The translations under genes and the position numbers were made by a program. From assembly GCA_036676495.1 (NCBI GenBank), contig JAKFCT010000028.1, forward strand, positions 64,001 to 128,000: a stretch of DNA of 64,000 bases. Direction: 5' to 3'. Below the pieces are notes generated by a model. That model did not search any database. It worked only from the letters and a program-made list of their open reading frames with translations, and was not told where the DNA came from. The stretch is from Candidatus Sericytochromatia bacterium (GTDB lineage: Bacteria; Cyanobacteriota; Sericytochromatia; S15B-MN24; UBA4093). Positions 1 to 64,000 of the stretch are shown piece after piece (within the stretch, counting starts at the first letter, position 1; each line of letters begins with the position of its first letter).

Positions 1-1000
1 AGAGCATCTTCTTGTGGAGGTTGTTGCTCTCCGGGTACTTCACCAGGAAGTTGCGCCAGGCCCCGCCGCGCAGGAAGTCCTGGTAGCGCGAGTCCACTTC
101 ATGCCGGGCATGCTGGAAGACTCCCACCAGGTCCGTGGGCAAGGCCCATTCCTGCATCTGGGCGTAAGAGCAGGAGGGGATATAGATGCGGCCCCACGGG
201 CGACGGTTGCGCCGGTAATCCCGCAGCGTGGTCATCGAGATCCACTCGGCGTTGTCCTCGAGCAGGGTGAAGAAGCGATCCAGCCAGCCCTCGGAGTAGA
301 CGAGCTGATAGGTATTGGGCCAGCGCCCCAGCTTCTCGCCGTCGTCCAGGCAAACCGCGATTCGTCCGCCATCCGGGGTCGCGAAGGAGCGCAGGGTCTC
401 GATGACCTTCTCGGGCGAGGCGAAGGGGATCATGCTGCGTAGCTGGGAGTTCAGGGCGAAGATCTCGATGGTCCGGCCCTGTTCTTCGCTCTGGTAGTAG
501 CCGAAGAGTTCGGCGCCGCGCAGGCCCGCGGCCTTGAAGTGGACGTCGTCGAGCACGGTGTAATGGGCCCCGGCCTCGGCGATGGGCTTGACCAGATGCG
601 GCTCCCAGACCCGTTCGGCCAGCCAGAGACCCTCGGGACGATCGCCCGTGAGCGTGTCGATGCGCGAGGACAGCCGCCGGATCTGTCCGAGCTTGTCCTC
701 ATCGGGGATCGCCGCCAGGATCGGCTCGTAGTAGGCCCCCGTCAGCAGCTCGAGCTGCCCGCGCTTCACCAGCGTCGAGAGCTTGGCGATGAACTCGGGG
801 TGACGCTCGCTCAGCCACTCGAGCAGAAAGCCCGTGTAGTGGATGCTGGTCCGAATGCCCGAATGACGCTCGAGAATCTCGATGAAGGGCAGGTAGGCGC
901 GCTGGTAGGACTCCTCGATCACCGTGTCCCAATTGCCCACGGGCTGGTGGTTATGCACCCCGAAGGCGAAGTTAATCTTCGGTTGATCGGACAGAAGCAT
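1..1000 (-). CDS. GH57 alpha-amylase / 4-alpha-glucanotransferase (partial, runs off left edge)
   Basis: Hand translation from ATG at 1000: MLLSDQPKINFAFGVHNHQPVGNWDTVIEESYQRAYLPFIEIL. Has the GH57 HxHQP motif and a later GLWLAERVWEP nucleophile region. Absent from the ORF track because it is truncated. Confidence 0.9.
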   Translation of the reverse strand, partial: MLLSDQPKINFAFGVHNHQPVGNWDTVIEESYQRAYLPFIEILERHSGIRTSIHYTGFLLEWLSERHPEFIAKLSTLVKRGQLELLTGAYYEPILAAIPDEDKLGQIRRLSSRIDTLTGDRPEGLWLAERVWEPHLVKPIAEAGAHYTVLDDVHFKAAGLRGAELFGYYQSEEQGRTIEIFALNSQLRSMIPFASPEKVIETLRSFATPDGGRIAVCLDDGEKLGRWPNTYQLVYSEGWLDRFFTLLEDNAEWISMTTLRDYRRNRRPWGRIYIPSCSYAQMQEWALPTDLVGVFQHARHEVDSRYQDFLRGGAWRNFLVKYPESNNLHKKML

Positions 1001-1070
1001 GAAAGGTCCTCAGGCGGTGAAATGGTCGCTTCCACTATACCACCCAGGCCTCCGTGTCGCCAGTCGAAGG

Positions 1071-2744
1071 CTAGCTGCCCTGACGGCGGCGAAAGAGGCG
1101 GTAATCCAGGCCCTCGAAGGGATTGTCGAGATCCTCGTAACGCTGCAACAGGCCGGCCGAGATGCCGGAATGGCCCACGGGCCCCGCGTGACTCGCCGTC
1201 GGATGAGGCTCCCAGTCCCGCAGCATGGCGGCCAGGACGTCGAAGCGCGTCTGATGTTCCCGGAAGCGCTCGATGGCATAGTCCTTCGCCTGCCCGGTCG
1301 TCACCAGGAACGGCCAATCGCTCGACTGCAGCAGCAAGAGCTCGCGGCCCAGCTGATCGAGCGTCCTGCGGAGCAAGGGATCCGGGGCCTCCTCGAAGCG
1401 ATCGGCGAGGAGTTCCATCTCGCGCTCCCGCTCATGGATCAGCGGCCAGATCCACTTGACCTGATCGTTGTTCCAGACCCAGAAATGGCCCCCCGCTCCC
1501 CAGGTGCTCTCCGGCATGCGAATGGCGGCATCTGGAGGCAACGCCTCCAGGGCTTCGGAAACCGACGTCAGCACGACATCCTTTTGCTCGCAGAGGGATC
1601 TGACGACCTGCTCCAGCCACTCCACCCCCTCGAACCACCAGTGTCCGAAGAGCTCGGTATCGAAGGGAATGGCCAGCAGGCCCTGCCGGTTGTTGTGAAG
1701 CTGATGCTCCTTCAACATGCCCGTCAGCATCTCGGCGTAATGCTTGGCATGCTCGCGGACGCGCTGCATGGCCGCCCGTGGGTCGTAGACCTCTTTGTCG
1801 GCCAGATCCACTCCCTTGCCGCTGAGGCGCCAGTATTGAAGCCCGGACTGCTCGTCCTTCTTGTGGAACTCCCGGTAGAGCGGGTCTCCCGGATACCCGT
1901 TTTCCGCCGACCAGACCTGGTAGCCGGCCCGCTGATTGCGCGCCACGACCGCGACCGAGCTGCCGTCTAGGGTATAGGGCCGAAACGTCGTGAGCCCGGT
2001 CTGAGGCACCTGAGGCCCCGAGGGGACCGACAGGGACGCATAAGGGCCGAATCCGGGCCGCCAGCCCGCCACCTGGCTTCCCTCCACCGCATGGGTGTCC
2101 ACCACGAAGAACTGCAACCCCTCCTCCTCGAGAAAGCGCTCGAGGCCGGGGCGATCGCCCTCCGCGGGACGGTAGGCACACTCGGGAAGCCAGATCCCGC
2201 GCGGAGCGCGCCCAAAATGCTTGCGATAGGTGGTCACACCCACGCGAAACTGGGCGTGAAGGCTGGAATCCCGGCTCAAGAGGGGCGAGAAGCCATGGGT
2301 GGCAGCGGAGGTGATGAGCTCGATGGCGCCCTTGTCCTGGAGGTCGCGGAATCCCTTGAGCACGTTGCGGTCGTAACGCTCCCGGAAGGCCTGGAGCTGG
2401 GAGGCGTACCAGAGCCGGTACTCGGACGCGAGCTCGCGGCGGGGATCCCCGGGGGCGAAGCGCGCGATGTCACGGTCGGCCGCCATCGTCCGGCGGATGA
2501 CGTAGTCCTCGAAGCCGGCCTGCAGGTACGGATCGGCCAGTTGCTCGGCGAGGATGGGGGTGATGCCGAGGGTGAAGCGCGCCATGAGGCCTTCGGAGGT
2601 CAGGCGGTCCAGCACGGTCAGCAGGGGGAGGTAGGTCTCGGCGATCGCCTCGTAGAGGTTCTCTTCCCCGAAGGGCCACATGCCCGCCTTGCGGTAGTAG
2701 GGCAAGTGCGAATGCAGGATGAGGGCGACGAATCCGGCCGACAT
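1071..2744 (-). CDS. GH57 1,4-alpha-glucan branching enzyme (DUF1957)
   Basis: HSHLPY, GIWLPECAY, PFDTELFGHWWFEG and ELLLLQSSDWPF motifs. Confidence 0.92.
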   Translation of the reverse strand: MSAGFVALILHSHLPYYRKAGMWPFGEENLYEAIAETYLPLLTVLDRLTSEGLMARFTLGITPILAEQLADPYLQAGFEDYVIRRTMAADRDIARFAPGDPRRELASEYRLWYASQLQAFRERYDRNVLKGFRDLQDKGAIELITSAATHGFSPLLSRDSSLHAQFRVGVTTYRKHFGRAPRGIWLPECAYRPAEGDRPGLERFLEEEGLQFFVVDTHAVEGSQVAGWRPGFGPYASLSVPSGPQVPQTGLTTFRPYTLDGSSVAVVARNQRAGYQVWSAENGYPGDPLYREFHKKDEQSGLQYWRLSGKGVDLADKEVYDPRAAMQRVREHAKHYAEMLTGMLKEHQLHNNRQGLLAIPFDTELFGHWWFEGVEWLEQVVRSLCEQKDVVLTSVSEALEALPPDAAIRMPESTWGAGGHFWVWNNDQVKWIWPLIHEREREMELLADRFEEAPDPLLRRTLDQLGRELLLLQSSDWPFLVTTGQAKDYAIERFREHQTRFDVLAAMLRDWEPHPTASHAGPVGHSGISAGLLQRYEDLDNPFEGLDYRLFRRRQGS

Positions 2745-2834
2745 GGCTCACCTCCATTACGAAATGTGAACCCCCTCAGCATACCATGCGGCCCTTGCGG
2801 GAGGGCCCGACCGAACGCCATGCGGCCAAAACTA

Positions 2835-2868
2835 AAACGGGCCGGAGAGCAAGCTCTCCGGCCCGTTT
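2835..2868 (-). terminator. Intrinsic terminator-like hairpin
   Basis: Perfect inverted repeat aaacgggccggagagc / gctctccggcccgttt just after the stop of the 2871-3362 gene. Confidence 0.7.
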
Positions 2869-2870
2869 CG

Positions 2871-3362
2871 TTAGCGCTTCGACGCGATGAGCCCCAAGCT
2901 GCCCATCAACGCCAAACCGCTCACGCTCAAGGGCGCCAGGGGGGGCGGCCCGTGCTTCTCTTCCTTCTTGCCCTCGCGGTGCTCGGAGGCTTCCTCGCCC
3001 TCATGCGCATCATAATCCGCCTTCTGGACGACCAGCCCGCTCTCCTGGCGAGCCCGCTCCGCCTTCTCGCGGTGCTCCTGGGCTTCCTCCAGGTGTTCGT
3101 AGACGCCGAACAAGCCGCCGGCCGCCACCACGATCAGCAGTCCCGCCAGCACCTTGCGCAACCGGGGGCCGACCATGACCCCGAGGGCCACTGCCACCAT
3201 GCCGATCCCGGTCAGCACGACCCCGATGTTCTGGCTCTTCTCCGTATGGTTCATCAAGAGAAGCTCGCCCAGGGTCAAGGCGAAGCCCCCAGCCACCATC
3301 ACCGCCACCATCTCCGGGAACCGCTCCTGGAGCAAGGATCCTTTCGTCTCCGTCGCGTTCAT
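2871..3362 (-). CDS. Hypothetical membrane protein (about 4 TM, His/Glu-rich loop)
   Basis: Hydrophobic helices; PPPLAPLS motif before the last TM; RBS gaaagga before ATG 3362. Confidence 0.7.
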   Translation of the reverse strand: MNATETKGSLLQERFPEMVAVMVAGGFALTLGELLLMNHTEKSQNIGVVLTGIGMVAVALGVMVGPRLRKVLAGLLIVVAAGGLFGVYEHLEEAQEHREKAERARQESGLVVQKADYDAHEGEEASEHREGKKEEKHGPPPLAPLSVSGLALMGSLGLIASKR

Positions 3363-3373
3363 GATCGTTCCTT

Positions 3374-3667
3374 TCACTTCGTCCTACGCGGCCGCTCCAT
3401 CACGAGGCCGGTTCGCGCGTTGACCAGGACCTCCCGATCGTTCTCGAACTCCACCTCGTAAACGGGCTCGCCTGCGTAGGCCTTGAGGCAAATTTCCTTG
3501 ACGCGCCCTTTCTCCTGGGCCTTGGCCGCCTTGACGGCCTGGGCCGGAGTGATCGTCACCTTGTCTGCCAAGGCGTCGAGCGCAACGTCCTGGGTCCGGT
3601 CACTCGCCATCGCGGGACTCGCGACCATGAGCGCCCCCAGTAGAAGCATCAGCCAGCTTTTTTTCAT
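3374..3667 (-). CDS. Secreted PepSY-domain protein
   Basis: Signal peptide followed by ITPAQAVKAA...YEVEF...EVLVNARTG PepSY pattern. Confidence 0.85.
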   Translation of the reverse strand: MKKSWLMLLLGALMVASPAMASDRTQDVALDALADKVTITPAQAVKAAKAQEKGRVKEICLKAYAGEPVYEVEFENDREVLVNARTGLVMERPRRTK

Positions 3668-3703
3668 CCCGCGCTCCCTTCTGTTTCACGCTGCTGTCTT
3701 CAG

Positions 3704-3734
3704 CTTAGCCGGGAAGCGTGAAATAAACAGGAAA
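3704..3734 (-). promoter_or_regulatory. Possible OmpR-family direct repeat and -10 box upstream of the PepSY gene
   Basis: Minus strand TTTCCTG-N4-TTTCACG (11-bp period), then TAAGCT; adjacent to an HK/RR pair. Confidence 0.4.
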
Positions 3735-3737
3735 AAA

Positions 3738-5030
3738 TCAGGCGCGGGGAAGCCAGAGCGTGAAGGCCGTTTGACCGGGCTGGGATTCCAGGGTCACGTC
3801 GCCTCCATGGGCGCGCGCCACCGCCCGAGCGATCGCGAGGCCGAGGCCGGATCCCTCAGGACTGGCTCCCCGGGCCTCCTCCAGGCGGACGAAGCGCTCG
3901 AAGATCCGCTCATGCTCGGAAGCGGGGATCTCCGGCCCCGGGTCGCTCACCGTCAAGGCCAGGCGCCCCCCGCGATCCTTCAGGGAAACCGCGATCGCCG
4001 CCGGAGCCCGGGTGTAGCGAACGGCATTTTCCAGGAGGTTGCGCACGGCCTGGGCGACGCGCGCGGGCTCGCCCCGAACGGTGGATTGAGCGGTCATCGA
4101 GACGAACTCGAGGCTCAGGCCCCGCTCCACGGCGAGCGCCTGCAATGCCTCCAGCTCCTCCTCCACCAGCTCCTCCAGGGAGAAGGGGACGGCGGCATCG
4201 CGAATGCCCACATCGCTCCTTCCCAAGGTCAGCAGATCGCCCACGAGGAAGGCCATCCGACGCGCACTGCGCTCGATCACCTTGAGCTTCTCGGCCGCGG
4301 AGGCCGGGAGCTGCGGGTCGGCCAGCGCGAGCTGGGCATGCGTGAGCACGACCGAGAGCGGCGTGCGCAACTCATGGGAGGCGTCGCGGGTGAACTGGCG
4401 TTCCCGCTCGAAGGCTCCCTCGACGGGTTTGACGGCGCGGCGGGCCAGCCAGCTGCCGCCGAGATAAGCCAAGCCGATGGCCAGCGGCGCCATCACGGCC
4501 AGGCCCAGCGCCAGGCTGGCGAGCGAGCGCTCCGGGCCGATCAGGGACTGGCCGACGCGCAAGTAGCCGACGATCTCGCCGTCCACCGCCAAGGGCAGGA
4601 CCAAGAGGCGCATGGGATCGTCTCCCCGCTGCGTGTACGCGCCCGGGTGCAGCTCGGGCTCGGGGTCGAGTTGCACCCCGCGGGCATAAAGGACGCGTCC
4701 CTTGCGCGTCAACAGCGCCAGGTGCTCACGGTCTCCGATCGCGACCTCCGAGAGCTCGTGCATGACCTCGGAGTAGCTCTCATGGCCATGGACGAACGCG
4801 TTGAGAACGGGCGAGAGCATGCGCCCGTTGACATGGTCGAGCCCGTTGATGAGGGTGAAGCGAAAGAGCGAATAGGCGCCGAGTCCGTACAGGGCAAGGA
4901 CGGCGACCAGCACGATGAGGTAGAATGCGGTAAGCCGCCTCCTGAGGGACTTCAAAAGGGCTTCCGCCGGGTTGCCCGAAACGGACGGGGCTTGGAGAGC
5001 CGCACGCCAACGGCCCGGGGCCTCACGCAT
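3738..5030 (-). CDS. Sensor histidine kinase (HisKA + HATPase)
   Basis: DASHELRTPL H-box, NLLENAVRY N-box, GSGLGLAIA G2 box, two TM segments. Confidence 0.95.
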   Translation of the reverse strand: MREAPGRWRAALQAPSVSGNPAEALLKSLRRRLTAFYLIVLVAVLALYGLGAYSLFRFTLINGLDHVNGRMLSPVLNAFVHGHESYSEVMHELSEVAIGDREHLALLTRKGRVLYARGVQLDPEPELHPGAYTQRGDDPMRLLVLPLAVDGEIVGYLRVGQSLIGPERSLASLALGLAVMAPLAIGLAYLGGSWLARRAVKPVEGAFERERQFTRDASHELRTPLSVVLTHAQLALADPQLPASAAEKLKVIERSARRMAFLVGDLLTLGRSDVGIRDAAVPFSLEELVEEELEALQALAVERGLSLEFVSMTAQSTVRGEPARVAQAVRNLLENAVRYTRAPAAIAVSLKDRGGRLALTVSDPGPEIPASEHERIFERFVRLEEARGASPEGSGLGLAIARAVARAHGGDVTLESQPGQTAFTLWLPRA

Positions 5031-5706
5031 CGTGAGCCCCAGGGTTCATGCGGTAACCGATCCCATGCACGGTCTCGATCAGGCGCGGTTCTTGCTGGTC
5101 GCGGAGCGCCTTGCGGAGCAGCTTGACGTGCGCTCGGATGACTTCGGGATCCGGCTCGGCCTCCATGTCCCAGAGGTGCTCGAGGATGCGCTCCCGGGGG
5201 ACGATCCGGCCGGCGTTCCGCATCAGGACCTCGAGGAGCGCGCGCTCCTTGCGGGCCAGCCGGACGGGCTCGCCGGCGCGCAGGACCTCTCCGGAGGCCG
5301 GATCCAGCGAAAGATCCCCGACCCGCAGCACGGCCTCCTTGTGGGGAGAGCGGCGGCGCAGGAGGGCTCGCACCCGGGCCAGCAGCTCGTCCAACTCGAA
5401 CGGCTTGACCATGTAGTCGTCCGCGCCGGCATCGAGGCCCGCGACCTTGTCGGAAAGGGTATCGCGCGCGGTGAGCATCAGAATGGGCAGATCCAGGCCG
5501 CGCAGGCGGGCCTGGCGGCAGACGTCCAGGCCGGATTGCCGGGGCAAGGTGACGTCCAGGACGGCCAGGTCGTAAGGATAGGCTGCGAACAGCTCCTGGG
5601 CCTGCTCTCCGTCGTCGGCGACGTCCACGGCATGGCCGATGCCCGCGAGGGCCTCGCGCAGAGCGGCGGCGAGCGCCGGCTCGTCCTCGACAATCAGGAC
5701 GCGCAT
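5023..5706 (-). CDS. OmpR-family response regulator
   Basis: MRVLIVEDE receiver, GADDYMVKPF, IETVHGIGY winged helix. Confidence 0.95.
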   Translation of the reverse strand: MRVLIVEDEPALAAALREALAGIGHAVDVADDGEQAQELFAAYPYDLAVLDVTLPRQSGLDVCRQARLRGLDLPILMLTARDTLSDKVAGLDAGADDYMVKPFELDELLARVRALLRRRSPHKEAVLRVGDLSLDPASGEVLRAGEPVRLARKERALLEVLMRNAGRIVPRERILEHLWDMEAEPDPEVIRAHVKLLRKALRDQQEPRLIETVHGIGYRMNPGAHDA

Positions 5707-5708
5707 GG

Positions 5709-6605
5709 CTAGCGATCCAGCGCGCGCAGGGCGCCGAGCACGACGTTGCCGACGATCTCGAGGCTGCGCGGGGAGCAGCGCTCGGGCGTGTCGCTCGAGG
5801 TATGCCAGTACGGGTAATCGAAGTCGATCAAGTCCACGAAGGGGACTCCTTTCGCCAGGAAGGGAAGATGGTCGTCGTTGACGGCAGGTCCTTCGCGCTG
5901 GGGAAAGTGGCTCGCAACCCCCAGGGACTTGGCCGAATCCCAGATCGTGCGCATGAGGTCCGGGGCGTAGCGCGCGGAATAGGCTTCCTGAGGAATCCTG
6001 AGATCGCGATCGCCGACCATGTCGAGCAGGATCCCCCAGCGCGGCAGGGGGCGGTTCTTCACGTACCAGCGCGAGCCGTAAAACATCGTGCTGTCGGTAG
6101 TGCCCAGGTCCTCCCCATCCCAGAGGGCGATTCTCAGGGGCTTTGCCGGGGGGCGATCGCCCAAGGTCCGGGCGATTTCGAGCAGCACCGCCACTCCGGA
6201 GGCACCGTCATTGGCTCCGGGGATGGGGCTCTTGCGCTTGGCGGGATCGGGATCCTCTTCGGCGATGGGGCGGGTATCCCAGTGGGCCGCCAGCATGCCG
6301 CCCGAGCCCGGAGGCCCGAAGTCCGCGTAGAGGTTGGCCATCGGGTAGGCCTGGCCGCCCATCCGGATGGTGAAGCGATCCACGGTGACGCGGCCGCCCG
6401 CCCGGCGGAGCTCCGCTTCGAGATAGGCGAGCGTCTTGGCGTGCGCGGGACTACCCGGAACGCGCGGGCCGGCGTTCACCTGCGCGAGCAGATGCTGCCA
6501 GGCGCGCTCCCCGGAGACGCCCAGGGTGGCGGCGCCTTGGCCGCGCGCCGACATCGTGAAGGCGAGGGTCCCGATCAAGACCGGGAGCCAGAACCCGCGT
6601 CGCAT
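5709..6605 (-). CDS. Secreted M28 peptidase (glutaminyl-cyclase-like)
   Basis: AHWDTR, GANDGASG, DGED, LLDMVGD, DDHLPF and YWHTxxD motifs; signal peptide. Confidence 0.88.
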   Translation of the reverse strand: MRRGFWLPVLIGTLAFTMSARGQGAATLGVSGERAWQHLLAQVNAGPRVPGSPAHAKTLAYLEAELRRAGGRVTVDRFTIRMGGQAYPMANLYADFGPPGSGGMLAAHWDTRPIAEEDPDPAKRKSPIPGANDGASGVAVLLEIARTLGDRPPAKPLRIALWDGEDLGTTDSTMFYGSRWYVKNRPLPRWGILLDMVGDRDLRIPQEAYSARYAPDLMRTIWDSAKSLGVASHFPQREGPAVNDDHLPFLAKGVPFVDLIDFDYPYWHTSSDTPERCSPRSLEIVGNVVLGALRALDR

Positions 6606-6702
6606 GGCGCCCCCCTTTCGCTACCGCCGCGATCGCTCGCGTGCTCAAAACCGATCGATCTTACCCGATTCCCGGCGTTTGGGCATCCGGTAAACGTGCT
6701 GG

Positions 6703-6734
6703 AAAAAAGGGGCCGCTTCGATCGAAGCGGCCCC
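6703..6734 (-). terminator. Intrinsic terminator of the GH38 gene
   Basis: 12-bp stem ggggccgcttcg / cgaagcggcccc followed by T6 on the minus strand. Confidence 0.8.
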
Positions 6735-6740
6735 GCGGGG

Positions 6741-9374
6741 TTACTTGCCCCGTTCCGGACCGGTCCGGATGAGCAGGGTCACGATCTCTCCGGTGCCGAC
6801 CGGCAGCGAAAGCGGCGAGGCGCCCAGCTCCCGAATGGGCTCTTCGGCGAGGTTCGCGAGGGCGAGGCCCTGATGCGGCAAGCCGATAGCCAGCGAGGTC
6901 TCGATGGCCCGCTCCGTGGGGTTGTAGAGGCGGACGATCACGCCGTCGCCACCTTCGGAGCGCTTGATGGCCGATACGACCAGGCGATCGTCGCCCAGGT
7001 CCAGCCAGCCGTTGGGGAGCTTGCGATCGCCGGCCAGGACGGCCAGGTCTCCGCCGAAGTTCATGGTCCGCAGCGGGGTCACGGCGGCGACGGCATGCGG
7101 CTGCGCCGACATCCAGTGATCGCGGTAGGGCGCGAAGGCGTACTGGAAGCGCTGCTCGCCCTGGCACTGCGCGTCGGGCGTGGGGAAGTGCGGACCCGCG
7201 CCGCCTCCTCGCGTGCGCAGGTCATCGCGGGACAGCCAGCCCACCGCCCGGACGAGCGTCAGGGCCAGAGCCCAGGTGCCGTCCTCGGACTGAAGGGCCT
7301 CGGCCTCGGGAAGGCCGACGTTGGAGACCATCAGGCCCCAGTCCCCCTCCATGGCGCTCCAGGTCTGCTGCGGGAAGGTCGTGGCGACGTATTCCTTGAG
7401 CGGCGCGACGGGGAGCTGGTGGATGCGCGTGGTGGCCTCGCGCTCGGCGACCCAGAACTGGTTCTCCGACCAGACGCGGACGTTCTGCCGGAGGCCCGAG
7501 CCGCAGAGGACCCGGAGCCGGTGATCGCGCACGCGGTTGTCGAAGGTCGTCTCGGCCTGCACGACGCGCATGCCGGGGCGCAGGGTCAGGCGGGTCTTGA
7601 TCTTGGTCAGGACGGTCGATTGGCTGCGCGCCTGGCGATCGTCGCTGAGCGACTCGGGAAGGTTCATGAGGTGCTCGAGGACCAGCACCGCCTCGGTGGG
7701 GTTCGGGCGCTCGGTCCACCAGTTGATGAGCCGGCTATCCACCACGCGGTCCTGGGTCGGCGGCGAGTAGTTGTACTCGTCGCCGGCGTCTCCCTCGTCG
7801 ATGAAGCGGATCAGGTCGCCGTAGAAGGCTCCCGTGTCGCGATCCTCCATGACGACCTTGCCGTCGCGGACGCCCACGCGCAGGTGATCGTTCTCGATCA
7901 CGCTGGCGACGGCCACCAGGGGCAGGTCGAGCTCGGGGGTCTCCCCCCCGGGGGCATCCCCCTCGGGAGTCGCCTCGGGGGCCTGCCCGGCGCGGAGGAA
8001 GAAGCGGCGGACGCCGAATGCCGGCAGATCGCTCGCGAGGAAGCGCAGGCGGAACTTCCGAACCTTGTACCAACCCGGGAAGAGGTCGATGTCCGAGTAG
8101 AAGGACTCGGTGTCCTCGAAGCCCTCCACGACGCAGGGCACGGCCTTGCCGTCCTCGTCGACCAGATGGACCTTTTCGAAGGCGCCCTCGGGCTTGCAGT
8201 CGATCTCGGCGTAGACCCACTCGCTGCGCTCCCAGCCGGTGGGGTTGTAGGCGAGGACGCCGGACTCGTTTCCGGCGGGGGCGAGGGCGAAGAGGGCGCG
8301 CTGGATGAGGCTCTCGCCCAGCTCCTTGACCTGCGAGAAGCGAGCGAGCATCTCGAGGTGAACCTCGTCGACCGAGCAGCCGCAGATCGAGTCGTGGGGC
8401 TGGTTCTGGAGCAGGAGATCCCAGCCTTCCTGCCAGAAGCCGTCCTCGTAGGCAGCTCCCATGGCCCATGAGAGGGCCGTCAGGGGCTCGACGTAGTTCT
8501 GCCAGAGGGTCTGGCACTGGGCGTTGAGCTGCTTGAGGTACATGCGCGCGGAGAGGACGTCCGGCAGGAGGTAGGCGCGTCCGCCCTGGCGCAGCTCGCC
8601 GGCGATCTCCTCGGCGGGCATGGAACCGTTGAGCGCGAGGGCCTCGCGGACCTTGCCGAGCCGGATCGTGCCGTCGGGCCACTGGGCCTGGATGGCGTCG
8701 ATGATGGTGGGCAGGTCGGCGTTGGGGGCGATGTGATCGCAGCCGGAAAGCAGGAGAATCTGGTCGAGGCGATGCTCGGAGAGGAAGGTCTGGAAGGCCT
8801 CGAGCCGGCGCTCCAGGGAGATACGCTCCCAGAGGAAGATGTTGCAGTAGCCGGTCGGCAGGAAGGTCGTCTGGATGCGCTGGCCGGAAGGGGCCCGCCA
8901 CCAGAAGCGCTCCGTCTCGGGGTCCACGCCGCGCCAGACGACGGCCTGATCCATCCCGAACCCGAGCAGGATCTGGGGGATCTGGGCCACGTGGCCGAAC
9001 ATGTCCGGAAGGTAGCCGACCGCATCCGTTTGGCCGAAGCGCTTCATGAGGCGGCGGCCCATCAGGAGGTTCCGGATGAGCGCTTCACCGCTCACCAGGA
9101 ATTCGTCGGGAAGGATGTACCAGGGGCCGATCCCGAGGCGTCCCTCGCGGATGAAGCGCGTGAGCGTCTCGCGGCGCTCCGGTTTGATTTCGAGGTAATC
9201 CGTGAGCATGATGGTCTGGCCATCGAGGAGGAAGAACGGGATGCGTTCTTCCTCCAGGAGCGCGATGACGCGGTCGACCGTTTCGACCAGCCTCAGGCGG
9301 AACTCCTGGTAGGTGCGGTACCACTCCCGATCCCAGTGGGTATGGGGGACGACGACGACTTCCTTTGCGGACAA
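6741..9374 (-). CDS. GH38 alpha-mannosidase (MngB-like)
   Basis: PHTHWDREWY, FLLDGQ, YLPDMFGH and NQPHDSICGCS motifs; likely start TTG 9374 after RBS aaggagggg (the ORF track over-extends to 9746). Confidence 0.92.
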   Translation of the reverse strand: MSAKEVVVVPHTHWDREWYRTYQEFRLRLVETVDRVIALLEEERIPFFLLDGQTIMLTDYLEIKPERRETLTRFIREGRLGIGPWYILPDEFLVSGEALIRNLLMGRRLMKRFGQTDAVGYLPDMFGHVAQIPQILLGFGMDQAVVWRGVDPETERFWWRAPSGQRIQTTFLPTGYCNIFLWERISLERRLEAFQTFLSEHRLDQILLLSGCDHIAPNADLPTIIDAIQAQWPDGTIRLGKVREALALNGSMPAEEIAGELRQGGRAYLLPDVLSARMYLKQLNAQCQTLWQNYVEPLTALSWAMGAAYEDGFWQEGWDLLLQNQPHDSICGCSVDEVHLEMLARFSQVKELGESLIQRALFALAPAGNESGVLAYNPTGWERSEWVYAEIDCKPEGAFEKVHLVDEDGKAVPCVVEGFEDTESFYSDIDLFPGWYKVRKFRLRFLASDLPAFGVRRFFLRAGQAPEATPEGDAPGGETPELDLPLVAVASVIENDHLRVGVRDGKVVMEDRDTGAFYGDLIRFIDEGDAGDEYNYSPPTQDRVVDSRLINWWTERPNPTEAVLVLEHLMNLPESLSDDRQARSQSTVLTKIKTRLTLRPGMRVVQAETTFDNRVRDHRLRVLCGSGLRQNVRVWSENQFWVAEREATTRIHQLPVAPLKEYVATTFPQQTWSAMEGDWGLMVSNVGLPEAEALQSEDGTWALALTLVRAVGWLSRDDLRTRGGGAGPHFPTPDAQCQGEQRFQYAFAPYRDHWMSAQPHAVAAVTPLRTMNFGGDLAVLAGDRKLPNGWLDLGDDRLVVSAIKRSEGGDGVIVRLYNPTERAIETSLAIGLPHQGLALANLAEEPIRELGASPLSLPVGTGEIVTLLIRTGPERGK

Positions 9375-9510
9375 AGCGACCCCTCCTTTCCGAATGCCAA
9401 TCAGCGTACCGGATTCCCCCTTCCTTGAAAAGGGCGTCGCGTTTCGTTCGCCGTTTCCGGGGGAATAAGATCCGAGATCCCGCTCCTCCGGCATGAGAAG
9501 GAGAATGAGC

Positions 9511-9828
9511 ATGCGCCACCTGACGCTCACCGAAACCCGTGCGCTCCCGTCGCCCTCCGCGGAACTCGTCGTTCCGGTCGCTTCCGAGCTTGCCGAACCG
9601 TTGAGAGAGGCGAAAAAGGCCCTCTCGCTCATCCTTTCAGGCGGAACCAGCCGCTGCGAGACGCCTCCGGAAGCCGGAGCCTCCCCGCTTCCCCTCGATG
9701 AAGCGCTCATGCGCCTCTCGGAAGGTGAGGAAGTCTGGCTTCGCATCGCTTATCCGGAAGGCCCGTGCCGCCGCCGCACCCTGGTCCTCAATTCCCTGTC
9801 GGACGCCGAGAGCCTCCTCGCCAGCTAG
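9511..9828 (+). CDS. Hypothetical protein
   Basis: RBS gaaggag; fills the gap divergent from GH38; followed by hairpins; start could be 9505 or 9511. Confidence 0.5.
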   Translation: MRHLTLTETRALPSPSAELVVPVASELAEPLREAKKALSLILSGGTSRCETPPEAGASPLPLDEALMRLSEGEEVWLRIAYPEGPCRRRTLVLNSLSDAESLLAS

Positions 9829-9939
9829 CGCGGCTCCGAGCCGCCAGGCGAAGCCGACCATCGCCCTTACGATCGAGGCCGCCCCGACGGGGCGGCCTCT
9901 TGGTATTTGGCCCCTCCCGGCCGGGAGGGGCCTTGACGA

Positions 9940-11796
9940 TTAAACGCGGGCCGGCGCGCGGGTCTCGGCGGGCGCGTACATGCCATCGATCGCGCGCTGG
10001 TACTTCGAGGCGATCACCCGGCGCTTGAGCTTGAGCGACGGAGTCAGCTCGCCGGTCTCCTGGCTGAACTCGTCGGGCAGCAGCGTGAAGTGCTTGATCT
10101 GCTCGAACGGGGCCAGCTCGGCATTGACGGCGGCGACGGCCGCGTCGAAGCGCTCGCGAATCGAGAGCATTTCGAGCAACTCGGCGCGGGATTCCCAGGT
10201 GAGACCGCGCTCCAAGGCGAAGCGCTCCACGACGTCCCAGGCCGGCACCAGCAACGCGGAGACGTAATGGCGACCCTCTCCGACGACCACCGCCTGCTCG
10301 ATGAGCGCATGCCCCATGAGCGCGTTCTCGATGGGCTGAGGAGCGACGTTCTTGCCGTTGGAGAGGACCAGGAGCTCCTTCTTGCGATCGATGATCCGGA
10401 GGTAGCCTTCCGCGTCGAGCGTCCCGATGTCGCCGGTGTGGAACCAGCCCTCGGCGTCGACCACCTGGCGCGTGTCTTCTTCTTTGTTCCAGTAGCCGAT
10501 CATCACGTTGGGGCCCTTGGCCAGGATCTCGCCGTCAGGGGAGATCATGAGGGTCACTCCCGGGATGGTCTGACCCACCGTCCCGTACTTGGGGCGGTGC
10601 ACGGGGTTGAGCGTGAGGACGGGAGCCGTCTCGGTGAGGCCGTAGCCCTCGATGACCGGGATGCCGGCCGATCGGAAGAACTGGCCCACCTCGGAGCGCA
10701 GCGGGGCCGCTCCCGAGAGGATCAAGCGCAGGCGGCCTCCGAGCTTCTCGCGGAACTTGGAGAAGATCATGCGGTCGGCGGCCTGGTACATGGTGCTCAC
10801 GGGGAAGGTGACCCGCCCCTCGGCGTCCATGACCTCATGGAAGTACTCGGCGAGCTCGAGGGCCATGTAGAACGACTCGCGCTTGAGGAAGGACTCCTTG
10901 TCCAGGTTCTCCATGGTCCGCTCGTAGATCTTCGAGAGGACCCGGGGAACGGCCACCAGGAGGGTGGGCCGGACCTCGACCATGTTCTGGGCGATGGTGT
11001 CGTAGCTTTCCGCAAAGGCGATCGCCACGCCCTTGCTGAGCATGGCGTAAGAGACGACCCGCTCCAGGACATGCGACAGCGGAAGGAAGGAAAGCTGAAG
11101 ATCGGAGGCGCGGACGCCCATGAGCTCGGCGGCGGTCACCGCGTTGGACGCGAAGTTCCAGTGGGTGAGCATGGCGCCCTTCGGCTCCCCGGTGGTCCCG
11201 GAGGTGTAGACGATGGAGGCCAGGTCGTCGGGCCGCAAGGCTTCCAGGCGCCGGAGCCGCTCGTCCCGGGTGCTGTCGAGCAGGGACGCGCCTGCGGCGA
11301 CGAAGGAGTTCCAGGCCTGGACCTTCTGACCGTGCGGGGCGCTGAACGCACGGTCGAAGACGATCACGTGCTCGAGCGAAGGCACCTCCGCGCGGATGCG
11401 GTTGAGGCGCTCCAGCTGCTCGGGGTTGGAGACCGCGATCACCCGGACCCCCGCATCGTTGAGGATGTAGGCGATCTGCTCGGGCGTCAGGGTCGGGTAG
11501 ATGGGAACCGTCACGCCGCCCAGGGCGAGGGTGGCCTGATCCATGATGACCCATTCGGGGCGGTTCTCGCTGAGGATGGCCACGCGCTCACCCACCCCGA
11601 CCTTCATCGACAGCAAGTGCGCGCTGCTGCAATCAACGAGCCGCTTGAATTCTCGGTAGCTGATGGTCTGGTAGCGCCCCTCCACCTTTGCGAGAAGGGC
11701 GTCCTTCGCCCCATGGCGCTCGACGGTCTGGTGAAAGAGTGCCGGAAGCGTCGTCTTCTGAGACGGGGCGCCCGGAGTGCTGCTGATCTGGGTCAT
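9940..11796 (-). CDS. fadD: Long-chain fatty acid-CoA ligase
   Basis: YTSGTTGEPKG AMP-binding motif, EGYGLTET, WFHTGDIG, GELTPSLKLKR. Confidence 0.92.
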   Translation of the reverse strand: MTQISSTPGAPSQKTTLPALFHQTVERHGAKDALLAKVEGRYQTISYREFKRLVDCSSAHLLSMKVGVGERVAILSENRPEWVIMDQATLALGGVTVPIYPTLTPEQIAYILNDAGVRVIAVSNPEQLERLNRIRAEVPSLEHVIVFDRAFSAPHGQKVQAWNSFVAAGASLLDSTRDERLRRLEALRPDDLASIVYTSGTTGEPKGAMLTHWNFASNAVTAAELMGVRASDLQLSFLPLSHVLERVVSYAMLSKGVAIAFAESYDTIAQNMVEVRPTLLVAVPRVLSKIYERTMENLDKESFLKRESFYMALELAEYFHEVMDAEGRVTFPVSTMYQAADRMIFSKFREKLGGRLRLILSGAAPLRSEVGQFFRSAGIPVIEGYGLTETAPVLTLNPVHRPKYGTVGQTIPGVTLMISPDGEILAKGPNVMIGYWNKEEDTRQVVDAEGWFHTGDIGTLDAEGYLRIIDRKKELLVLSNGKNVAPQPIENALMGHALIEQAVVVGEGRHYVSALLVPAWDVVERFALERGLTWESRAELLEMLSIRERFDAAVAAVNAELAPFEQIKHFTLLPDEFSQETGELTPSLKLKRRVIASKYQRAIDGMYAPAETRAPARV

Positions 11797-11883
11797 GAGG
11801 AAAGGTCCCCCCTTCTACAACGGATCCCTTACAAACGTGGACCTGGACTCCCGTTAAGGAATCCAGGACCAGCTTCGTAATGA

Positions 11884-11912
11884 ATTGTAACGGAAGCTCC
11901 GTGGAAGGGCAA
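11884..11912 (-). promoter_or_regulatory. Sigma70-type promoter of fadD
   Basis: TTGCCC-17 bp-TACAAT on the minus strand. Confidence 0.55.
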
Positions 11913-11921
11913 CCGGACGAC

Positions 11922-12545
11922 TCAACGTTTGAAGAGTCCCTCGAAGGCCTTGACCATCGAGCTCACTCCCGCCGCCAGCGACGTCACTCCCTCGACGATC
12001 GGAGCCACCTGCTGGGTAATGGTGGGCGGCTGATTCGCCACGGCGTAGGGCTGATAGGGGTTCGCGAGGGCCGGCGTCCGCGGTTTTCCGCTCGCCAGGT
12101 TGATGATGTCGTCGATCAAGGGAAGGGCCTCGTCGATCACCGGGGCCGCCTGCCTGACGAATCGATCCACGTCCCGGCTGCCCACGGCCTGTCCCAGACG
12201 CTCGAGCGACTGCCCGACGGGACCGGCGGCAGGAGCGATCGGAGGTGTGGCCGGATAGCCGGGATAGGCCGGGTAGGCCTGAGCCGACGCGGCGGCCGGA
12301 GCCGGATTCTGAACGCGGTTGACCAGGGCCGCCAGGCGCGAGAGCACCGGCGTCACCTCCGCCACCTTGTCCAGGGCGCGCTCGACGTCATTGCGCGGCT
12401 GCGCGGGCTGCGGCTGGATCGATTGAACCGGCTGCGGATAAGCGTGCTGGGGATAGGCAGGCTGCGGATACGCCACCTGCGGCATCGGCTGCGCTTGCTG
12501 ACGGTAGCGCGCCAACGTATTCGAAAACCGATCGACCGCGTTCAT
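11922..12545 (-). CDS. Hypothetical Pro/Gln/Tyr-rich protein with amphipathic helices
   Basis: RBS gaggagga; AYPQP-type repeats. Confidence 0.7.
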   Translation of the reverse strand: MNAVDRFSNTLARYRQQAQPMPQVAYPQPAYPQHAYPQPVQSIQPQPAQPRNDVERALDKVAEVTPVLSRLAALVNRVQNPAPAAASAQAYPAYPGYPATPPIAPAAGPVGQSLERLGQAVGSRDVDRFVRQAAPVIDEALPLIDDIINLASGKPRTPALANPYQPYAVANQPPTITQQVAPIVEGVTSLAAGVSSMVKAFEGLFKR

Positions 12546-12821
12546 GACGTTCCTCCTCGAGACTGGGGCGTTCTATCTCCTTGGCTTGTCGCGGCTTCGG
12601 AGGAGAAGTCGGTAAAGGGCGGAAAAAATTTAGCGTAATCTCGGGTTAACCTGGCGTTTGCATGCGCGGCGCCAGCCGGTCCGTTCCGGACGCGGGGCAT
12701 CCTTTCCGACCCGGCGCCGAGCCGCCGGAAACGGTTGACCTGCGGTTGCTTGCTTTGCGATACTGAAACGTCATCTTGTCAGATTTCTCCGGCTTCCGGT
12801 TCTTCGAAACGAGGATTCCTC

Positions 12822-14555
12822 ATGCTGCACCGCATCAGCGCGCTGCTCCTTGCCTCTTTGCTGGCAACGAGCTGCGCGTCCCTCCCACTCGGCTCCGTCC
12901 CGGCGACAGGCACCCTCTCGCTCTCCCTCTCGGGCCTCTTTCCCGTCGAACGCCAGGTTCAGTACCTTCAGGCCGGCAAGCAGGCCAAGCTGACCGTCAC
13001 GGGCCCGGGGCTGGCCCAGCCGCTCACCCTGACGGCCCCGATCGACGGGACCAGCGCCGTGGCGACCCTCACCGGCATCCCCGCAGGCCCTAACCGGGTC
13101 ATTGAGGTGGAAGCCCAGGACGAGGCGGGCGCGAGCATTCCGGGGGGGAGGTTCCGGACGACGGCCACCCTCCAGGAAGGGGCCAACGCGGCGGTGATCT
13201 CGCCCGCGACCACGCCGCGAGGGGACGTCTTCGCCAAGCTCTTGGCGGACGGCTCGGCGCTGGCGGCGTCTCTCGACGCTGGCCGGATCCAGGAGAAGAT
13301 CGAGGAGATTCAGCGGGTGCAGCGGGTGGCGCACTTCGGCCTGATCGACGGGGCGGCGATCGCCAACGCCCTCGCGGCCAACGGGGGCAACGTCGATGCG
13401 CTCGCCGTCACCGAGGCCTCTTTCGTCCAGCAGGCCGTCGCCGTGACGGTCGCGATCAAGGGCCTTCCCGAGAATCTGCCGGCCGAGGTCTGGGTCAACG
13501 ATCCCGTCTCCCCCAAGCAAACGGGGGTCTTCAACGGCAACCTCACGATCGAGCCCGTCAAGCCCGGCACCTGGCAGCTTTACGGCCGTGCGGGGACGAT
13601 GCGGGTCGGTCCCATTCCCGTCACGCCGGGCGTCAAGGCCAGCCTCGACTTCTCGCGGAGCACTCAGACCCTGGCTCCGCTGACGAAGGCACGTGCCGGT
13701 GCCGCGGCGGGAGTGCTCAGGATCGACGGCGTAGACCGCCTGGTCGTCGCGGGAGGGTACGGCGCATCGGGGAACGAAATCGTGGTCGCCTTCGACGGCG
13801 AGAGCTGGTCTCCGATCGCAGCCCCGATGCCGGTGCTGGTCACTCATGCGGCCTACGCCGTGCATGACAACATGCTCTGGGTGCTAGGCGGCTTCACGGT
13901 CAACGGGAACACCAGCAATGCCGTTCAGGCCTTCGATGGGTCGGCCTGGTATACCTTCCCCAATCTCCCCGAGGCCTCGATCCTGGGCTCGGCCGCCTTC
14001 GTGGGCGACACGCTCGTCTTCACGGGCGGCTATCAGAGCATCATCAGCACCGATAACGTCAACAGCTTCATCCTCAGTCCGCGGATCTACGCGCTGGACC
14101 TGACGGAACCTTCCGCCTGGAGCGAAGTAGGCCAGCTGGAAGCCCCCCGAGCGGGCGCCTCTGCTGCCACCTTGAACGGCAAGGTCTACCTCGCCGGCGG
14201 ACAGAGCGAAAGCCTCGCGCCGCTCAGGTCCGTCGAGGTCTTCGATCCGGTCAGCGGTGCGACGGCGTCGGCGGCTCCGATCCCGACGTCCCGCTTCGGG
14301 GGCATGAGCTGGGTATCCGGCGGCAAGCTCTACGTGGCCGGCGGGGTCGACCCGCTGGGCATGGGACTCAACCATGTCGAGGCCTACGATCCCTTGCTCG
14401 ATCGCTGGGAAATCCTCCCGCCACTGCAGACACCGCGCGCCCATGCCGCGGTCGGGCAACTCAACGGCAAGGTGGTGATCGCCGGGGGTCATGACAGCCT
14501 GTTCTATTATGGCCAGATCTCCCCGCTCGACCTCGTTGAAGCGCTGTTGCCGTAG
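12822..14555 (+). CDS. Kelch-repeat lipoprotein with N-terminal Ig-like region
   Basis: Lipobox LATSC; several GG-Y/W Kelch blades (KVYLAGG..VEVFDP, KLYVAGG..VEAYDP); RBS gagga; TTGACC-18 bp-GATACT promoter upstream. Confidence 0.85.
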   Translation: MLHRISALLLASLLATSCASLPLGSVPATGTLSLSLSGLFPVERQVQYLQAGKQAKLTVTGPGLAQPLTLTAPIDGTSAVATLTGIPAGPNRVIEVEAQDEAGASIPGGRFRTTATLQEGANAAVISPATTPRGDVFAKLLADGSALAASLDAGRIQEKIEEIQRVQRVAHFGLIDGAAIANALAANGGNVDALAVTEASFVQQAVAVTVAIKGLPENLPAEVWVNDPVSPKQTGVFNGNLTIEPVKPGTWQLYGRAGTMRVGPIPVTPGVKASLDFSRSTQTLAPLTKARAGAAAGVLRIDGVDRLVVAGGYGASGNEIVVAFDGESWSPIAAPMPVLVTHAAYAVHDNMLWVLGGFTVNGNTSNAVQAFDGSAWYTFPNLPEASILGSAAFVGDTLVFTGGYQSIISTDNVNSFILSPRIYALDLTEPSAWSEVGQLEAPRAGASAATLNGKVYLAGGQSESLAPLRSVEVFDPVSGATASAAPIPTSRFGGMSWVSGGKLYVAGGVDPLGMGLNHVEAYDPLLDRWEILPPLQTPRAHAAVGQLNGKVVIAGGHDSLFYYGQISPLDLVEALLP

Positions 14556-14564
14556 GAGGCCCCG

Positions 14565-15659
14565 ATGAAACGCACCATGCACCTGAAGTCGATTCTCGCG
14601 GCTTCCGCGGCCCTCCTCCTGGCCGGCTGCCCTCAGCCGACCCCGGGCGCCGGAGGCGATCCGGTCGTCGAGCCCACGCCGACCCCGGTTACCGGCAATC
14701 TCCAGCTTGGCACCGATGACCTTCCCCGCAACTCGTGGCGGATCGGTCCTCCGCTCTCCCGTGAGCGGGGCGGCTTGAGCGCCGGCATCTTCAACGGACA
14801 GCTCTACGCCATCGGAGGAGATGGCGAGGCCACCCTCGAAATCCTCGATCCGAACGCGGATCGCTGGCGCACGGTCCCCCTGCCTTTCTTCCAGGGCGAT
14901 CCCTCCCAGCGCTCGCGGTACTTCGGCTCCGCCGTCACGGCCTGGAACCGGATCTTCTACATCGGGGGCACGGTAGATTGGCTCCCGTACCTGTTGGACG
15001 TCTACGAACCCGGCACGCCGGACTGGCTCGAGCTGTCGAGCTCGGCCATGCAGCACGGGGCCATGGGGCGAATGGCCCATGCGTCCGCCGCCCTGGAGGA
15101 GGAGATCCTCGTGATCGGCGGCCTGAGAGACGCCGGCGGCGACGAAAAAATCACGACGGATTCCGTCATCAGCCTCAAGCCGGGCACCAGCCCAGGGACT
15201 TATGACGTCTACAACCGTCCGAACCTGCCGCAGCCCCGGGCGGGGCTCGGCTCCGGCGTGATCGGCTCCCAGCTTTACGTGGCCGGAGGCTTCATCGAGG
15301 CCCCCGTCACGGGCAGCCCGATCGCCACGGACAGCGTCCTTCGCTACCATGCCGACGCCTGGCATACCGGTACGCCGGAAGGCGCACCGCTGGCCTCCAT
15401 GAACGTCCCCCGTCATTCCTTCGGCATGGCGGTCCTCGACGGCATCCTCTACGTCGCCGGGGGCCTCGACAGTACCGGCAAGGCGTTGGATTCGGTCGAA
15501 GCGTACGATCCCAAGACCAATCAATGGACCCTGAGGGCCCCCATGTTCACTCCCCGCGCGCACCTGGGCCTCGCGGCGAACGCCGGAAGGCTCTATGCCA
15601 TCGGCGGCTTCGATGCCGACGGCAAACCGCTTCGTTCCGTGCACGTGTTCAGGCCCTAG
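14565..15659 (+). CDS. Kelch-repeat beta-propeller lipoprotein
   Basis: Lipobox LLAGC; about 6 Kelch repeats (LYAIGG, LYVAGG, VEAYDPKTNQW). Confidence 0.88.
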   Translation: MKRTMHLKSILAASAALLLAGCPQPTPGAGGDPVVEPTPTPVTGNLQLGTDDLPRNSWRIGPPLSRERGGLSAGIFNGQLYAIGGDGEATLEILDPNADRWRTVPLPFFQGDPSQRSRYFGSAVTAWNRIFYIGGTVDWLPYLLDVYEPGTPDWLELSSSAMQHGAMGRMAHASAALEEEILVIGGLRDAGGDEKITTDSVISLKPGTSPGTYDVYNRPNLPQPRAGLGSGVIGSQLYVAGGFIEAPVTGSPIATDSVLRYHADAWHTGTPEGAPLASMNVPRHSFGMAVLDGILYVAGGLDSTGKALDSVEAYDPKTNQWTLRAPMFTPRAHLGLAANAGRLYAIGGFDADGKPLRSVHVFRP

Positions 15660-15665
15660 GAGAGA

Positions 15666-17075
15666 ATGACGATGAGAGCCAATACCCGATTCTTCGCGCT
15701 CCTGGCCACGACCATGCTGGTCGGCTGCCAGCAGCCCAGCACGCCGTTCGCACCCTTCGGAGTCACGGTCAGCCAGAACGAGGCCTCCCACTCCGGCTTG
15801 CCGGAAGCCCTCACCGGGGGGCAAGCCATGCCTGTCGGCAGCTACGTCCCCAACGAGCTGATCGTCACGCTCAACGAGGGTGCTGATGCCCGCAAAGCCC
15901 TCGAAGGCTTTACCACGCTCGGAGAGCTGGACCTCGCGCAGCGCTTCGCCGCGGTCAAGCTACCCGCGGACATGAGCATCGAGCAGGCGCACACCCTCCT
16001 GAACTCGCGTCCGGGGATCGCGGACGTCTCCTTGAACCTGGTCTTCAAAAACACGGCCCTCCCCCAGCCCGCCGTGCGCATGGGTGAGCAGTGGGCACAC
16101 CGCGTGACCGAGACCACCCGCCTCTGGCAGGATCATGCCACGGTCCCCGCGAGCCAGGTCGTCGTCGCCGTGCTCGACACGGGGATCGCCATGGGCCATC
16201 CGGAGTTCGCGGGCCGTCTCGTGGGCCCCCAGAACTTCACCGCCGACAACGGGGGCGTGTTCACCGATCCGAGGGACGGCAACAAGCACGGGACGCACGT
16301 GGCGGGCATCATCGGGGCCCAGGGCACGGAAGTCGTCGGCGTGGCGCCGGACGTCAGGATCATGCCGATCAAGGTGCTGAGCGACTACTACGGCGGCGAT
16401 ACCTTCAGCATCGCTCAGGGCATGGCCTACGCCTGGGGGGCGGACGTGGATGGCGCCGGCCCGCGCGTGGCCCTAGATCCGGAGATCGCAGAGCAGGTGC
16501 GGGTCATGAACATGAGCCTCGGATCCCCGTCTCGCGGCCGCAACTCCCTGTACGACGCGGCGATCGCCGAGGCCCGTCAACGCGGCATCCTGGTCGTGGT
16601 GGCCGCCGGCAACGACGGCATGGAAGTCGCGAGCCCCGCCAACTCGCCCTATGCGCTCTCTGTTTCCTCGACGAGCCCCTACCGGCTCGGCGATCAGCTC
16701 TGGGAGTGGCTCTCGGGATTCTCCAACCGCGGGAACCGGATCGATCTCTCGGCCCCCGGTGGGCAGATCCTCTCCACCCTACCTGATTACCCGTACACCA
16801 ACGTCAACCTGGTTCCGCAGCCCGAGGACTACGGCAACCTGAGCGGCACCTCGATGGCGGCTCCCTACATCGCCGGGGTGGCCGCGCTCGTCACGGCCAA
16901 GTACCCGCCGCAACCGGGCGAGAACCTGGCGGCGTACGTCGACAAGCTCAAGGAGCACCTCGAAGCGACCTCCGACGACCTGGGCGCTCCCGGCAAGGAT
17001 CCGAAGTACGGCTGGGGCCGGGTCAACACCCTGCGGGCGGTCACGACGGCCTTCCCCGCCAAGCACCCCAAGTAA
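15666..17075 (+). CDS. S8 subtilisin-like serine protease, lipoprotein
   Basis: Lipobox LVGC; catalytic triad motifs VAVLDTG, HGTHVAG, SGTSMAAP. Confidence 0.95.
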   Translation: MTMRANTRFFALLATTMLVGCQQPSTPFAPFGVTVSQNEASHSGLPEALTGGQAMPVGSYVPNELIVTLNEGADARKALEGFTTLGELDLAQRFAAVKLPADMSIEQAHTLLNSRPGIADVSLNLVFKNTALPQPAVRMGEQWAHRVTETTRLWQDHATVPASQVVVAVLDTGIAMGHPEFAGRLVGPQNFTADNGGVFTDPRDGNKHGTHVAGIIGAQGTEVVGVAPDVRIMPIKVLSDYYGGDTFSIAQGMAYAWGADVDGAGPRVALDPEIAEQVRVMNMSLGSPSRGRNSLYDAAIAEARQRGILVVVAAGNDGMEVASPANSPYALSVSSTSPYRLGDQLWEWLSGFSNRGNRIDLSAPGGQILSTLPDYPYTNVNLVPQPEDYGNLSGTSMAAPYIAGVAALVTAKYPPQPGENLAAYVDKLKEHLEATSDDLGAPGKDPKYGWGRVNTLRAVTTAFPAKHPK

Positions 17076-17077
17076 GC

Positions 17078-17111
17078 AAGGGGGCTGCCAAATGGCAGCC
17101 CCCTTTGTTTT
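17078..17111. terminator. Bidirectional terminator
   Basis: aagggggctgcca / tggcagccccctt hairpin with T tail between convergent genes. Confidence 0.8.
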
Positions 17112-17137
17112 ATCGAGTTCGGCCTGTGGCTGGCGGC

Positions 17138-17971
17138 CTATCCCTTTACTGCCCCAGCGGTTTGGCCGCCGATGAAGAAGCGCTGCAGGCCGATGAAGAC
17201 GGCCACGATGGGCACGATCGAGAGCACCGAACCCGCCGCGATCAGGCGCCAGTTCGCCGAGAACGTGCCCGCCAGGTAGGAGATGCCCACTGGCAGCGTG
17301 TAGAGATCGGGGTCCTTGAGCACGATCAAGGGCCAGAGGAAGTCCCCCCACGAGCCCACGAAGACGAAGATCGCCAGGGTCGCGAGGCTCGGCTTGGTCA
17401 GGGGCAGCATGACCTGCCAAAAGACCTGCCAGGGGTTCGCGCCGTCGATCACCGCGGCCTCCTCGATTTCCCGGGGAATGGCCAGGAAGGCCTGCCGCAT
17501 CAGGAAGATGCCGAAGGCGCTCACGGCGGTGGGAAGGATCAGGCCCGCGTAGGAGTTCAAGAGGCCCAGGCGCTGGGATAGGACGAAGAGGGGGATCATG
17601 ATGACCGGCAGGGGAATCATCATGGTGGCCAGGATCAGGACGAAGAGCGGCTCGCGGCCCCGAAAGCGCATTCGGGCGAGCGGAAACGCCGCCAAGCTCG
17701 CGAGGACCAGGTTCAGCGCGACGGCCGCCGCCGCCACCAGGACCGAGTTGAAGAAATACCTCCCGAACGGCACGGCCTCCCAGACCTGCCGGAAGTTGTC
17801 CAGCGTCGGTTGGGCGGGCCAGAGGCTCGGCGGGTAGGCGAAGATATTTTCGGCGCCGCCCTTGAGGGCCGTCACCAGAAGCCAGAGGAAGGGACCCACC
17901 GTGAGGACGGCCAGAGCAAGCAGGCCGACCCAGGTGGCAATTACCTTGCAAACGTGGGTATAGGTACGCAT
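17138..17971 (-). CDS. Carbohydrate ABC transporter permease (MalG/UgpE-like), orphan
   Basis: EEAAVIDGA EAA loop; 6 TM segments. Confidence 0.92.
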   Translation of the reverse strand: MRTYTHVCKVIATWVGLLALAVLTVGPFLWLLVTALKGGAENIFAYPPSLWPAQPTLDNFRQVWEAVPFGRYFFNSVLVAAAAVALNLVLASLAAFPLARMRFRGREPLFVLILATMMIPLPVIMIPLFVLSQRLGLLNSYAGLILPTAVSAFGIFLMRQAFLAIPREIEEAAVIDGANPWQVFWQVMLPLTKPSLATLAIFVFVGSWGDFLWPLIVLKDPDLYTLPVGISYLAGTFSANWRLIAAGSVLSIVPIVAVFIGLQRFFIGGQTAGAVKG

Positions 17972-18123
17972 GGGCCCATTCTAGCCTCCCGCCCCCGGGA
18001 TCGCAAACCGCCGGTCTTTCGCGGAGCCTCATGTGCTAGAATGGCAAGCATCCTAGCACCCTCGGCAGGTCGAGGGAGTCAATCACGGCGTTCTGGTCAA
18101 TTCCAGAAAGGAGCGTCTCGGTC

Positions 18124-18315
18124 ATGGCGAAGATTTCGGTTGAGCAAGTCGAAGCCACGTATGGCATCACCTCGCGCGAGGTGCGCAACGCCATCGCTGA
18201 CGGCCATCTCGCGGGCGAGCGCGTCCACGGCAAGTGGATGGTCGATAGTCAAAGCCTTCACAAAGCCATCGAGGCGGGACTCCTCAAGGACCGCAAGAAC
18301 GCCATGAAGCCGTAA
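18124..18315 (+). CDS. Small excisionase/HTH_17-like DNA-binding protein
   Basis: RBS aaaggag; SVEQV..YGIT..EVRNAI..GHL.G.RV.GKWMV winged-HTH pattern; terminator hairpin at about 18331-18363. Confidence 0.65.
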   Translation: MAKISVEQVEATYGITSREVRNAIADGHLAGERVHGKWMVDSQSLHKAIEAGLLKDRKNAMKP

Positions 18316-18482
18316 GGCCTTTCCTTTTTCGGCCCGGTGCATCCAGGATGCCCGGGCCTTTCTGTTGGCGGCTGGCGGGGAAACCTCCGTTGCGGTTGAG
18401 CCGCAGGTGCTGGTGACCGACGAAAGCCGTGCCGTTCGGGTATAATGGGGGGCGCTGCGCCCTGATATCCTGGAGGCCCCCC

Positions 18483-20387
18483 TTGGATAGCTCCTCGTCC
18501 CAACGAATCGTCGACCGCGTCGTCGAAGTCTTCCTCTGGATCCTGCTGCTTTTCACCCCGCTCTTGATCAACGTGGCCAACGTGGACGCCTACCGCACGG
18601 TGCAGGCGATGTTCGCCTCGTGCCTCTCGGCCCTCGCGGTCGGATCCTGGTGCGTGGGCCTCTCGATCACCCGGCGCTGGCGAGAGATCCTCCGGATGCC
18701 CCTGCTCGTGCCGCTGGCGATCTTCGCCGCCTGGGTGCTGGTCAGCGCGACGCGCTCCACGGCCCCTGGCATGAGCCTTTTGAGCTGGCTGAACCTGGCG
18801 CTCTACTCCGGAGTCTTCATGGCGATCGCCGACCTCACCAGCCGGAACGCCGCGGCGCGCAGCCGCCTCCTCGTGGCGCTGCTCGTCCCCTTCGCCCTGA
18901 ACTCCCTCGCAGGCATCCTGCAATACCGCCACTTCGACTTCATGGCCCTCGGGCGCGAGATGGGCCTCAGCGGAGGCATGCTCAACTACGTCGCCGGCCT
19001 CGAGGCTCCCGCCAAGCTGGGATCCGCCGCCGGCATGCTCGGTAATCAGAACGTGCTGGGTGACTACCTCGTCGTCCTCATCCCCTTGGCCTTCGCCCTG
19101 GCCGTGTCCAGCATCTGGATGGCCATCCCGGCGGGCCTGGCGGGGTACCTCGGATTGGTCGCCCTGTTTGCCTCGCAAACGCGAGGAGCGTGGGTGGCGA
19201 CGCTCATCGCGGGCATCCTCACCGTGATCGCGTGCTCGATCATTGGCTCCCAGAAGTACAAGCATCTCTCGCTCAAGCATTTTGCCCCCCTCGGGCTGGT
19301 TCTGATGCTCGGTTTGAGCGGAGCGACGATTGCCGGAGGTGGCTTCGTCGTGGCCATCGGCAACGGCAGCGTGGTGGTCGCCGGCAACCTGAACCAGGAC
19401 AACATTCTGACCCGAAGCCTCGACAAGATTGCGAATGCCGGAAAGGACCGAACCAGCCAACAGCGCCTCACCGCCTGGGACGTCGCGACGCTCATGGCCA
19501 ACGACAGCCCCATCATGGGGCAGGGCATCGGGACCTACAAGATCAAGTACTTCAACTTCCTCGCCAAGAAGTACGCCGACGCCCCCGTCCCCGAGATGAT
19601 GCAGCACCGCTACGTGCAGGCTCACAACGACCTGATCCAGCTGGCCGCCGAAACCGGTTACGTCGGCTTCCTGCTCGGTCTCGCCACGCTGCTGATGTTC
19701 GCCTGGGGCCTCCTGCGCTTCGTCTGGCAACGGACGCTTCCCGGCCGTGAGGCCCTGCTGATCCTGGCGGGCCTGGGCGGCTTGACGGCCATGGTACTCA
19801 GCGCCCTCTTCGGCTTCCCCTTCCACATTGCCGCCTCCTCCACCGCCTTCGCAGCGGTCGCCGGGATCATCGCGGGACCGTGGTTCGCCGATCGCCGGGC
19901 CCTCCAACCGGAAACGGCCTCCCCAGCAGGCAAGGGCATCCTCCAGCAGGTCGTTCTGCCCATCGCCATGGGATGCTTCGCGCTCGCGCTGGTCGTCGCC
20001 TACTACCGCCCTTACCAGGCGGACATCCTCATCAAGCAAGGGACGGAACTCTACCAGGACCGCCAGATTCCGCAGGCCCGTGCCCTCTTTGAGGAAGCCG
20101 TCGCCCTCGACGGAGAGCGCGGAGACGCCCGGATGATGCTGGGCATCATCCTTACGGCTTATCAGCAGTACCCGCAGAGCGTGCAGATGCTCAATCAGGC
20201 CCTTTTGAGCTACGACGACGTGACCCTGCACTTCTACCTGGGCCGCGTCTACGAAGTCATGAACGAGCTGAAACTGGCCAAGCAGCATTACGAACGGGCG
20301 ATGCATTACTTCCCGCCGTCGACCGAGATCTACCAGACGGTGGAAGCGCGCTTGCGCGTCGTGAACGCGCAGCTCGCCACCCCTTAG
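18483..20387 (+). CDS. O-antigen ligase / O-oligosaccharyltransferase-like membrane protein with C-terminal TPR
   Basis: About 12 TM; SQTRGAW, PIMGQGIGTY and AHNDLIQLAAETG motifs; TPR tail; TATAAT at 18441. Confidence 0.85.
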   Translation: MDSSSSQRIVDRVVEVFLWILLLFTPLLINVANVDAYRTVQAMFASCLSALAVGSWCVGLSITRRWREILRMPLLVPLAIFAAWVLVSATRSTAPGMSLLSWLNLALYSGVFMAIADLTSRNAAARSRLLVALLVPFALNSLAGILQYRHFDFMALGREMGLSGGMLNYVAGLEAPAKLGSAAGMLGNQNVLGDYLVVLIPLAFALAVSSIWMAIPAGLAGYLGLVALFASQTRGAWVATLIAGILTVIACSIIGSQKYKHLSLKHFAPLGLVLMLGLSGATIAGGGFVVAIGNGSVVVAGNLNQDNILTRSLDKIANAGKDRTSQQRLTAWDVATLMANDSPIMGQGIGTYKIKYFNFLAKKYADAPVPEMMQHRYVQAHNDLIQLAAETGYVGFLLGLATLLMFAWGLLRFVWQRTLPGREALLILAGLGGLTAMVLSALFGFPFHIAASSTAFAAVAGIIAGPWFADRRALQPETASPAGKGILQQVVLPIAMGCFALALVVAYYRPYQADILIKQGTELYQDRQIPQARALFEEAVALDGERGDARMMLGIILTAYQQYPQSVQMLNQALLSYDDVTLHFYLGRVYEVMNELKLAKQHYERAMHYFPPSTEIYQTVEARLRVVNAQLATP

Positions 20388-20541
20388 CCCTTTCCCGACC
20401 TCAGCATTCCCCCAGGGCCCGCACTTGATGGGCCCTGGGGGAATGCGTGGCCTAAAACTCCGTGCTTGCCCGGATGCCGGCCACTGCGGCATGGGTTATT
20501 CTGAGGCAAAGGCCCCAGAGGGCTCAGAAGCGGAGGTTCGC

Positions 20542-20988
20542 ATGAAGGTTTTGGCGACCACGGACGGGTCCGACCTGTCCCTGAAGGCACTCGGGCAGCT
20601 CAGTCGGTTCCTCAAGCCCGAGGACACCCCGATCGAACTGGTCTCGGTGTATCGTTCGCCACGAACCCTGACCTATGGCGCGGATCCCATGGGTGTCAGC
20701 TACGAGCGGATGGTGGATCAGCTGCAAGACGAAGCCGAGAGCGACTGCGAGGCGGGCCGACAGGTCCTGGCCGCGCAGGGCTTCGCGGTGAAGACGGTGA
20801 CCCTCATGGGCGAACCGGCCGCGGCCATCCTGACGCTGGCGGAGCAACTCACGCCGGATCTGATCGTCGTGGGCTCGCACGGCCGCAGCGGGATCTCGCG
20901 CTTCCTGCTCGGTAGCGTCTCCGAACAGGTGCTTCGTTACGCTCCCTGCTCCACGCTGGTAATCAAGCTCCCCCGGGACCAGGCCTGA
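20542..20988 (+). CDS. Universal stress protein
   Basis: MKVLATTDGS...DLIVVGSHGRSG..FLLGSVSE. Confidence 0.93.
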   Translation: MKVLATTDGSDLSLKALGQLSRFLKPEDTPIELVSVYRSPRTLTYGADPMGVSYERMVDQLQDEAESDCEAGRQVLAAQGFAVKTVTLMGEPAAAILTLAEQLTPDLIVVGSHGRSGISRFLLGSVSEQVLRYAPCSTLVIKLPRDQA

Positions 20989-20994
20989 TGCCTG

Positions 20995-21513
20995 CTAGCG
21001 CGGGGTATCCTTGAGCCGCAACAAGTAGGTCCCCGCGCCGTCGGGGTCATGGTCGAAGTTGAGCCGGCGTCCCGCCGCGAGCACGATCGTCACCTGCTGG
21101 CGGCGCGAGGCGTAGCCCGGGTAACTTGCCGTCACCTCCAGCGCCACCCCCATGGGCAGGTCCGGAAGGATGTAGGCGCCGTCCTCGATGGGGACCACCC
21201 GGGTCTGCGGCGGAGTCCCCGGAATCCGGACCGTCACCTTCCCCTCACTCCCCGGAAGCAGCTTATAGCCCTCGGGAAGCCCGGTCTCGGCAGCCACCGT
21301 GGGGGTCTCCGCGATGTAGACATGGCCGGACAACGCCGCGGTCGAAACCGGCTGCCCGTTGCCGATCGCCCGCGCCGGCGGCCGCTTGTAGCCCGGCGCG
21401 GGGTAGGTCTCACTCCAACAGGCCGGAAGCCCCAACAGCCCCAGGCCCAGGATCACCGCGCGCAGGGGCCCGCGCCCATGGCACCTCCCGCTGAGCGGCC
21501 TCAGCCGCGGCAT
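20995..21513 (-). CDS. Hypothetical lipoprotein with carboxypeptidase-regulatory-like beta-sandwich
   Basis: Lipobox-like LPAC; DGAYILPDLP.G...VTASYPGY pattern; start uncertain (21513 or 21573). Confidence 0.6.
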   Translation of the reverse strand: MPRLRPLSGRCHGRGPLRAVILGLGLLGLPACWSETYPAPGYKRPPARAIGNGQPVSTAALSGHVYIAETPTVAAETGLPEGYKLLPGSEGKVTVRIPGTPPQTRVVPIEDGAYILPDLPMGVALEVTASYPGYASRRQQVTIVLAAGRRLNFDHDPDGAGTYLLRLKDTPR

Positions 21514-21520
21514 GAGACGG

Positions 21521-21566
21521 TGCCCGAACCTTTGCCTGAACCTTTGCCTGAGACTTTGCCCGACCT
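21521..21566. repeat. 12-bp tandem repeat, about 4 units
   Basis: tgcccgaacctt tgcctgaacctt tgcctgagactt tgcccgacct. Confidence 0.75.
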
Positions 21567-21652
21567 CATGCATGAAAGACCCTCCCTTCCGGCATCCTAG
21601 CGGATCCCGGCGGGGAGGGTCTTGGGTAAAGGGGCCAAGGGTTATGGTGGAG

Positions 21653-22798
21653 TTAGACCCGCTTCTTCGAGTCGAAGGCGTCCCGCAGGCCGTCTCCGAA
21701 GAAGTTGAAGGCCACCACCGTCGCGACGATCACGAAGCCCGGAGCCAAGAGCCACGGGTGCAGGCTCAGGCTCGCGAGGCTGCGCGCCTCCTCGAGCATG
21801 TTGCCCCAGCTCGCCGCCGGCTGCTGAACGCCCAGGCCGAGCATCGACAGCGCCGACTCTCCCAGGATGTAGCTGGGCACCATCAGCGAGACCGAGACGA
21901 TCACCCAGGACGAGGTCTGCGGCAGGATGTGCTTGACGATCACCCAGAGGTGATTCGCGCCGGCCGCCCGCGACGCCTCCACGTACTCCTGCTGCTTGAT
22001 CGAGAGCACCATGCCGCGGATGACGCGCGACAAGCTGGTCCAGCCCAGCAGCGCCAAGATCGCCGTGATGACGAAGTAGCGCTGGGTCGGGGTGATGTCC
22101 CAGTGATAGGTGACGCCGAACAAGGCGAGCAAGAGGTAGAACGAAGGGAAGGCCATCAGGGCTTCGACGATCCGCATGAGGACGTTGTCGATCCAGCCGC
22201 CGAAGTAGCCGGCGATACCGCCGATCAGCATGCCGAGCGGGATGACGATGGCGATCGCCATCAAGCCGACCGTCAGCGAGACCCGCGAGCCGTAGAGGAG
22301 GCGCGAGAAGATATCCCGCCCCGCCTGATCCGCCCCAAAGAGGTAGAGCCGCGCGGAATCCCCTTCCACTCCGAAGAGGTGGAGCTTGGCCGGGATCAGC
22401 CCCCAGAGCTTGTACTCGGGCCCCTGATGGAAGAGCGTGATCCGGTAGGGCTTGGACGTATCCTCCTGGTACTTGCTCAGGAGGGTCTCCGTATCGAACT
22501 CCTCGGTCTGGTTGTAAATGAAGGGCCCGACGAACTTGCCCTCGTGCATGACGTGGATGGCCGCCGGAGGCTGATAGCTCTTGTTGCGGTCCTCGTAGAT
22601 CTCCGTGTAGGGAGCGAAGAACTCGGCGAAGATCATCAGCACGTACATGATCCCCAGGATCCACATGCCGGCGACGGCCATCTTGTGCTTGGTGAAGCGC
22701 CGCCAGATGCGCGCGTTGGTGCTGACCATGGGGGGCAGCTCGTCCTCGGGACGGCCCTGCATCGGCTTGGACATGGTTTCCGGATTCACAGTCGCCAT
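21653..22798 (-). CDS. oppC: Peptide ABC transporter permease (OppC/AppC)
   Basis: FGADQAGRDIFSRLLYGSRVSL, EYVEASRAAGA, FNFFGDGLRDAFD. Confidence 0.92.
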   Translation of the reverse strand: MATVNPETMSKPMQGRPEDELPPMVSTNARIWRRFTKHKMAVAGMWILGIMYVLMIFAEFFAPYTEIYEDRNKSYQPPAAIHVMHEGKFVGPFIYNQTEEFDTETLLSKYQEDTSKPYRITLFHQGPEYKLWGLIPAKLHLFGVEGDSARLYLFGADQAGRDIFSRLLYGSRVSLTVGLMAIAIVIPLGMLIGGIAGYFGGWIDNVLMRIVEALMAFPSFYLLLALFGVTYHWDITPTQRYFVITAILALLGWTSLSRVIRGMVLSIKQQEYVEASRAAGANHLWVIVKHILPQTSSWVIVSVSLMVPSYILGESALSMLGLGVQQPAASWGNMLEEARSLASLSLHPWLLAPGFVIVATVVAFNFFGDGLRDAFDSKKRV

Positions 22799-22801
22799 CC
22801 T

Positions 22802-23770
22802 TTACGCCTCCAACTTGATCCGCGGGTCGACCAGGGCGAGCAGGATATCCGCCAGCAGGTTGCCCACGAGCAGCATGAAGGCGCCCATCATGATGCCCGC
22901 CATCGCGAGCGTCATGTCGAGGCCCTGAAGGGCTTCGAGCATCATCATGCCCATGCCCGGCCAGCCGATGATGATCTCGACCAGCGCGAAGCCGGAGAGC
23001 AGCGATGCGAACTCGTAACCCAGGATGGTGACCAGGGGGTTGATCGCGTTGCGGACCGCGTGCTTGTAGATGACCCGATTCTCGGGCAGGCCCTTGGCCC
23101 GGGCCGTGCGGACGTACTCTTCGCCGAGCACGTCGAGCAGGTTGCCGCGCATGCGGCGCTGCAAGATCGCGATCGAGCCGACCGCCACGGCGAAGACCGG
23201 GATGACCAGGTGCTTGCCGATGTCGAGGGCCTGCTGCATGGGCGTCAGGTAGGCGAAATCCGGGCTGGTCATGCCGCCCACCGGCAGGACTCCGGTCTTG
23301 GCCGCCGCGAAGAGCAGCAAGAGCGCCAGGAAGAACTCGGGAATGCCCAGCAGGAAGAAGGTGAACCCGGACGCCACCTTGTCGAAGGTGGAGTACTGTC
23401 GCACCGCCATGGCGATGCCCAAGGGGATCGCGACCAGCCAGGTGAAGAGGAAGGCGGCCACCCCCAGGATCAGGGTGTTGCCGAGGCGCTGGACGATCAA
23501 GCTCGAGACCGAGGTGCGGTACATGAAGCTCTGGCCCATGTCGCCCTGGACGAAATTGGTCGCCCAGCGGACGTACTGGATGTGCACCGGCTGATCGAGA
23601 CCCAGGCGCGCGCGCTCGGCGGCGATCGTCTCAGGGCTGATGCTGGGATTGAGGGCCTTCTGGGTGAGGAAGTCACCCGGCGCCATCTTCGAGATCCCGA
23701 AGCTGATGATCGAGATGAAGATCAGCAGGGGGATCATCTGGATTAGGCGCTTGAGAATGTACCGGAACAT
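22802..23770 (-). CDS. oppB: Peptide ABC transporter permease (OppB/AppB)
   Basis: LGLDQP..QY..W, YVRTARAKGL, DPRIK. Confidence 0.93.
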   Translation of the reverse strand: MFRYILKRLIQMIPLLIFISIISFGISKMAPGDFLTQKALNPSISPETIAAERARLGLDQPVHIQYVRWATNFVQGDMGQSFMYRTSVSSLIVQRLGNTLILGVAAFLFTWLVAIPLGIAMAVRQYSTFDKVASGFTFFLLGIPEFFLALLLLFAAAKTGVLPVGGMTSPDFAYLTPMQQALDIGKHLVIPVFAVAVGSIAILQRRMRGNLLDVLGEEYVRTARAKGLPENRVIYKHAVRNAINPLVTILGYEFASLLSGFALVEIIIGWPGMGMMMLEALQGLDMTLAMAGIMMGAFMLLVGNLLADILLALVDPRIKLEA

Positions 23771-23933
23771 CCTGCTCTCCTAAACGAGGTGAGCTTCTAA
23801 CCCGACCAATTGGGGGATCCGAGGGGCGCCGGCGCGGGCGACGATCGATCCGGTTCAGGTAGACGCTCTGGGGGCCGTTGGACGATTGTAGCACGATCCG
23901 AACGGGCAAAGCCGCTCGGATCGTGCCTTTGGG

Positions 23934-25748
23934 CTACTTTCGGTAGAGCTCCCACGAGTTCCAGGAGCTGCCGAGGCTGCTCATGGCGCTGGGCTGGACA
24001 TTGCCCAGGTTGTTGCGGACGGCCACCGTGTAGAGGAAGACGGGCCGGTAGATCAGCACGGACTCCTCGGTGAGGATCTTCTGGAACTCCGCATAGAGCG
24101 ACTTGCGGCGCTCCTCGTCGAAGTTGGTGGACGCGTCGGCCAGGATCTCGTCGATCCGCGCCTCCCAGGCGGTATGGGCCTTCGGGGTCTTGGGATCGTG
24201 GTTGAAGGAGTGGGCATGGCCCGAGCTCTTCCAGAGGTTGCTCGCGGAGAAGGGATCCACGCCGGCCCCGAAGGCGCCCATGGTGATCTCCCAGTCGCGG
24301 GTGTTCTGGAGCCGATCCAGCTTGGAATTGAAGGTCATCGGCGAGAGCTTCAAGTCGATGCCGAGCTTCTTGAGATCGGTCTTCCAGATGTTGGCTTCCT
24401 GCTCGCCTTCGGGGCTGCCGGTCTCCATGATCATCTCGAGCTTGACCGGGTTACCCTTGGCGTCCTTGAGCATGCCGTCCGCGCCCTTCTTGAAGCCCGC
24501 CTCGGTGAGCAGGGCCTCCGCCTTGGCGAGGTCGTACGGGTACATGACGTTGGCGTCGGGGCTGAAGTAGGGGCTCTTCTGGAAGACGGGCGAGTTCTGC
24601 TCGACGCCCATGTTGCGCAGGACGTTCTTCTTGATCGCCTCGCGATCGAGGGCATGGGCGAGCGCGCGGCGGAAGCGCACGTCACGCAGCCAAGCCGACT
24701 TTACCGGATCGACGTAGGGCTTGCCCTGGGCATTCTTGCGGTCGTTGATGTTGAGCTCGAAGTACGACAGGCGCCAATCGGGACCGTCGTTGACGATCGT
24801 GAAGTTCTGCTGCTTCTCGAGCGGCTTCATCAGGGGGTAGTCCTTGCCGCGGAGCCACTGGGCGTCGGTCTCGCCGGCCTGGAACTTCAAGAGCGCGGTG
24901 TCGACGTTCTTGAGGAAGGCGACGTCGAGGCGATCGAAGTAGGGCAGGGGCTGGTTCTGCTCGTTGACCCGCCAGTAGTTGGGGTTGCGCTTGAAGACCA
25001 TGCGCTGGGCAGGTTGGTAGGACTCGTAGATCCAGGGGCCGTTCGAGACGATCTTGGTGATGTCGGCGTCCAGGGCCCAGGTCTGGTTGAAGACGGGGGC
25101 GCCGGTCTTGTCGGTCTCGGTGACGGTCTTGGCGAGGGCGTGCTTGGGGAGGATGGGCACTCCGCCGACCAGCCGCAGGAACGGCACGAAGGGCTTGGGG
25201 GTCGAGATGGAGACCGTCTGGTCATCCACCTTCTTCACGGTGGGCAGCTTGCCGTCGACTTCGATGGTGTCGCGGGTGTCCGTGGGGATCTTGGGGTTGG
25301 CGATGACGTCGTTGAAGGTGAAGACGACGTCGTCGGCGGTCAGGGGCTGACCGTCGGACCACTGGACGCCCTTGCGGATCTTGAAGGTGTAGGTCTTCTT
25401 GTCCTCGCTGACCGACCAGGAGGAGGCGAGGGCCGGCTCGATCTGGTGGGTGAAGGGATGCTCCTCGACGAGGCCTTCGAAGGTGTAGGAGACGAAGCGG
25501 GCCGAGGTCGAGTCGGTCACCAGGGCGGGGTTGAGGGTCTTGGGATCCTCGTAGGCGGGCAGGTGCATGGTGCCGCCGTACTTGCCGATGGTGCCGGGCT
25601 GGACCTTGGGCTCGGTGGTGGTGATGGCGGGGACCGGGGCCTCTCCGCCCTTGGGGGCGGAGGCCTGCGGCTTTTCGCCCGAGCAACCGGCGATGAGGGC
25701 CGCCCCCAACAGGGCGGAGCTGAATAGCTTGACCTTACGGGTGATCAT
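23934..25748 (-). CDS. Peptide ABC substrate-binding lipoprotein (SBP family 5), copy 1
   Basis: Lipobox IAGC; DPKTLNP and WSDGQPLTADDVVFT motifs. Confidence 0.93.
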   Translation of the reverse strand: MITRKVKLFSSALLGAALIAGCSGEKPQASAPKGGEAPVPAITTTEPKVQPGTIGKYGGTMHLPAYEDPKTLNPALVTDSTSARFVSYTFEGLVEEHPFTHQIEPALASSWSVSEDKKTYTFKIRKGVQWSDGQPLTADDVVFTFNDVIANPKIPTDTRDTIEVDGKLPTVKKVDDQTVSISTPKPFVPFLRLVGGVPILPKHALAKTVTETDKTGAPVFNQTWALDADITKIVSNGPWIYESYQPAQRMVFKRNPNYWRVNEQNQPLPYFDRLDVAFLKNVDTALLKFQAGETDAQWLRGKDYPLMKPLEKQQNFTIVNDGPDWRLSYFELNINDRKNAQGKPYVDPVKSAWLRDVRFRRALAHALDREAIKKNVLRNMGVEQNSPVFQKSPYFSPDANVMYPYDLAKAEALLTEAGFKKGADGMLKDAKGNPVKLEMIMETGSPEGEQEANIWKTDLKKLGIDLKLSPMTFNSKLDRLQNTRDWEITMGAFGAGVDPFSASNLWKSSGHAHSFNHDPKTPKAHTAWEARIDEILADASTNFDEERRKSLYAEFQKILTEESVLIYRPVFLYTVAVRNNLGNVQPSAMSSLGSSWNSWELYRK

Positions 25749-25762
25749 GGGTGATGGCTCCC

Positions 25763-27583
25763 TTACTTCCGATAGACCTCGTAGAGGTTCCAGATGGGGT
25801 TCATCCCGCTCATCGGGGTGAACTTGGTGATTTTCACGTTGCCCAGGGTGTTGCGGATCGGGTAGAGGGCGATCCGGTTGGTGGTGTAGATGTAGGGCAG
25901 GTTCTCCGCCACGATGGTCTGGAACTCCGCGTAGAGCTCCTTGCGCTTGCCCTCGTCGAGGGTGGTGGCCGCCTCGTCGAAGATCCGATCGATCTCGGCT
26001 TCCCAGGGGGTCGCGGGGGTCTTCTGGTTCATGTTGAACATGTGCAGGCGGCCGTTGGACTTCCAGATATTGGAGCCCAGCGCCGGATCGAGGCTGCCGG
26101 TGAAGCCCATGACGATGGCCTCCCAGTCGAGGGAGCTGTCGGTCTTCTCGATCAGGGTGTTGAACTGCATGGGCTGGACCTTGATCTTCATGCCGAGCTT
26201 GCCGAGGTCGGTCTTGAGGGTATCGGCCACCGAGAGGCGCTCGCGGTTCTCGACGTTGGTCATGAGGGTGAACTCGATCGGGTTGCCCTTGGGATCGCGC
26301 AGCTGGCCCGCGGCGTCCTTCTTGTAGCCGGCGGCCTCCAGGATCTGCTGGGCCTTGGCGAGGTCGTAGGAGTACTTCGGCACGTCGGCGCTGTAGTAGG
26401 GGCTCGCCGGGGAAAGGGCCGAGTCGAGGGTTCCGGCGATGCTCTGGTAGACGTTCTTGACCAGGGAGTCCTTATCGACGGCATGCGCGACGGCCTTGCG
26501 GAAGTTCACGTCGTTGAACCACGCCTGCTTGACGGGATCGACGTTGTGCTTGCCCTTGGGGTTCTTGTCGCGGTTCTGGTTGAAGGTGAGGAAGTTGACC
26601 GAGAAGTCGGTGCCGGCCTTGTGGATCGTGAAGTTGCCGGATTGCTCCTGGGGCTTCATGAGGGCGTAGTCCTTGCCGCGCAGGGAGGCGTCGGCCATGT
26701 GGATGTCGGTTTCGCCGCCCTGGAACTTGAGCAGCGCGGAGTCCTGGTCCTTGGTGGCCTGAAGGATGACCTCGTCGAAGTACGGAAGGCGCTCGCCGTC
26801 CGCGTTCACGCGCCAGTGGTAGGGGTTGCGGGTCATGACCAGGCGCTGGGCGGCCTTGTACTCCTTGAACATGAAGGGGCCGGTGCCGACGATGGTCGAG
26901 AAGTCCGTGGTGTCGAGGCCCCAGGTCTGGTTGAACTTGGGCGAGCCGGACTTGTCCTTTTCCGTGACGGTCTTTGCGAGCACGTGCTTGGGGAGGATAG
27001 CGATCGAGCCGATGACGCGCAGGAAGGGCGCATGGACCTTGGCGGTGGTGATGGAGACGGAATCCTCGTCGACCTTCTTCACGGTGGGCAGCTTGCCGTC
27101 GACCTTGATGCCGTCGCCCCAGTCCGAGGGGATCTTGGGGTTGGCGACGAGGTCGTTGAAGGTGAAGACGACGTCGTCGGCGGTGAGGGGCTGGCCGTCG
27201 GACCACTTGAGGTTCTTGCGCAGGTCGAAGGTGTAGGTGAGGCCGTCAGGGGAGACCTGCCACTGGTAGGCGAGGGCGCCTTCGGGTTCGCCGGTTTCGC
27301 CGTTGGTGGTGGTGAGGCCGTCGAAGACGAGGCTCATGGGGGTGGAGGAAGAGGTCTCCTGGGCGAGCAGGGGGTTGAAGGTCTTGGGGTCGGAACCCCC
27401 GATGGAGAGGCGGCCTCCGAACTTGCCGATGGGGCCGGGCTGGACCTTGGCCGGGTCGACCTCGATCTTGGCGGCGACGCGGGAGGGGTCGGACGAGGTG
27501 GCGGGCTGGTCCGCGCCGGAGCAGCCGGCGATCATGAACACGCCAAGGGCGCCGGCAAGGACGGCGCGGGAGGTCTTCTTCAT
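25763..27583 (-). CDS. Peptide ABC substrate-binding lipoprotein (SBP family 5), copy 2
   Basis: Lipobox IAGC; DPKTFNP and WSDGQPLTADDVVFT motifs; clear paralog of the adjacent gene. Confidence 0.93.
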   Translation of the reverse strand: MKKTSRAVLAGALGVFMIAGCSGADQPATSSDPSRVAAKIEVDPAKVQPGPIGKFGGRLSIGGSDPKTFNPLLAQETSSSTPMSLVFDGLTTTNGETGEPEGALAYQWQVSPDGLTYTFDLRKNLKWSDGQPLTADDVVFTFNDLVANPKIPSDWGDGIKVDGKLPTVKKVDEDSVSITTAKVHAPFLRVIGSIAILPKHVLAKTVTEKDKSGSPKFNQTWGLDTTDFSTIVGTGPFMFKEYKAAQRLVMTRNPYHWRVNADGERLPYFDEVILQATKDQDSALLKFQGGETDIHMADASLRGKDYALMKPQEQSGNFTIHKAGTDFSVNFLTFNQNRDKNPKGKHNVDPVKQAWFNDVNFRKAVAHAVDKDSLVKNVYQSIAGTLDSALSPASPYYSADVPKYSYDLAKAQQILEAAGYKKDAAGQLRDPKGNPIEFTLMTNVENRERLSVADTLKTDLGKLGMKIKVQPMQFNTLIEKTDSSLDWEAIVMGFTGSLDPALGSNIWKSNGRLHMFNMNQKTPATPWEAEIDRIFDEAATTLDEGKRKELYAEFQTIVAENLPYIYTTNRIALYPIRNTLGNVKITKFTPMSGMNPIWNLYEVYRK

Positions 27584-27613
27584 CGATTCCGCCTTTTTGG
27601 TCACAGGGGGGGA

Positions 27614-27853
27614 CTAGGCGCCGGTGCGGCTCAGCATGGCGAGGGCGATCGCCACCAGGAACCAGCTGACGGCGAGGACCGCGGTGATCTTGTTGAGGCC
27701 GGCCTCGACGCCCTTCTGGCTGCCGAAGACGTGCGCTTGGCCGCCGATGCCCGCGAGCCCCTCGCCCTTGGCCGAATGCAGGAGCACGGCGACGATCAGG
27801 CCGATCGACAGGAGGGCTTGGCAAACGAGCAGGAAGACTTGAATGAACGACAT
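27614..27853 (-). CDS. secG: Preprotein translocase subunit SecG
   Basis: 79 aa; VLLHSAKGEGLAGIGG...LNKIT, cyanobacterial-style SecG. Confidence 0.92.
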   Translation of the reverse strand: MSFIQVFLLVCQALLSIGLIVAVLLHSAKGEGLAGIGGQAHVFGSQKGVEAGLNKITAVLAVSWFLVAIALAMLSRTGA

Positions 27854-28061
27854 GGCGATCCTTTGCGGTGGAGGGGGCGACGCGGAGGCGACACGGGGAG
27901 TGCCCCTCCTATGGTATATCACAGGGGCGGGAAGCGGGTCAAACCGCACGGCGCCGCGGGGGGAGGGACCCACGGGCGCCTTTCGTCGAAACGGCCAATG
28001 GCGCTCATACATGGAGTTGCTACGGTGGGGGGAGGCCGTCCAGATGCGAGAGGAGGTCCCC

Positions 28062-28598
28062 ATGCGCGTCCAGCGGGTCCGTCCGAGCGAGCGTTTCTTC
28101 GTGACGCCGTTTTTCGAGTCGTTCGAGCCGACGATGAACCGGAAAGTCCGGGACTACATGGCGACCGACATCCTGGCGACGTCGCCGGAAGCGACTCCCT
28201 ACGAGGTGGCGCAGGCGATGGTTGCCGAGCGGGTGGATGTGCTGCCGGTGGTGGACCGGGAATTGCGGGTGATCGGGGTCGTGAGCGAGGACGACCTGCT
28301 GAGCCGGGTGAATTTCCCGCATGGGAAGGTCCTGGATGGGCTGCGCGACCTCTTCGGGGGCGGGGACTACCGGGCGCAGAAGTCGACGGCCCGGCGCGTG
28401 GAGGGGGTGATGAGCCGGGACGTCTGCACGATCGGGCCCGACGACTCCATCCAGGACGCCACGGAGCGGATGATTCACAAGGGGGTGCGGGCCCTGCCGG
28501 TGACGGACGGCGAGGGCCACATGATCGGCCTGATCACCCGGCGCCATATCCTGCAGGCGATGCTCCAGTGGAGCGAGCGCAAGGAAGGCCCGGATTAG
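28062..28598 (+). CDS. CBS-domain pair protein
   Basis: KVRDYM..LPVVD..IGVVSEDDLL and a second CBS unit; RBS aggagg. Confidence 0.88.
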   Translation: MRVQRVRPSERFFVTPFFESFEPTMNRKVRDYMATDILATSPEATPYEVAQAMVAERVDVLPVVDRELRVIGVVSEDDLLSRVNFPHGKVLDGLRDLFGGGDYRAQKSTARRVEGVMSRDVCTIGPDDSIQDATERMIHKGVRALPVTDGEGHMIGLITRRHILQAMLQWSERKEGPD

Positions 28599-28604
28599 GC
28601 TCGC

Positions 28605-29726
28605 CTAGATCCGCGAGAGCCGGGTGACCAGGGCCATGACGACGGATCCGAACCCGGCCATGAGGGCGATCACAGCGACGAGCCCGCCCACCCAAGGGAT
28701 GGCCTGCAAGGCGAGCAGCAAGGCCACTCCCAGCAGGGCCGCCGCGACGGCGCGGACGCGCACGCTCCGGATGGGAAGGCGCAGCAGCAGCAGATCCCCC
28801 AGGGCGATCGCCGCGAGCACCCACGCGAGGTACATGCCGAACGCGTAAAAGACCAGCAAGCTCAGCGCCAAGGGAATCCCAATTAACGTGATCATCAGGA
28901 TCACCGCGAGGATGGGCACGCCCAAGAGGATCCCGGCCCCGGCCGCCAACGACAGCCAGGGATTCCGGCGCAGCTCGCGGCTGGTCGCCGTGATCGCCCC
29001 GGGCATGACCAGCGCGAGCACGACTCCCGCCAGCGCTCCCACCAGGAAGAGGAAGATCGCCCCGACCCAGCCCGGAATCCGCCAGGTCCGCGTCTCCTCT
29101 TCCGTCTGCGTCACCGGCCCCGCAATGGTCGCCCCGGGCCGAATATCGGCTTCCCGAGACGACGCGTACGTCAGGGGGCCCGCGATCCGCGCCCCGGCCG
29201 TCACGGTCAGCTGATCCGCATGGACCTCGGCGCTTCCGACTTGACCATCGATCAGGACGTCGGCGCCGTTGGCCTGAAGCTTGCCCTCCGTCGTTCCGCG
29301 CAAGACGAGGTCGCGGCCGGTCAGGACCGTTGCGCCCCGGACCTGCGAGCTGGCCAGCTGCTCCGTCCGGTTGCCGGCCAGGATCAAGTCCCGGCCGACG
29401 CTTCCGGAGACCGTGATCGTCCCGCCGGCCGCGCGGACGCTCTGGCCGACCGAGCCCTGAAGCGCCACCTCGCCGCCTGCGGCGATCAGATCGTCCCGCA
29501 CCGCGCCGGTCACCGTGACGTGGCCGCCCATCACCACCAGATCGCCGTCCACGCGGCCGCGAATCCGCACGTCCCGGCCCGTCACGTAGAGATCGTCAGC
29601 GATGACTTCCCCGGCCGGGATCTCGACGTGGTTACCGGCCCGGAAGGTGATGGCCTCCGCGGCTCCCGGCATCACGCCGCAGACGCCGAGCACCAGGAGT
29701 AAAGACAGAAGGAAGCGACGCGCCAT
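28605..29726 (-). CDS. Membrane protein with bactofilin/FapA-like beta-helix repeats
   Basis: Signal peptide; repeated GGxVxIxGxVxxD units; 5 C-terminal TM segments. Confidence 0.8.
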   Translation of the reverse strand: MARRFLLSLLLVLGVCGVMPGAAEAITFRAGNHVEIPAGEVIADDLYVTGRDVRIRGRVDGDLVVMGGHVTVTGAVRDDLIAAGGEVALQGSVGQSVRAAGGTITVSGSVGRDLILAGNRTEQLASSQVRGATVLTGRDLVLRGTTEGKLQANGADVLIDGQVGSAEVHADQLTVTAGARIAGPLTYASSREADIRPGATIAGPVTQTEEETRTWRIPGWVGAIFLFLVGALAGVVLALVMPGAITATSRELRRNPWLSLAAGAGILLGVPILAVILMITLIGIPLALSLLVFYAFGMYLAWVLAAIALGDLLLLRLPIRSVRVRAVAAALLGVALLLALQAIPWVGGLVAVIALMAGFGSVVMALVTRLSRI

Positions 29727-29729
29727 GAT

Positions 29730-30272
29730 CTAGTACGTCAGGAGCGAGAGGACGTCGAAGCCGGGAAGCTTCTTGCGCCCGTGGAGGAAGCCGAGTTCGA
29801 TCAGGAAGGCCAGTCCCGCGACCTGACCGCCCGTGCACTGCACCAGCTCGACCGCCGCGGCCGCCGTGCCTCCGGTCGCCAGGACGTCATCGACGATCAG
29901 CACGCGCTTGCCCGTCTCGACGGCATCCTGGTGAATCTCCAGGGCGTCCGTGCCGTACTCCAGCGCATACTCGCAGCGATGCGTCTCATGCGGCAGCTTG
30001 CCCGGCTTGCGGACCGGGATGAACCCGGCATGCAGCGCGGTCGCGACCGCCGCCCCGAAGATGAAGCCACGGGATTCGATGCCCACCACGTAGTCGATCC
30101 GCTGATCGCGGTAGTGGTCGGCGATCGCCCCCACCACGCGCTCGAAGGCCCGGGGATCCTTCAAGAGCGGCGTGATGTCCTTGAAGACGACCCCGGGCTT
30201 GGGGTAATCCGGCACGTTCCGGATCAGTGCCCCGAGGTCCTCCTGAAGCCGTTCATCTCCGACGATCTGCAT
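29730..30272 (-). CDS. apt: Adenine phosphoribosyltransferase
   Basis: PDYPKPGVVFKDITPLL, ESRGFIFG, VLIVDDVLATGGT. Confidence 0.96.
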   Translation of the reverse strand: MQIVGDERLQEDLGALIRNVPDYPKPGVVFKDITPLLKDPRAFERVVGAIADHYRDQRIDYVVGIESRGFIFGAAVATALHAGFIPVRKPGKLPHETHRCEYALEYGTDALEIHQDAVETGKRVLIVDDVLATGGTAAAAVELVQCTGGQVAGLAFLIELGFLHGRKKLPGFDVLSLLTY

Positions 30273-30299
30273 GCTCATCCTTTCCGAAATAATCTTCCT

Positions 30300-30463
30300 T
30301 ATTTTGTCCCCCCTCGATGGGGGGACCGGCGAAGCCGAGGGGGGTGTTGGCCGGCGCAGCCAAGGCATTCCGCTTTAAGGAACCTGGGAGCAGTCACACC
30401 TCCCGTAGCCCCCCATTACGCCTGCGGCGCAGTTAGGCTACGCCTGAGCGGGGGGGCAAAATA
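30300..30463. repeat. Palindromic REP/MITE-like element with 14-bp terminal inverted repeats
   Basis: tattttgtcccccc ... gggggggcaaaata (13/14 match); nested hairpins gtcccccc/ggggggac and cggcGAAgccg. Confidence 0.55.
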
Positions 30464-30470
30464 CCTGACC

Positions 30471-31271
30471 CTAATTCATCCTTCTCTCAGTGAACGTCGC
30501 CAGTTGCGTCACCCCCAGCGCCCGCAGCATGTCGAGCGCCTGGGGATAAAGCGCTCCGACGTCCTCCGGACGGTGCGCATCCGAAGACAGCACCAGGGGG
30601 ACCTTGGCGTCGACCAGGCGGCGCAGCCACTCGGGAGCCGGATAGATCTCTCCCACCGGCTTGCGCCAGCCCGCCGTGCTGACCTCGACCGCCAGGCCCG
30701 AGCGCTGGATCAACGGGGTGAGGCGCTCGTACCAGCGCTGCGCCACCTCCGGAGCCTTGAAGCCGAAGACCTTGATGACGTCGGCATGGCCGATGATATC
30801 CACCGGACGCTCGACAATCATGGCCTCGAGCAGCGAGAAGTAGGTCTCGTAGATGGTCTCGACGCGGTTCTGCTGCCATTGCTCGCGCATCTCGTCGAGG
30901 TCGAAGCCGAAGCCGCCCAGCCAATGAATCGAGCCGATGGCGTAGTCGAACGGATAGGAGGCGAGAAAGTCCTTCATCGCGGTCATGTTGTCGGGCATGA
31001 CGTCCATCTCGATGCCGATCTTGACCCGCAAGCCCTGTTTGCGGGCCGATTGCAGCATGGCGAGGTACGCGTCCAGATCCTCGGTCTTTCGCTTCTCCAC
31101 CCAGGCATTAGTTAGAAGATGTTGGGTCTGGGTGAAGCGGTAGGCATGCTCGGAGATGCCGAGGTCGGTGACGCCGGCCTTCGCGGCCTGGCGGAGGAAT
31201 TGCGATAGCCAGTCGAGCGTATAGGAGCCGCGCTCGACGTGAACGTGGTAGTCGGTGATCGGTCCGCGCAC
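30471..31271 (-). CDS. Histidinol-phosphatase, HisJ/PHP family
   Basis: DYHVH, ISEH, DYAIGSIH, IIGHAD and SDAHRP motifs; start GTG 31271 (or ATG 31286). Confidence 0.88.
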   Translation of the reverse strand: MRGPITDYHVHVERGSYTLDWLSQFLRQAAKAGVTDLGISEHAYRFTQTQHLLTNAWVEKRKTEDLDAYLAMLQSARKQGLRVKIGIEMDVMPDNMTAMKDFLASYPFDYAIGSIHWLGGFGFDLDEMREQWQQNRVETIYETYFSLLEAMIVERPVDIIGHADVIKVFGFKAPEVAQRWYERLTPLIQRSGLAVEVSTAGWRKPVGEIYPAPEWLRRLVDAKVPLVLSSDAHRPEDVGALYPQALDMLRALGVTQLATFTERRMN

Positions 31272-31463
31272 AACTACTCCCCCCATCGCATGCCGTCGGC
31301 GCCGAAGCCGCGGGCGCTTCTCCCTGCCCCTTCTCCCCCTGGCAGGGAACCGGACTAGTATACGCTATTTTGCCCACTCCCGGCAGCGCGCGTCTCCTGG
31401 CAACTTCCGGGCGATCCGGTTACAATAGCGTCCGGCCAGTCCCGCATGCGATGAAGGTACTCC

Positions 31464-32756
31464 ATGAAAAGCTCACGGATTCCCGGTTTCTACAAACTCG
31501 CCATTGATGAGCGCATCGATAAGCTCGCCGAGACCTACGACCTCGACCGCTCCGAGATCGACGCCTTGCGCAGCCAGGGCTCGCTCGAACTCGAACAAGC
31601 GGACAAGATGATCGAGAATGCCGTGGGCATCTACTCGCTGCCCATCGGAGTCGGCCTCAACTTCCTCATCAACGGCAAGGACTACCTCGTCCCCATGGCC
31701 ATCGAGGAGCCCTCGGTCGTCGCCTCCTGCTCGTTCATGGCCAAGCTGGTGCGCGAAGCCGGCGGCTTCACCGCCGGCTCCACCGAGCGGGTGATGATCG
31801 GCCAGGTGCAGGTCGTCGGCTGCGAGGACTTCCGCGCCGCCAAGAACGCCCTCTACTCCCACCGCGACGAGTTGATCGAGCTGGCCAACGCCCTCGTGCC
31901 CAACATGGTCAAGCGCGGAGGCGGGGCCCTCGACCTCGACGTCCGCCTGCTCAACGACAACCCGGGCGCCAAGTACAGCACGATGCTCGTGCTTCACCTC
32001 TACATCAACACCCAGGACGCCATGGGCGCCAACACCATCAACACCATGGTCGAAGGCATCGCCCCGCGCGTCGAGGAGTTGACCGGCGGCAAGGTCTACC
32101 TGCGCATCCTCTCCAACTACACCGATACCTGCCTCGCCTGGGCCAAGTGCGTCGTGCCGCCCCATGTGCTCGCCACCGACGGCTGGACCGGCGAAGAGGT
32201 CATCGAGGGCATGATCCAAGCCCACGCCTTCGCCGCCTCCGACCCGTACCGGGCCGTGACCCATAACAAGGGCGTCATGAACGGCATCGACGCGGTGGTG
32301 ATGGCCACCGGCAACGACTGGCGCGCCATCGAGGCCGGAGCCCATGCCTACGCCGCCCGCGACGGCCACTACGGCCCGATGACCGACTGGAGCCGCGACG
32401 AGAACGGCAACCTGGTCGGCTTCATCGAGCTGCCCATGCCGGTCGGCACCGTCGGCGGCTCCATCGGGATGCACCCAATGGCCCAGATCGCCCTCAAGTT
32501 CGTGCGGGCCAAATCCGCGCGCGAGCTGGCCGAGGTGATCCTCGCCGTCGGCCTCGCCCAGAACATGGCCGCCATCCGGGCACTCGCCACCACCGGCATC
32601 CAGCAGGGCCACATGGCCCTCCACGCCCGGACGGTCGCCGTGACGGCTGGAGCGCGCGGCGAACTCGTCGAGCGGATCGCCCAGGCCATGGTGGACGCCC
32701 AGGAAATCAAGATCGAGAAGGCCCGCGAGTTGCTGGCCTCCCTCGGCGCCCAATGA
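31464..32756 (+). CDS. mvaA: Hydroxymethylglutaryl-CoA reductase, class II
   Basis: MIENAVG, PMAIEEPSVVA, DAMGAN, THNKG, GNDWRAIEAG, GIQQGHMALH. Confidence 0.96.
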   Translation: MKSSRIPGFYKLAIDERIDKLAETYDLDRSEIDALRSQGSLELEQADKMIENAVGIYSLPIGVGLNFLINGKDYLVPMAIEEPSVVASCSFMAKLVREAGGFTAGSTERVMIGQVQVVGCEDFRAAKNALYSHRDELIELANALVPNMVKRGGGALDLDVRLLNDNPGAKYSTMLVLHLYINTQDAMGANTINTMVEGIAPRVEELTGGKVYLRILSNYTDTCLAWAKCVVPPHVLATDGWTGEEVIEGMIQAHAFAASDPYRAVTHNKGVMNGIDAVVMATGNDWRAIEAGAHAYAARDGHYGPMTDWSRDENGNLVGFIELPMPVGTVGGSIGMHPMAQIALKFVRAKSARELAEVILAVGLAQNMAAIRALATTGIQQGHMALHARTVAVTAGARGELVERIAQAMVDAQEIKIEKARELLASLGAQ

Positions 32757-33739
32757 CCATGCCCGAGGAGCCGGACTGGCTCGCCTTCACCGAAGCCCGC
32801 CCAGAGGCCCCCGGTGACGGGCGGGCCTTCGGCAAGCTGATCCTGGCGGGCGAGCACGCGGTGGTCCATGGACACCCGGCGATCGCCGCCCCCCTGCCGG
32901 CGCTCTCCGCCCTGGCTTGGGTCAGCCCCGGCGAGGACGGGGTCCAGATCACCTCGGAAGGCTACTCCGACGCCGCCACGCTGGAGACCCGGACCGGGCC
33001 GCTCGCGCCCCTGGCCGAAGCCGCCCGCGACGCTCTCGACCGCATGGGGATCGACCCCGTGGCCCTCCCCCCGCTGCGCTTCCAGATCTCCTCGACCCTC
33101 CCCCCCGGTGCGGGCCTGGGCAGCAGCGCCGCCGTGACCGTCGCCCTGGTCCGCGGCCTCTACCAGTTCTTCGGCTTCCCGCTGGATCCCATGATCCTCC
33201 AGGAGATCGCCACCCAGGCCGAATGCATGGCCCATGGCACCTCCTCGGGCATCGATCCCGCCGCCGTCTCCGCCACCGGCCCCATCCGCTTCCAGAAGGG
33301 GCAAGTCCCGCATCCGATTCCCCTGACCGGCTCCCTGAATCTGGTCGTGGCGGACTCCGGAGAGCGCGCCCCCACCGGCAAGATGGTCGGCCATGTGCGC
33401 GAGCTGATCACGACCGACGCGGCCGCCCGCGTCCAGCTCGACGCCCTCGGCGGCATCGCGCCGCGCATGGAGCGCGCCCTGATCGACCACGACCTCGCCA
33501 CGGTCGGCGCCCTGATGAACGAGGCCCATGCAGGCCTCGCGGCGCTCGGCCTCTCCACCCCCAAGCTCGACGCCCTGGCCCAAGCCGCCCGCGACGCCGG
33601 AGCCCTGGGCGCCAAGCTCTCCGGATCCGGCGGAGGCGGCGTCGTCGTCGCCCTGACCACGCCGGACACCGCCCCCGCCGTCGCCCGACGCATGCAGGAG
33701 GCCGGAGCCAAGGCCGTCACCTACACCCGAATCCCCTGA
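32753..33739 (+). CDS. mvk: Mevalonate kinase
   Basis: GKLILAGEHAVVHG, PPGAGLGSSAA, HGTSSGID, GAKLSGSGGGG. Confidence 0.94.
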   Translation: MTMPEEPDWLAFTEARPEAPGDGRAFGKLILAGEHAVVHGHPAIAAPLPALSALAWVSPGEDGVQITSEGYSDAATLETRTGPLAPLAEAARDALDRMGIDPVALPPLRFQISSTLPPGAGLGSSAAVTVALVRGLYQFFGFPLDPMILQEIATQAECMAHGTSSGIDPAAVSATGPIRFQKGQVPHPIPLTGSLNLVVADSGERAPTGKMVGHVRELITTDAAARVQLDALGGIAPRMERALIDHDLATVGALMNEAHAGLAALGLSTPKLDALAQAARDAGALGAKLSGSGGGGVVVALTTPDTAPAVARRMQEAGAKAVTYTRIP

Positions 33740-33758
33740 TCATCAGCCAGGAGCCCAC

Positions 33759-34793
33759 GTGGAACCCATCGAAGCCCGCAAGCACGACCATATCCGACTC
33801 AGCCTCACCGAAGACGTCCAGTTCGAGCACCAGCCCACCGGCTTCGACTCGCTGCGCTTCGAACACCTGGCCCTGCCGGAGCTCGACTTCGCCGACGTCG
33901 ACCCCTCGACCACCCTCCTGGGCAAGCCCCTGGCCGCCCCGCTGCTCATCTCCTCGATGACCGGCGGCCCCTCCCTCGGCGGAACCATCAACCAGAACCT
34001 CGCCAAGGCCGCCCAAAACGTCGGAGTCGGCATGGGCCTGGGCTCCCAGCGCATCACGCTGGTTCGCCCCGAGTCCACCGCCTCGTTCCAGGTGCGCCAG
34101 GTCGCCCCGGACATCCTGCTCATCGGGAACATCGGCGCCGTCCAGCTCAACTACGGCGTCGGCCTCGCAGAATGCCGGCAACTCGTCGAATCCGTCGGCG
34201 CGGATGCCCTCTACCTCCACCTCAACCCGTTGCAGGAGGTCATCCAGCCCGAAGGCGACACCAACTTCAAGGACCTGATCCCCAAGATCCGCCTGATCGC
34301 CCGCGACCTGGGCGTGCCCGTCCTGATCAAGGAAGTGGGCTCCGGAATCTCCGGGTCGCTCGCGAGGAAACTGGCCGATACCGGCATCTCCGCGCTCGAC
34401 GTGAGCGGCGGGGGCGGCACCTCCTGGGCCATCATCGAGGCGAAGCGGGCCCAAACCCCCATGCAGCAGTCCCTGGGAGAGCGCTTCCGCGACTGGGGCA
34501 TTCCCACCACCGTCTCGCTCATCCAGTGCCGCGACGCCCTTCCCACGATGCCCCTGATCGCCTCGGGCGGAATCCGCACGGGGATCGACATCGCCAAGGC
34601 GATCGCCCTGGGCGCCGACGCCGCCGCCCTGGCCCATCCCTTCCTGGAAGCCGCCACCCGCTCCTCCGAAGCCGTCGAGGAGGTCCTTCACCGCCTGATC
34701 CAGGAGCTCAAGATCGCCATGTTCCTGGTCGGCGCCCGCACGATCGCCGACCTCAAGGGCCGGCGCGACCTGCTCGCGGAGGTGGGACGATGA
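33759..34793 (+). CDS. fni: Type 2 isopentenyl-diphosphate isomerase
   Basis: RKHDHI, SSMTGG, HLNPLQE, KEVGSG, GGTSW, ASGGIR. Confidence 0.96.
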   Translation: MEPIEARKHDHIRLSLTEDVQFEHQPTGFDSLRFEHLALPELDFADVDPSTTLLGKPLAAPLLISSMTGGPSLGGTINQNLAKAAQNVGVGMGLGSQRITLVRPESTASFQVRQVAPDILLIGNIGAVQLNYGVGLAECRQLVESVGADALYLHLNPLQEVIQPEGDTNFKDLIPKIRLIARDLGVPVLIKEVGSGISGSLARKLADTGISALDVSGGGGTSWAIIEAKRAQTPMQQSLGERFRDWGIPTTVSLIQCRDALPTMPLIASGGIRTGIDIAKAIALGADAAALAHPFLEAATRSSEAVEEVLHRLIQELKIAMFLVGARTIADLKGRRDLLAEVGR

Positions 34794-35773
34794 TCAAGAC
34801 GGCCACGGCCCAGGCCTGCAGCAACATCGCGCTGATCAAGTACTGGGGCAAGCGCGACGCCGCCCTCAACCTTCCTCAGAACGGCAGCCTCTCGCTCACC
34901 CTGGACGGCATGACCACCAAAACCACGGTTCACTGGGATGCCGGCTACGAGCAGGACGCCGTTTCGCTGAACGGCAAGGTCCTGGCGGATTCCGAACTCG
35001 CCAAGATGAGCAAGTTCCTGGATCTCATCCGCCAGGAAGCCGGCATGAGCCTCAAGGCCAAGGTGGAGTCGCAGAATAACTTTCCGACCGCCGCGGGCCT
35101 CGCGTCCTCGGCCTCCGGCTTCGCCGCCCTCGCCTTGGCCGCGAGCCGGGCCGCCGGCCTGGAACTGGAGCCCAAGCCGCTCTCGATGCTGGCCCGGCAG
35201 GGTTCCGGCTCGGCCAGCCGCTCGATTTACGGCGGCTTCGCGGAGTGGAAGAAGGGCGATCGCCCGGACGGTCTCGACTCGTACGCCGAGCAACTGATGC
35301 CCCCCGAGGCCTGGCCCGAAGTGCGCATGCTGGTGGTCGTCCTGGAGCCTCGTCCCAAGCCGATCTCCTCGCGCTCCGGCATGACCCAGACCGTCGCGAC
35401 CTCCCCCATGTATCCGGCCTGGCTGGAAACCGTGGGAGCCGATCTCGACACGGCCCGCAACGCCCTCTTCGCCCATGACCTCGAAGCCCTGGGGACGGTG
35501 GCCGAGGCCAACGCCCTGAAGATGCATGCCACCATGCTCACCACGCTTCCGACCATTCTCTACTGGCAGCCGACGACGGTCGCTCTCATGCACCGGGTCT
35601 GGGAGCTGCGGCGCGACGGGATTCCGGGGTGGTTCACGATCGACGCGGGCCCCAACGTGAAGGTGCTCACCGATGCCGTCCATGCCACCCAGCTCGCCGA
35701 GGCCCTGGGAGCAGTCGAAGGCGTCGAGCGGGTGCTGATCTGCGCGCCCGGCCCCGGAGCCGAAGTTTGCTGA
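34790..35773 (+). CDS. mvaD: Diphosphomevalonate decarboxylase
   Basis: SNIALIKYWGK, PTAAGLASSASG, GSGSASRS, TIDAGPNV; ATG 34790 overlaps the fni stop. Confidence 0.96.
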   Translation: MIKTATAQACSNIALIKYWGKRDAALNLPQNGSLSLTLDGMTTKTTVHWDAGYEQDAVSLNGKVLADSELAKMSKFLDLIRQEAGMSLKAKVESQNNFPTAAGLASSASGFAALALAASRAAGLELEPKPLSMLARQGSGSASRSIYGGFAEWKKGDRPDGLDSYAEQLMPPEAWPEVRMLVVVLEPRPKPISSRSGMTQTVATSPMYPAWLETVGADLDTARNALFAHDLEALGTVAEANALKMHATMLTTLPTILYWQPTTVALMHRVWELRRDGIPGWFTIDAGPNVKVLTDAVHATQLAEALGAVEGVERVLICAPGPGAEVC

Positions 35774-36864
35774 CGCCGATCGTCGTCTCCGCCCCCGCCA
35801 AGCTGGTGCTGACCGGGGAGTACGCGGTCCTGGAGCCCGACCGCCTGGCCGTGGTCGCCGCCGTGGACCGCGCCACGGAGGCCAAGGTCGAACCGGACCC
35901 GATCGGGCGGCTCACGGCGCCCGCGCTCGACCTGGATGCGGCTCCGGCTGCCTATGCGGATGGGCGCTGGTCGCTTCGCGAGGCGCATCCCCAGGCCGGC
36001 TTCGTCTCGGAGGCCCTGAGCGTCACCCTGCGCTACCTGGAAGAAGGCGGCACGGAGCTCGCACCGTTTCACATGACGCTTTCCCCGGCCCTGGCCGAGG
36101 GAGGCATCAAGGTCGGGCTCGGGGGCAGCGCGGCGACGACCGTCGCCGCCGTCGCGGCCGTGCTCGCAGCCTTCGGGGCAGCGATCGATCCGGGCGTGGT
36201 GTACCGGCTGGGGGCGATCGCCCATCTGCAGGCGCAGGGCTCGGGCTCGGGGATCGACGTGGCCGCGTCGGCGTACGGAGGCTTGCTCGCCTTTTCCAGC
36301 CACCATCCCGAGTGGCTGAAGGCACGGCTCGAGGCCGTGCGCTCCGTCCGGGAGCTGGTCGAGGGCCCATGGCCCCACCTCCGGATCGAGCGACTGCCCT
36401 GGCCGTCGAATTGGGAGCTCATGGTGGGCTGGACCGGCAAGAGCGCCTCGACGCCGGCCTACCTCCAGCGGGTGGCCGGCCTCAAGGAGGCAGGCGATCC
36501 GCGTTATCCGGAGTTCGTGGAGGCGATGCAGGCCTCCAGCCGCTTGCTGATGCGGGGGCTGGAAGCCTGCGATGCGGGACTCTGCCTGCAGGCCATGGAG
36601 CAGGGCCGCGAGGCCATGCTGGACCTGGGGCAAGCCCTGGGAGTCTCGCTGGAAACTCCGATGCTCACCCGCCTTGCCGAAGCCGCTGCCGGCTGCCAGA
36701 CCGCCGGAAAGCCCTCGGGTGCCGGCGGAGGGGACTGTGGCATCGCCCTGGCCTTCGATCCCACACAGGCGGCATGCCTTCGTGAGGCCTGGCAAACCCG
36801 TGGCATCCGCCCGCTGGCCCTCGGCATCGCCCCGAACGGCGTTCAGCGCGTGCTGAACGGCTAA
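35767..36864 (+). CDS. Phosphomevalonate kinase
   Basis: APAKLVLTGEYAVL, KVGLGGSAA, GSGIDVAAS.YGG, KPSGAGGGDCG; TTG start overlapping the mvaD stop. Confidence 0.92.
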   Translation: MLTPIVVSAPAKLVLTGEYAVLEPDRLAVVAAVDRATEAKVEPDPIGRLTAPALDLDAAPAAYADGRWSLREAHPQAGFVSEALSVTLRYLEEGGTELAPFHMTLSPALAEGGIKVGLGGSAATTVAAVAAVLAAFGAAIDPGVVYRLGAIAHLQAQGSGSGIDVAASAYGGLLAFSSHHPEWLKARLEAVRSVRELVEGPWPHLRIERLPWPSNWELMVGWTGKSASTPAYLQRVAGLKEAGDPRYPEFVEAMQASSRLLMRGLEACDAGLCLQAMEQGREAMLDLGQALGVSLETPMLTRLAEAAAGCQTAGKPSGAGGGDCGIALAFDPTQAACLREAWQTRGIRPLALGIAPNGVQRVLNG

Positions 36865-36890
36865 AACGAAACGCCCACGCCCTCCTTCAC

Positions 36891-36954
36891 AAACTGTACT
36901 GCCCGAAACTGCCCTGATCTGCTGCTGTTTGGCACGTCCTTCGGAGCGTAATCT
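36891..36954 (+). promoter_or_regulatory. Candidate MocR (YjiR-type) operator and promoter
   Basis: AAACTG direct repeats at 36891 and 36907, then ATCTGCTGCTGT and -10 TAATCT; lies upstream of a MocR gene. Confidence 0.45.
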
Positions 36955-36987
36955 GAGCCATGCAGGTATTCAGAAGGGAGGTGCCCC

Positions 36988-37173
36988 ATGCAGCCGTGGA
37001 AAATTCAAACCCTTACTCATTGGGAAGATGCCCCCGAAGCGCGATTCGGGTACAAAGGCGCAAGCAAGACGATTCTACACTCGCTGATCCGGCTCAGTAA
37101 GATGGCCGGGCGTGGAGCGGCGCTGATTCCGCTCGTGGGCCCCGTGCGGGGCGAAGAGCGAGGTATCGAGTAG
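36988..37173 (+). CDS. Small hypothetical protein (61 aa)
   Basis: Strong RBS aagggagg; sits between the candidate operator and the MocR gene. Confidence 0.5.
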   Translation: MQPWKIQTLTHWEDAPEARFGYKGASKTILHSLIRLSKMAGRGAALIPLVGPVRGEERGIE

Positions 37174-37197
37174 GCCGAAGGCGACGGAGGAATCCGC

Positions 37198-38655
37198 ATG
37201 CAGAATCCCAGCGACCTTCCCTCAGTTCCGCGCCCCCTTTCGGAAGCCCTCTATCTTTGGGTGGCCGAGCACGTCGAGGGGGCGATTCGCTCGGGAGGCT
37301 TGCGAGTTGGAGAGCGGATTCCCTCCATTCGCCACTTCAGTCGCCAACTCAACGTCAGCGCCAGCACGGTGAATCTCGCCTACCAGGTCTTGGAGCAGAA
37401 GGGGCTGCTCGTGGCCCGCGAACGCTCCGGCTTCTACGTCGCCGAGCGGCGCCTTCCGCCCGAGCCCGTCGTCATGCTCCCGCAGCCCTACGTGGGAGAC
37501 GTCACCGTGGGCGACCTGATCGCCCAGGTCCACCATGCGGCGAAGGATCCCAAATTCGTTCCGCTGGGCGTGGGGTCTCCCAGCCCCGATCTTTTCCCGC
37601 AGCAACGGCTGACTCGAATCCTACGCCAGGTCTGTCTGGAGCACCCCGAAACCTTCACCGGCTACGACCTCGCTCCCGGCTCCCCGGAGCTGCGCAAGCA
37701 GATCTCCCGGTACGCCCTCGATGTGGGCTACCACGTGGCTCCGGACGAGATCGTGACGACCTGCGGGGCGATGGAGGCGATCTTCCTCTGTCTCCGGGCC
37801 GTCGCCGAGCCGGGCGACGCCATCGCCATCGAATCTCCCGGCTACTACGGCTTCCTTCAAGCCCTCGAAGCGCTCGGAATGCGCGCCGTCGAGGTTCCGT
37901 CGCATCCCGTGGACGGGCTCCAGTTGGACGACCTCGAAGCGGCCATCGTGACGCACGGCGTCAAAGCCTGCTTGCTGATGCCCAACTTCAACAACCCGAC
38001 CGGAGTCCTGCTTTCCGAAGCGAAGAAGCGCGCGCTGGTCGCCCTCGTCAGCCGCTACCGCGTCCCCTTGATCGAGGACGACCTCTACGGCGACCTCGCC
38101 TTCGACGGCTCGCGGCCGAAGCCTTGCAAGGCGTTCGACACCCAGGGCTTGGTCTTGCTCTGCTCGTCCTTCTCGAAGACCCTCTCCCCGGGCTTGAGGG
38201 TGGGATGGTGCACGCCCGGCCGCTTCCAGCAACGGGTCGAGCTGCTCAAGGTCGCCAGCACCCTTGCTGGCCCCGGCCTCTCTCAGATGGCGATCGCCCG
38301 CTACCTTCAGCAAGGTGGCTACCGGCACCATGTGAAAGGCGTGCGGAGCACCTTCCGCAACAACATCGAACGCGCCGTCCAGACGATCTTCGACTCCTTT
38401 CCCGACGGAACCAAGGTGGGGAGGCCGCAGGGTGGCTTCTTCCTCTGGCTCGAGCTGCCGGAGTCCGTGGATGCCAAGACCTTGTTTCGCCTCGGCCTTC
38501 AGCATGGAATCTGCACCACGCCGGGCCCCATGTTCTCCGCGAGCGGGAGCTTCCAGAGTTGCCTACGGCTCAGTTGTAGCCATACATGGTCTCCGCGGAT
38601 CGAAGCGGGCATCAAGACACTCGGGCGCCTCACAACCCAGCTTCTCGAAGCCTAG
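37198..38655 (+). CDS. MocR/GntR-family regulator with PLP aminotransferase domain (YjiR/YdcR-like)
   Basis: N-terminal wHTH (PSIR...VSASTV..AY); NNPTG, IEDDLY and SFSKTLSPGLRVGW motifs. Confidence 0.93.
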   Translation: MQNPSDLPSVPRPLSEALYLWVAEHVEGAIRSGGLRVGERIPSIRHFSRQLNVSASTVNLAYQVLEQKGLLVARERSGFYVAERRLPPEPVVMLPQPYVGDVTVGDLIAQVHHAAKDPKFVPLGVGSPSPDLFPQQRLTRILRQVCLEHPETFTGYDLAPGSPELRKQISRYALDVGYHVAPDEIVTTCGAMEAIFLCLRAVAEPGDAIAIESPGYYGFLQALEALGMRAVEVPSHPVDGLQLDDLEAAIVTHGVKACLLMPNFNNPTGVLLSEAKKRALVALVSRYRVPLIEDDLYGDLAFDGSRPKPCKAFDTQGLVLLCSSFSKTLSPGLRVGWCTPGRFQQRVELLKVASTLAGPGLSQMAIARYLQQGGYRHHVKGVRSTFRNNIERAVQTIFDSFPDGTKVGRPQGGFFLWLELPESVDAKTLFRLGLQHGICTTPGPMFSASGSFQSCLRLSCSHTWSPRIEAGIKTLGRLTTQLLEA

Positions 38656-38665
38656 CCTTTCCCGC

Positions 38666-39529
38666 TCAAGCCGAGTTCCTGGACATCCGGCGGCCATGGG
38701 ATCGCGCGGTGCTTTCATAGCGTGAGGCCGGGTAAGGGACGCTGACTCCGGGCTCGCCGCGCTGGTAGAGCACCGTGATGGCCGAGCCGACCGGGAGGTC
38801 CAAGGGAGGAGCCGGGTGCCAGACGCGCCCCTCGTGTGGCCTGCCCTCCGCATCCAGGTAGCGGTAGCGCAAGCGGCGCCCCCCATACCAGGGCGCTTCG
38901 ATCTTCAAGACGTTACCGAGCGCGAGGCGGCCATGGGCGGCCAGCCGCTGATGGCGCCAGTCCTCCAGGGTGATTCGCAGCGGGCGGACGGCCAGCAGCA
39001 TGACCCCGATGGCGACGAACCCGATCAAGGCCCGGCGCTCCCAGGGCGCCACCGGCAGCAGCATGGCCATGAGGCCCAGCGCCGCCACTCCGACGCCCAT
39101 GCGCGCCACGGCATGCATGGGGCGCTCGAAGCCTTCCCGCCGCGCCACCTGACGCGGAGCCGCATGGGCCAGTTCCGGCGGACACCAGCCCGGAGGGACC
39201 TCATCCGGCTGCGGCACGCCGTGCAGCCTCAGGAACTCCCACGCGAGCAAGCTGCGATCCACCGCCAGGATCAGGCCGGCGACTCCGATCAGCCCCAGGA
39301 TCTCGGCCTGGATCGACTCGAAGAGCACGCCGACGATGCCCAGCACGACCATGCCGGCGCTGCCGGCGCAGAGCGCCAGGGTGCCAAGCAGATCGCGGCG
39401 CCCCTCCTCGCGCGCCTCGAAGACGCCCCAGCCACAGTCGGGGCAGACGCGGGGAGCATAGAAACTCAAGGCATGCACGGCGATCGCCGCCTGGCAATCC
39501 GGACAGTGAGTGGGAGAATCGAGCCGCAT
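38666..39529 (-). CDS. Hypothetical membrane protein with N-terminal zinc ribbon and DUF3592-like C-terminus
   Basis: CPDC...CPDC; 4 TM; LRYRY..DAEG...VGS.ITVLY. Confidence 0.65.
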   Translation of the reverse strand: MRLDSPTHCPDCQAAIAVHALSFYAPRVCPDCGWGVFEAREEGRRDLLGTLALCAGSAGMVVLGIVGVLFESIQAEILGLIGVAGLILAVDRSLLAWEFLRLHGVPQPDEVPPGWCPPELAHAAPRQVARREGFERPMHAVARMGVGVAALGLMAMLLPVAPWERRALIGFVAIGVMLLAVRPLRITLEDWRHQRLAAHGRLALGNVLKIEAPWYGGRRLRYRYLDAEGRPHEGRVWHPAPPLDLPVGSAITVLYQRGEPGVSVPYPASRYESTARSHGRRMSRNSA

Positions 39530-39670
39530 GGGTTCCTCCTCGGCGGAATGCAAGCATCTGGAACGGGGCCTATACGCCTAAGCTTGCCAGGGCCACGTCC
39601 TCACCGCATTTCCTGCCCGTTAAGGGCTTGTAAAATCGTTCGAATCGCCGGCAGGACCAGCCTCTGCGGC

Positions 39671-39718
39671 TTGACAGGCTCTCGGAGGCGAATTAAGCTT
39701 ATTGCAGAGTTATTACAT
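39671..39718 (+). promoter_or_regulatory. Sigma70 promoter with putative Zur box
   Basis: TTGACA-17 bp-TAAGCT followed by ATTGCAGAGTTATTACAT; 12/18 match to the box at 48763-48780. Confidence 0.7.
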
Positions 39719-39729
39719 TAAGGAAGACC

Positions 39730-41010
39730 ATGCCTCCGAAACGCTGCCTGAAAGCCCTTTCCATCTCGCTCCGGCCCTCGGGCCTGTGGCCCTTTGCCCT
39801 GTTTCCGCTGGCCGTGCTGGCCGTGCTACCGCTGTCCATCCTTCCGGCCGTGGCTCAGGAGCGCGTCCTGCTGAGCCAGGCCGCCCCGAACCCGGACGGG
39901 GACGCGCAGGCCGACGAGGATCGCGCGATCTGGGAGGCGCTCCAGGAGCCCGCTCCGGCCGCTCCAGCGGCGCCGCGCGCGGGTCAGGGCATGAACCCGG
40001 ACATCAGCGTCATCCTGGACGTGGCGGGCGCCGGCTTCAGCGCCCCCCCCGACCAGCGCGGAGGCCACGACCCCAGCAAGAACGGCTTCAACCTCCAGCA
40101 ACTCGAACTCAGCATCGGCTCGGCCGTCGATCCCTACTGGCGTTTCGACGGGAACCTGGTCTTCAGCCAGTACGGAGTCGAGGTCGAAGAAGCCTACGCC
40201 ACCTCCACGGCCCTGCCCTCCAACCTCCAGCTCCGCGCAGGCCAGTTCCTGACCCGCTTCGGCCGCCTCAACTCCACCCACCCCCACTCCTGGGAGTTCG
40301 TGGATCAGCCGCTGGTCCTGGGCAAGTTCTTCGGAGGCGAGGGAAACCGCGGGCTGGGGACTGAACTCTCCTGGCTATCGCCCCTGCCGTGGTACTTGGA
40401 AGTCGTCGGCTCCGCCTCGGAAGCCCAAGGAGCCTCGACGGCCCGCAGCTTCTTCGGCTCAAACGACCTGGGAGTGCTGGGGCCCGCGGATCTGCAGCTG
40501 ACCGGAGCGGTCAAGCAGTTCTTCCCCTTCGGCCCGGACTGGTCGCTCGCCTGGGGCCTCTCGGGGGCCTTCGGCCCGAACCCCACCGGCCGGACCAACC
40601 GCAGCGAGATCTACGGCACCGACCTCTACCTCAAGTATCGCCCCCTGCGCGACGGGGATTGGACCACCGTCTCGCTTACCACCGAGGCCATGGCCCGGCG
40701 GCGCCAGGTCCCGGGCGGAGTCCTCAGTGACGAGGGGCTTTACACCACGCTATTCTGGCGCTTCGACCAGCGCTGGGGAGTCGCCGCCCGCCATGAGGCC
40801 GTCACCGGGATCGCCGGAGACACGCTGGATCCCGAATGGACCGGCATGCGGCAACGCACGAGCGCCAACCTGACCTACTGGCCGACCGAATTCTCGCGCA
40901 TTCGCCTCCAGGCCAGCGCCGACGCCCCCGAATGGAAGGCCGCGCCGGTCTACGGCGTCTTCCTCGCCTTCGAGACGGTCATCGGGGCGCACGGCCCCCA
41001 CCACTTCTAG
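39730..41010 (+). CDS. Zinc-regulated outer-membrane beta-barrel receptor/porin
   Basis: MNPDISVILD, VDPY, VEEAY, FGRLNSTHPH and C-terminal GAHGPHHF; heads a ZnuABC-type operon. Confidence 0.8.
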   Translation: MPPKRCLKALSISLRPSGLWPFALFPLAVLAVLPLSILPAVAQERVLLSQAAPNPDGDAQADEDRAIWEALQEPAPAAPAAPRAGQGMNPDISVILDVAGAGFSAPPDQRGGHDPSKNGFNLQQLELSIGSAVDPYWRFDGNLVFSQYGVEVEEAYATSTALPSNLQLRAGQFLTRFGRLNSTHPHSWEFVDQPLVLGKFFGGEGNRGLGTELSWLSPLPWYLEVVGSASEAQGASTARSFFGSNDLGVLGPADLQLTGAVKQFFPFGPDWSLAWGLSGAFGPNPTGRTNRSEIYGTDLYLKYRPLRDGDWTTVSLTTEAMARRRQVPGGVLSDEGLYTTLFWRFDQRWGVAARHEAVTGIAGDTLDPEWTGMRQRTSANLTYWPTEFSRIRLQASADAPEWKAAPVYGVFLAFETVIGAHGPHHF

Positions 41011-41021
41011 GAGCTCTCCTG

Positions 41022-41954
41022 ATGAACACCCTCCGGAATCACGCCCTGTTCTGGCTCTTCTTCCTGAGCGTCGCGCTCGTCCCGTCGCTTGCCGAGGCGA
41101 AGGTTCGCGTGGTCGCCACCCTTCCCACCCTGGCGTCCATCGTCCGGGAAGTCGGAGGCCAGGAAGTCGAGGTCACCTCGCTTGCCTACCCGACCCAGGA
41201 CGCCCACTTCGTCGATGCGCGCCCTCACCTGGTGCTGCAGCTCAACAAGGCGGACCTACTCGTCATCAACGGCTCCAACCTGGAGGTCGGCTGGCTCCCC
41301 GTGCTGCTGACCGGAGCGCGGAACTCCCGCATCCAGCCCGGCTCCCAGGGTTACCTCGATGCCTCGACGCTCGTCACGCTCAAAGAAATCCCTCACGGAC
41401 AGGTCGACCGCAGCAAGGGCGACATCCATCCCGGCGGCAACCCGCATTACCTCACCGATCCCCGGAACGGCGGAAAGGTGGCCCTCGGCATCGCCCAGAG
41501 GCTCGGAGCCATCGATCCGGCGAACCGTAACGGTTACCTCCAGCGCGCCAAGGCCCTCGATCAGAAGGCCGTCGCCTTGGCTGAGCGGGAGCGCAAGCGC
41601 TTCCTGGCCATTCCGGCCGTTCGCCGCCATGTCGTGACCTATCACCAGTCCTGGGTCTACTTCCTGGATTGGCTGAGCCTCGAAGAGATCGGCACCATCG
41701 AGCCCAAGCCGGGGATTCCGCCCGATCCCCCGCATGTCTCGCGCCTGCTCACCCACATGCGCAAGGTGCATACCGACGCCATCCTCCAGGAGGCTTACTA
41801 CTCCTCGCGCATCGGCAAGCTGCTGGCCGAGAAGGCCGGAGTCCCCCTGGTCGTGCTTCCGGGCGGCGCGGACTTCGAGCGCGGACAGAGCTACCAGGAC
41901 TACCTGGAAACGCTGACGGGCAAGGTCCATGCGGCCATGACGGAGGTCAACTAG
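41022..41954 (+). CDS. Metal (Zn) ABC transporter substrate-binding protein, ZnuA-like
   Basis: VVAT, QDAHF, LEVGWL, GNPHY..DP, YHQSW.YF, EPKPG. Confidence 0.9.
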   Translation: MNTLRNHALFWLFFLSVALVPSLAEAKVRVVATLPTLASIVREVGGQEVEVTSLAYPTQDAHFVDARPHLVLQLNKADLLVINGSNLEVGWLPVLLTGARNSRIQPGSQGYLDASTLVTLKEIPHGQVDRSKGDIHPGGNPHYLTDPRNGGKVALGIAQRLGAIDPANRNGYLQRAKALDQKAVALAERERKRFLAIPAVRRHVVTYHQSWVYFLDWLSLEEIGTIEPKPGIPPDPPHVSRLLTHMRKVHTDAILQEAYYSSRIGKLLAEKAGVPLVVLPGGADFERGQSYQDYLETLTGKVHAAMTEVN

Positions 41955-42787
41955 TGAATCTCCCCTTGAAGGCGGCCCTGCCAGCCGCCATGATCCTGGC
42001 GGGCTGCACCTTCCAGCCCGGCGTCTCCTTCGGAACGCTCGCGGATGCGACCCTCGATGCCCGCTTCCAGCCTCCGGCCTCACGCATGGATGCGGAAGGA
42101 CGCCTCAAGACGGCTTCCGGCTACCGGATCCGGATCGACTCCCTGAAGCTCATGCCCAAACAGCTCGATTTCCAGTCGACGACCGGAAAGGCCGGCACCG
42201 GGGGAAGCTTCGACCCCGCCGACCCGCCTGCGGGCTACTCGCTCTGCCACGGCGGCCACTGCCACCGGGACGACGGCGCCCTGATCTCCTACGAGGAGAT
42301 CGAGGCCGAGCTTTCTGGAGGATCCCTCAAGACGGCCACCGTCCTGAGCCTCCCGGTCGTCAGCGCGTTCGACCTGCTCACGGGCTCGGCCACGGCCTCG
42401 CTCGTCCAGAACCAAGCAGGCCGTCAGCTGGACCGCAGCCAATGGTCGAAAGCCTCGCTACAGTTTGCCAGCCTCACGGCCAGCGGCTCGGTCGAGGATC
42501 CCTCGTCCTTCAACCGTCTCGGCGGTCAGACGCGCACCTGGTCCCTGACGCTGAGCCCTTCGGCATTCAGCCAGAAAATCGAGGTGAACATCGATCGCGA
42601 TCAAGGCGATCGCCTCGCCATCGCCGCGACCTTCACCCTCAGCGAGAAGCTCTGGGACGAGGTCGACTTCCAGACCCTCGCCAGCAGCACCCCCGGCACG
42701 CTCGTCCTCGACCAGGACGCGGCCACCCGGGACCACCTGAACGAGAACCTGGCGAAAAGCCTGTTCACCGTCAACTTCAGCCAGTAA
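41954..42787 (+). CDS. Hypothetical lipoprotein with CHGGHCH metal motif
   Basis: GTG overlapping the previous stop; lipobox LAGC; FDPADPPAGYSLCHGGHCHRDDG. Confidence 0.8.
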   Translation: MNLPLKAALPAAMILAGCTFQPGVSFGTLADATLDARFQPPASRMDAEGRLKTASGYRIRIDSLKLMPKQLDFQSTTGKAGTGGSFDPADPPAGYSLCHGGHCHRDDGALISYEEIEAELSGGSLKTATVLSLPVVSAFDLLTGSATASLVQNQAGRQLDRSQWSKASLQFASLTASGSVEDPSSFNRLGGQTRTWSLTLSPSAFSQKIEVNIDRDQGDRLAIAATFTLSEKLWDEVDFQTLASSTPGTLVLDQDAATRDHLNENLAKSLFTVNFSQ

Positions 42788-42820
42788 CCGTCCCGTCCCT
42801 CGCATACAAGGAGCCCTCGC

Positions 42821-43375
42821 ATGTCTCGCCTTCGCCCCTTTGCCGCCCCACTCGCGGCGCTCACGCTCACCTCCGGCCTCGTCCTGGCCGGTTGCCAGCT
42901 TCTGACCGGCAGCCCCACCCATCCGACTCCCAGCCCCAGCGCAAGCACGAGCGCCGAGCCGATCCCGCAAGCGGACGTCGAGGCCTGCGAGCACATGAAC
43001 ACCGGGACCGCCACCGCCGTCACCGCTTTGCAGGGAGACGGGACGCCTCCGAGCGTGAGCGCGGGGCACACGCGCTACACCATCACCCTCCCGGCCCAAA
43101 ACGAGCAGTACGCGGGCAAAGTCCTGTACAATAGCAGTGAAGAGACTGACTACGTCTTGTTCTTCGACCAAGACGTGAAGCTCGTGATTCGAGACGGCGA
43201 CCAGAAGGTCATCGAGCCCGAAGAAAGCGCCAGCGCCTCGGTCGTTTGCAGCAGCGTCAAGGCTCGCCATGTCGTCCACCTGGGCGTCGGCCTCTATACC
43301 CTCCAACTGGGTCCCACGGCCGCTTCGACCGTGAGCCTGGTCATCGAAGAAACCGCCCACGAGGAGCATGATTAA
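42821..43375 (+). CDS. Hypothetical lipoprotein in the zinc operon
   Basis: RBS aaggag; lipobox LAGC; EACEHM motif and C-terminal HEEHD. Confidence 0.8.
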   Translation: MSRLRPFAAPLAALTLTSGLVLAGCQLLTGSPTHPTPSPSASTSAEPIPQADVEACEHMNTGTATAVTALQGDGTPPSVSAGHTRYTITLPAQNEQYAGKVLYNSSEETDYVLFFDQDVKLVIRDGDQKVIEPEESASASVVCSSVKARHVVHLGVGLYTLQLGPTAASTVSLVIEETAHEEHD

Positions 43376-44153
43376 GTCCACCCGCCCTCTGACCCCCTCC
43401 AAGGCCGTGCTGTCGACCGACTCGCTGTCGGTCGGCTACGGAGGAGTCCCGGTCCTGCCCCCGCTCTCCTTCGCCGTGAGCCCGGGAGAGCTCTGGGTGC
43501 TCGCCGGCCGGAACGGCTCCGGCAAGTCCACCCTCTTGCGCACGATCCTGGGATTGCTCCCTCCGGTCGGCGGCACGCTCTCGCGCCCCCCCAGCACGAG
43601 CATCGCCTACCTGCCCCAGGTTCAGAGCCTGGATCCCATCGTCCCGATGCGGGTCTGGGACATCGTGGCCGAAGGGGTCGAATCGGGCTGGTCGTTCCTG
43701 AAGCCGCGCATCACGAGCACCCAGAAGCAGCGAATCGCCGAGGCCCTGGAGCGCACGGACACGCTATCCCTCGCCAAGCGCTCGTTCGTCGAGCTCTCAG
43801 AGGGCCAGAAGCAACGCGTGCTGTTGGCCCGCGCCATCGCCGCCTCTCCCCAGCTCCTGCTGCTCGACGAGCCCACCTCGGCCATGGACCTCAAAGCCGA
43901 GGAAGAAGCCATCCGGCGGATCGACGATCTCCGTCGCGAGCTGGGCACCGCCGTGATCCTCGTCAGCCACCACCTGCCGGCCGCCATCAAGGCCGCCGAC
44001 CACATCCTCTTCGTGGATGCCGAACACCAGGGCGTCGCCGCCGGAGGCGTCCGGGAGGTCCTCGCCGATCCCATCTTCCACCGCCAGTTCGCCGGTCTCA
44101 CCGGCGACCTCTGCGTGGACATGCTGAAAGACGGACACCGCCATGACCCCTAG
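43368..44153 (+). CDS. Metal ABC transporter ATPase, ZnuC-like
   Basis: GRNGSGKST, LSEGQKQR, LLLDEPT, VSH. Confidence 0.93.
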   Translation: MIKSTRPLTPSKAVLSTDSLSVGYGGVPVLPPLSFAVSPGELWVLAGRNGSGKSTLLRTILGLLPPVGGTLSRPPSTSIAYLPQVQSLDPIVPMRVWDIVAEGVESGWSFLKPRITSTQKQRIAEALERTDTLSLAKRSFVELSEGQKQRVLLARAIAASPQLLLLDEPTSAMDLKAEEEAIRRIDDLRRELGTAVILVSHHLPAAIKAADHILFVDAEHQGVAAGGVREVLADPIFHRQFAGLTGDLCVDMLKDGHRHDP

Positions 44154-45018
44154 CTGGCTCGATTTCATCGCGGGATGGGAGCTCTTCCGCGACCCCATCC
44201 TCTGCGGCCTCGTCGCCGGAGCCGCCCTCGGCATGCTCGGCGTCTTCATCGTGCTCCGCCGGATGGTCTTCATCTCCGCGGCACTCTCTCAAGCCGCCGG
44301 TCTGGGGGTCGCGCTCTCCTTCTTCGCCCAGATCCACCTCGGTCTTGCCGGCTTCCTCGTCGATCCCCGCCTGGGCGCCCTCGTGATGACGTTTCTGGGG
44401 GCGTGGATGCTCCGACTGGAGCCGCGCGGCAGGTTGACGCGGGAAGGAATGCTCGGCCTGGCCTATCTGGTGGCCTCGGCCGGCACGCTCATGGTCGGCA
44501 CCCGTATCTCCCAGGAAGCGCATGACATCCAGGCCATCCTCTTCGGGACCGGCGTGCTGGTGCGTCCGAGCGACACCGCCTGGGTGCTCACCTCGGCGGC
44601 CCTGGTCTTCGGCATGGTGATCTGGTGGCGGCGCGGGCTGATTTTTGCCAGCTTCGATCCGGACGGGGCTCGAGTCCGAGGGTTGCCGACCACGCTCTTG
44701 AGCCTCGCCATCCTGGGGGCGATCGCCCTGATGGTCTCCATCGCCACGCGGGCGCTGGGGGCGCTGCCGGTCTTCGCGTTCAGCATCCTGCCGGCGATCG
44801 CCGCCATTGCCCTGGCCCCCAGCCCCACCGGAGCCCTGATCCTGGCAGCATGCTTCGGCGCCCTGGGCGGCGTCGGCGGCTACCTCCTGGCCTTCTTCGG
44901 GCAGTTCCCGGTGGGCGCCAGCCAGACCCTGGTCTGCGCCATCCTCGCCGGCACCGCCTGGATCGTGCGCACGCTGATCAGCCCGAAGTCAGCCCGCCTC
45001 GCCGTACCCCGCTCCTAG
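44143..45018 (+). CDS. Metal ABC transporter permease, ZnuB-like
   Basis: LGVFIVLRRM.F...ALSQ, ILFG, SFDP..A; multiple TM segments. Confidence 0.9.
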   Translation: MTPSWLDFIAGWELFRDPILCGLVAGAALGMLGVFIVLRRMVFISAALSQAAGLGVALSFFAQIHLGLAGFLVDPRLGALVMTFLGAWMLRLEPRGRLTREGMLGLAYLVASAGTLMVGTRISQEAHDIQAILFGTGVLVRPSDTAWVLTSAALVFGMVIWWRRGLIFASFDPDGARVRGLPTTLLSLAILGAIALMVSIATRALGALPVFAFSILPAIAAIALAPSPTGALILAACFGALGGVGGYLLAFFGQFPVGASQTLVCAILAGTAWIVRTLISPKSARLAVPRS

Positions 45019-45019
45019 A

Positions 45020-45211
45020 GCGATCTTCGTTGCTGCAGGACAGCGAGCTTTGACTTTCAGCCTCTATCCATGCGGTTCTCGGTTAACGCTCGCTGCCTTT
45101 CGCAACAGCCGCGGGCGCTAGAGTAAGTGGCGCACGCATCCTTGCCTGCGCCACGGGTTCGCCGCCATCTCGCTTTACCGTCCCCCCGCTAGCGCCAACA
45201 GCGAAGACCAC
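45020..45211 (-). ncRNA. Unknown structured element, copy A
   Basis: Nested stems with G-U pairs favouring the minus strand; two cores 32/35 and 18/21 identical to copy B, with compensatory changes. Confidence 0.6.
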
Positions 45212-45275
45212 GACTGAAACACGGCCCTCGTCATTCCCGCCTTCGCGGGTACGACGGAAGGGCGGACGAAACGGG

Positions 45276-45305
45276 AAGGGGCCACCTCGATTGAGGCGGC
45301 CCCTT
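45276..45305. terminator. Terminator-like hairpin after the PLD gene
   Basis: aaggggccacctcg / tgaggcggcccctt. Confidence 0.6.
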
Positions 45306-45314
45306 CGGATTTGG

Positions 45315-46637
45315 TTAGAGGTAGTAATCGAAGATATCGAGGAGACGATTGAACGGCTGAGCGTACCAGGGATATTCCTTGAATTCGAAGACCTTGGAGG
45401 CGTTGTTCCAGTCATGGTCGAAGAGACGCGTGCGCAGGCCGCCGACGAGCGCCGGATCCGTCGTCGCGAGGCTGATTTCCTGGTTGTCGAAGAGCGCGCG
45501 CGTGTCGTGGTTCGTGGAGCCCACGGTGGCCCAGTTACCGTCGACCGCCATGTACTTGGTGTGGACATGGGCGTCGGCCGGCGTGCCGTGGTAGAGGCGG
45601 AACTCCGCGCCCAGCTTGCTCAGGGCGTTCAGCTTCACGGTGTGAAGGCGCTTGAAGACCTTGGCACTCGACTCGCCGGGAACGATGGCCTTCAGCTTGA
45701 CCCCGCGCCGCACGGCGGCGTCGAGGCGCGACAGGACGCCGTCGTCGGTCAGGTACTGCTGCTCGATGACGATCTCGGACTGCGCCTGCTCGATGGCCCG
45801 GTAGGTCATGCCGCGCGCCTCGAAGCGGCCCTCGGGGGCGCTGGTGACGTAAATCGCGGCATCCGTCCCGCCGTACTGCACGCCGGGCTGGAGGCTCGGA
45901 TACTCGAGCTTGCCGCCGCGGGCGAGCTTCCAGTCACGGGCGAACTCGCCGTGGAACTGCTGCGCCACCTCGCCCCGGAAGTCGATCAGGACGTCCTGGT
46001 CCTTGGTGTCGAAGTCGGACATGAGGTTCATGCCGCCGACCAGACCGCGATCGCCGTCCGCCAGGTAGAGCTTGCGATGCGTGATGTTGACGCCCAGGCG
46101 CTTGTCGTCCTTGCGGATACCGCGAACCGGGTAATAGCGGAACTCGACCCCGGCCTCGCGAAGCTCGGCGGCCATGGCCTTGGCTCCGGGCAGGAAGCGC
46201 GAGCCCACGTAATCCGCCAGCACCTTGACCTCGACCCCTTCCTGGGCCTTGGCCTTCAGCAAGGGAACGATGCGCTGGCCCATCGAGTCGTTTCCGAAGT
46301 TGAACGTCTCGAGGTAAAGGGTCTTGGTCGCCCCCTTGATCAGCGACTCGAGGGCCGGGACGTTTTCACGGGGCCCCACGCTCAGCGACGCCGAGTTGTT
46401 GCGCGTCCGGGGGTTGGCGTTGCGCATGGGGCGGACCGGAAGCTGGAACGTCTCCCGGGGAGCCTCGTTGAGGGACGGCCCGTCGTCGTTGAGGGAGGCC
46501 TCTCGCGAGGCTCCGCTGAAGAGGTCTTCAGCGGTCGTCGGTACGGTCTGGGGCTGCACGCCGCAGCTCGCCAAGAGCATCACCGAAAGGGCAGGGGCCA
46601 CCCAACGCGCCGCGGGCTTGAAGGGCTTGGTCGTCAT
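45315..46637 (-). CDS. Phospholipase D / cardiolipin-synthase-like lipoprotein
   Basis: Two HKD motifs (HRKLYLAD..GGMN, HTKYMAVD..GSTN); lipobox LASC. Confidence 0.9.
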   Translation of the reverse strand: MTTKPFKPAARWVAPALSVMLLASCGVQPQTVPTTAEDLFSGASREASLNDDGPSLNEAPRETFQLPVRPMRNANPRTRNNSASLSVGPRENVPALESLIKGATKTLYLETFNFGNDSMGQRIVPLLKAKAQEGVEVKVLADYVGSRFLPGAKAMAAELREAGVEFRYYPVRGIRKDDKRLGVNITHRKLYLADGDRGLVGGMNLMSDFDTKDQDVLIDFRGEVAQQFHGEFARDWKLARGGKLEYPSLQPGVQYGGTDAAIYVTSAPEGRFEARGMTYRAIEQAQSEIVIEQQYLTDDGVLSRLDAAVRRGVKLKAIVPGESSAKVFKRLHTVKLNALSKLGAEFRLYHGTPADAHVHTKYMAVDGNWATVGSTNHDTRALFDNQEISLATTDPALVGGLRTRLFDHDWNNASKVFEFKEYPWYAQPFNRLLDIFDYYL

Positions 46638-46729
46638 CAACTTCTCCCTCATTCAAGAGCCAGAGATCCTGCTTCACATGGCCACGGGGACCGGGCCGGT
46701 TCGTACTAGATTAACAGGCAAACGAACAA

Positions 46730-46759
46730 AAGTAAAGATATCCTTAAGGCGAGGTTAAC
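46730..46759 (-). promoter_or_regulatory. Pho-box-like triple direct repeat upstream of the PLD gene
   Basis: GTTAACCT-cgc-CTTAAGGA-tat-CTTTACTT (11-bp period), followed by an extended -10 TGtTAATCT. Confidence 0.5.
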
Positions 46760-46837
46760 GATCCAGTCCTGGTGCCTGTCGAGCGGGGTTCACCTCTGGT
46801 ATACTGGGAAGAGCCCCCGCTTCCGAGAGGAAAAATC

Positions 46838-47284
46838 ATGCCTTACGCCGAGGACGCCCTCCGCATCCTCAAGAGCCGCGGATACCGGATCACCCAACCT
46901 CGCCGCAAGGTCCTCGAACTGCTCGAAAAGACCGAGACGGCGCTTTCACCGTACGAGATCAAGGATCTCCTGGACGCGGCGGGCGAGCGCGTGGACACGG
47001 TCAGCATCTACCGCATCCTCGAATGCCTCGAGGACAACCACCTGATCCACCGGGTCCTCACCTCGGGCAAGGTCCACAAATGCGACCTCGAAAGCGAGGA
47101 CCACTGCCACCTGGAGCAGGAGGACCACTGTCATCACAACCTCATCTGCCGCTCCTGCGGCGCGATCGAGGAGGTCCACTGTCCCGGCCTGAGCCCCATG
47201 GAAGCCGAGCTGGCAAAGCAGGCAGGCTTCACGATCGAGGCGCATCACCTGGAGTTCAGCGGCCTCTGCCGGAAATGTAGCTGA
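46838..47284 (+). CDS. zur: Fur-family regulator, probably Zur
   Basis: GYRITQPR, SIYRIL, HHNLICRSCG, FSGLCRKC; embedded in the zinc cluster. Confidence 0.85.
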   Translation: MPYAEDALRILKSRGYRITQPRRKVLELLEKTETALSPYEIKDLLDAAGERVDTVSIYRILECLEDNHLIHRVLTSGKVHKCDLESEDHCHLEQEDHCHHNLICRSCGAIEEVHCPGLSPMEAELAKQAGFTIEAHHLEFSGLCRKCS

Positions 47285-47318
47285 GCCCGCGAGACGGCCG
47301 GCTCCGGGAGGGTATCTC

Positions 47319-47490
47319 AACCCTGCTGCATCTAGGTTCGGATCCGGAGGTAGGATGAGCCCTACAGGGAGCTCCTCGGAACGGAGCAAGCCTAGCGCCT
47401 GCGGCTCTTCCGAAAGGCAGCGAGCGAGGGCGAAACGCACGTGACGACGACGGTCGTGCGTATCGCTCGCTGGCCTGCAGGAAGGGCGTT
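47319..47490 (+). ncRNA. Unknown structured element, copy B
   Basis: Same conserved cores and stem topology as copy A; ends about 10 nt before the RBS of the His-rich gene. Confidence 0.6.
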
Positions 47491-47513
47491 AGCCATCGGA
47501 AAGGAGCGAGTCC

Positions 47514-47831
47514 ATGGAATGCCAGACCCATGACCAGCACTCCCACGTCCACGGCGACGCCTGTGGACATCCCGGCATCCGGCACCAGGATCACGTCGAC
47601 TACCTGCATGACGGCCACTTGCATCATGCCCATGCGGGTCACGTCGACGAGCATCGCCTGGAGGTGAACGCGGCCAATCCCGCCGACTGCAAGCCCATGG
47701 TCTGTAGGGAAACCCACGACATGGCGATTCCCCATGGGGATCACGTCGACTATCTCAGCAACAACGGCCATCTTCATCGTCGCCACCTCGACCACTGCGA
47801 TGATCATGGCCCGGTCACGCTGCTCCAGTAA
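47514..47831 (+). CDS. Small His/Cys-rich metal-binding protein with duplicated HxDHVDYL..GHLH motif
   Basis: RBS aaaggag; internal repeat HQDHVDYLHDGHLH / HGDHVDYLSNNGHLH. Confidence 0.85.
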   Translation: MECQTHDQHSHVHGDACGHPGIRHQDHVDYLHDGHLHHAHAGHVDEHRLEVNAANPADCKPMVCRETHDMAIPHGDHVDYLSNNGHLHRRHLDHCDDHGPVTLLQ

Positions 47832-47839
47832 GCGCCAAA

Positions 47840-47875
47840 CGAAAGGGGCGGCCTCGAACGAGGCCGCCCCTTTCG
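47840..47875. terminator. Bidirectional terminator
   Basis: cgaaaggggcggcctcg / cgaggccgcccctttcg perfect stem between convergent genes. Confidence 0.8.
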
Positions 47876-47887
47876 ACTTTGAAGGGC

Positions 47888-48733
47888 TTAGTGACCGTGA
47901 TGCACCAGTTGCTCGATGAGCCAGAAGCTTCCGCCGCCCACCAGGACGAGCCATGCGCCGGCCGAGGTCGTCGCCGCAGCCGGGATGAGCTGGGCCAACG
48001 CGACGAAGAGCAGGATGCCGGCTGCGAAGGGGAGGGCGAAGGGGACCAACGGCCCCATCAGGAAGGGCATGAGGGCTCCGAGCAGCAAGGCGACACCGAC
48101 GATGATGACCGCCCGGCGGGCCATCCGCTGGCTGGCGCCGGCGGCCAGCGTCACGGACGCCGCGAGGATGCCCTCGGGAAGCAAGTGCAGGAGCAGGCCG
48201 ACCATGACCAGCCAGCCAAGGGTCGATCCGGCCGCGAAGGAGGCCGAAAGCGCGACTCCGTCGAAGAACGTGCAGACCGCCAGGCATCCAAGAGCCGAGC
48301 AAGCGGCTCCGTGGCCCAGGATCGGGTGGCCGCAGGCGGCGTGCGCGTGATCCGGGTGATCGCCATGGCCGTCACCGTGGTCGTGACCGTGATCATGCGA
48401 GTAGTCATGGTGATGGGCGCAGCCGTCGTCATGGTGCGACACGTCGAGGAAGGAGAGTCGGGGGGCGATCCAGCGGTCAAAGGCGAAAACGGCCGCTGCC
48501 GCGGCCAGGACGAGCGCGAAGACCTCATGCGCCTCTCCACCGGCTTGCTCCACCGAAGCCGGCAGCAGTTCGAGCAGCACCAGGGCCACCAGGAATCCGG
48601 CGCCCAGCGCCATGACGCCGCGGAGGCGGGAAGGAGTCAGCCAGTCCCGCGAGAGGTTCGCAAACCAGAGCCCGCCGGCCATCGTCACCGAGGCCGCCAG
48701 CAAGCCATAGGTCAAGTTCAACGTGTTTTCCAT
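47888..48733 (-). CDS. ZIP (ZupT-like) divalent metal transporter
   Basis: GAGF...LELLP, His-rich loop, FFDGVAL, LHLLPEG. Confidence 0.9.
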   Translation of the reverse strand: MENTLNLTYGLLAASVTMAGGLWFANLSRDWLTPSRLRGVMALGAGFLVALVLLELLPASVEQAGGEAHEVFALVLAAAAAVFAFDRWIAPRLSFLDVSHHDDGCAHHHDYSHDHGHDHGDGHGDHPDHAHAACGHPILGHGAACSALGCLAVCTFFDGVALSASFAAGSTLGWLVMVGLLLHLLPEGILAASVTLAAGASQRMARRAVIIVGVALLLGALMPFLMGPLVPFALPFAAGILLFVALAQLIPAAATTSAGAWLVLVGGGSFWLIEQLVHHGH

Positions 48734-48762
48734 GGGGATGGGCGATCCTCTCGGGAAGCTTT

Positions 48763-48809
48763 TTGCAATAACATTACTATAGAGTAAGGTTTCTCTCCCC
48801 GGGCGTCAA
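48763..48809 (-). promoter_or_regulatory. Sigma70 promoter with putative Zur box for the ZIP gene
   Basis: TTGACG-17 bp-TACTCT directly followed by ATAGTAATGTTATTGCAA. Confidence 0.7.
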
Positions 48810-48926
48810 GCAGGAAAGCCGCTGGGCGAGCAGGTTACTGGCTTCCCGCTTCATGCGAGAAGGCCCTCGGAGCGATGCTCCGAGGGCCTTCTCGACACTG
48901 AGGCGCTTGCGATACCGCCGCCGGCG

Positions 48927-49640
48927 TTACTTGGCGGCGGCGGCTTCCTTGGCGCGGATGCAGCGGTACCCGACCCCACGGACGGTCTTGATCTCGACCG
49001 GGCATTCCGTGTAGCGCTCGAGTTTCTCGCGCAGGCGGCAGATATGCACGTCCACCACCCGGTCGTCCCCGAAGAAGTCGTCTCCCCAGACCCGGTAAAG
49101 GATGGTGTCGCGGCTGATCGCCTTGCCGACGTTGCTGACGAGCAACTGCAGGAGCGAGTACTCCTTGAACGGCAGCTCCAGCAGCTCGTCGTTGATGGTC
49201 ACCGTGTGCTGATCGGTGTCGATCACGAGGCTGTCGATGGCGAGGCGGTTGGGGGACTCGTCCATGTGGCGCTTGATCCGGTCCACCCGGCGCAGGTTGG
49301 CCTTGACGCGCGCGGTCAGCTCGATGAGGCTGAACGGCTTGGTCATGTACTCGTCGGCGCCGATGGCGAGCCCGACGACCTTGTCGGTGTCGGTGCCCTT
49401 GGCGGTCAGCATGATGATCGGCATGACCGATTCCGGGCGCATGGTGCGGCAAACTTCCAGCCCGTCCACGTCCGGCATCATGAGGTCCAGGATCATCAGG
49501 TCGGGGCGTTCCCGGCGGGCCGTGTCAATGGCGGCCTTGCCGCTCGCGACGGTCAGCACCGAATAACCTTCGTACTCCAGCTGCTTCTGCAGCAGGAGCC
49601 GGATGTTCGGGTCGTCGTCAGCGACCAAGATCTTCGCCAT
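48927..49640 (-). CDS. Orphan OmpR/PhoB/WalR-like response regulator
   Basis: KILVADDD, LDLMMP, GADEYMTKPF, RVVDVHI..LREKLE, IKTVRGVGY; hairpin at 48856-48894 downstream. Confidence 0.95.
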   Translation of the reverse strand: MAKILVADDDPNIRLLLQKQLEYEGYSVLTVASGKAAIDTARRERPDLMILDLMMPDVDGLEVCRTMRPESVMPIIMLTAKGTDTDKVVGLAIGADEYMTKPFSLIELTARVKANLRRVDRIKRHMDESPNRLAIDSLVIDTDQHTVTINDELLELPFKEYSLLQLLVSNVGKAISRDTILYRVWGDDFFGDDRVVDVHICRLREKLERYTECPVEIKTVRGVGYRCIRAKEAAAAK

Positions 49641-49893
49641 GGGTACGTCCTCCTTCGAGCGGGGGGTTCGTGGTTACTGCTTTTTTACCCCGCGGCACCG
49701 GCGTTCTCACGCCTCGGGCCAAGGGCTTCACATACTTTGAACCCCGACGCTCTTACGGGGGGCTTTCGCAAAGGTTGCAGGATTGTGAACCCGCTCTTCC
49801 ACCTCACTCAAGAGCAAGGACGCTCACCAAACGGCGAAATTCCGCTATACTGAGTGCTGTGCCATCCAGACGACGGTGTCAAAAGGACCACGC

Positions 49894-51264
49894 ATGTTCA
49901 ACAAGATCCTGATCGCCAACCGCGGCGAGATTGCCCTGCGCATCCTGCGCGCCTGCGAAACGCTCGGCATCCCGGCCGTCACGGTCCACTCCGAGGCCGA
50001 CGCCGATGCCCCTCACGCTCGACTGGCGAGCGAGACCTACCTGATCGGACCCGCTCCGGTCTCTCAGAGTTACCTGTCGATCGCGGCGATTCTCGACGTG
50101 GCGAAGCGCTCGGGAGCCGATGCGATTCACCCCGGCTACGGCCTCCTCTCCGAGAACGCCGACTTCGCCGAGGCCTGCGCCCGCGAAGGCATCACCTTCA
50201 TCGGGCCCCGGCCCGAGTTGCTCCGCATGATGGGGTCCAAATCCGCTGCCCGCGAAGCGATGGCCCAGGCGGGAGTGCCGATTCTGCCGGGTACCGCGGA
50301 GCTTCCGGACGTCGAGACCGCCATCCAGGAGGCCAACCGTTTCGGCTACCCGGTCATGTTGAAGGCCACCTCCGGCGGGGGCGGGATTGGCATGCAGGTG
50401 GTCCACTCCGACGAGGATCTCGCCAAGGCGTACAAGACCTGCTCGGCCCGTGCCAAGGCTTACTTCGGCGACGGGGGCATGTACCTCGAGAAGTTCCTCG
50501 AGTCGCCGCGCCACATCGAGATCCAGGTGCTCGCCGACGCGCATGGCCATGCCGTTCACCTCAACGAGCGGGAATGCTCCATCCAGCGGCGCCACCAGAA
50601 GGTCGTCGAGGAGGCTCCGAGCCCCGCGCTCGACGCCGGCTTGCGCCAGCGCATGGGGGAGGTCGCCCTCCAGGCCGTGAAGAGCCTCGGCTACACCAAT
50701 GCCGGCACCTTCGAGTTCCTCATGGACGCCGAGCGGAACTTCTACTTCCTCGAGATGAACACCCGCCTCCAGGTCGAGCATCCGGTGACCGAGATGACCA
50801 CCGGGGTCGATCTCGTGGCGTGGCAGATACGGATCGCCGCCGGCGAGGCGCTCGCGCTTCGGCAGGAGAGCCTGGCTCCCCAGGGCCATGCCATCGAGGT
50901 GCGCCTTTATGCCGAAGACCCCGTGACCTTCTTCCCGGCTCCGGGAACCCTCGGCACGGTGACCTGGCCCGAAGCGCCGCATATCCGGATCGACACCTGG
51001 GTGGGCGACGGCACGGTCGTCTCCCCGCACTACGATCCGATGCTGGCGAAGCTGATCGTCCACGGCGCCACCCGCGCGGAGGCCATCACGCGTCTGCAAG
51101 AAGCCCTGGAGGCGACCGCCTTCGAGGGCCTCAAGACCAACCTGCCCTTGTTGAAGCAAGTGGCTGGGACGCCGGCCTTCGCCGAAGGCGCGCTCCACAC
51201 CGGTTTCATCGCTGTCCACTGCACGCCCCAGCCCGCGGTCCCGTCCGCCGGCGGCGCCCGCTAG
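49894..51264 (+). CDS. Biotin carboxylase subunit (methylcrotonyl-CoA carboxylase alpha-like, YngH-type)
   Basis: KILIANRGEIA, HPGYG.LSEN, GGGGIGM, ERECSIQRRHQK, EMNTRLQVEH. Confidence 0.93.
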   Translation: MFNKILIANRGEIALRILRACETLGIPAVTVHSEADADAPHARLASETYLIGPAPVSQSYLSIAAILDVAKRSGADAIHPGYGLLSENADFAEACAREGITFIGPRPELLRMMGSKSAAREAMAQAGVPILPGTAELPDVETAIQEANRFGYPVMLKATSGGGGIGMQVVHSDEDLAKAYKTCSARAKAYFGDGGMYLEKFLESPRHIEIQVLADAHGHAVHLNERECSIQRRHQKVVEEAPSPALDAGLRQRMGEVALQAVKSLGYTNAGTFEFLMDAERNFYFLEMNTRLQVEHPVTEMTTGVDLVAWQIRIAAGEALALRQESLAPQGHAIEVRLYAEDPVTFFPAPGTLGTVTWPEAPHIRIDTWVGDGTVVSPHYDPMLAKLIVHGATRAEAITRLQEALEATAFEGLKTNLPLLKQVAGTPAFAEGALHTGFIAVHCTPQPAVPSAGGAR

Positions 51265-51300
51265 GCGCCCGCGGCATTCCCTGAAACGAAAGGAACTCCC

Positions 51301-51513
51301 ATGGCCACCATCACCTCCAACATGGCAGGAACCATCATCGAGATCCCCGTGAACGTCGGCGACTCCGTCTCGGAAGGCCAGGACGTGGCTTGCCTCGAGT
51401 CGATGAAGATGCAGATGTACATCCAGGCCGAGACCGGCGGCAAGGTCAAGGAGATCAAGGTCAACCCCGGCGACTTCGTCAACGAGGGAGACGCGATCCT
51501 GGAGCTGGAGTAA
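51301..51513 (+). CDS. Stand-alone biotin carboxyl carrier protein
   Basis: 70 aa with ESMKM biotinylation motif. Confidence 0.93.
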   Translation: MATITSNMAGTIIEIPVNVGDSVSEGQDVACLESMKMQMYIQAETGGKVKEIKVNPGDFVNEGDAILELE

Positions 51514-51514
51514 G

Positions 51515-52429
51515 ATGCCCCTGCGGCTGCCTGAAAAGGTCCGGATCGTCGAGGTCAGCCCGCGCGACGGCCTGCAAAACGAGAAGGCGGTCGTTCCGAC
51601 CGAGGACAAGATCAGGCTGATCGACGCCCTCTCGGAGACCGGGCTGTCGCACATCGAGGTCTCGTCCTTCGTCAATCCGCGCTGGATTCCGCCGCTGGCC
51701 GACGCGTTCGACGTCTTCCAAGGCATCCGGCGCCAGCCCGGAATCGTCTACTCGGCCCTCGTCCCCAACCTCAAGGGCTACGAGCGGGCGGTCGAGGCCG
51801 GGATCGACGAGGCCGTGATCTTCATGTCCAGCTCGGAGACCCACAGCCGCAAGAACATCAACAAGAGCATCGACGAGACCCTCCCGGTCCTCCGGGAGGT
51901 CGCCGAGCATGCCCTCGCGGACGGCAAGACCGTCCGCGCCTACATCTCGACCGTTTTCGGCTGCCCTTACGAGGGTCCGGTCGATCCCCAGCGCGTGCTG
52001 GAGATCGTCCGGGAGCTCAAGGACATGGGAGTTCGCGAGATCTCCCTGGGCGACACGGTCGGCCTGGCCAACCCGCAGCAGGTCACCCGGATGGTGGAGC
52101 TCATGGCCGAGCACTTCGACCTGGAGTTCTTCGCCCTGCACTTCCACGACACCCGTGGGACGGCCCTGGCCAACGTGCTCGCGGGACTCATGGCCGGCAT
52201 CACCACCTTCGACAGTTCGCTGGGCGGCCTCGGCGGCTGCCCCTACGCCCCCGGGGCCACGGGCAACGTGGCCACCGAGGACATGGTCTACATGCTCGAG
52301 GAGATGGGAGTCGCCACCGGCGTCGACCTGAACCGGCTCGTGGAGGCCTCGCGCTTCATGCAGGGAGTGCTCGGCCGCGAACTGCCCAGCCGCTACCTCA
52401 AGAGCCGCCTTTCGGCCTGCGAAGTCTAA
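51515..52429 (+). CDS. Hydroxymethylglutaryl-CoA lyase
   Basis: PRDGLQNE, SFV.P..IP, LHFHDT.G, GLGGCPYAPGATGN. Confidence 0.95.
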   Translation: MPLRLPEKVRIVEVSPRDGLQNEKAVVPTEDKIRLIDALSETGLSHIEVSSFVNPRWIPPLADAFDVFQGIRRQPGIVYSALVPNLKGYERAVEAGIDEAVIFMSSSETHSRKNINKSIDETLPVLREVAEHALADGKTVRAYISTVFGCPYEGPVDPQRVLEIVRELKDMGVREISLGDTVGLANPQQVTRMVELMAEHFDLEFFALHFHDTRGTALANVLAGLMAGITTFDSSLGGLGGCPYAPGATGNVATEDMVYMLEEMGVATGVDLNRLVEASRFMQGVLGRELPSRYLKSRLSACEV

Positions 52430-52443
52430 TTCAAGAGGAAGCC

Positions 52444-53235
52444 ATGACCTCCATGACCACGAGCCCCATCCTGACCGAACGCCGCGGGCACGTCGCCCTC
52501 ATCACCCTGAACCGCCCGGACGCCATGAACGCCTGCAACCAGGCGCTCCTGGCGAGCCTGCGCGAGGCCCTGGACACGCTTCGCTTCGACCCGGAGGTCC
52601 GGGTGATCCTCGTGACCGGAGCGGGCGAGAAGGCCTTCTGCGCGGGAGCCGATCTCAAAGAACGCGCCGGGATGACTCCCATGGAAGTGAAACGCTTCAT
52701 CGTGACCATCCGCGACACGTTCTCGTTGCTGGAGGCCATGGGCAAGCCCGTGATCGCCGCCATCAATGGCGTGGCGCTGGGAGGCGGCACCGAGCTCGCC
52801 CTGGCGTGCGACATCCGGATTGCCGCGGAAACCGCCGTGCTCGGCCTCACCGAGACCGGGCTGGGGATCATCCCCGGAGCCGGCGGCACCCAGCGGCTGC
52901 CCCGACTGGTCGGCAAGGGGAAGGCCAAGGAGCTGATCTTCACGGCGCGGCGCCTCTGCGCGGCGGAAGCCCATGCCATCGGCATGCTCGAGCAGGTCGT
53001 CCCTCCCGGGGACTTGCTCGAGACGGCGCTGCAGATGGCCGAGCGGATCGCGGAGAATGGCCCGCTCGCCGTCGAGCAGGCCAAGTACGCCATCAACGCC
53101 GGCATGGAGACCGATCTCGCCACCGGCCTCGTCCTCGAGTCCCGGTGCTACGACGTGATCATCCCCACCCAGGACCGGCTCGAGGGGCTTGCGGCCTTCC
53201 GGGAGAAGCGCAAGCCCCAGTACCGCGGCGAGTAG
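52444..53235 (+). CDS. Enoyl-CoA hydratase, probably methylglutaconyl-CoA hydratase (YngF-type)
   Basis: AFCAGADLKER, ALGGGTELALACD, IPGAGGTQRLPRL; operon context. Confidence 0.9.
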   Translation: MTSMTTSPILTERRGHVALITLNRPDAMNACNQALLASLREALDTLRFDPEVRVILVTGAGEKAFCAGADLKERAGMTPMEVKRFIVTIRDTFSLLEAMGKPVIAAINGVALGGGTELALACDIRIAAETAVLGLTETGLGIIPGAGGTQRLPRLVGKGKAKELIFTARRLCAAEAHAIGMLEQVVPPGDLLETALQMAERIAENGPLAVEQAKYAINAGMETDLATGLVLESRCYDVIIPTQDRLEGLAAFREKRKPQYRGE

Positions 53236-54144
53236 CTAGTTGACGGTGATCGTCCCGTAACTGCCCTCGCCCATGCCGGAGATGACCGTGTAGAGGCCCC
53301 GCTCGGTCATGAGCACGCTGAACGGCACCTCCACCTGCTGAGGAATCGGTCCCATGACGGCCCGCGTGTCCGGCAACGATAAGCCGGTCACGCGGATTTG
53401 CCGATCCTGCACGTACGCGTCCACCGAGGACTTGCCCAGGCCGTTGGTCCAGAACCGGGCGACCATCTGCACCCGTTGGCCCACGCGGGCGCTCGTCGGC
53501 AGTTGGACGCTGGTGATCTGGCGTGAGACGAGCTTGGGATTGCCCAGCAAGGCCTCATCAGCCGGGAAAGCGGCCGGCTTGATGCTTCCCCAGAGTTCGG
53601 GCATCGGACTGGGGGCCGGGCTGGCCGCGCCGGGACGGGGCCAGGTCCCCGCCGTGCCGCGGGCCGCGCTCACCATGATCGAGAGCCTCCGGGGCTGCAG
53701 GTCGAAATGATAGGTGCCGGCCGACGGCGGGGTGAAGGCCACCTCGAAGTCGACGGGCGTCTCGGCCGCGTCGGGATGCGGCACATCGGCCTCGGCCCGC
53801 AGGGTGTAAGTGATGGGGGCGGGCGTCCCGAAGCCTCCCCCGAACGGCGAGCGCGGCGTCGGGGTGGGGGACGGAGCCAGTGACTGGACGTCCAGGCCGA
53901 CGACCTGGCTGCCGGCCGGGAGCATGGCGCGGCCCTTGAGGGTGGCGGTCTGGCCCGCCTCCATGGTGTCGGGACCGCTCAGGAACAGGAGCGGGGCGAG
54001 GACCGTTCGGGGATCCGGGGGGAAATCGGGAGGGCCTGGCACCGGGGACTGCGTCGCAGGCGGCGATGGAGGTGCGGCCGGCGGGGTGAACTGGCACGCG
54101 GCGAGCACCGCCGCGGCGAGGCCCCAAGGCAACAACCGTCGCAT
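53236..54144 (-). CDS. Hypothetical Pro-rich lipoprotein with two Ig-like domains
   Basis: RBS gaggagg; lipobox LAAC; two FTP..AGTY / V.F....RGLY type strands. Confidence 0.7.
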   Translation of the reverse strand: MRRLLPWGLAAAVLAACQFTPPAAPPSPPATQSPVPGPPDFPPDPRTVLAPLLFLSGPDTMEAGQTATLKGRAMLPAGSQVVGLDVQSLAPSPTPTPRSPFGGGFGTPAPITYTLRAEADVPHPDAAETPVDFEVAFTPPSAGTYHFDLQPRRLSIMVSAARGTAGTWPRPGAASPAPSPMPELWGSIKPAAFPADEALLGNPKLVSRQITSVQLPTSARVGQRVQMVARFWTNGLGKSSVDAYVQDRQIRVTGLSLPDTRAVMGPIPQQVEVPFSVLMTERGLYTVISGMGEGSYGTITVN

Positions 54145-54423
54145 GACAACCTCCTCTCTGAAGCATGCCCAGTCTAAGCCTTGCTCAGATGCCTGGGTAT
54201 CGTCTGCTTGAATGGAAGTTTTTGGGTCCCCCCGTTGCCTGGCGCAGAAGCGCTCGGGGAGGCAGGGCTCGGCCCTTGAGGGCCTGGTCTTGCTTCTCGG
54301 TACAACCGCCAAAGCTCCTTGCCATCCCAGACAAGCGTAACCCTTGGCTTCAAACTTCCGATTCAATGTTTGACCGGATCCGGGTCAAACAAGCCGCCAT
54401 TAGCAACACCGAGCGGTAGAGCG

Positions 54424-54452
54424 TTGTGCCAAGACCAGGCCCCCCCTACAAT
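54424..54452 (+). promoter_or_regulatory. Sigma70 promoter of the 54579 gene
   Basis: TTGTGC-17 bp-TACAAT, implying a structured leader of about 120 nt. Confidence 0.5.
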
Positions 54453-54578
54453 CCCCCTTGCGAGTCGGAACTGAAAGCCCGAATCGCAAACAGGTCAACA
54501 CCCCCTCATCCGACGATTTGGCAAGCGTGGGTCCCGATCGCGGAAGAGACGGAGGGGGCGTTTGAAAAGGAGGATCAA

Positions 54579-55475
54579 ATGGCAGCGAAACGCACGTTGG
54601 GTTGGATTTCCGGGTTGACGCTGGCGACCATGATGGCGGGCTGCGCCTCGCAAACCCCCACGGTGACCACCCCGAATCCGACGCTCCCGAACACCGGTCC
54701 GGCGATCATCGATGGCGACACGATCATCGTTCGGAGCGACCTCTCGGTGATGGGAGTGTCCGGCGAGAACCTCGAGACCCGCTTCAACGCCAAGGAGTTC
54801 GAGTCCTTGCCCGGGCGCATCGCGGTGGACAGCCCTGAGGCGAAGACCCTGATCCCCAGTGGAGGCATGGGCGCCCCGGCTCCGGCTCCCGTCCCTGGCC
54901 CCGGTCCGGGGATCTGTCCCCCGGTGGGGGCCGCCCTGGGTCCCTTCAACCTGAACTTCCCTGGCCTCTGGGCGGGCTCATTTGCGGGCGGCCCCGGTTA
55001 CTGTCCGGCGCCCTACGGCTTCGCGTTCGGTACCCCGGCCGTCTTCCCCAAGACCTTGTTCATTCACCCTGACGTCTACTACTTCCGTCGTAACGCCCTG
55101 TACTTCCCGTACTCGCGTCTGGGCGGCTACTTCTATCCCATCTCGGTCCCGTACGGCGCCCGCTTCTACACCCCGTTCCTAGCCTACGGCTACGGTAGCT
55201 TCGCCCCGTACACCTACACGTCCGCGACCTGTCCGCTACCTGCTCCCTTCCCCGGTCAGCTGCCCTGTGGCCCTGGCATTGGTGGCCCCGGCATCGGTGC
55301 TGGAGCTCCCGGCGGCTACATCCCGCCCGGCGCGGGGGGTCCTGGCATGGGCAACGGCGGTGGCTACGACCAAGGCCAGCAGCAGCAATACGGCAAGCAC
55401 CAGAAGCATGACAAGCAAATGGGCTACGGCCGGCAGATGGGCCGGCAGATGGGCACGGGTGCCCGCAGCTACTAA
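54579..55475 (+). CDS. Hypothetical lipoprotein with Tyr/Pro-rich core and Gly/Pro/Gln low-complexity tail
   Basis: RBS aaggagg; lipobox MAGC; homologous to the next gene. Confidence 0.8.
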   Translation: MAAKRTLGWISGLTLATMMAGCASQTPTVTTPNPTLPNTGPAIIDGDTIIVRSDLSVMGVSGENLETRFNAKEFESLPGRIAVDSPEAKTLIPSGGMGAPAPAPVPGPGPGICPPVGAALGPFNLNFPGLWAGSFAGGPGYCPAPYGFAFGTPAVFPKTLFIHPDVYYFRRNALYFPYSRLGGYFYPISVPYGARFYTPFLAYGYGSFAPYTYTSATCPLPAPFPGQLPCGPGIGGPGIGAGAPGGYIPPGAGGPGMGNGGGYDQGQQQQYGKHQKHDKQMGYGRQMGRQMGTGARSY

Positions 55476-55620
55476 CGACTAACCGGTTCCAGTCAGTGCA
55501 GGGAGCTCCCTGCACAAAGGTGGCGGCTCGGTCTCGAGCCTACGTGGCCCACGCGCCGCTGCCAGGGGGGCCCCCACCCGGGGGCCCCTCATTCCACCGT
55601 CCATGACCAAAGGAGGCGTC

Positions 55621-56172
55621 ATGCTGGCTCACCTCTCTCCCCCTCTCGGCATCTCCATCCTCTCCAACGCCGCCCTGCACATTCCACGCCCGAGCGATCG
55701 CCCCCAGCGAGAGACCCGCAGCAAACTCCCGTCCTCCCTCGGCCACTGCGTCACGCGGGAGGACATCCACAACCTCCCCGCCACCCTCCCCTACGGCCCG
55801 GACTCCGGGCTGATCGCCTCCCACGACCTCGAGGTCCGCTACAAGGGGCTCTGGCACGGCATGCTCGCCTCTCCGGATCAACCGCTCCCCGACACCGAGG
55901 GCTTTCATCCCGGCACCACTCCCGCCCTCCCGAAGCCACTCCTGATCCATCCCGACATCCGCTACCTGCGCCGCGACGTGCTCTACGCCCCCTACCTCCG
56001 GCGCGGAGACGAGGAATACCTGCTCTGCCTGTCCTTCCAAAAGCGTACCCACACCCCCTTCCTGATCGGCATCGACGGGCTCTTCGTCCCCTTCGTCTAC
56101 GTCTCCGAGGAAAACTCCCATCAGCCGACCTTTCCCGGGGACCCGGCCCGCTGCTGCGGCCTCAGGAAGTAA
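55621..56172 (+). CDS. Hypothetical protein, signal-less paralog of 54579-55475
   Basis: RBS aaggagg; shared GLW.G and PK.L.IHPD..Y.RR..LY.PY.R...TPFL motifs; terminator at 56193-56224. Confidence 0.75.
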   Translation: MLAHLSPPLGISILSNAALHIPRPSDRPQRETRSKLPSSLGHCVTREDIHNLPATLPYGPDSGLIASHDLEVRYKGLWHGMLASPDQPLPDTEGFHPGTTPALPKPLLIHPDIRYLRRDVLYAPYLRRGDEEYLLCLSFQKRTHTPFLIGIDGLFVPFVYVSEENSHQPTFPGDPARCCGLRK

Positions 56173-56247
56173 CTCAACGCCCGGCATGACGCAAGCCCCC
56201 CGCGGCCATTCCGCGGGGGGCTTTCAACGACGTCGTGAGGCGGGAGG

Positions 56248-57594
56248 TTACTTGCCGGCGATCGCCAGATCCGCCACCAGCACCGACGGACACGCCACCG
56301 CCGAGGACTGGTACTCCACGTCCGAACCCACCGCCTCCACCGACTCCAGCAACCGGTACCAGTTCCCCGAGACCGTGAAGTTGTGGATCGGAGCGACCCG
56401 CTTGCCGTGCTCGTAGAGGAAGCCCTCCGCCTGCAGCGAGAAATCCCCCGAGATGGCGTTGGCGCCCGCATGCAGCCCCGTCACGTGCGTGACGTAGAGC
56501 GTCCGCTCATGCCGCGACAGCAGCGCTTCAGGTGTGGCCTCGCCCGGCACCAAAATCAGGTTGCTCGGCGCCACCCCCAGGATCCCCTTGTAGCCGCCCC
56601 GAGCCGCATGACCGGTCGACTCCACGCCGTCCTTGCGCGCCGTCTCCGCGTTGTAGAGGAACGTCTTGAAGACGCCTTCCTCGATCAAGCTGACGCGCCG
56701 CGAGGGGCAGCCCTCATCGTCGAAGGGACGCGCGCCCCAGCCTTCCAGGTGCAGCGGATCGTCCACCAGGGTCACGACCGACGACGCCACCCGCTCCCCG
56801 ACCTTGCCGCGCAGCAGGCTCTTGCCCTCCTGGGCCGTCTTCGACGAGAAGATCCCGCAGAAGACGCTGATCAAGTCCCCGAAGGTCTCCGGGTCGAAGA
56901 CCACCGGGTACGTCCCCGAGGCCACTTCCTGCGAGCCCAGCTTCTCCAGCGCGCGCTCCACGGCTTCCTTGGCGATCGCCTCGGGATCGATATGGTCGAA
57001 GTCCCGCGTCACCTTGATCTGGTAGTAGGTCTTGTGCTCGCCGTCCTGCGTCACCAGCGGCACCGTCGCGACGTACGCGCTCGACGACCGGTACATCCGA
57101 TCGATCCCCTTCGTCGAGACCACCCGCAGGAAGCCATGCGCATCCGAGTAGCCCGTCGAGGTGACGTTCTTGATGCGCGGATCCGCCGCCTTGGCAATCC
57201 GCTCCAGGCTCATGGCCGCCTCGATCTTCCGCGGCAGCGGTACTTCCGCGAGGTCGGGCCGATACAGCTCGGGCATCTCCGGAGTCTCCCCCGGGAAGTC
57301 GGCCAAGCCCCGCTCCGGAGCCGCCTCCAGCAGCGCGGCGTTATGGGCCGCTTTCTCCAGCGTGCGCTCCAAGGCCTCCGCGGAGAGATCCTCCGAGTAG
57401 GCGTAGCCCACCCGGCCGTCCCGGATCACCCGGATGCCCGCTCCGCGGGAGTCCGAGAGCGAGAACTGATCGATCTCGCCGTCCTGGACCCGGATGGTCG
57501 TGGCGGTGGAAGCGCGAAGGTAGACCTCGGCCTCGAGGCCGAGTCGGCGCGCCTGCGCGATGACGCCCTGGGTTTCGTTGGTATAGGTATTCAC
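56248..57594 (-). CDS. pmbA: TldE/PmbA metalloprotease subunit
   Basis: FDDEG, STGHAAR, GANAISGDFS motifs; no HExxH; downstream of tldD. Confidence 0.9.
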   Translation of the reverse strand: MNTYTNETQGVIAQARRLGLEAEVYLRASTATTIRVQDGEIDQFSLSDSRGAGIRVIRDGRVGYAYSEDLSAEALERTLEKAAHNAALLEAAPERGLADFPGETPEMPELYRPDLAEVPLPRKIEAAMSLERIAKAADPRIKNVTSTGYSDAHGFLRVVSTKGIDRMYRSSSAYVATVPLVTQDGEHKTYYQIKVTRDFDHIDPEAIAKEAVERALEKLGSQEVASGTYPVVFDPETFGDLISVFCGIFSSKTAQEGKSLLRGKVGERVASSVVTLVDDPLHLEGWGARPFDDEGCPSRRVSLIEEGVFKTFLYNAETARKDGVESTGHAARGGYKGILGVAPSNLILVPGEATPEALLSRHERTLYVTHVTGLHAGANAISGDFSLQAEGFLYEHGKRVAPIHNFTVSGNWYRLLESVEAVGSDVEYQSSAVACPSVLVADLAIAGK

Positions 57595-57612
57595 TGAACT
57601 CTCCTTCAGGCG

Positions 57613-59025
57613 CTAGCGTCCGCCGACCACGATCTCGCTCACCCGCAGGGGCGGCTGACCGACCGTGACCGGAATGGATCCCGAGATCGACCCGCACATC
57701 CCCTCGGCCAGGGCCAGGTCGCGGCCCACCATGTCGATCTTCATGAGGATGTCCGCCCCGTTCCCGATCAGGGTGGCGCCGCGCACGGGCTCGGCGATCT
57801 TGCCGTCGCGAATCATGTAGGCCTCGCGCACGGAGAAGTTGAAGTCTCCCGTGCCCGGCGAGACCGAACCGCCTCCCATCCGCTTGGCGTAGAGGCCGTA
57901 AGGCACCGAGGCGAGCAGCTCGTCGAGGCTGTACTCGCCCGGGGCGATGAAGGTGTTGCGCATCCGCGAGGTCGGAGCGTAGCGGTACGACTCGCGCCGT
58001 CCCGAGCCGGTGGGCGTGTAGCCCGTCTTGCGCGCGCCCAGCTTGTCGACCATGTAGGAGGTCAGGATGCCGTTCGAGATGAGGGTGGTCTTCTGGGTGG
58101 GAGCTCCCTCGTCGTCGATGGCCAGCGAGCCCCAGGCGCCGTCGATGGTCCCGTCGTCGAGCGCGGTCACCGCCGAGTGTGCGATCTGCTGGCCGAGCTT
58201 GCCCGCCAGCACCGAGGCTCCCGTCGCGACCGAGGTCGTCTCCAGCAGGTGCCCGCAAGCCTCATGGAAGATCACTCCCCCGAAGCCGTTGTCGATCACC
58301 ACGGGCATCTTGCCCGACGGCGCGTAGCCGGCCTTCAGCATCGTGAGGGCGACCTGGGCCACCCGCTCGGCGAGGTCCTCGACGTCGAGCCCCTCGATGA
58401 ACTCGAAGCCCTGAAGGGCACCGGGGCTCTCGGAGGCCGTCTGGAACTCGCCGTCCCCGGTGGCGATCGCCGACAGGTTGAAGCGGATGTAAGGCCGCAC
58501 GTCCGTCGCCCAGAGCCCTTCCGAGTTGGCGATCAGCACGTGCTGAAGCTGCTCCGACAGGGAGATGTCCACCTGGGAGATCTCGGCCCCCACCGCCCGC
58601 GCGGCCTTGTCGGCCCGCTCGAAAAGCGCGATCTTGCGCTCGGCGCTGATCCCGAAGGGACTCTTGTAGAGCGCCAGCGTCCGCTCGGGGGCAGGCTCGG
58701 CCAGAGGGGCGCGGGTATGGCGCTCCGGGGCCTGATGGGTCTGGCTCACGGCTTTCGCGAGCGCCAAGAGGCCCTCGCGCGACAGGTCGTTGGTATGGGC
58801 GTACACCGCGCGGGTGCCGTAGAAGGCCCGCACGCCGGCCCCGCGGGAATGCCCCGAGGCCGCGTTCTTGATCCGGCTGTCCAGGAAGCTCAACCCCGCG
58901 GTCTGGCGATCCTCGACGAAGATCTCGGCGAAGTCCGCGCCACCCGTGAGGGCCATGTCGATCACGTCCCCGGCGAGTTGCCGATCGATCAACGCCTCCG
59001 CCAGGCTCGTGGATTTTGCGGTCAT
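57613..59025 (-). CDS. tldD: TldD metalloprotease subunit
   Basis: GGADFAEIF, FHEACGHLLE, DDEG, TGSGRRESY, SRMRNT, GMCGS.SG. Confidence 0.93.
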   Translation of the reverse strand: MTAKSTSLAEALIDRQLAGDVIDMALTGGADFAEIFVEDRQTAGLSFLDSRIKNAASGHSRGAGVRAFYGTRAVYAHTNDLSREGLLALAKAVSQTHQAPERHTRAPLAEPAPERTLALYKSPFGISAERKIALFERADKAARAVGAEISQVDISLSEQLQHVLIANSEGLWATDVRPYIRFNLSAIATGDGEFQTASESPGALQGFEFIEGLDVEDLAERVAQVALTMLKAGYAPSGKMPVVIDNGFGGVIFHEACGHLLETTSVATGASVLAGKLGQQIAHSAVTALDDGTIDGAWGSLAIDDEGAPTQKTTLISNGILTSYMVDKLGARKTGYTPTGSGRRESYRYAPTSRMRNTFIAPGEYSLDELLASVPYGLYAKRMGGGSVSPGTGDFNFSVREAYMIRDGKIAEPVRGATLIGNGADILMKIDMVGRDLALAEGMCGSISGSIPVTVGQPPLRVSEIVVGGR

Positions 59026-59135
59026 GAGGGCCTCCTTTGCTCCGAACATCACTGAAAACCCCATGTTACCACGCCCTGCCGGACCCTTGGCTGATTGGCT
59101 AACTTGGGGTTAAGATGATCCCTGAAGGAGTCACC

Positions 59136-60641
59136 ATGATGCAGATTCAGGCCACCCAATCCCCGGTAAACACCCTCGCCACCGATGCCCTCCTCGTGGG
59201 CGTCTTCGCCGAAGCCCCCCTGGAAGGCGCGATCGCCGCTCTCGACGAAACCCTGGGAGGTGCCATCGCCGCCCTGAGCCGAGACCTCCCCTTCAAGGCC
59301 GAGGTCGGCGAATCCGAGACCCTCTTCCGCCCCAGCGGCATCAAGGCCAAGCGACTCATCGTCGTCGGCCTCGGCAAGCAGCCGGATCTCACCTCCGAGA
59401 CCCTTCGCAAGGCCTTCGGTGAAGCCATCCAGGGCCTGATCGGCACCCCGGTCTCCAAGGCCGCCCTCCTCCTGGACGGCGTCGGCCCGCTCGGCTGGGA
59501 GAAAGCCGCCTCGGCCGCCATCGAGGCCGTCGTGCTCGGCAGCTACCGCTACAAGCGTTACCTCACCTCCGGCAAGGACGAGCACCGGGCTCCCGAAGCC
59601 CTCACCCTGCTCGTCCCCAAGAACGGGGACCTGAAGGCCGCCAAGGCCGGCGCCGAACGGGCCCGCCTGGTCTGCGAAGCGGCCAACTGGGTTCGCGACC
59701 TGGTGAACACCCCCGGCGGCGACCTCACGGCCTCCGACCTGGCCGCCGAAGCCCGCGGCATGGCCGAATCGCGCGGCATCACCTGCAAGGTGCTCGGCAA
59801 GAAGGAGCTTGAAAAGCAAGGCTTCGGCGCCCTCCTCGGCGTCAACCAGGGCTCGACCGAGCCTCCCGCCTTCATCATCCTGGAGTATCGGGGTGGCAAG
59901 AAGTCGGACAAGCCCGTCGTGCTCGTCGGCAAGGGCGTGACCTTCGATACCGGCGGCCTCTGCATCAAGCCCGCCAAGGGCATGGAAGAGATGAAGACCG
60001 ACATGGGCGGCGCCGGCGCCGTGCTCGGCACCCTGCGGGCCGCCGCGGACCTCAAGCTCCCCGTCAACCTCGTCGGCCTCATCCCCTCCACCGACAACAT
60101 GCCCAGCGGCAGCGCCCTGAAGCCCGGCGACGTCGTCAAGACCTACAACGGCATGACCATGGAGATCGTCGATACCGACGCCGAAGGCCGCGTCATCCTC
60201 TCGGATGCCCTCGGCTACGCCGCCAAGAACTACGACGCCAAGGCCATCATCGACCTGGCCACCCTGACGGGCTCGATCATCGTCTCCCTCGGCATGCACG
60301 TCACCGGCATGTTCGGCAAAGACAAGGATCAGGCCCTCCTGGACCGGATCTACGCCATCGGCCAGGAGACCGGCGAAAAGGTCTGGCAGATGCCCACCTG
60401 GGACGTCTACGAGGACCTGGTCAAGTCCGAGATCGCCGACGTGAAGAACTCCGACCCGCGCCGGGGGGATGCGATCGCCGCCGCCATGCTGCTCGGCAAG
60501 TTCGTGGGGGACCAAACCTGGGTCCACCTCGACATCGCGGGCCCTTCCTGGGCTGAATCCCCCAAGGCCTACTATGATGCCGGGGCGACGGGGCACGGAG
60601 TGCGCCTGCTGACCGAGCTCCTGCGGAACTGGGAAGCCTAG
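59136..60641 (+). CDS. pepA: Leucyl aminopeptidase (M17)
   Basis: LVGKGVTFDTGG, MKTDMGG, DTDAEGR, DLATLTG, WVHLDIAG. Confidence 0.95.
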   Translation: MMQIQATQSPVNTLATDALLVGVFAEAPLEGAIAALDETLGGAIAALSRDLPFKAEVGESETLFRPSGIKAKRLIVVGLGKQPDLTSETLRKAFGEAIQGLIGTPVSKAALLLDGVGPLGWEKAASAAIEAVVLGSYRYKRYLTSGKDEHRAPEALTLLVPKNGDLKAAKAGAERARLVCEAANWVRDLVNTPGGDLTASDLAAEARGMAESRGITCKVLGKKELEKQGFGALLGVNQGSTEPPAFIILEYRGGKKSDKPVVLVGKGVTFDTGGLCIKPAKGMEEMKTDMGGAGAVLGTLRAAADLKLPVNLVGLIPSTDNMPSGSALKPGDVVKTYNGMTMEIVDTDAEGRVILSDALGYAAKNYDAKAIIDLATLTGSIIVSLGMHVTGMFGKDKDQALLDRIYAIGQETGEKVWQMPTWDVYEDLVKSEIADVKNSDPRRGDAIAAAMLLGKFVGDQTWVHLDIAGPSWAESPKAYYDAGATGHGVRLLTELLRNWEA

Positions 60642-60779
60642 ACACCCCCGACGGGCGACGCGATGGCGTCGCCCGTCACCGTTCAAGGGGTGGGCCGGAT
60701 CGCCCCCCTCCCCGAGCCAACGCCCGTGGCCCCGCTGCGAATCGCGGTGACCCGGGTAAATAGGCCCCAGGGGGAATGT

Positions 60780-62042
60780 ATGCCGCAAAACACGCCGACC
60801 CAGAAACCGATCGCCGCTCCGCCCGGCACCCGAAACGCCGCCACCGGAACGGAGCCAGCAGACACGCGCATCCTGAGCCTCGACGTCCTGAGGGGGGTGG
60901 CGCTTCTCGGCATCCTGATCGTCAACATGCGCCACTTCGCCACTCCGGCGCTCTACCTGGCCGGAGCCCCGCGAGACGGCGCCTTGCCGCTCGATCGCCT
61001 CGTGGACGGCCTGATCGCCGTCTTCGCACAAGGCAAGTTCTTTCCCCTGTTCTCGTTTCTCTTCGGGCTCGGACTCGCCCTTCAACTGATCCGCTGGGAA
61101 GCCAAGGGCATCCCCACCACGCGCCGCTTCATCCGACGCCTTGGCGTCCTGCTCGGCATCGGCCTCCTCCACGCGACCGTCATCTGGTCCGGCGATATCC
61201 TCGCCAAGTATGCCGCCCTGGGCCTGATCTTCCTGGTCGCGCTGAAACTCCCCCCACGCCTCTTGCTCGCAGGCTCCGCCGCCCTCCTCGCGATCCCGGT
61301 GCTCCTCACCGGCTCGGGACTCGAGGACCGCCTGGCGTCCCTCGCCGGCTTCTCCACCGCCCCCGCGGACCTCCAGGTGCTCGCCGACCGCTCCATGGCC
61401 GCCTACGGAAGCGGCTCCTTCGCCGAGATGACCCGCCAGCGCCTGACGGACTTCACCTTCCGTCTCGTCCACTGGCCCTACCTCTCCGGACTTCTCACCA
61501 TCCTCAGCATGTTCTGCCTGGGCGCCTACGCCGGACGCCGGGGCCTCTTCGAGCCCCCGCTGGCGGGACGCTTCCGCACGATCCTGCTCGCGAGCCTGGG
61601 AGTCTTCGCGGCCTCCCTGGCAGCCTTCGCCGCGTCGCGCGGCCTGCCGGCGCTCGCCGTCCCCCCGGTCCTTAAGACCCTTCACCTCGCCGGAAACCTC
61701 TCCATGACCGCGTTCTACGTCGCGGGGCTGGTCCTGCTGCTCGAAAGCGCCCCCTGGCGCTCATGGCTCAGCCCCTTTGCTTCGGCCGGACGCATGGCGC
61801 TCACCAACTACCTGCTCCAATCGCTGCTGGCCACGGCCATCTTTTATGGCACCGGCCTTTACGGCCGGCTCGGCTCCGCCGCCTGTCTCGGCTTGACCCT
61901 CGCCATCTTCGTCTTTCAAGTCCTGTTGAGCCGCTATTGGCTCGAACACTTCCGCTTCGGCCCCCTCGAATGGCTCTGGCGCTGGGCGACCTACGGCGAA
62001 CGGCCCGAGATGCGCCGCAAACAGCCGACAAGCGCCGCATGA
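60780..62042 (+). CDS. DUF418 (YeiB-like) membrane protein
   Basis: RILSLDVLRGVALLGI, FSFLFG, GRMALTNYLLQS, GPLEWLWR. Confidence 0.92.
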   Translation: MPQNTPTQKPIAAPPGTRNAATGTEPADTRILSLDVLRGVALLGILIVNMRHFATPALYLAGAPRDGALPLDRLVDGLIAVFAQGKFFPLFSFLFGLGLALQLIRWEAKGIPTTRRFIRRLGVLLGIGLLHATVIWSGDILAKYAALGLIFLVALKLPPRLLLAGSAALLAIPVLLTGSGLEDRLASLAGFSTAPADLQVLADRSMAAYGSGSFAEMTRQRLTDFTFRLVHWPYLSGLLTILSMFCLGAYAGRRGLFEPPLAGRFRTILLASLGVFAASLAAFAASRGLPALAVPPVLKTLHLAGNLSMTAFYVAGLVLLLESAPWRSWLSPFASAGRMALTNYLLQSLLATAIFYGTGLYGRLGSAACLGLTLAIFVFQVLLSRYWLEHFRFGPLEWLWRWATYGERPEMRRKQPTSAA

Positions 62043-62101
62043 ACGAGGAAGACCCGCCGGAGCCGGCGGGTCTTCGTGTGAAAGTGGATCGGCCTTGGAG
62101 G

Positions 62102-62494
62102 CTAGAGCGGGGTCGGCTTGCCGGAGCCATCGATCGCCACGAAGATCGTCTCCGCCTCGGTCACCTTGACCACGATATCCGGATTCGAGGCGCGCTGGGC
62201 CTCGACGCAGACCGCCACCGTGATGGACGTCCGCCCCTTCTTGACCAGCGTGGCGTAGAAGCTCACGGTATCCCCCACGAAAACCGGCTCATGGAAGACA
62301 ATCTCCCGCATTGCCACGGTCACGATCTTGTTTCGGGTATGCCGCTGGGCCTCCACGGCCCCCGCAAGGTCGATGTAGCTCATGATGACCCCACCGAAGA
62401 TGGTTCCCTGAGCATTGGTATCCTTGGGAAGCAGCATGACGCGGATGGCGGGCTGCAATTCGGCATTACGGCTGGATGGCGACGACTCGGACAT
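62102..62494 (-). CDS. Acyl-CoA thioesterase (YciA hotdog family)
   Basis: PKDTN..G.IFGG..MS.ID.AG, FHEPV.VGD, GRTS, FVAID. Confidence 0.92.
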   Translation of the reverse strand: MSESSPSSRNAELQPAIRVMLLPKDTNAQGTIFGGVIMSYIDLAGAVEAQRHTRNKIVTVAMREIVFHEPVFVGDTVSFYATLVKKGRTSITVAVCVEAQRASNPDIVVKVTEAETIFVAIDGSGKPTPL

Positions 62495-62599
62495 GGATTC
62501 CCTCCGTTTCTGGTTGAACGCCCCCATGATAGCAAATCGGCGCCGTAACGCCATTCTCCGGCGGATGCGCTAGAATGATCCTCCAGGAAAGGAGTCCCC

Positions 62600-63226
62600 A
62601 TGATCGTCGAAACCCTGGCCGTCGGACCTCTCGGCTGCAATTGCACCATTCTCGGCTGCCCCGAAACCCGCAAAGCCATCGTGGTCGATCCCGGGGGGGA
62701 CGCCGAGCGGATCGCCGCCGTGCTCGACCGGCACGGCCTCAAACCGGTCGCCGCCTTCCACACGCATGCGCACTTCGATCACGTGCTGGCCACTCCCGAG
62801 CTCAAAGCACGCTACGGGCTGGAAATATACCTCCATGCCGACGACCTCCCCCTCTACGAGAACCTCGCCATGCAGGGCGCCTTCTTCGGCTTCTCGCTTC
62901 CCGACCCCCTTCCGGTCGATCGCTTCGTCGCCGACCGGGAGGACCTGGCCGTCGGCTCCGAGCACGGAGAGGTGATCCACACGCCGGGACACACGCCGGG
63001 GTCGATCTGCTTCCACGTCGGTTCCGAAAAGCTGCTGCTCACCGGGGACACGCTCTTCGCCGGAGGCGTCGGCCGCACCGACCTCTGGGGCGGCTCGGAA
63101 GCCTCCCTGATGCGCTCCATTCACGAGCGCCTGCTGACGCTGGATCCCATGACCCGGGTCATCCCCGGCCACGGCCCCGAGACCACCCTGGGCGAAGAAG
63201 CCCGGAGCAATCCCTTCCTCCGCTGA
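62600..63226 (+). CDS. MBL-fold metallo-hydrolase (glyoxalase II / YcbL-like)
   Basis: THAHFDH, TPGHTPGS, GDTLF..GVGRTD, PGHG. Confidence 0.93.
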   Translation: MIVETLAVGPLGCNCTILGCPETRKAIVVDPGGDAERIAAVLDRHGLKPVAAFHTHAHFDHVLATPELKARYGLEIYLHADDLPLYENLAMQGAFFGFSLPDPLPVDRFVADREDLAVGSEHGEVIHTPGHTPGSICFHVGSEKLLLTGDTLFAGGVGRTDLWGGSEASLMRSIHERLLTLDPMTRVIPGHGPETTLGEEARSNPFLR

Positions 63227-63246
63227 ATCTGGGCGAGCCGCGTCCC

Positions 63247-63693
63247 TCAGGGGGCGACGCGGCTCGACTCGCTCACCTCGACGATGGCCTTGAAGCGCTT
63301 CAGGTCATCGTCGATGGCATGGGAGGGATCGCGGCGGAAGGCCTTCGCGACGAGATCCCCGACCACTCCGGCCGGCGTGTGGTAGTACATCGAGACATGA
63401 ACCCGGGTCCGCTGCGGCCCCAGCTCGACGAAGCGAACGACCCCGTCGTTGCGCAACTGCCCGCCGGTCGAGCGCCATGAGATATGATCGTTCTCCACGT
63501 CCTCCATGACTTCGGCGTCCCAATGGACGTTCACTCCCAGGGGAGCATCCGCGATCCAGTGGTAGCGGCCCTCCTCGCCGCGGACCTCCTTCACGTGGCT
63601 CATGAAGCGTGGGAAGTTCCCGAAGTTGGCCCAGAAACGGTAGACGCGCCCGATGGGGGCGTCGACGTCGATCGTCTTATCCACCCGCGACAT
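63247..63693 (-). CDS. SRPBCC / polyketide cyclase-like protein
   Basis: IDVDAP...VY.FW..F.NFPRFM, WDAEV, ISWRS, G.VRF, DLKRFK. Confidence 0.88.
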   Translation of the reverse strand: MSRVDKTIDVDAPIGRVYRFWANFGNFPRFMSHVKEVRGEEGRYHWIADAPLGVNVHWDAEVMEDVENDHISWRSTGGQLRNDGVVRFVELGPQRTRVHVSMYYHTPAGVVGDLVAKAFRRDPSHAIDDDLKRFKAIVEVSESSRVAP

Positions 63694-63869
63694 GGTTCTC
63701 TCCCTTGCCCGCCTCGCGGGACATGCCCAGCGCCCCCATCTTAGCGCGGGGCTCGGAGATGACAACGGCGCCCCGGCGGGTGTAGCATGGCGTGAATCCA
63801 GCCGCGGGCGCCCATTCAAGCCGCAAGCGCGCCGCCCGCGCGTCCCGCAAGCAATACCAGGAGGAAGCC

Positions 63870-64000
63870 TTGACTCACGTCCACGGTCCCAACTGCAACC
63901 ACGATCACGGCCATTCCCACGGCCATTCGCACGCCCCCTACGTCGCCCCGCCCAAGGTGGGCCGCAACGATCCCTGTCCCTGTGGAAGCGGCAAGAAGCA
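63870..64000 (+). CDS. His-rich SEC-C motif protein (partial, runs off right edge)
   Basis: RBS aggagg; TTG start; MTHVHGPNCNHDHGHSHGHSHAPYVAPPKVGRNDPCPCGSGKK. Confidence 0.85.
   Translation, partial: MTHVHGPNCNHDHGHSHGHSHAPYVAPPKVGRNDPCPCGSGKK

Follow-up and report, generated by a model that had tools for sequence, protein, structure and literature searches.

Copies A and B, two related structured elements placed in inverted orientation around the PLD and zur genes in the 64,000-nt stretch of DNA analysed here (the window), are probably lineage-specific insertions, independent of each other, of a small non-autonomous mobile repeat that is non-coding and MITE- or REP-like in kind. About 100 copies of this repeat are present in the genome, and it is also dispersed through the closest relatives, which marks the two as ordinary repetitive DNA and not as a dedicated switch of zinc genes. 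The positions of both copies, of their parts and of the adjoining gene signals are listed in Table 1.

Table 1. Positions of copies A and B, their components and adjoining gene signals in the window
Feature	Position	Strand	Basis or remark
Copy A, long form, subfamily 1	45016..45120	minus	nhmmer and covariance model R1
Copy A, element proper	45018-45118	minus	TA flanks at 45119-45120 (head side) and 45016-45017 (tail side)
Copy A, head box AGCGCCCGCGGCT	45107..45119	minus	predicted single-stranded; nearly invariant family-wide
Copy A, hairpin	45029..45106	minus	pair counts, RNAalifold, single-sequence fold
Copy A, P1	45102-45106 with 45029-45033	minus	
Copy A, P2	45096-45098 with 45037-45039	minus	
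Copy A, P3	45088-45095 with 45041-45048	minus	
Copy A, 38-nt loop	45049-45086	minus	
TAG stop of ABC-3 (ZnuB-like) permease gene	45016..45018	plus	within the tail-side CTAG of copy A; gene at 44143-45018, identified by Pfam ABC-3
Copy B, divergent long form	47392..47497	plus	nhmmer 50.9 bits; R1 86.3 bits
Copy B, head box AGCGCCTGCGGCT	47394..47406	plus	sequence and family alignment
Copy B, hairpin	47407..47484	plus	pair counts, folds, alignment
Copy B, P1	47407-47411 with 47480-47484	plus	CTTCC/GGAAG
Copy B, P2	47415-47417 with 47474-47476	plus	
Copy B, P3	47418-47425 with 47465-47472	plus	
Copy B, 38-nt loop	47427-47464	plus	8 of 38 positions as in copy A
Native Shine-Dalgarno AAAGGAG and ATG of His-rich gene	47500..47516	plus	directly after copy B, outside the element

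Copy number and distribution

In the 4.1-Mb genome that contains the window (G000), A and B are two of 109 nhmmer matches at 91 loci (E<=1e-3, after three rounds). The repeat unit is modular and measures 50-129 nt; the matches, partial ones included, span 36-129 nt and comprise 46 short forms, 7 of 82-86 nt, 36 long forms, 11 of 116-129 nt and 9 partial copies. Direct tandem arrays are present at 14 of the loci, and 102 of the 109 matches are intergenic according to a crude ORF caller. Copy A is the best nhmmer match (108 bits), ranks among the top matches of the R1 covariance model (123 bits) and has near-identical copies on contigs C88, C91, C45 and C20. The sequence-only reading had listed a small mobile element among its alternatives, and had named dozens of ordinary REP/MITE-like copies as the observation that would contradict its own view of the structure; the 109 matches at 91 loci behave as such copies.

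The R1 model has matches in 6 of the 27 genomes of the order and none in the other 21. The family is abundant in G000 (93 matches) and in two congeneric genomes, G002 (84) and G001 (45); few matches come from G008 (7), G005 (3) and G003 (1), which belong to two other genera. An exact 28-nt head-plus-stem pattern is found in 35 stretches of a species-representative genome collection, all of them within two MAG records of Candidatus Sericytochromatia bacterium, and is absent from the viral contigs searched. Plasmid and phage collections gave no match to the family by blastn at distant settings. As the sequence-only reading had supposed, no known RNA family is recognised: Rfam 15 gave no match in the whole window at the gathering thresholds, and at E<=10 only four chance-level matches around A and B (E 2-7.4; 15-19 bits against thresholds of 44-95.5). 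A literature search found no paper joining Sericytochromatia with miniature inverted-repeat or repetitive extragenic palindromic elements. This is apparently a repeat family of Sericytochromatia-type bacteria that has not yet been described, and it is likely to be confined to a single family-rank clade of them.

Architecture and conserved structure

In the unit, a (C/T)TAG end is followed by the invariant 13-nt head box AGCGCCYGCGGCT, then by an interrupted hairpin of 16 bp and a short tail with GCTCTAG at its end. The hairpin is tipped by a GCGNAGC mini-loop, variable only at N, in the short forms and by a 38-nt loop in the long forms. At the termini, the inverted repeat is limited to an imperfect CTAG(C/A)GC of about 7 nt at the extreme ends, and the strong 16-bp inverted repeat is internal, 15 nt inside the ends. 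The tail end of copy B is degenerate, with GCCATCGG in place of GCTCTAGG. Re-examination of the sequence recovered the two conserved cores of the earlier description where it had placed them, with three differences in each; four of the six form two compensatory swaps (GTTGC/GCAAC in A, CTTCC/GGAAG in B), and 38 nt separate the cores in A as in B. The P1 type of copy B is similar to that of UUUCC/GGAAA copies in other genera.

The helix GTTKC/AGG/CAGCGAGM is valid across the whole family. Pairing in its 16-bp stem is 99%, with compensatory changes; over 40 aligned copies, helix 1 is paired in 99.5% and helix 2 in 98.9%. Both-side changes occur at columns 24/96 (UA 20, GC 19, CG 1), at columns 39/80 (CG 28, AU 7, GC 3) and, with CG in copy B only, at columns 21/99. 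The covariation score is 0.132, which none of 500 shuffles reaches (0.044 in shuffles), and slid partners give at most 0.056. The proposal that the structure is conserved under selection thus stands for the main hairpin, where compensatory pairs are seen within the genus and more of them in other genera. The second variable region in an arm closed by CTAG/CTAG, and the closing stem that was to complete a three-way junction, lie outside the repeated unit, since every family alignment ends at the CTAG termini. The segments concerned (45122-45314 and 47285-47391) have no second full-length copy anywhere in the genome, and the DNA upstream of copy B is native to this intergenic region and is also conserved in two relatives without B. 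The assignment of A to the minus and B to the plus strand is correct as a head-to-tail orientation, but the argument from G-U pairs is weak: among 1037 cells of the main stem in 61 distinct long copies, there are 6 GU/UG and 6 AC/CA. That strand is favoured only by the RNAalifold pair U20-G100 (36 of 40) and by a putative head-loop helix.

In 38 of 40 copies the length of the 38-nt loop is kept while its sequence drifts, such that identity between copies is 5-28 of 38 positions in the loop and 44-54 of 55 in the scaffold. Within subfamilies the insert is near-identical and common to many copies, as expected of copy-amplified homologous sequence rather than of a guide specific to each locus. 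An inner 3-bp hairpin of the loop (columns 68-70 with 76-78) is paired in just 60%, and single-sequence folds of the loop are not alike between subfamilies. The putative pseudoknot between head box and loop is paired to 91.7%; 28 of 40 copies have a G-U in it, and a single both-side change is seen. It is conserved more than covarying, and we regard it as only an idea.

The head box is the best-conserved part of the unit. Its exact 12-mer occurs 176 times in the genome, compared with 19 for the reversed control, and it is also found alone and in 19-21-nt tandem arrays. Of the solo head boxes, 23 lie at most 60 nt ahead of a start codon in the same orientation, in many cases with 5-25 nt between box and Shine-Dalgarno sequence, and 32 are instead directed at gene ends. 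A search for a distant pair of head box and tail motif framing a gene produced no convincing pair; the 272 one-mismatch 'solo heads' listed in it are mostly noise or short units. Together, the compensatory changes, the invariant head box and the loop held in length suggest constraints beyond simple end-binding by a transposase.

Insertion sites and genomic context

The congeneric genomes G001 and G002 share the ABC-PLD-zur-His-rich gene order, and both are without A and B. The site of copy B measures 84-88 nt in G002/G001 versus 211 nt in G000, and the sequences align to either side of the insert. In the soil and groundwater DNA sequencing runs, contigs from X1 and X5 lack 47286-47497 and have 83 other letters in its place. 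Copy B ends 2 nt ahead of the Shine-Dalgarno sequence of the His-rich gene, which, together with the ATG, is also present in both relatives without the copy. In the reverse comparison, 26 copies of the relatives have both flanks on one G000 contig, and the corresponding sites are empty in 15 cases, occupied in 2 and unclear in 9. The relatives also lack the young copies that G000 has on C88 and C91.

Near-identical copies share identity from TAG to CTA, and the bases that flank this identity vary (C, C, A, C, C before; G, G, G, A, G after). Nearly all intact copies are flanked by TA. Six clean empty sites have a single TA (CTAG three times, TTAA, ATAA and TTAG), with TA on both sides of the filled sites. 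Among about 14 informative empty sites, TA is found in 6-7 and CA, AA, CG or TG in 7; TGA stop codons account for two of these seven, as well as for the G002 allele of the mixed site A, where the stop of the permease gene is TGA in G002 and TAG in G001. The empty site of copy B has no TA, and several empty sites read YTC^AGG.

The element probably inserts at TA in CTAG. In the mechanism that we propose, a transposase acting in trans would insert the unit at a TA, preferably within CTAG/YTAR, and the insertion would duplicate the TA. As the unit begins with G and finishes with C, either junction would rebuild TAG, so that insertions at TAG or TAA stops, or at a TA before a ribosome-binding site, would not alter the proteins encoded next to them and would persist. 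The PLD, zur and His-rich genes would likewise be unaffected by A and B. Head-to-tail arrays could result from repeated insertion at a flanking TA or from slippage, and the hairpin may be kept by selection or by palindrome correction because this form is recognised or tolerated. A model without duplication, in which a unit TAGCGCC..GCTCT is inserted at Y^AGG, fits the empty sites of the Shine-Dalgarno and TGA types but fails at loci L101, L120 and L108; we neither adopt nor reject it.

A stop codon of a neighbouring gene lies inside a CTAG terminus at 37 of the 91 loci, the stop codons in 39 termini being TAG in 37, TAA in 1 and TGA in 1. Similarly, six of the empty G000 counterparts of insertions in the relatives are on a stop codon and a seventh is beside one. 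The loci occupy 46 tandem, 26 convergent and 11 divergent gaps, and the convergent ones are over-represented (26 of the 83 intergenic loci versus 479 of 2735 gaps; p=0.002). Orientation to the genes is unbiased (sense 19, antisense 27; p=0.30), and neither the comparison with GC skew (25 on the G-rich strand versus 35; p=0.25) nor that with the majority gene strand (21 versus 13; p=0.23) is significant. Twenty genes downstream of head boxes belong to unrelated Pfam families, and a regulon test on such genes revealed no common function.

Affinities, mobilisation and alternative readings

Bacterial hairpin MITEs that duplicate TA include the Correia elements of Neisseria, RUP of Streptococcus pneumoniae and derivatives of IS630/Tc1-mariner; the target of IS630 is TA within CTAG. 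The family resembles them in being non-coding and intergenic, about 50-150 nt long and folded as a hairpin, in having tens to hundreds of copies with long and internally deleted short forms, and in having TA at both ends, a preference for CTAG and positions that vary among close relatives. It departs from them, and from a textbook MITE, in having a terminal repeat of just about 7 nt and its strong inverted repeat inside the unit. Two further differences from the named elements are the unpaired head box of 13 nt, which is conserved best of all parts and is found solo or in tandem as well, and the empty sites, just about half of which fit a duplication of TA. Of the features that define MITEs, the family has small, non-coding, dispersed copies and presence/absence at orthologous sites, and an autonomous element with the same ends was not found in the draft assemblies of this and related genomes. 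Other repeats offer partial parallels. ERIC/IRU is an imperfect palindrome of about 127 nt in enterobacteria, with size variants produced by internal indels at fixed places, and MIRU are mycobacterial intergenic units, often in tandem, with ends that overlap flanking stop or start codons and oriented with the operon. The family is likewise an imperfect palindrome with size variants and, as in MIRU, its ends overlap the stop codons of neighbours and tandem copies occur; however, its sequence is unrelated to both, and its copies are not oriented with the operon.

Searches of draft MAG assemblies for Y1_Tnp, TnpB, IS110, DDE_3 (IS630), DDE_Tnp_1, DDE_Tnp_4, DDE_Tnp_1_3, DDE_Tnp_1_6 and RVT_1 revealed none that has the ends of the element or tracks its presence. 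An IS630-type gene was found in neither G000 nor G002, and only as a 136-aa remnant in G001. DDE_Tnp_1 and DDE_3 are degenerate remnants, and IS1182-like genes are present in G001, G002, G003 and G006; in neither case are the ends common with the element. Transposases of the IS982 and IS5/IS1182 types, also looked for, have no link to the family. One G001 copy adjoins an IS1182-like gene, but the sequence that comes next is unlike the head of the element. The earlier statement that no recombinase, nuclease or RT lies in the window was contradicted by nothing that we found. Across the six genomes that hold the element, all taken as draft MAGs, no known transposase family tracks it.

If the family were of the REP/REPIN type, an HUH tyrosine transposase (RAYT or IS200/IS605-type) would recognise its hairpin in single-stranded DNA, and the units would multiply into BIME-like mosaics and arrays. 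This would agree with the compensatory changes in the hairpin, the modular, arrayed architecture, the TA missing from half of the empty sites and a tip that varies only at N, as expected of a GNA mini-hairpin, which is stable in DNA. One RAYT-like gene is present, on C48, but it is flanked by a different repeat of 34-45 nt (GGGGCGGGCC..GCCCGCC type, 42 copies) and was rejected as the partner. Y1_Tnp is present in G000, G001, G002 and G006 but was not found in G003, G005 and G008, all of which have copies of the repeat. Neither the G-rich strand nor the majority gene strand is preferred, and GU and AC cells of the stem are equal in number. PATEs, which are palindrome-associated elements derived from IS200/IS605, show strand-biased insertion without duplication and a fixed 4-5-nt target 5' of one end. 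The family has no strand bias, half of its empty sites are without TA, and several read YTC^AGG; a Y1 enzyme matching the element as a PATE partner was not found in the draft assemblies.

According to Di Nocera, De Gregorio and Rocco (2013; PMC3733652), REPs lie mainly between unidirectional and convergent ORFs, downstream of coding regions, and are short palindromes, one end of which bears an unpaired GTAG or CGTC tag. The family is similar to REP, BIME and REPIN sequences as a set of small palindromic intergenic repeats, mostly after genes and in tandem or convergent gaps, that are mosaic and clustered; several repeat types per genome, and families without a dedicated transposase, are further points in common. 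It is different in its unit length (50-129 nt versus 20-40 nt) and in its arrays, which are direct and not inverted dimers. The palindrome has no GTAG or CGTC tag at its end: the ends read YTAG followed by the 13-nt box, and GTAG is present only in the internal loop of some subfamilies. A REP/REPIN identity is, on this balance, unlikely.

A structured RNA module with a function in transcripts, whether cis-regulatory or as a small RNA, and perhaps distributed by transposition, is a quite improbable explanation. Its head box and hairpin would serve, for instance, to stabilise or process mRNA or to control how the downstream gene is translated, such as the His-rich gene beside copy B. Covariation in the stem, the invariant head box, the fixed loop length and the possible pseudoknot are in its favour, as are the 23 solo head boxes upstream of starts and the position of copy B just ahead of the His-rich gene. 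However, no Rfam family matches, the sense strand is not preferred, 32 solo boxes point at gene ends, the downstream genes are functionally unrelated, the congeners lack A and B at the locus and retain the Shine-Dalgarno sequence and ATG without B, the pseudoknot has a single both-side change, and the internal loop folds vary by subfamily. It is very unlikely, in our estimate, that the unit, instead of deriving from ordinary transposase ends, is a self-spreading structured module of which the head box and 38-nt loop are read by an unrecognised protein, either a recombinase of folded strands, possibly using the loop as a specificity or guide segment, or a host RNA- or DNA-binding factor that could be recruited genome-wide by the dispersed head boxes, which are found on stop codons and, at a distance of 5-25 nt, ahead of many ribosome-binding sites.

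Almost no credence is given to a guide- or bridge-type RNA, or to a pair of recombination sites, by which a recombinase would be programmed, for instance so as to flip the 2.3-kb PLD-zur segment. The scaffold, conserved around a variable 38-nt loop, and the inverted placement of A and B speak for it, but DEDD_Tnp_IS110 was not found in G000, RT was not found in G000 or G001, and the sole TnpB-like locus, on C100, has no copy beside it. The loops are common to many members of a subfamily, and the two relatives without A and B have the same gene order. No credible inversion between A and B was found in the contigs sequenced from soil and groundwater DNA; A-B joints are few, with just 21-35 letters on each side, and fit other copies as well, and an apparent 'skip' of 45044-45090 represents short-form copies aligned to copy A. 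The occurrence at 91 loci beside unrelated genes, the lack of orientation bias and the absence from the congeners' locus also speak against the metal-sensing leader tied to PLD and zur. A false lead is thereby removed, as neither a zinc-sensing leader nor a guide RNA next to PLD, zur and the His-rich gene is supported.

For the mobile repeat that we favour, the invariant head box, the solo and tandem copies and the loop of fixed length provide handles for finding the enzyme or a binding protein. In annotation, the family also accounts for breaks between contigs, for 'conserved structure' signals that are spurious and for inflated read depth, which is 20-fold at 44970-45103.

Identity of copies A and B

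We conclude that copies A and B belong, as ordinary members, to a family of mobile hairpin repeats that is undescribed and restricted to one clade, and that their placement around PLD and zur is coincidental. Reading of positions 44800-47700, with A (minus) aligned to B (plus), bore out both cores of the sequence-only reading, with three differences per core. Four of these six differences are the compensatory swaps GTTGC/GCAAC (A) and CTTCC/GGAAG (B), and the inter-core spacer is 38 nt in both copies. The neighboring genes are also as first described (see the table below). No known RNA family had been recognized, and a search of the whole window against Rfam at gathering thresholds likewise returned no matches; around A and B there were just four chance-level matches (E 2-7.4). 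The second arm and closing stem proposed to lie outside the cores do not belong to the element, as the family alignments all end at CTAG, and the outer DNA has no repeat elsewhere.

The order of the permease, PLD, Fur-family and His-rich genes is kept at 82-88% identity in two congeneric genomes (G001 and G002), and both copies are absent from the syntenic locus in each. Site B spans 84-88 nt in these relatives vs 211 nt in the genome under study (G000), and the sequences align on either side of the insert, and contigs of a related organism from two soil runs span the site without B. The DNA upstream of B is native spacer, kept in relatives without B. This spacer is conserved in G001 and G002 (e.g., GGAGGTAGGATGAGC..CAGGGAGCTCC), and the true regulatory signal of the His-rich gene may sit in it. 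On the other side of the PLD gene, CTAGCGCC may be a chance resemblance or a decayed head box that faces the other way from copy A. Another short palindrome, the third type of repeat seen, is ATTCCC-N8-GGGAAT-like (here cattcccgccttcgcgggtacgac) and has about 22 further genome copies at ≤3 mismatches; the pattern is reminiscent of Neisseria dRS3.

Positions of the repeats, genes and related features
Feature	Location	Position	Strand	Remark
Solo head box	window	31306-31317	minus	no hairpin; 19 nt before PHP-domain gene
ABC ATPase and ABC-3 permease	window	permease ends 45018		
Permease stop codon (TAG)	window	45016-45018		part of tail-side CTAG of copy A
Copy A	window	45016-45120	minus	
CTAGCGCC	window	45189-45200	plus	followed by unrelated sequence
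cattcccgccttcgcgggtacgac	window	45233-45257		between copy A and PLD gene end
PLD-domain gene	window	45315-46652	minus	
Fur-family gene	window	46838-47284		
Conserved spacer	window	47300-47391		Fur-family gene to His-rich gene, upstream of B
Copy B	window	47392-47497	plus	
His-rich ORF	window	47514-47831		
ZIP transporter	window		minus	
Solo/tandem head boxes	G000	C11:3630-3680; C101:5181-5240; C82:51760-51820; C28:169664-169710		no hairpin
Short-form unit	G000	C59:51141-51204		example of GCGNAGC tip
RAYT-like Y1 transposase ORF	G000 C48 (L011)	L011:1324-1806		160 aa
GGTGTTTGTGGGGCGGGCCTCTGTGCCCGCC-type repeats	G000 C48 (L011)	L011:1151-1281 and 1814-1855		inverted, flanking the RAYT-like ORF
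TnpB-like (Cas12f1-like_TNB) gene	G000 (L012)	C100:49173-49367		single gene, near contig end
Degenerate repeat copy	G001 C47 (L078)	L078:1560-1700		~50 nt upstream of 463-aa IS1182-like transposase ORF, contig end

Forms, hairpin and head box of the family

The G000 assembly comprises 4,135,875 bases in 106 contigs (66% G+C). A fuzzy search with one core gave dozens of copies, and nhmmer, run for three rounds, returned 56, 104 and finally 109 matches, which collapse to 91 loci when neighbors are merged; 14 of the 91 hold direct head-to-tail arrays of 2-4 units each. The matches include a short form (46 matches, 50-71 nt) with the hairpin tip CAGCG-N-AGCTG, a long form of the A and B type with a 38-nt loop (36 matches, 95-109 nt), classes of 82-86 nt (7 matches) and 116-129 nt (11 matches) in which an additional internal module opens with a second head-like box, and 9 partial copies. 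Within the short-form tip, GCGNAGC, N (A, T or C) is the sole varying base. This shape matches the GNA mini-hairpin, which is known for its stability, and points to a possible importance of the fold in single-stranded DNA or RNA.

Of 41 related genomes examined by BLAST, 5 contain the repeat. Forty copies were used to build a covariance model, which was run on 27 genomes of the order and gave matches in six, namely three of the same genus (G000, 93; G002, 84; G001, 45) and three that share the family but fall in two other genera (G008, 7; G005, 3; G003, 1), and none in the remaining 21. An exact 28-nt pattern occurred in 35 stretches of a species-representative genome collection, all from a pair of MAG records that bear the title Candidatus Sericytochromatia bacterium. 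The repeat was not found in the viral contigs, phages and plasmids searched, and our literature search found no paper joining Sericytochromatia with MITE or REP terms.

The inference of a conserved structure held. Across an alignment of 40 copies drawn from three genomes, the 16-bp stem (P1, 5 bp; P2, 3 bp; P3, 8 bp) is ~99% paired, three stem pairs show changes on both sides, and the covariation score is matched by none of 500 shuffles and by none of the slid controls. RNAalifold recovers the same stem, and copies from other genera contribute UUUCC/GGAAA in P1 and GGG/CCC in P2. The G-U pairs once taken as a strand signal do not serve as one in the stem, where 61 copies have 6 GU/UG vs 6 AC/CA. 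The loop is 38 nt long in 38 of the 40 copies and 36-39 nt in other genera. Between subfamilies, identity is 5-28 of 38 positions in the loop vs 44-54 of 55 in the scaffold. Inside a subfamily the loops are near-identical and are therefore inherited, not per-locus guides. No shared fold of the loop was found in aligned copies or single-sequence folds.

The 12-mer GCGCCYGCGGCT of the 13-nt head box occurs 176 times in G000 vs 19 for the reversed control, with 66 occurrences in hairpin units, 95 alone in intergenic DNA and 15 in ORFs. It is kept in other genera (29 matches vs 2 for the control in G008). Tandem arrays with a period of 19-21 nt are common among solo boxes; 23 of the solo boxes precede a start codon of the same orientation by ≤60 nt, mostly lying 5-25 nt ahead of the Shine-Dalgarno sequence, and 32 face a gene end within 60 nt. 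The functions of twenty genes downstream of head boxes are unrelated, and the box is therefore no operator of a regulon. The head box may form a helix with the first part of the loop, as judged from conservation.

Insertion sites and stop codons

Among 26 relatives' copies with both flanks on one G000 contig, the site is empty in G000 in 15 cases, occupied in 2 and unclear in 9. A second batch contributed L101, L103, L108 and L120 as further clean empty sites, and in it one site, L104, was shared with C25. Decayed remnants were seen at a few "empty" sites (L043, L068), and two young G000 copies (C88, C91) are missing at the relatives' orthologous sites.

In near-identical copies, identity runs from TAG to CTA and the bases outside vary. 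On the head side, 38 copies have NCTA and 20 have NTTA; the tail side is TAGG, TAGA or TAAG in 32 of 44. Duplication of a TA upon insertion predicts a single TA in empty sites, which was found at six clean ones (CTAG three times, TTAA, ATAA and TTAG). No TA was seen at seven others, which have CA before a Shine-Dalgarno sequence (L019), a TGA stop where the filled genome has TAG (L022, L023), TG (L108), AA (C91), no clear reading (C88) or simply no TA (B); at site A the two congeners differ, G001 having TAG and G002 TGA. Because some loss of TA is expected at 12-17% divergence, TA duplication is still the mechanism we tentatively favor.

According to a crude ORF caller (3351 ORFs, 85% coding), 102 of the 109 matches are intergenic. 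The loci fall in tandem gaps (27 antisense and 19 sense to the genes), convergent gaps (26), divergent gaps (11), genes (6) and contig ends (2). The loci favor convergent gaps (26 of 83 intergenic loci vs 479 of 2735 gaps, p=0.002), with no bias between sense and antisense (19 vs 27, p=0.30), nor of orientation with respect to GC skew (25 vs 35) or local gene strand (21 vs 13). At 37 of the 91 loci a neighbor's stop codon lies within the element terminus, and 37 of 39 stop-bearing termini use TAG. Since G is the first base of the unit and C its last, a TA joined to a unit end would read TAG on either strand, and stop codons would thereby be rebuilt. Stop codons also mark the empty G000 sites that correspond to relatives' insertions: TAG at L103 and L120, TAA at L010 and at L063, where it belongs to two convergent genes, and TGA at L022 and L023; the site of L101 adjoins a TAG. 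Some other copies, including B, finish right before a Shine-Dalgarno sequence. Genome-wide, the same crude caller gave 1309 TAG, 1049 TGA and 945 TAA stops; TAG as the commonest stop is unusual at 66% G+C.

Likeness to known repeats and candidate mobilizing enzymes

TA-targeting MITEs are a published kind of element that the family resembles. It also resembles REPs as these are described in PMC3733652. The remaining value of the family lies in its invariant head box, the solo arrays of that box and the length-locked loop.

The searches for a mobilizing enzyme gave none for this family. No IS110, IS630-type, Harbinger-like or RT genes were found in the draft G000 genome. Ends in common with the element are lacking in the TnpB-like gene, in a remnant of DDE_Tnp_1 type and in the IS1182-like genes of relatives, and the presence of Y1 genes does not track the element. 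As all searched genomes are drafts, a missing insertion sequence proves little. At the TnpB-like locus on C100 no TnpA was detected and no repeat copy is present, and common ends could not be shown between the L078 repeat copy and its IS1182-like neighbor. The RAYT-like gene on C48 is bracketed by a different repeat of its own. This GGTGTTTGTGGGGCGGGCCTCTGTGCCCGCC-type repeat has 42 genome copies at ≤3 mismatches, and repeat and gene together have the appearance of a classical REP/RAYT pair that is distinct from the hairpin family.
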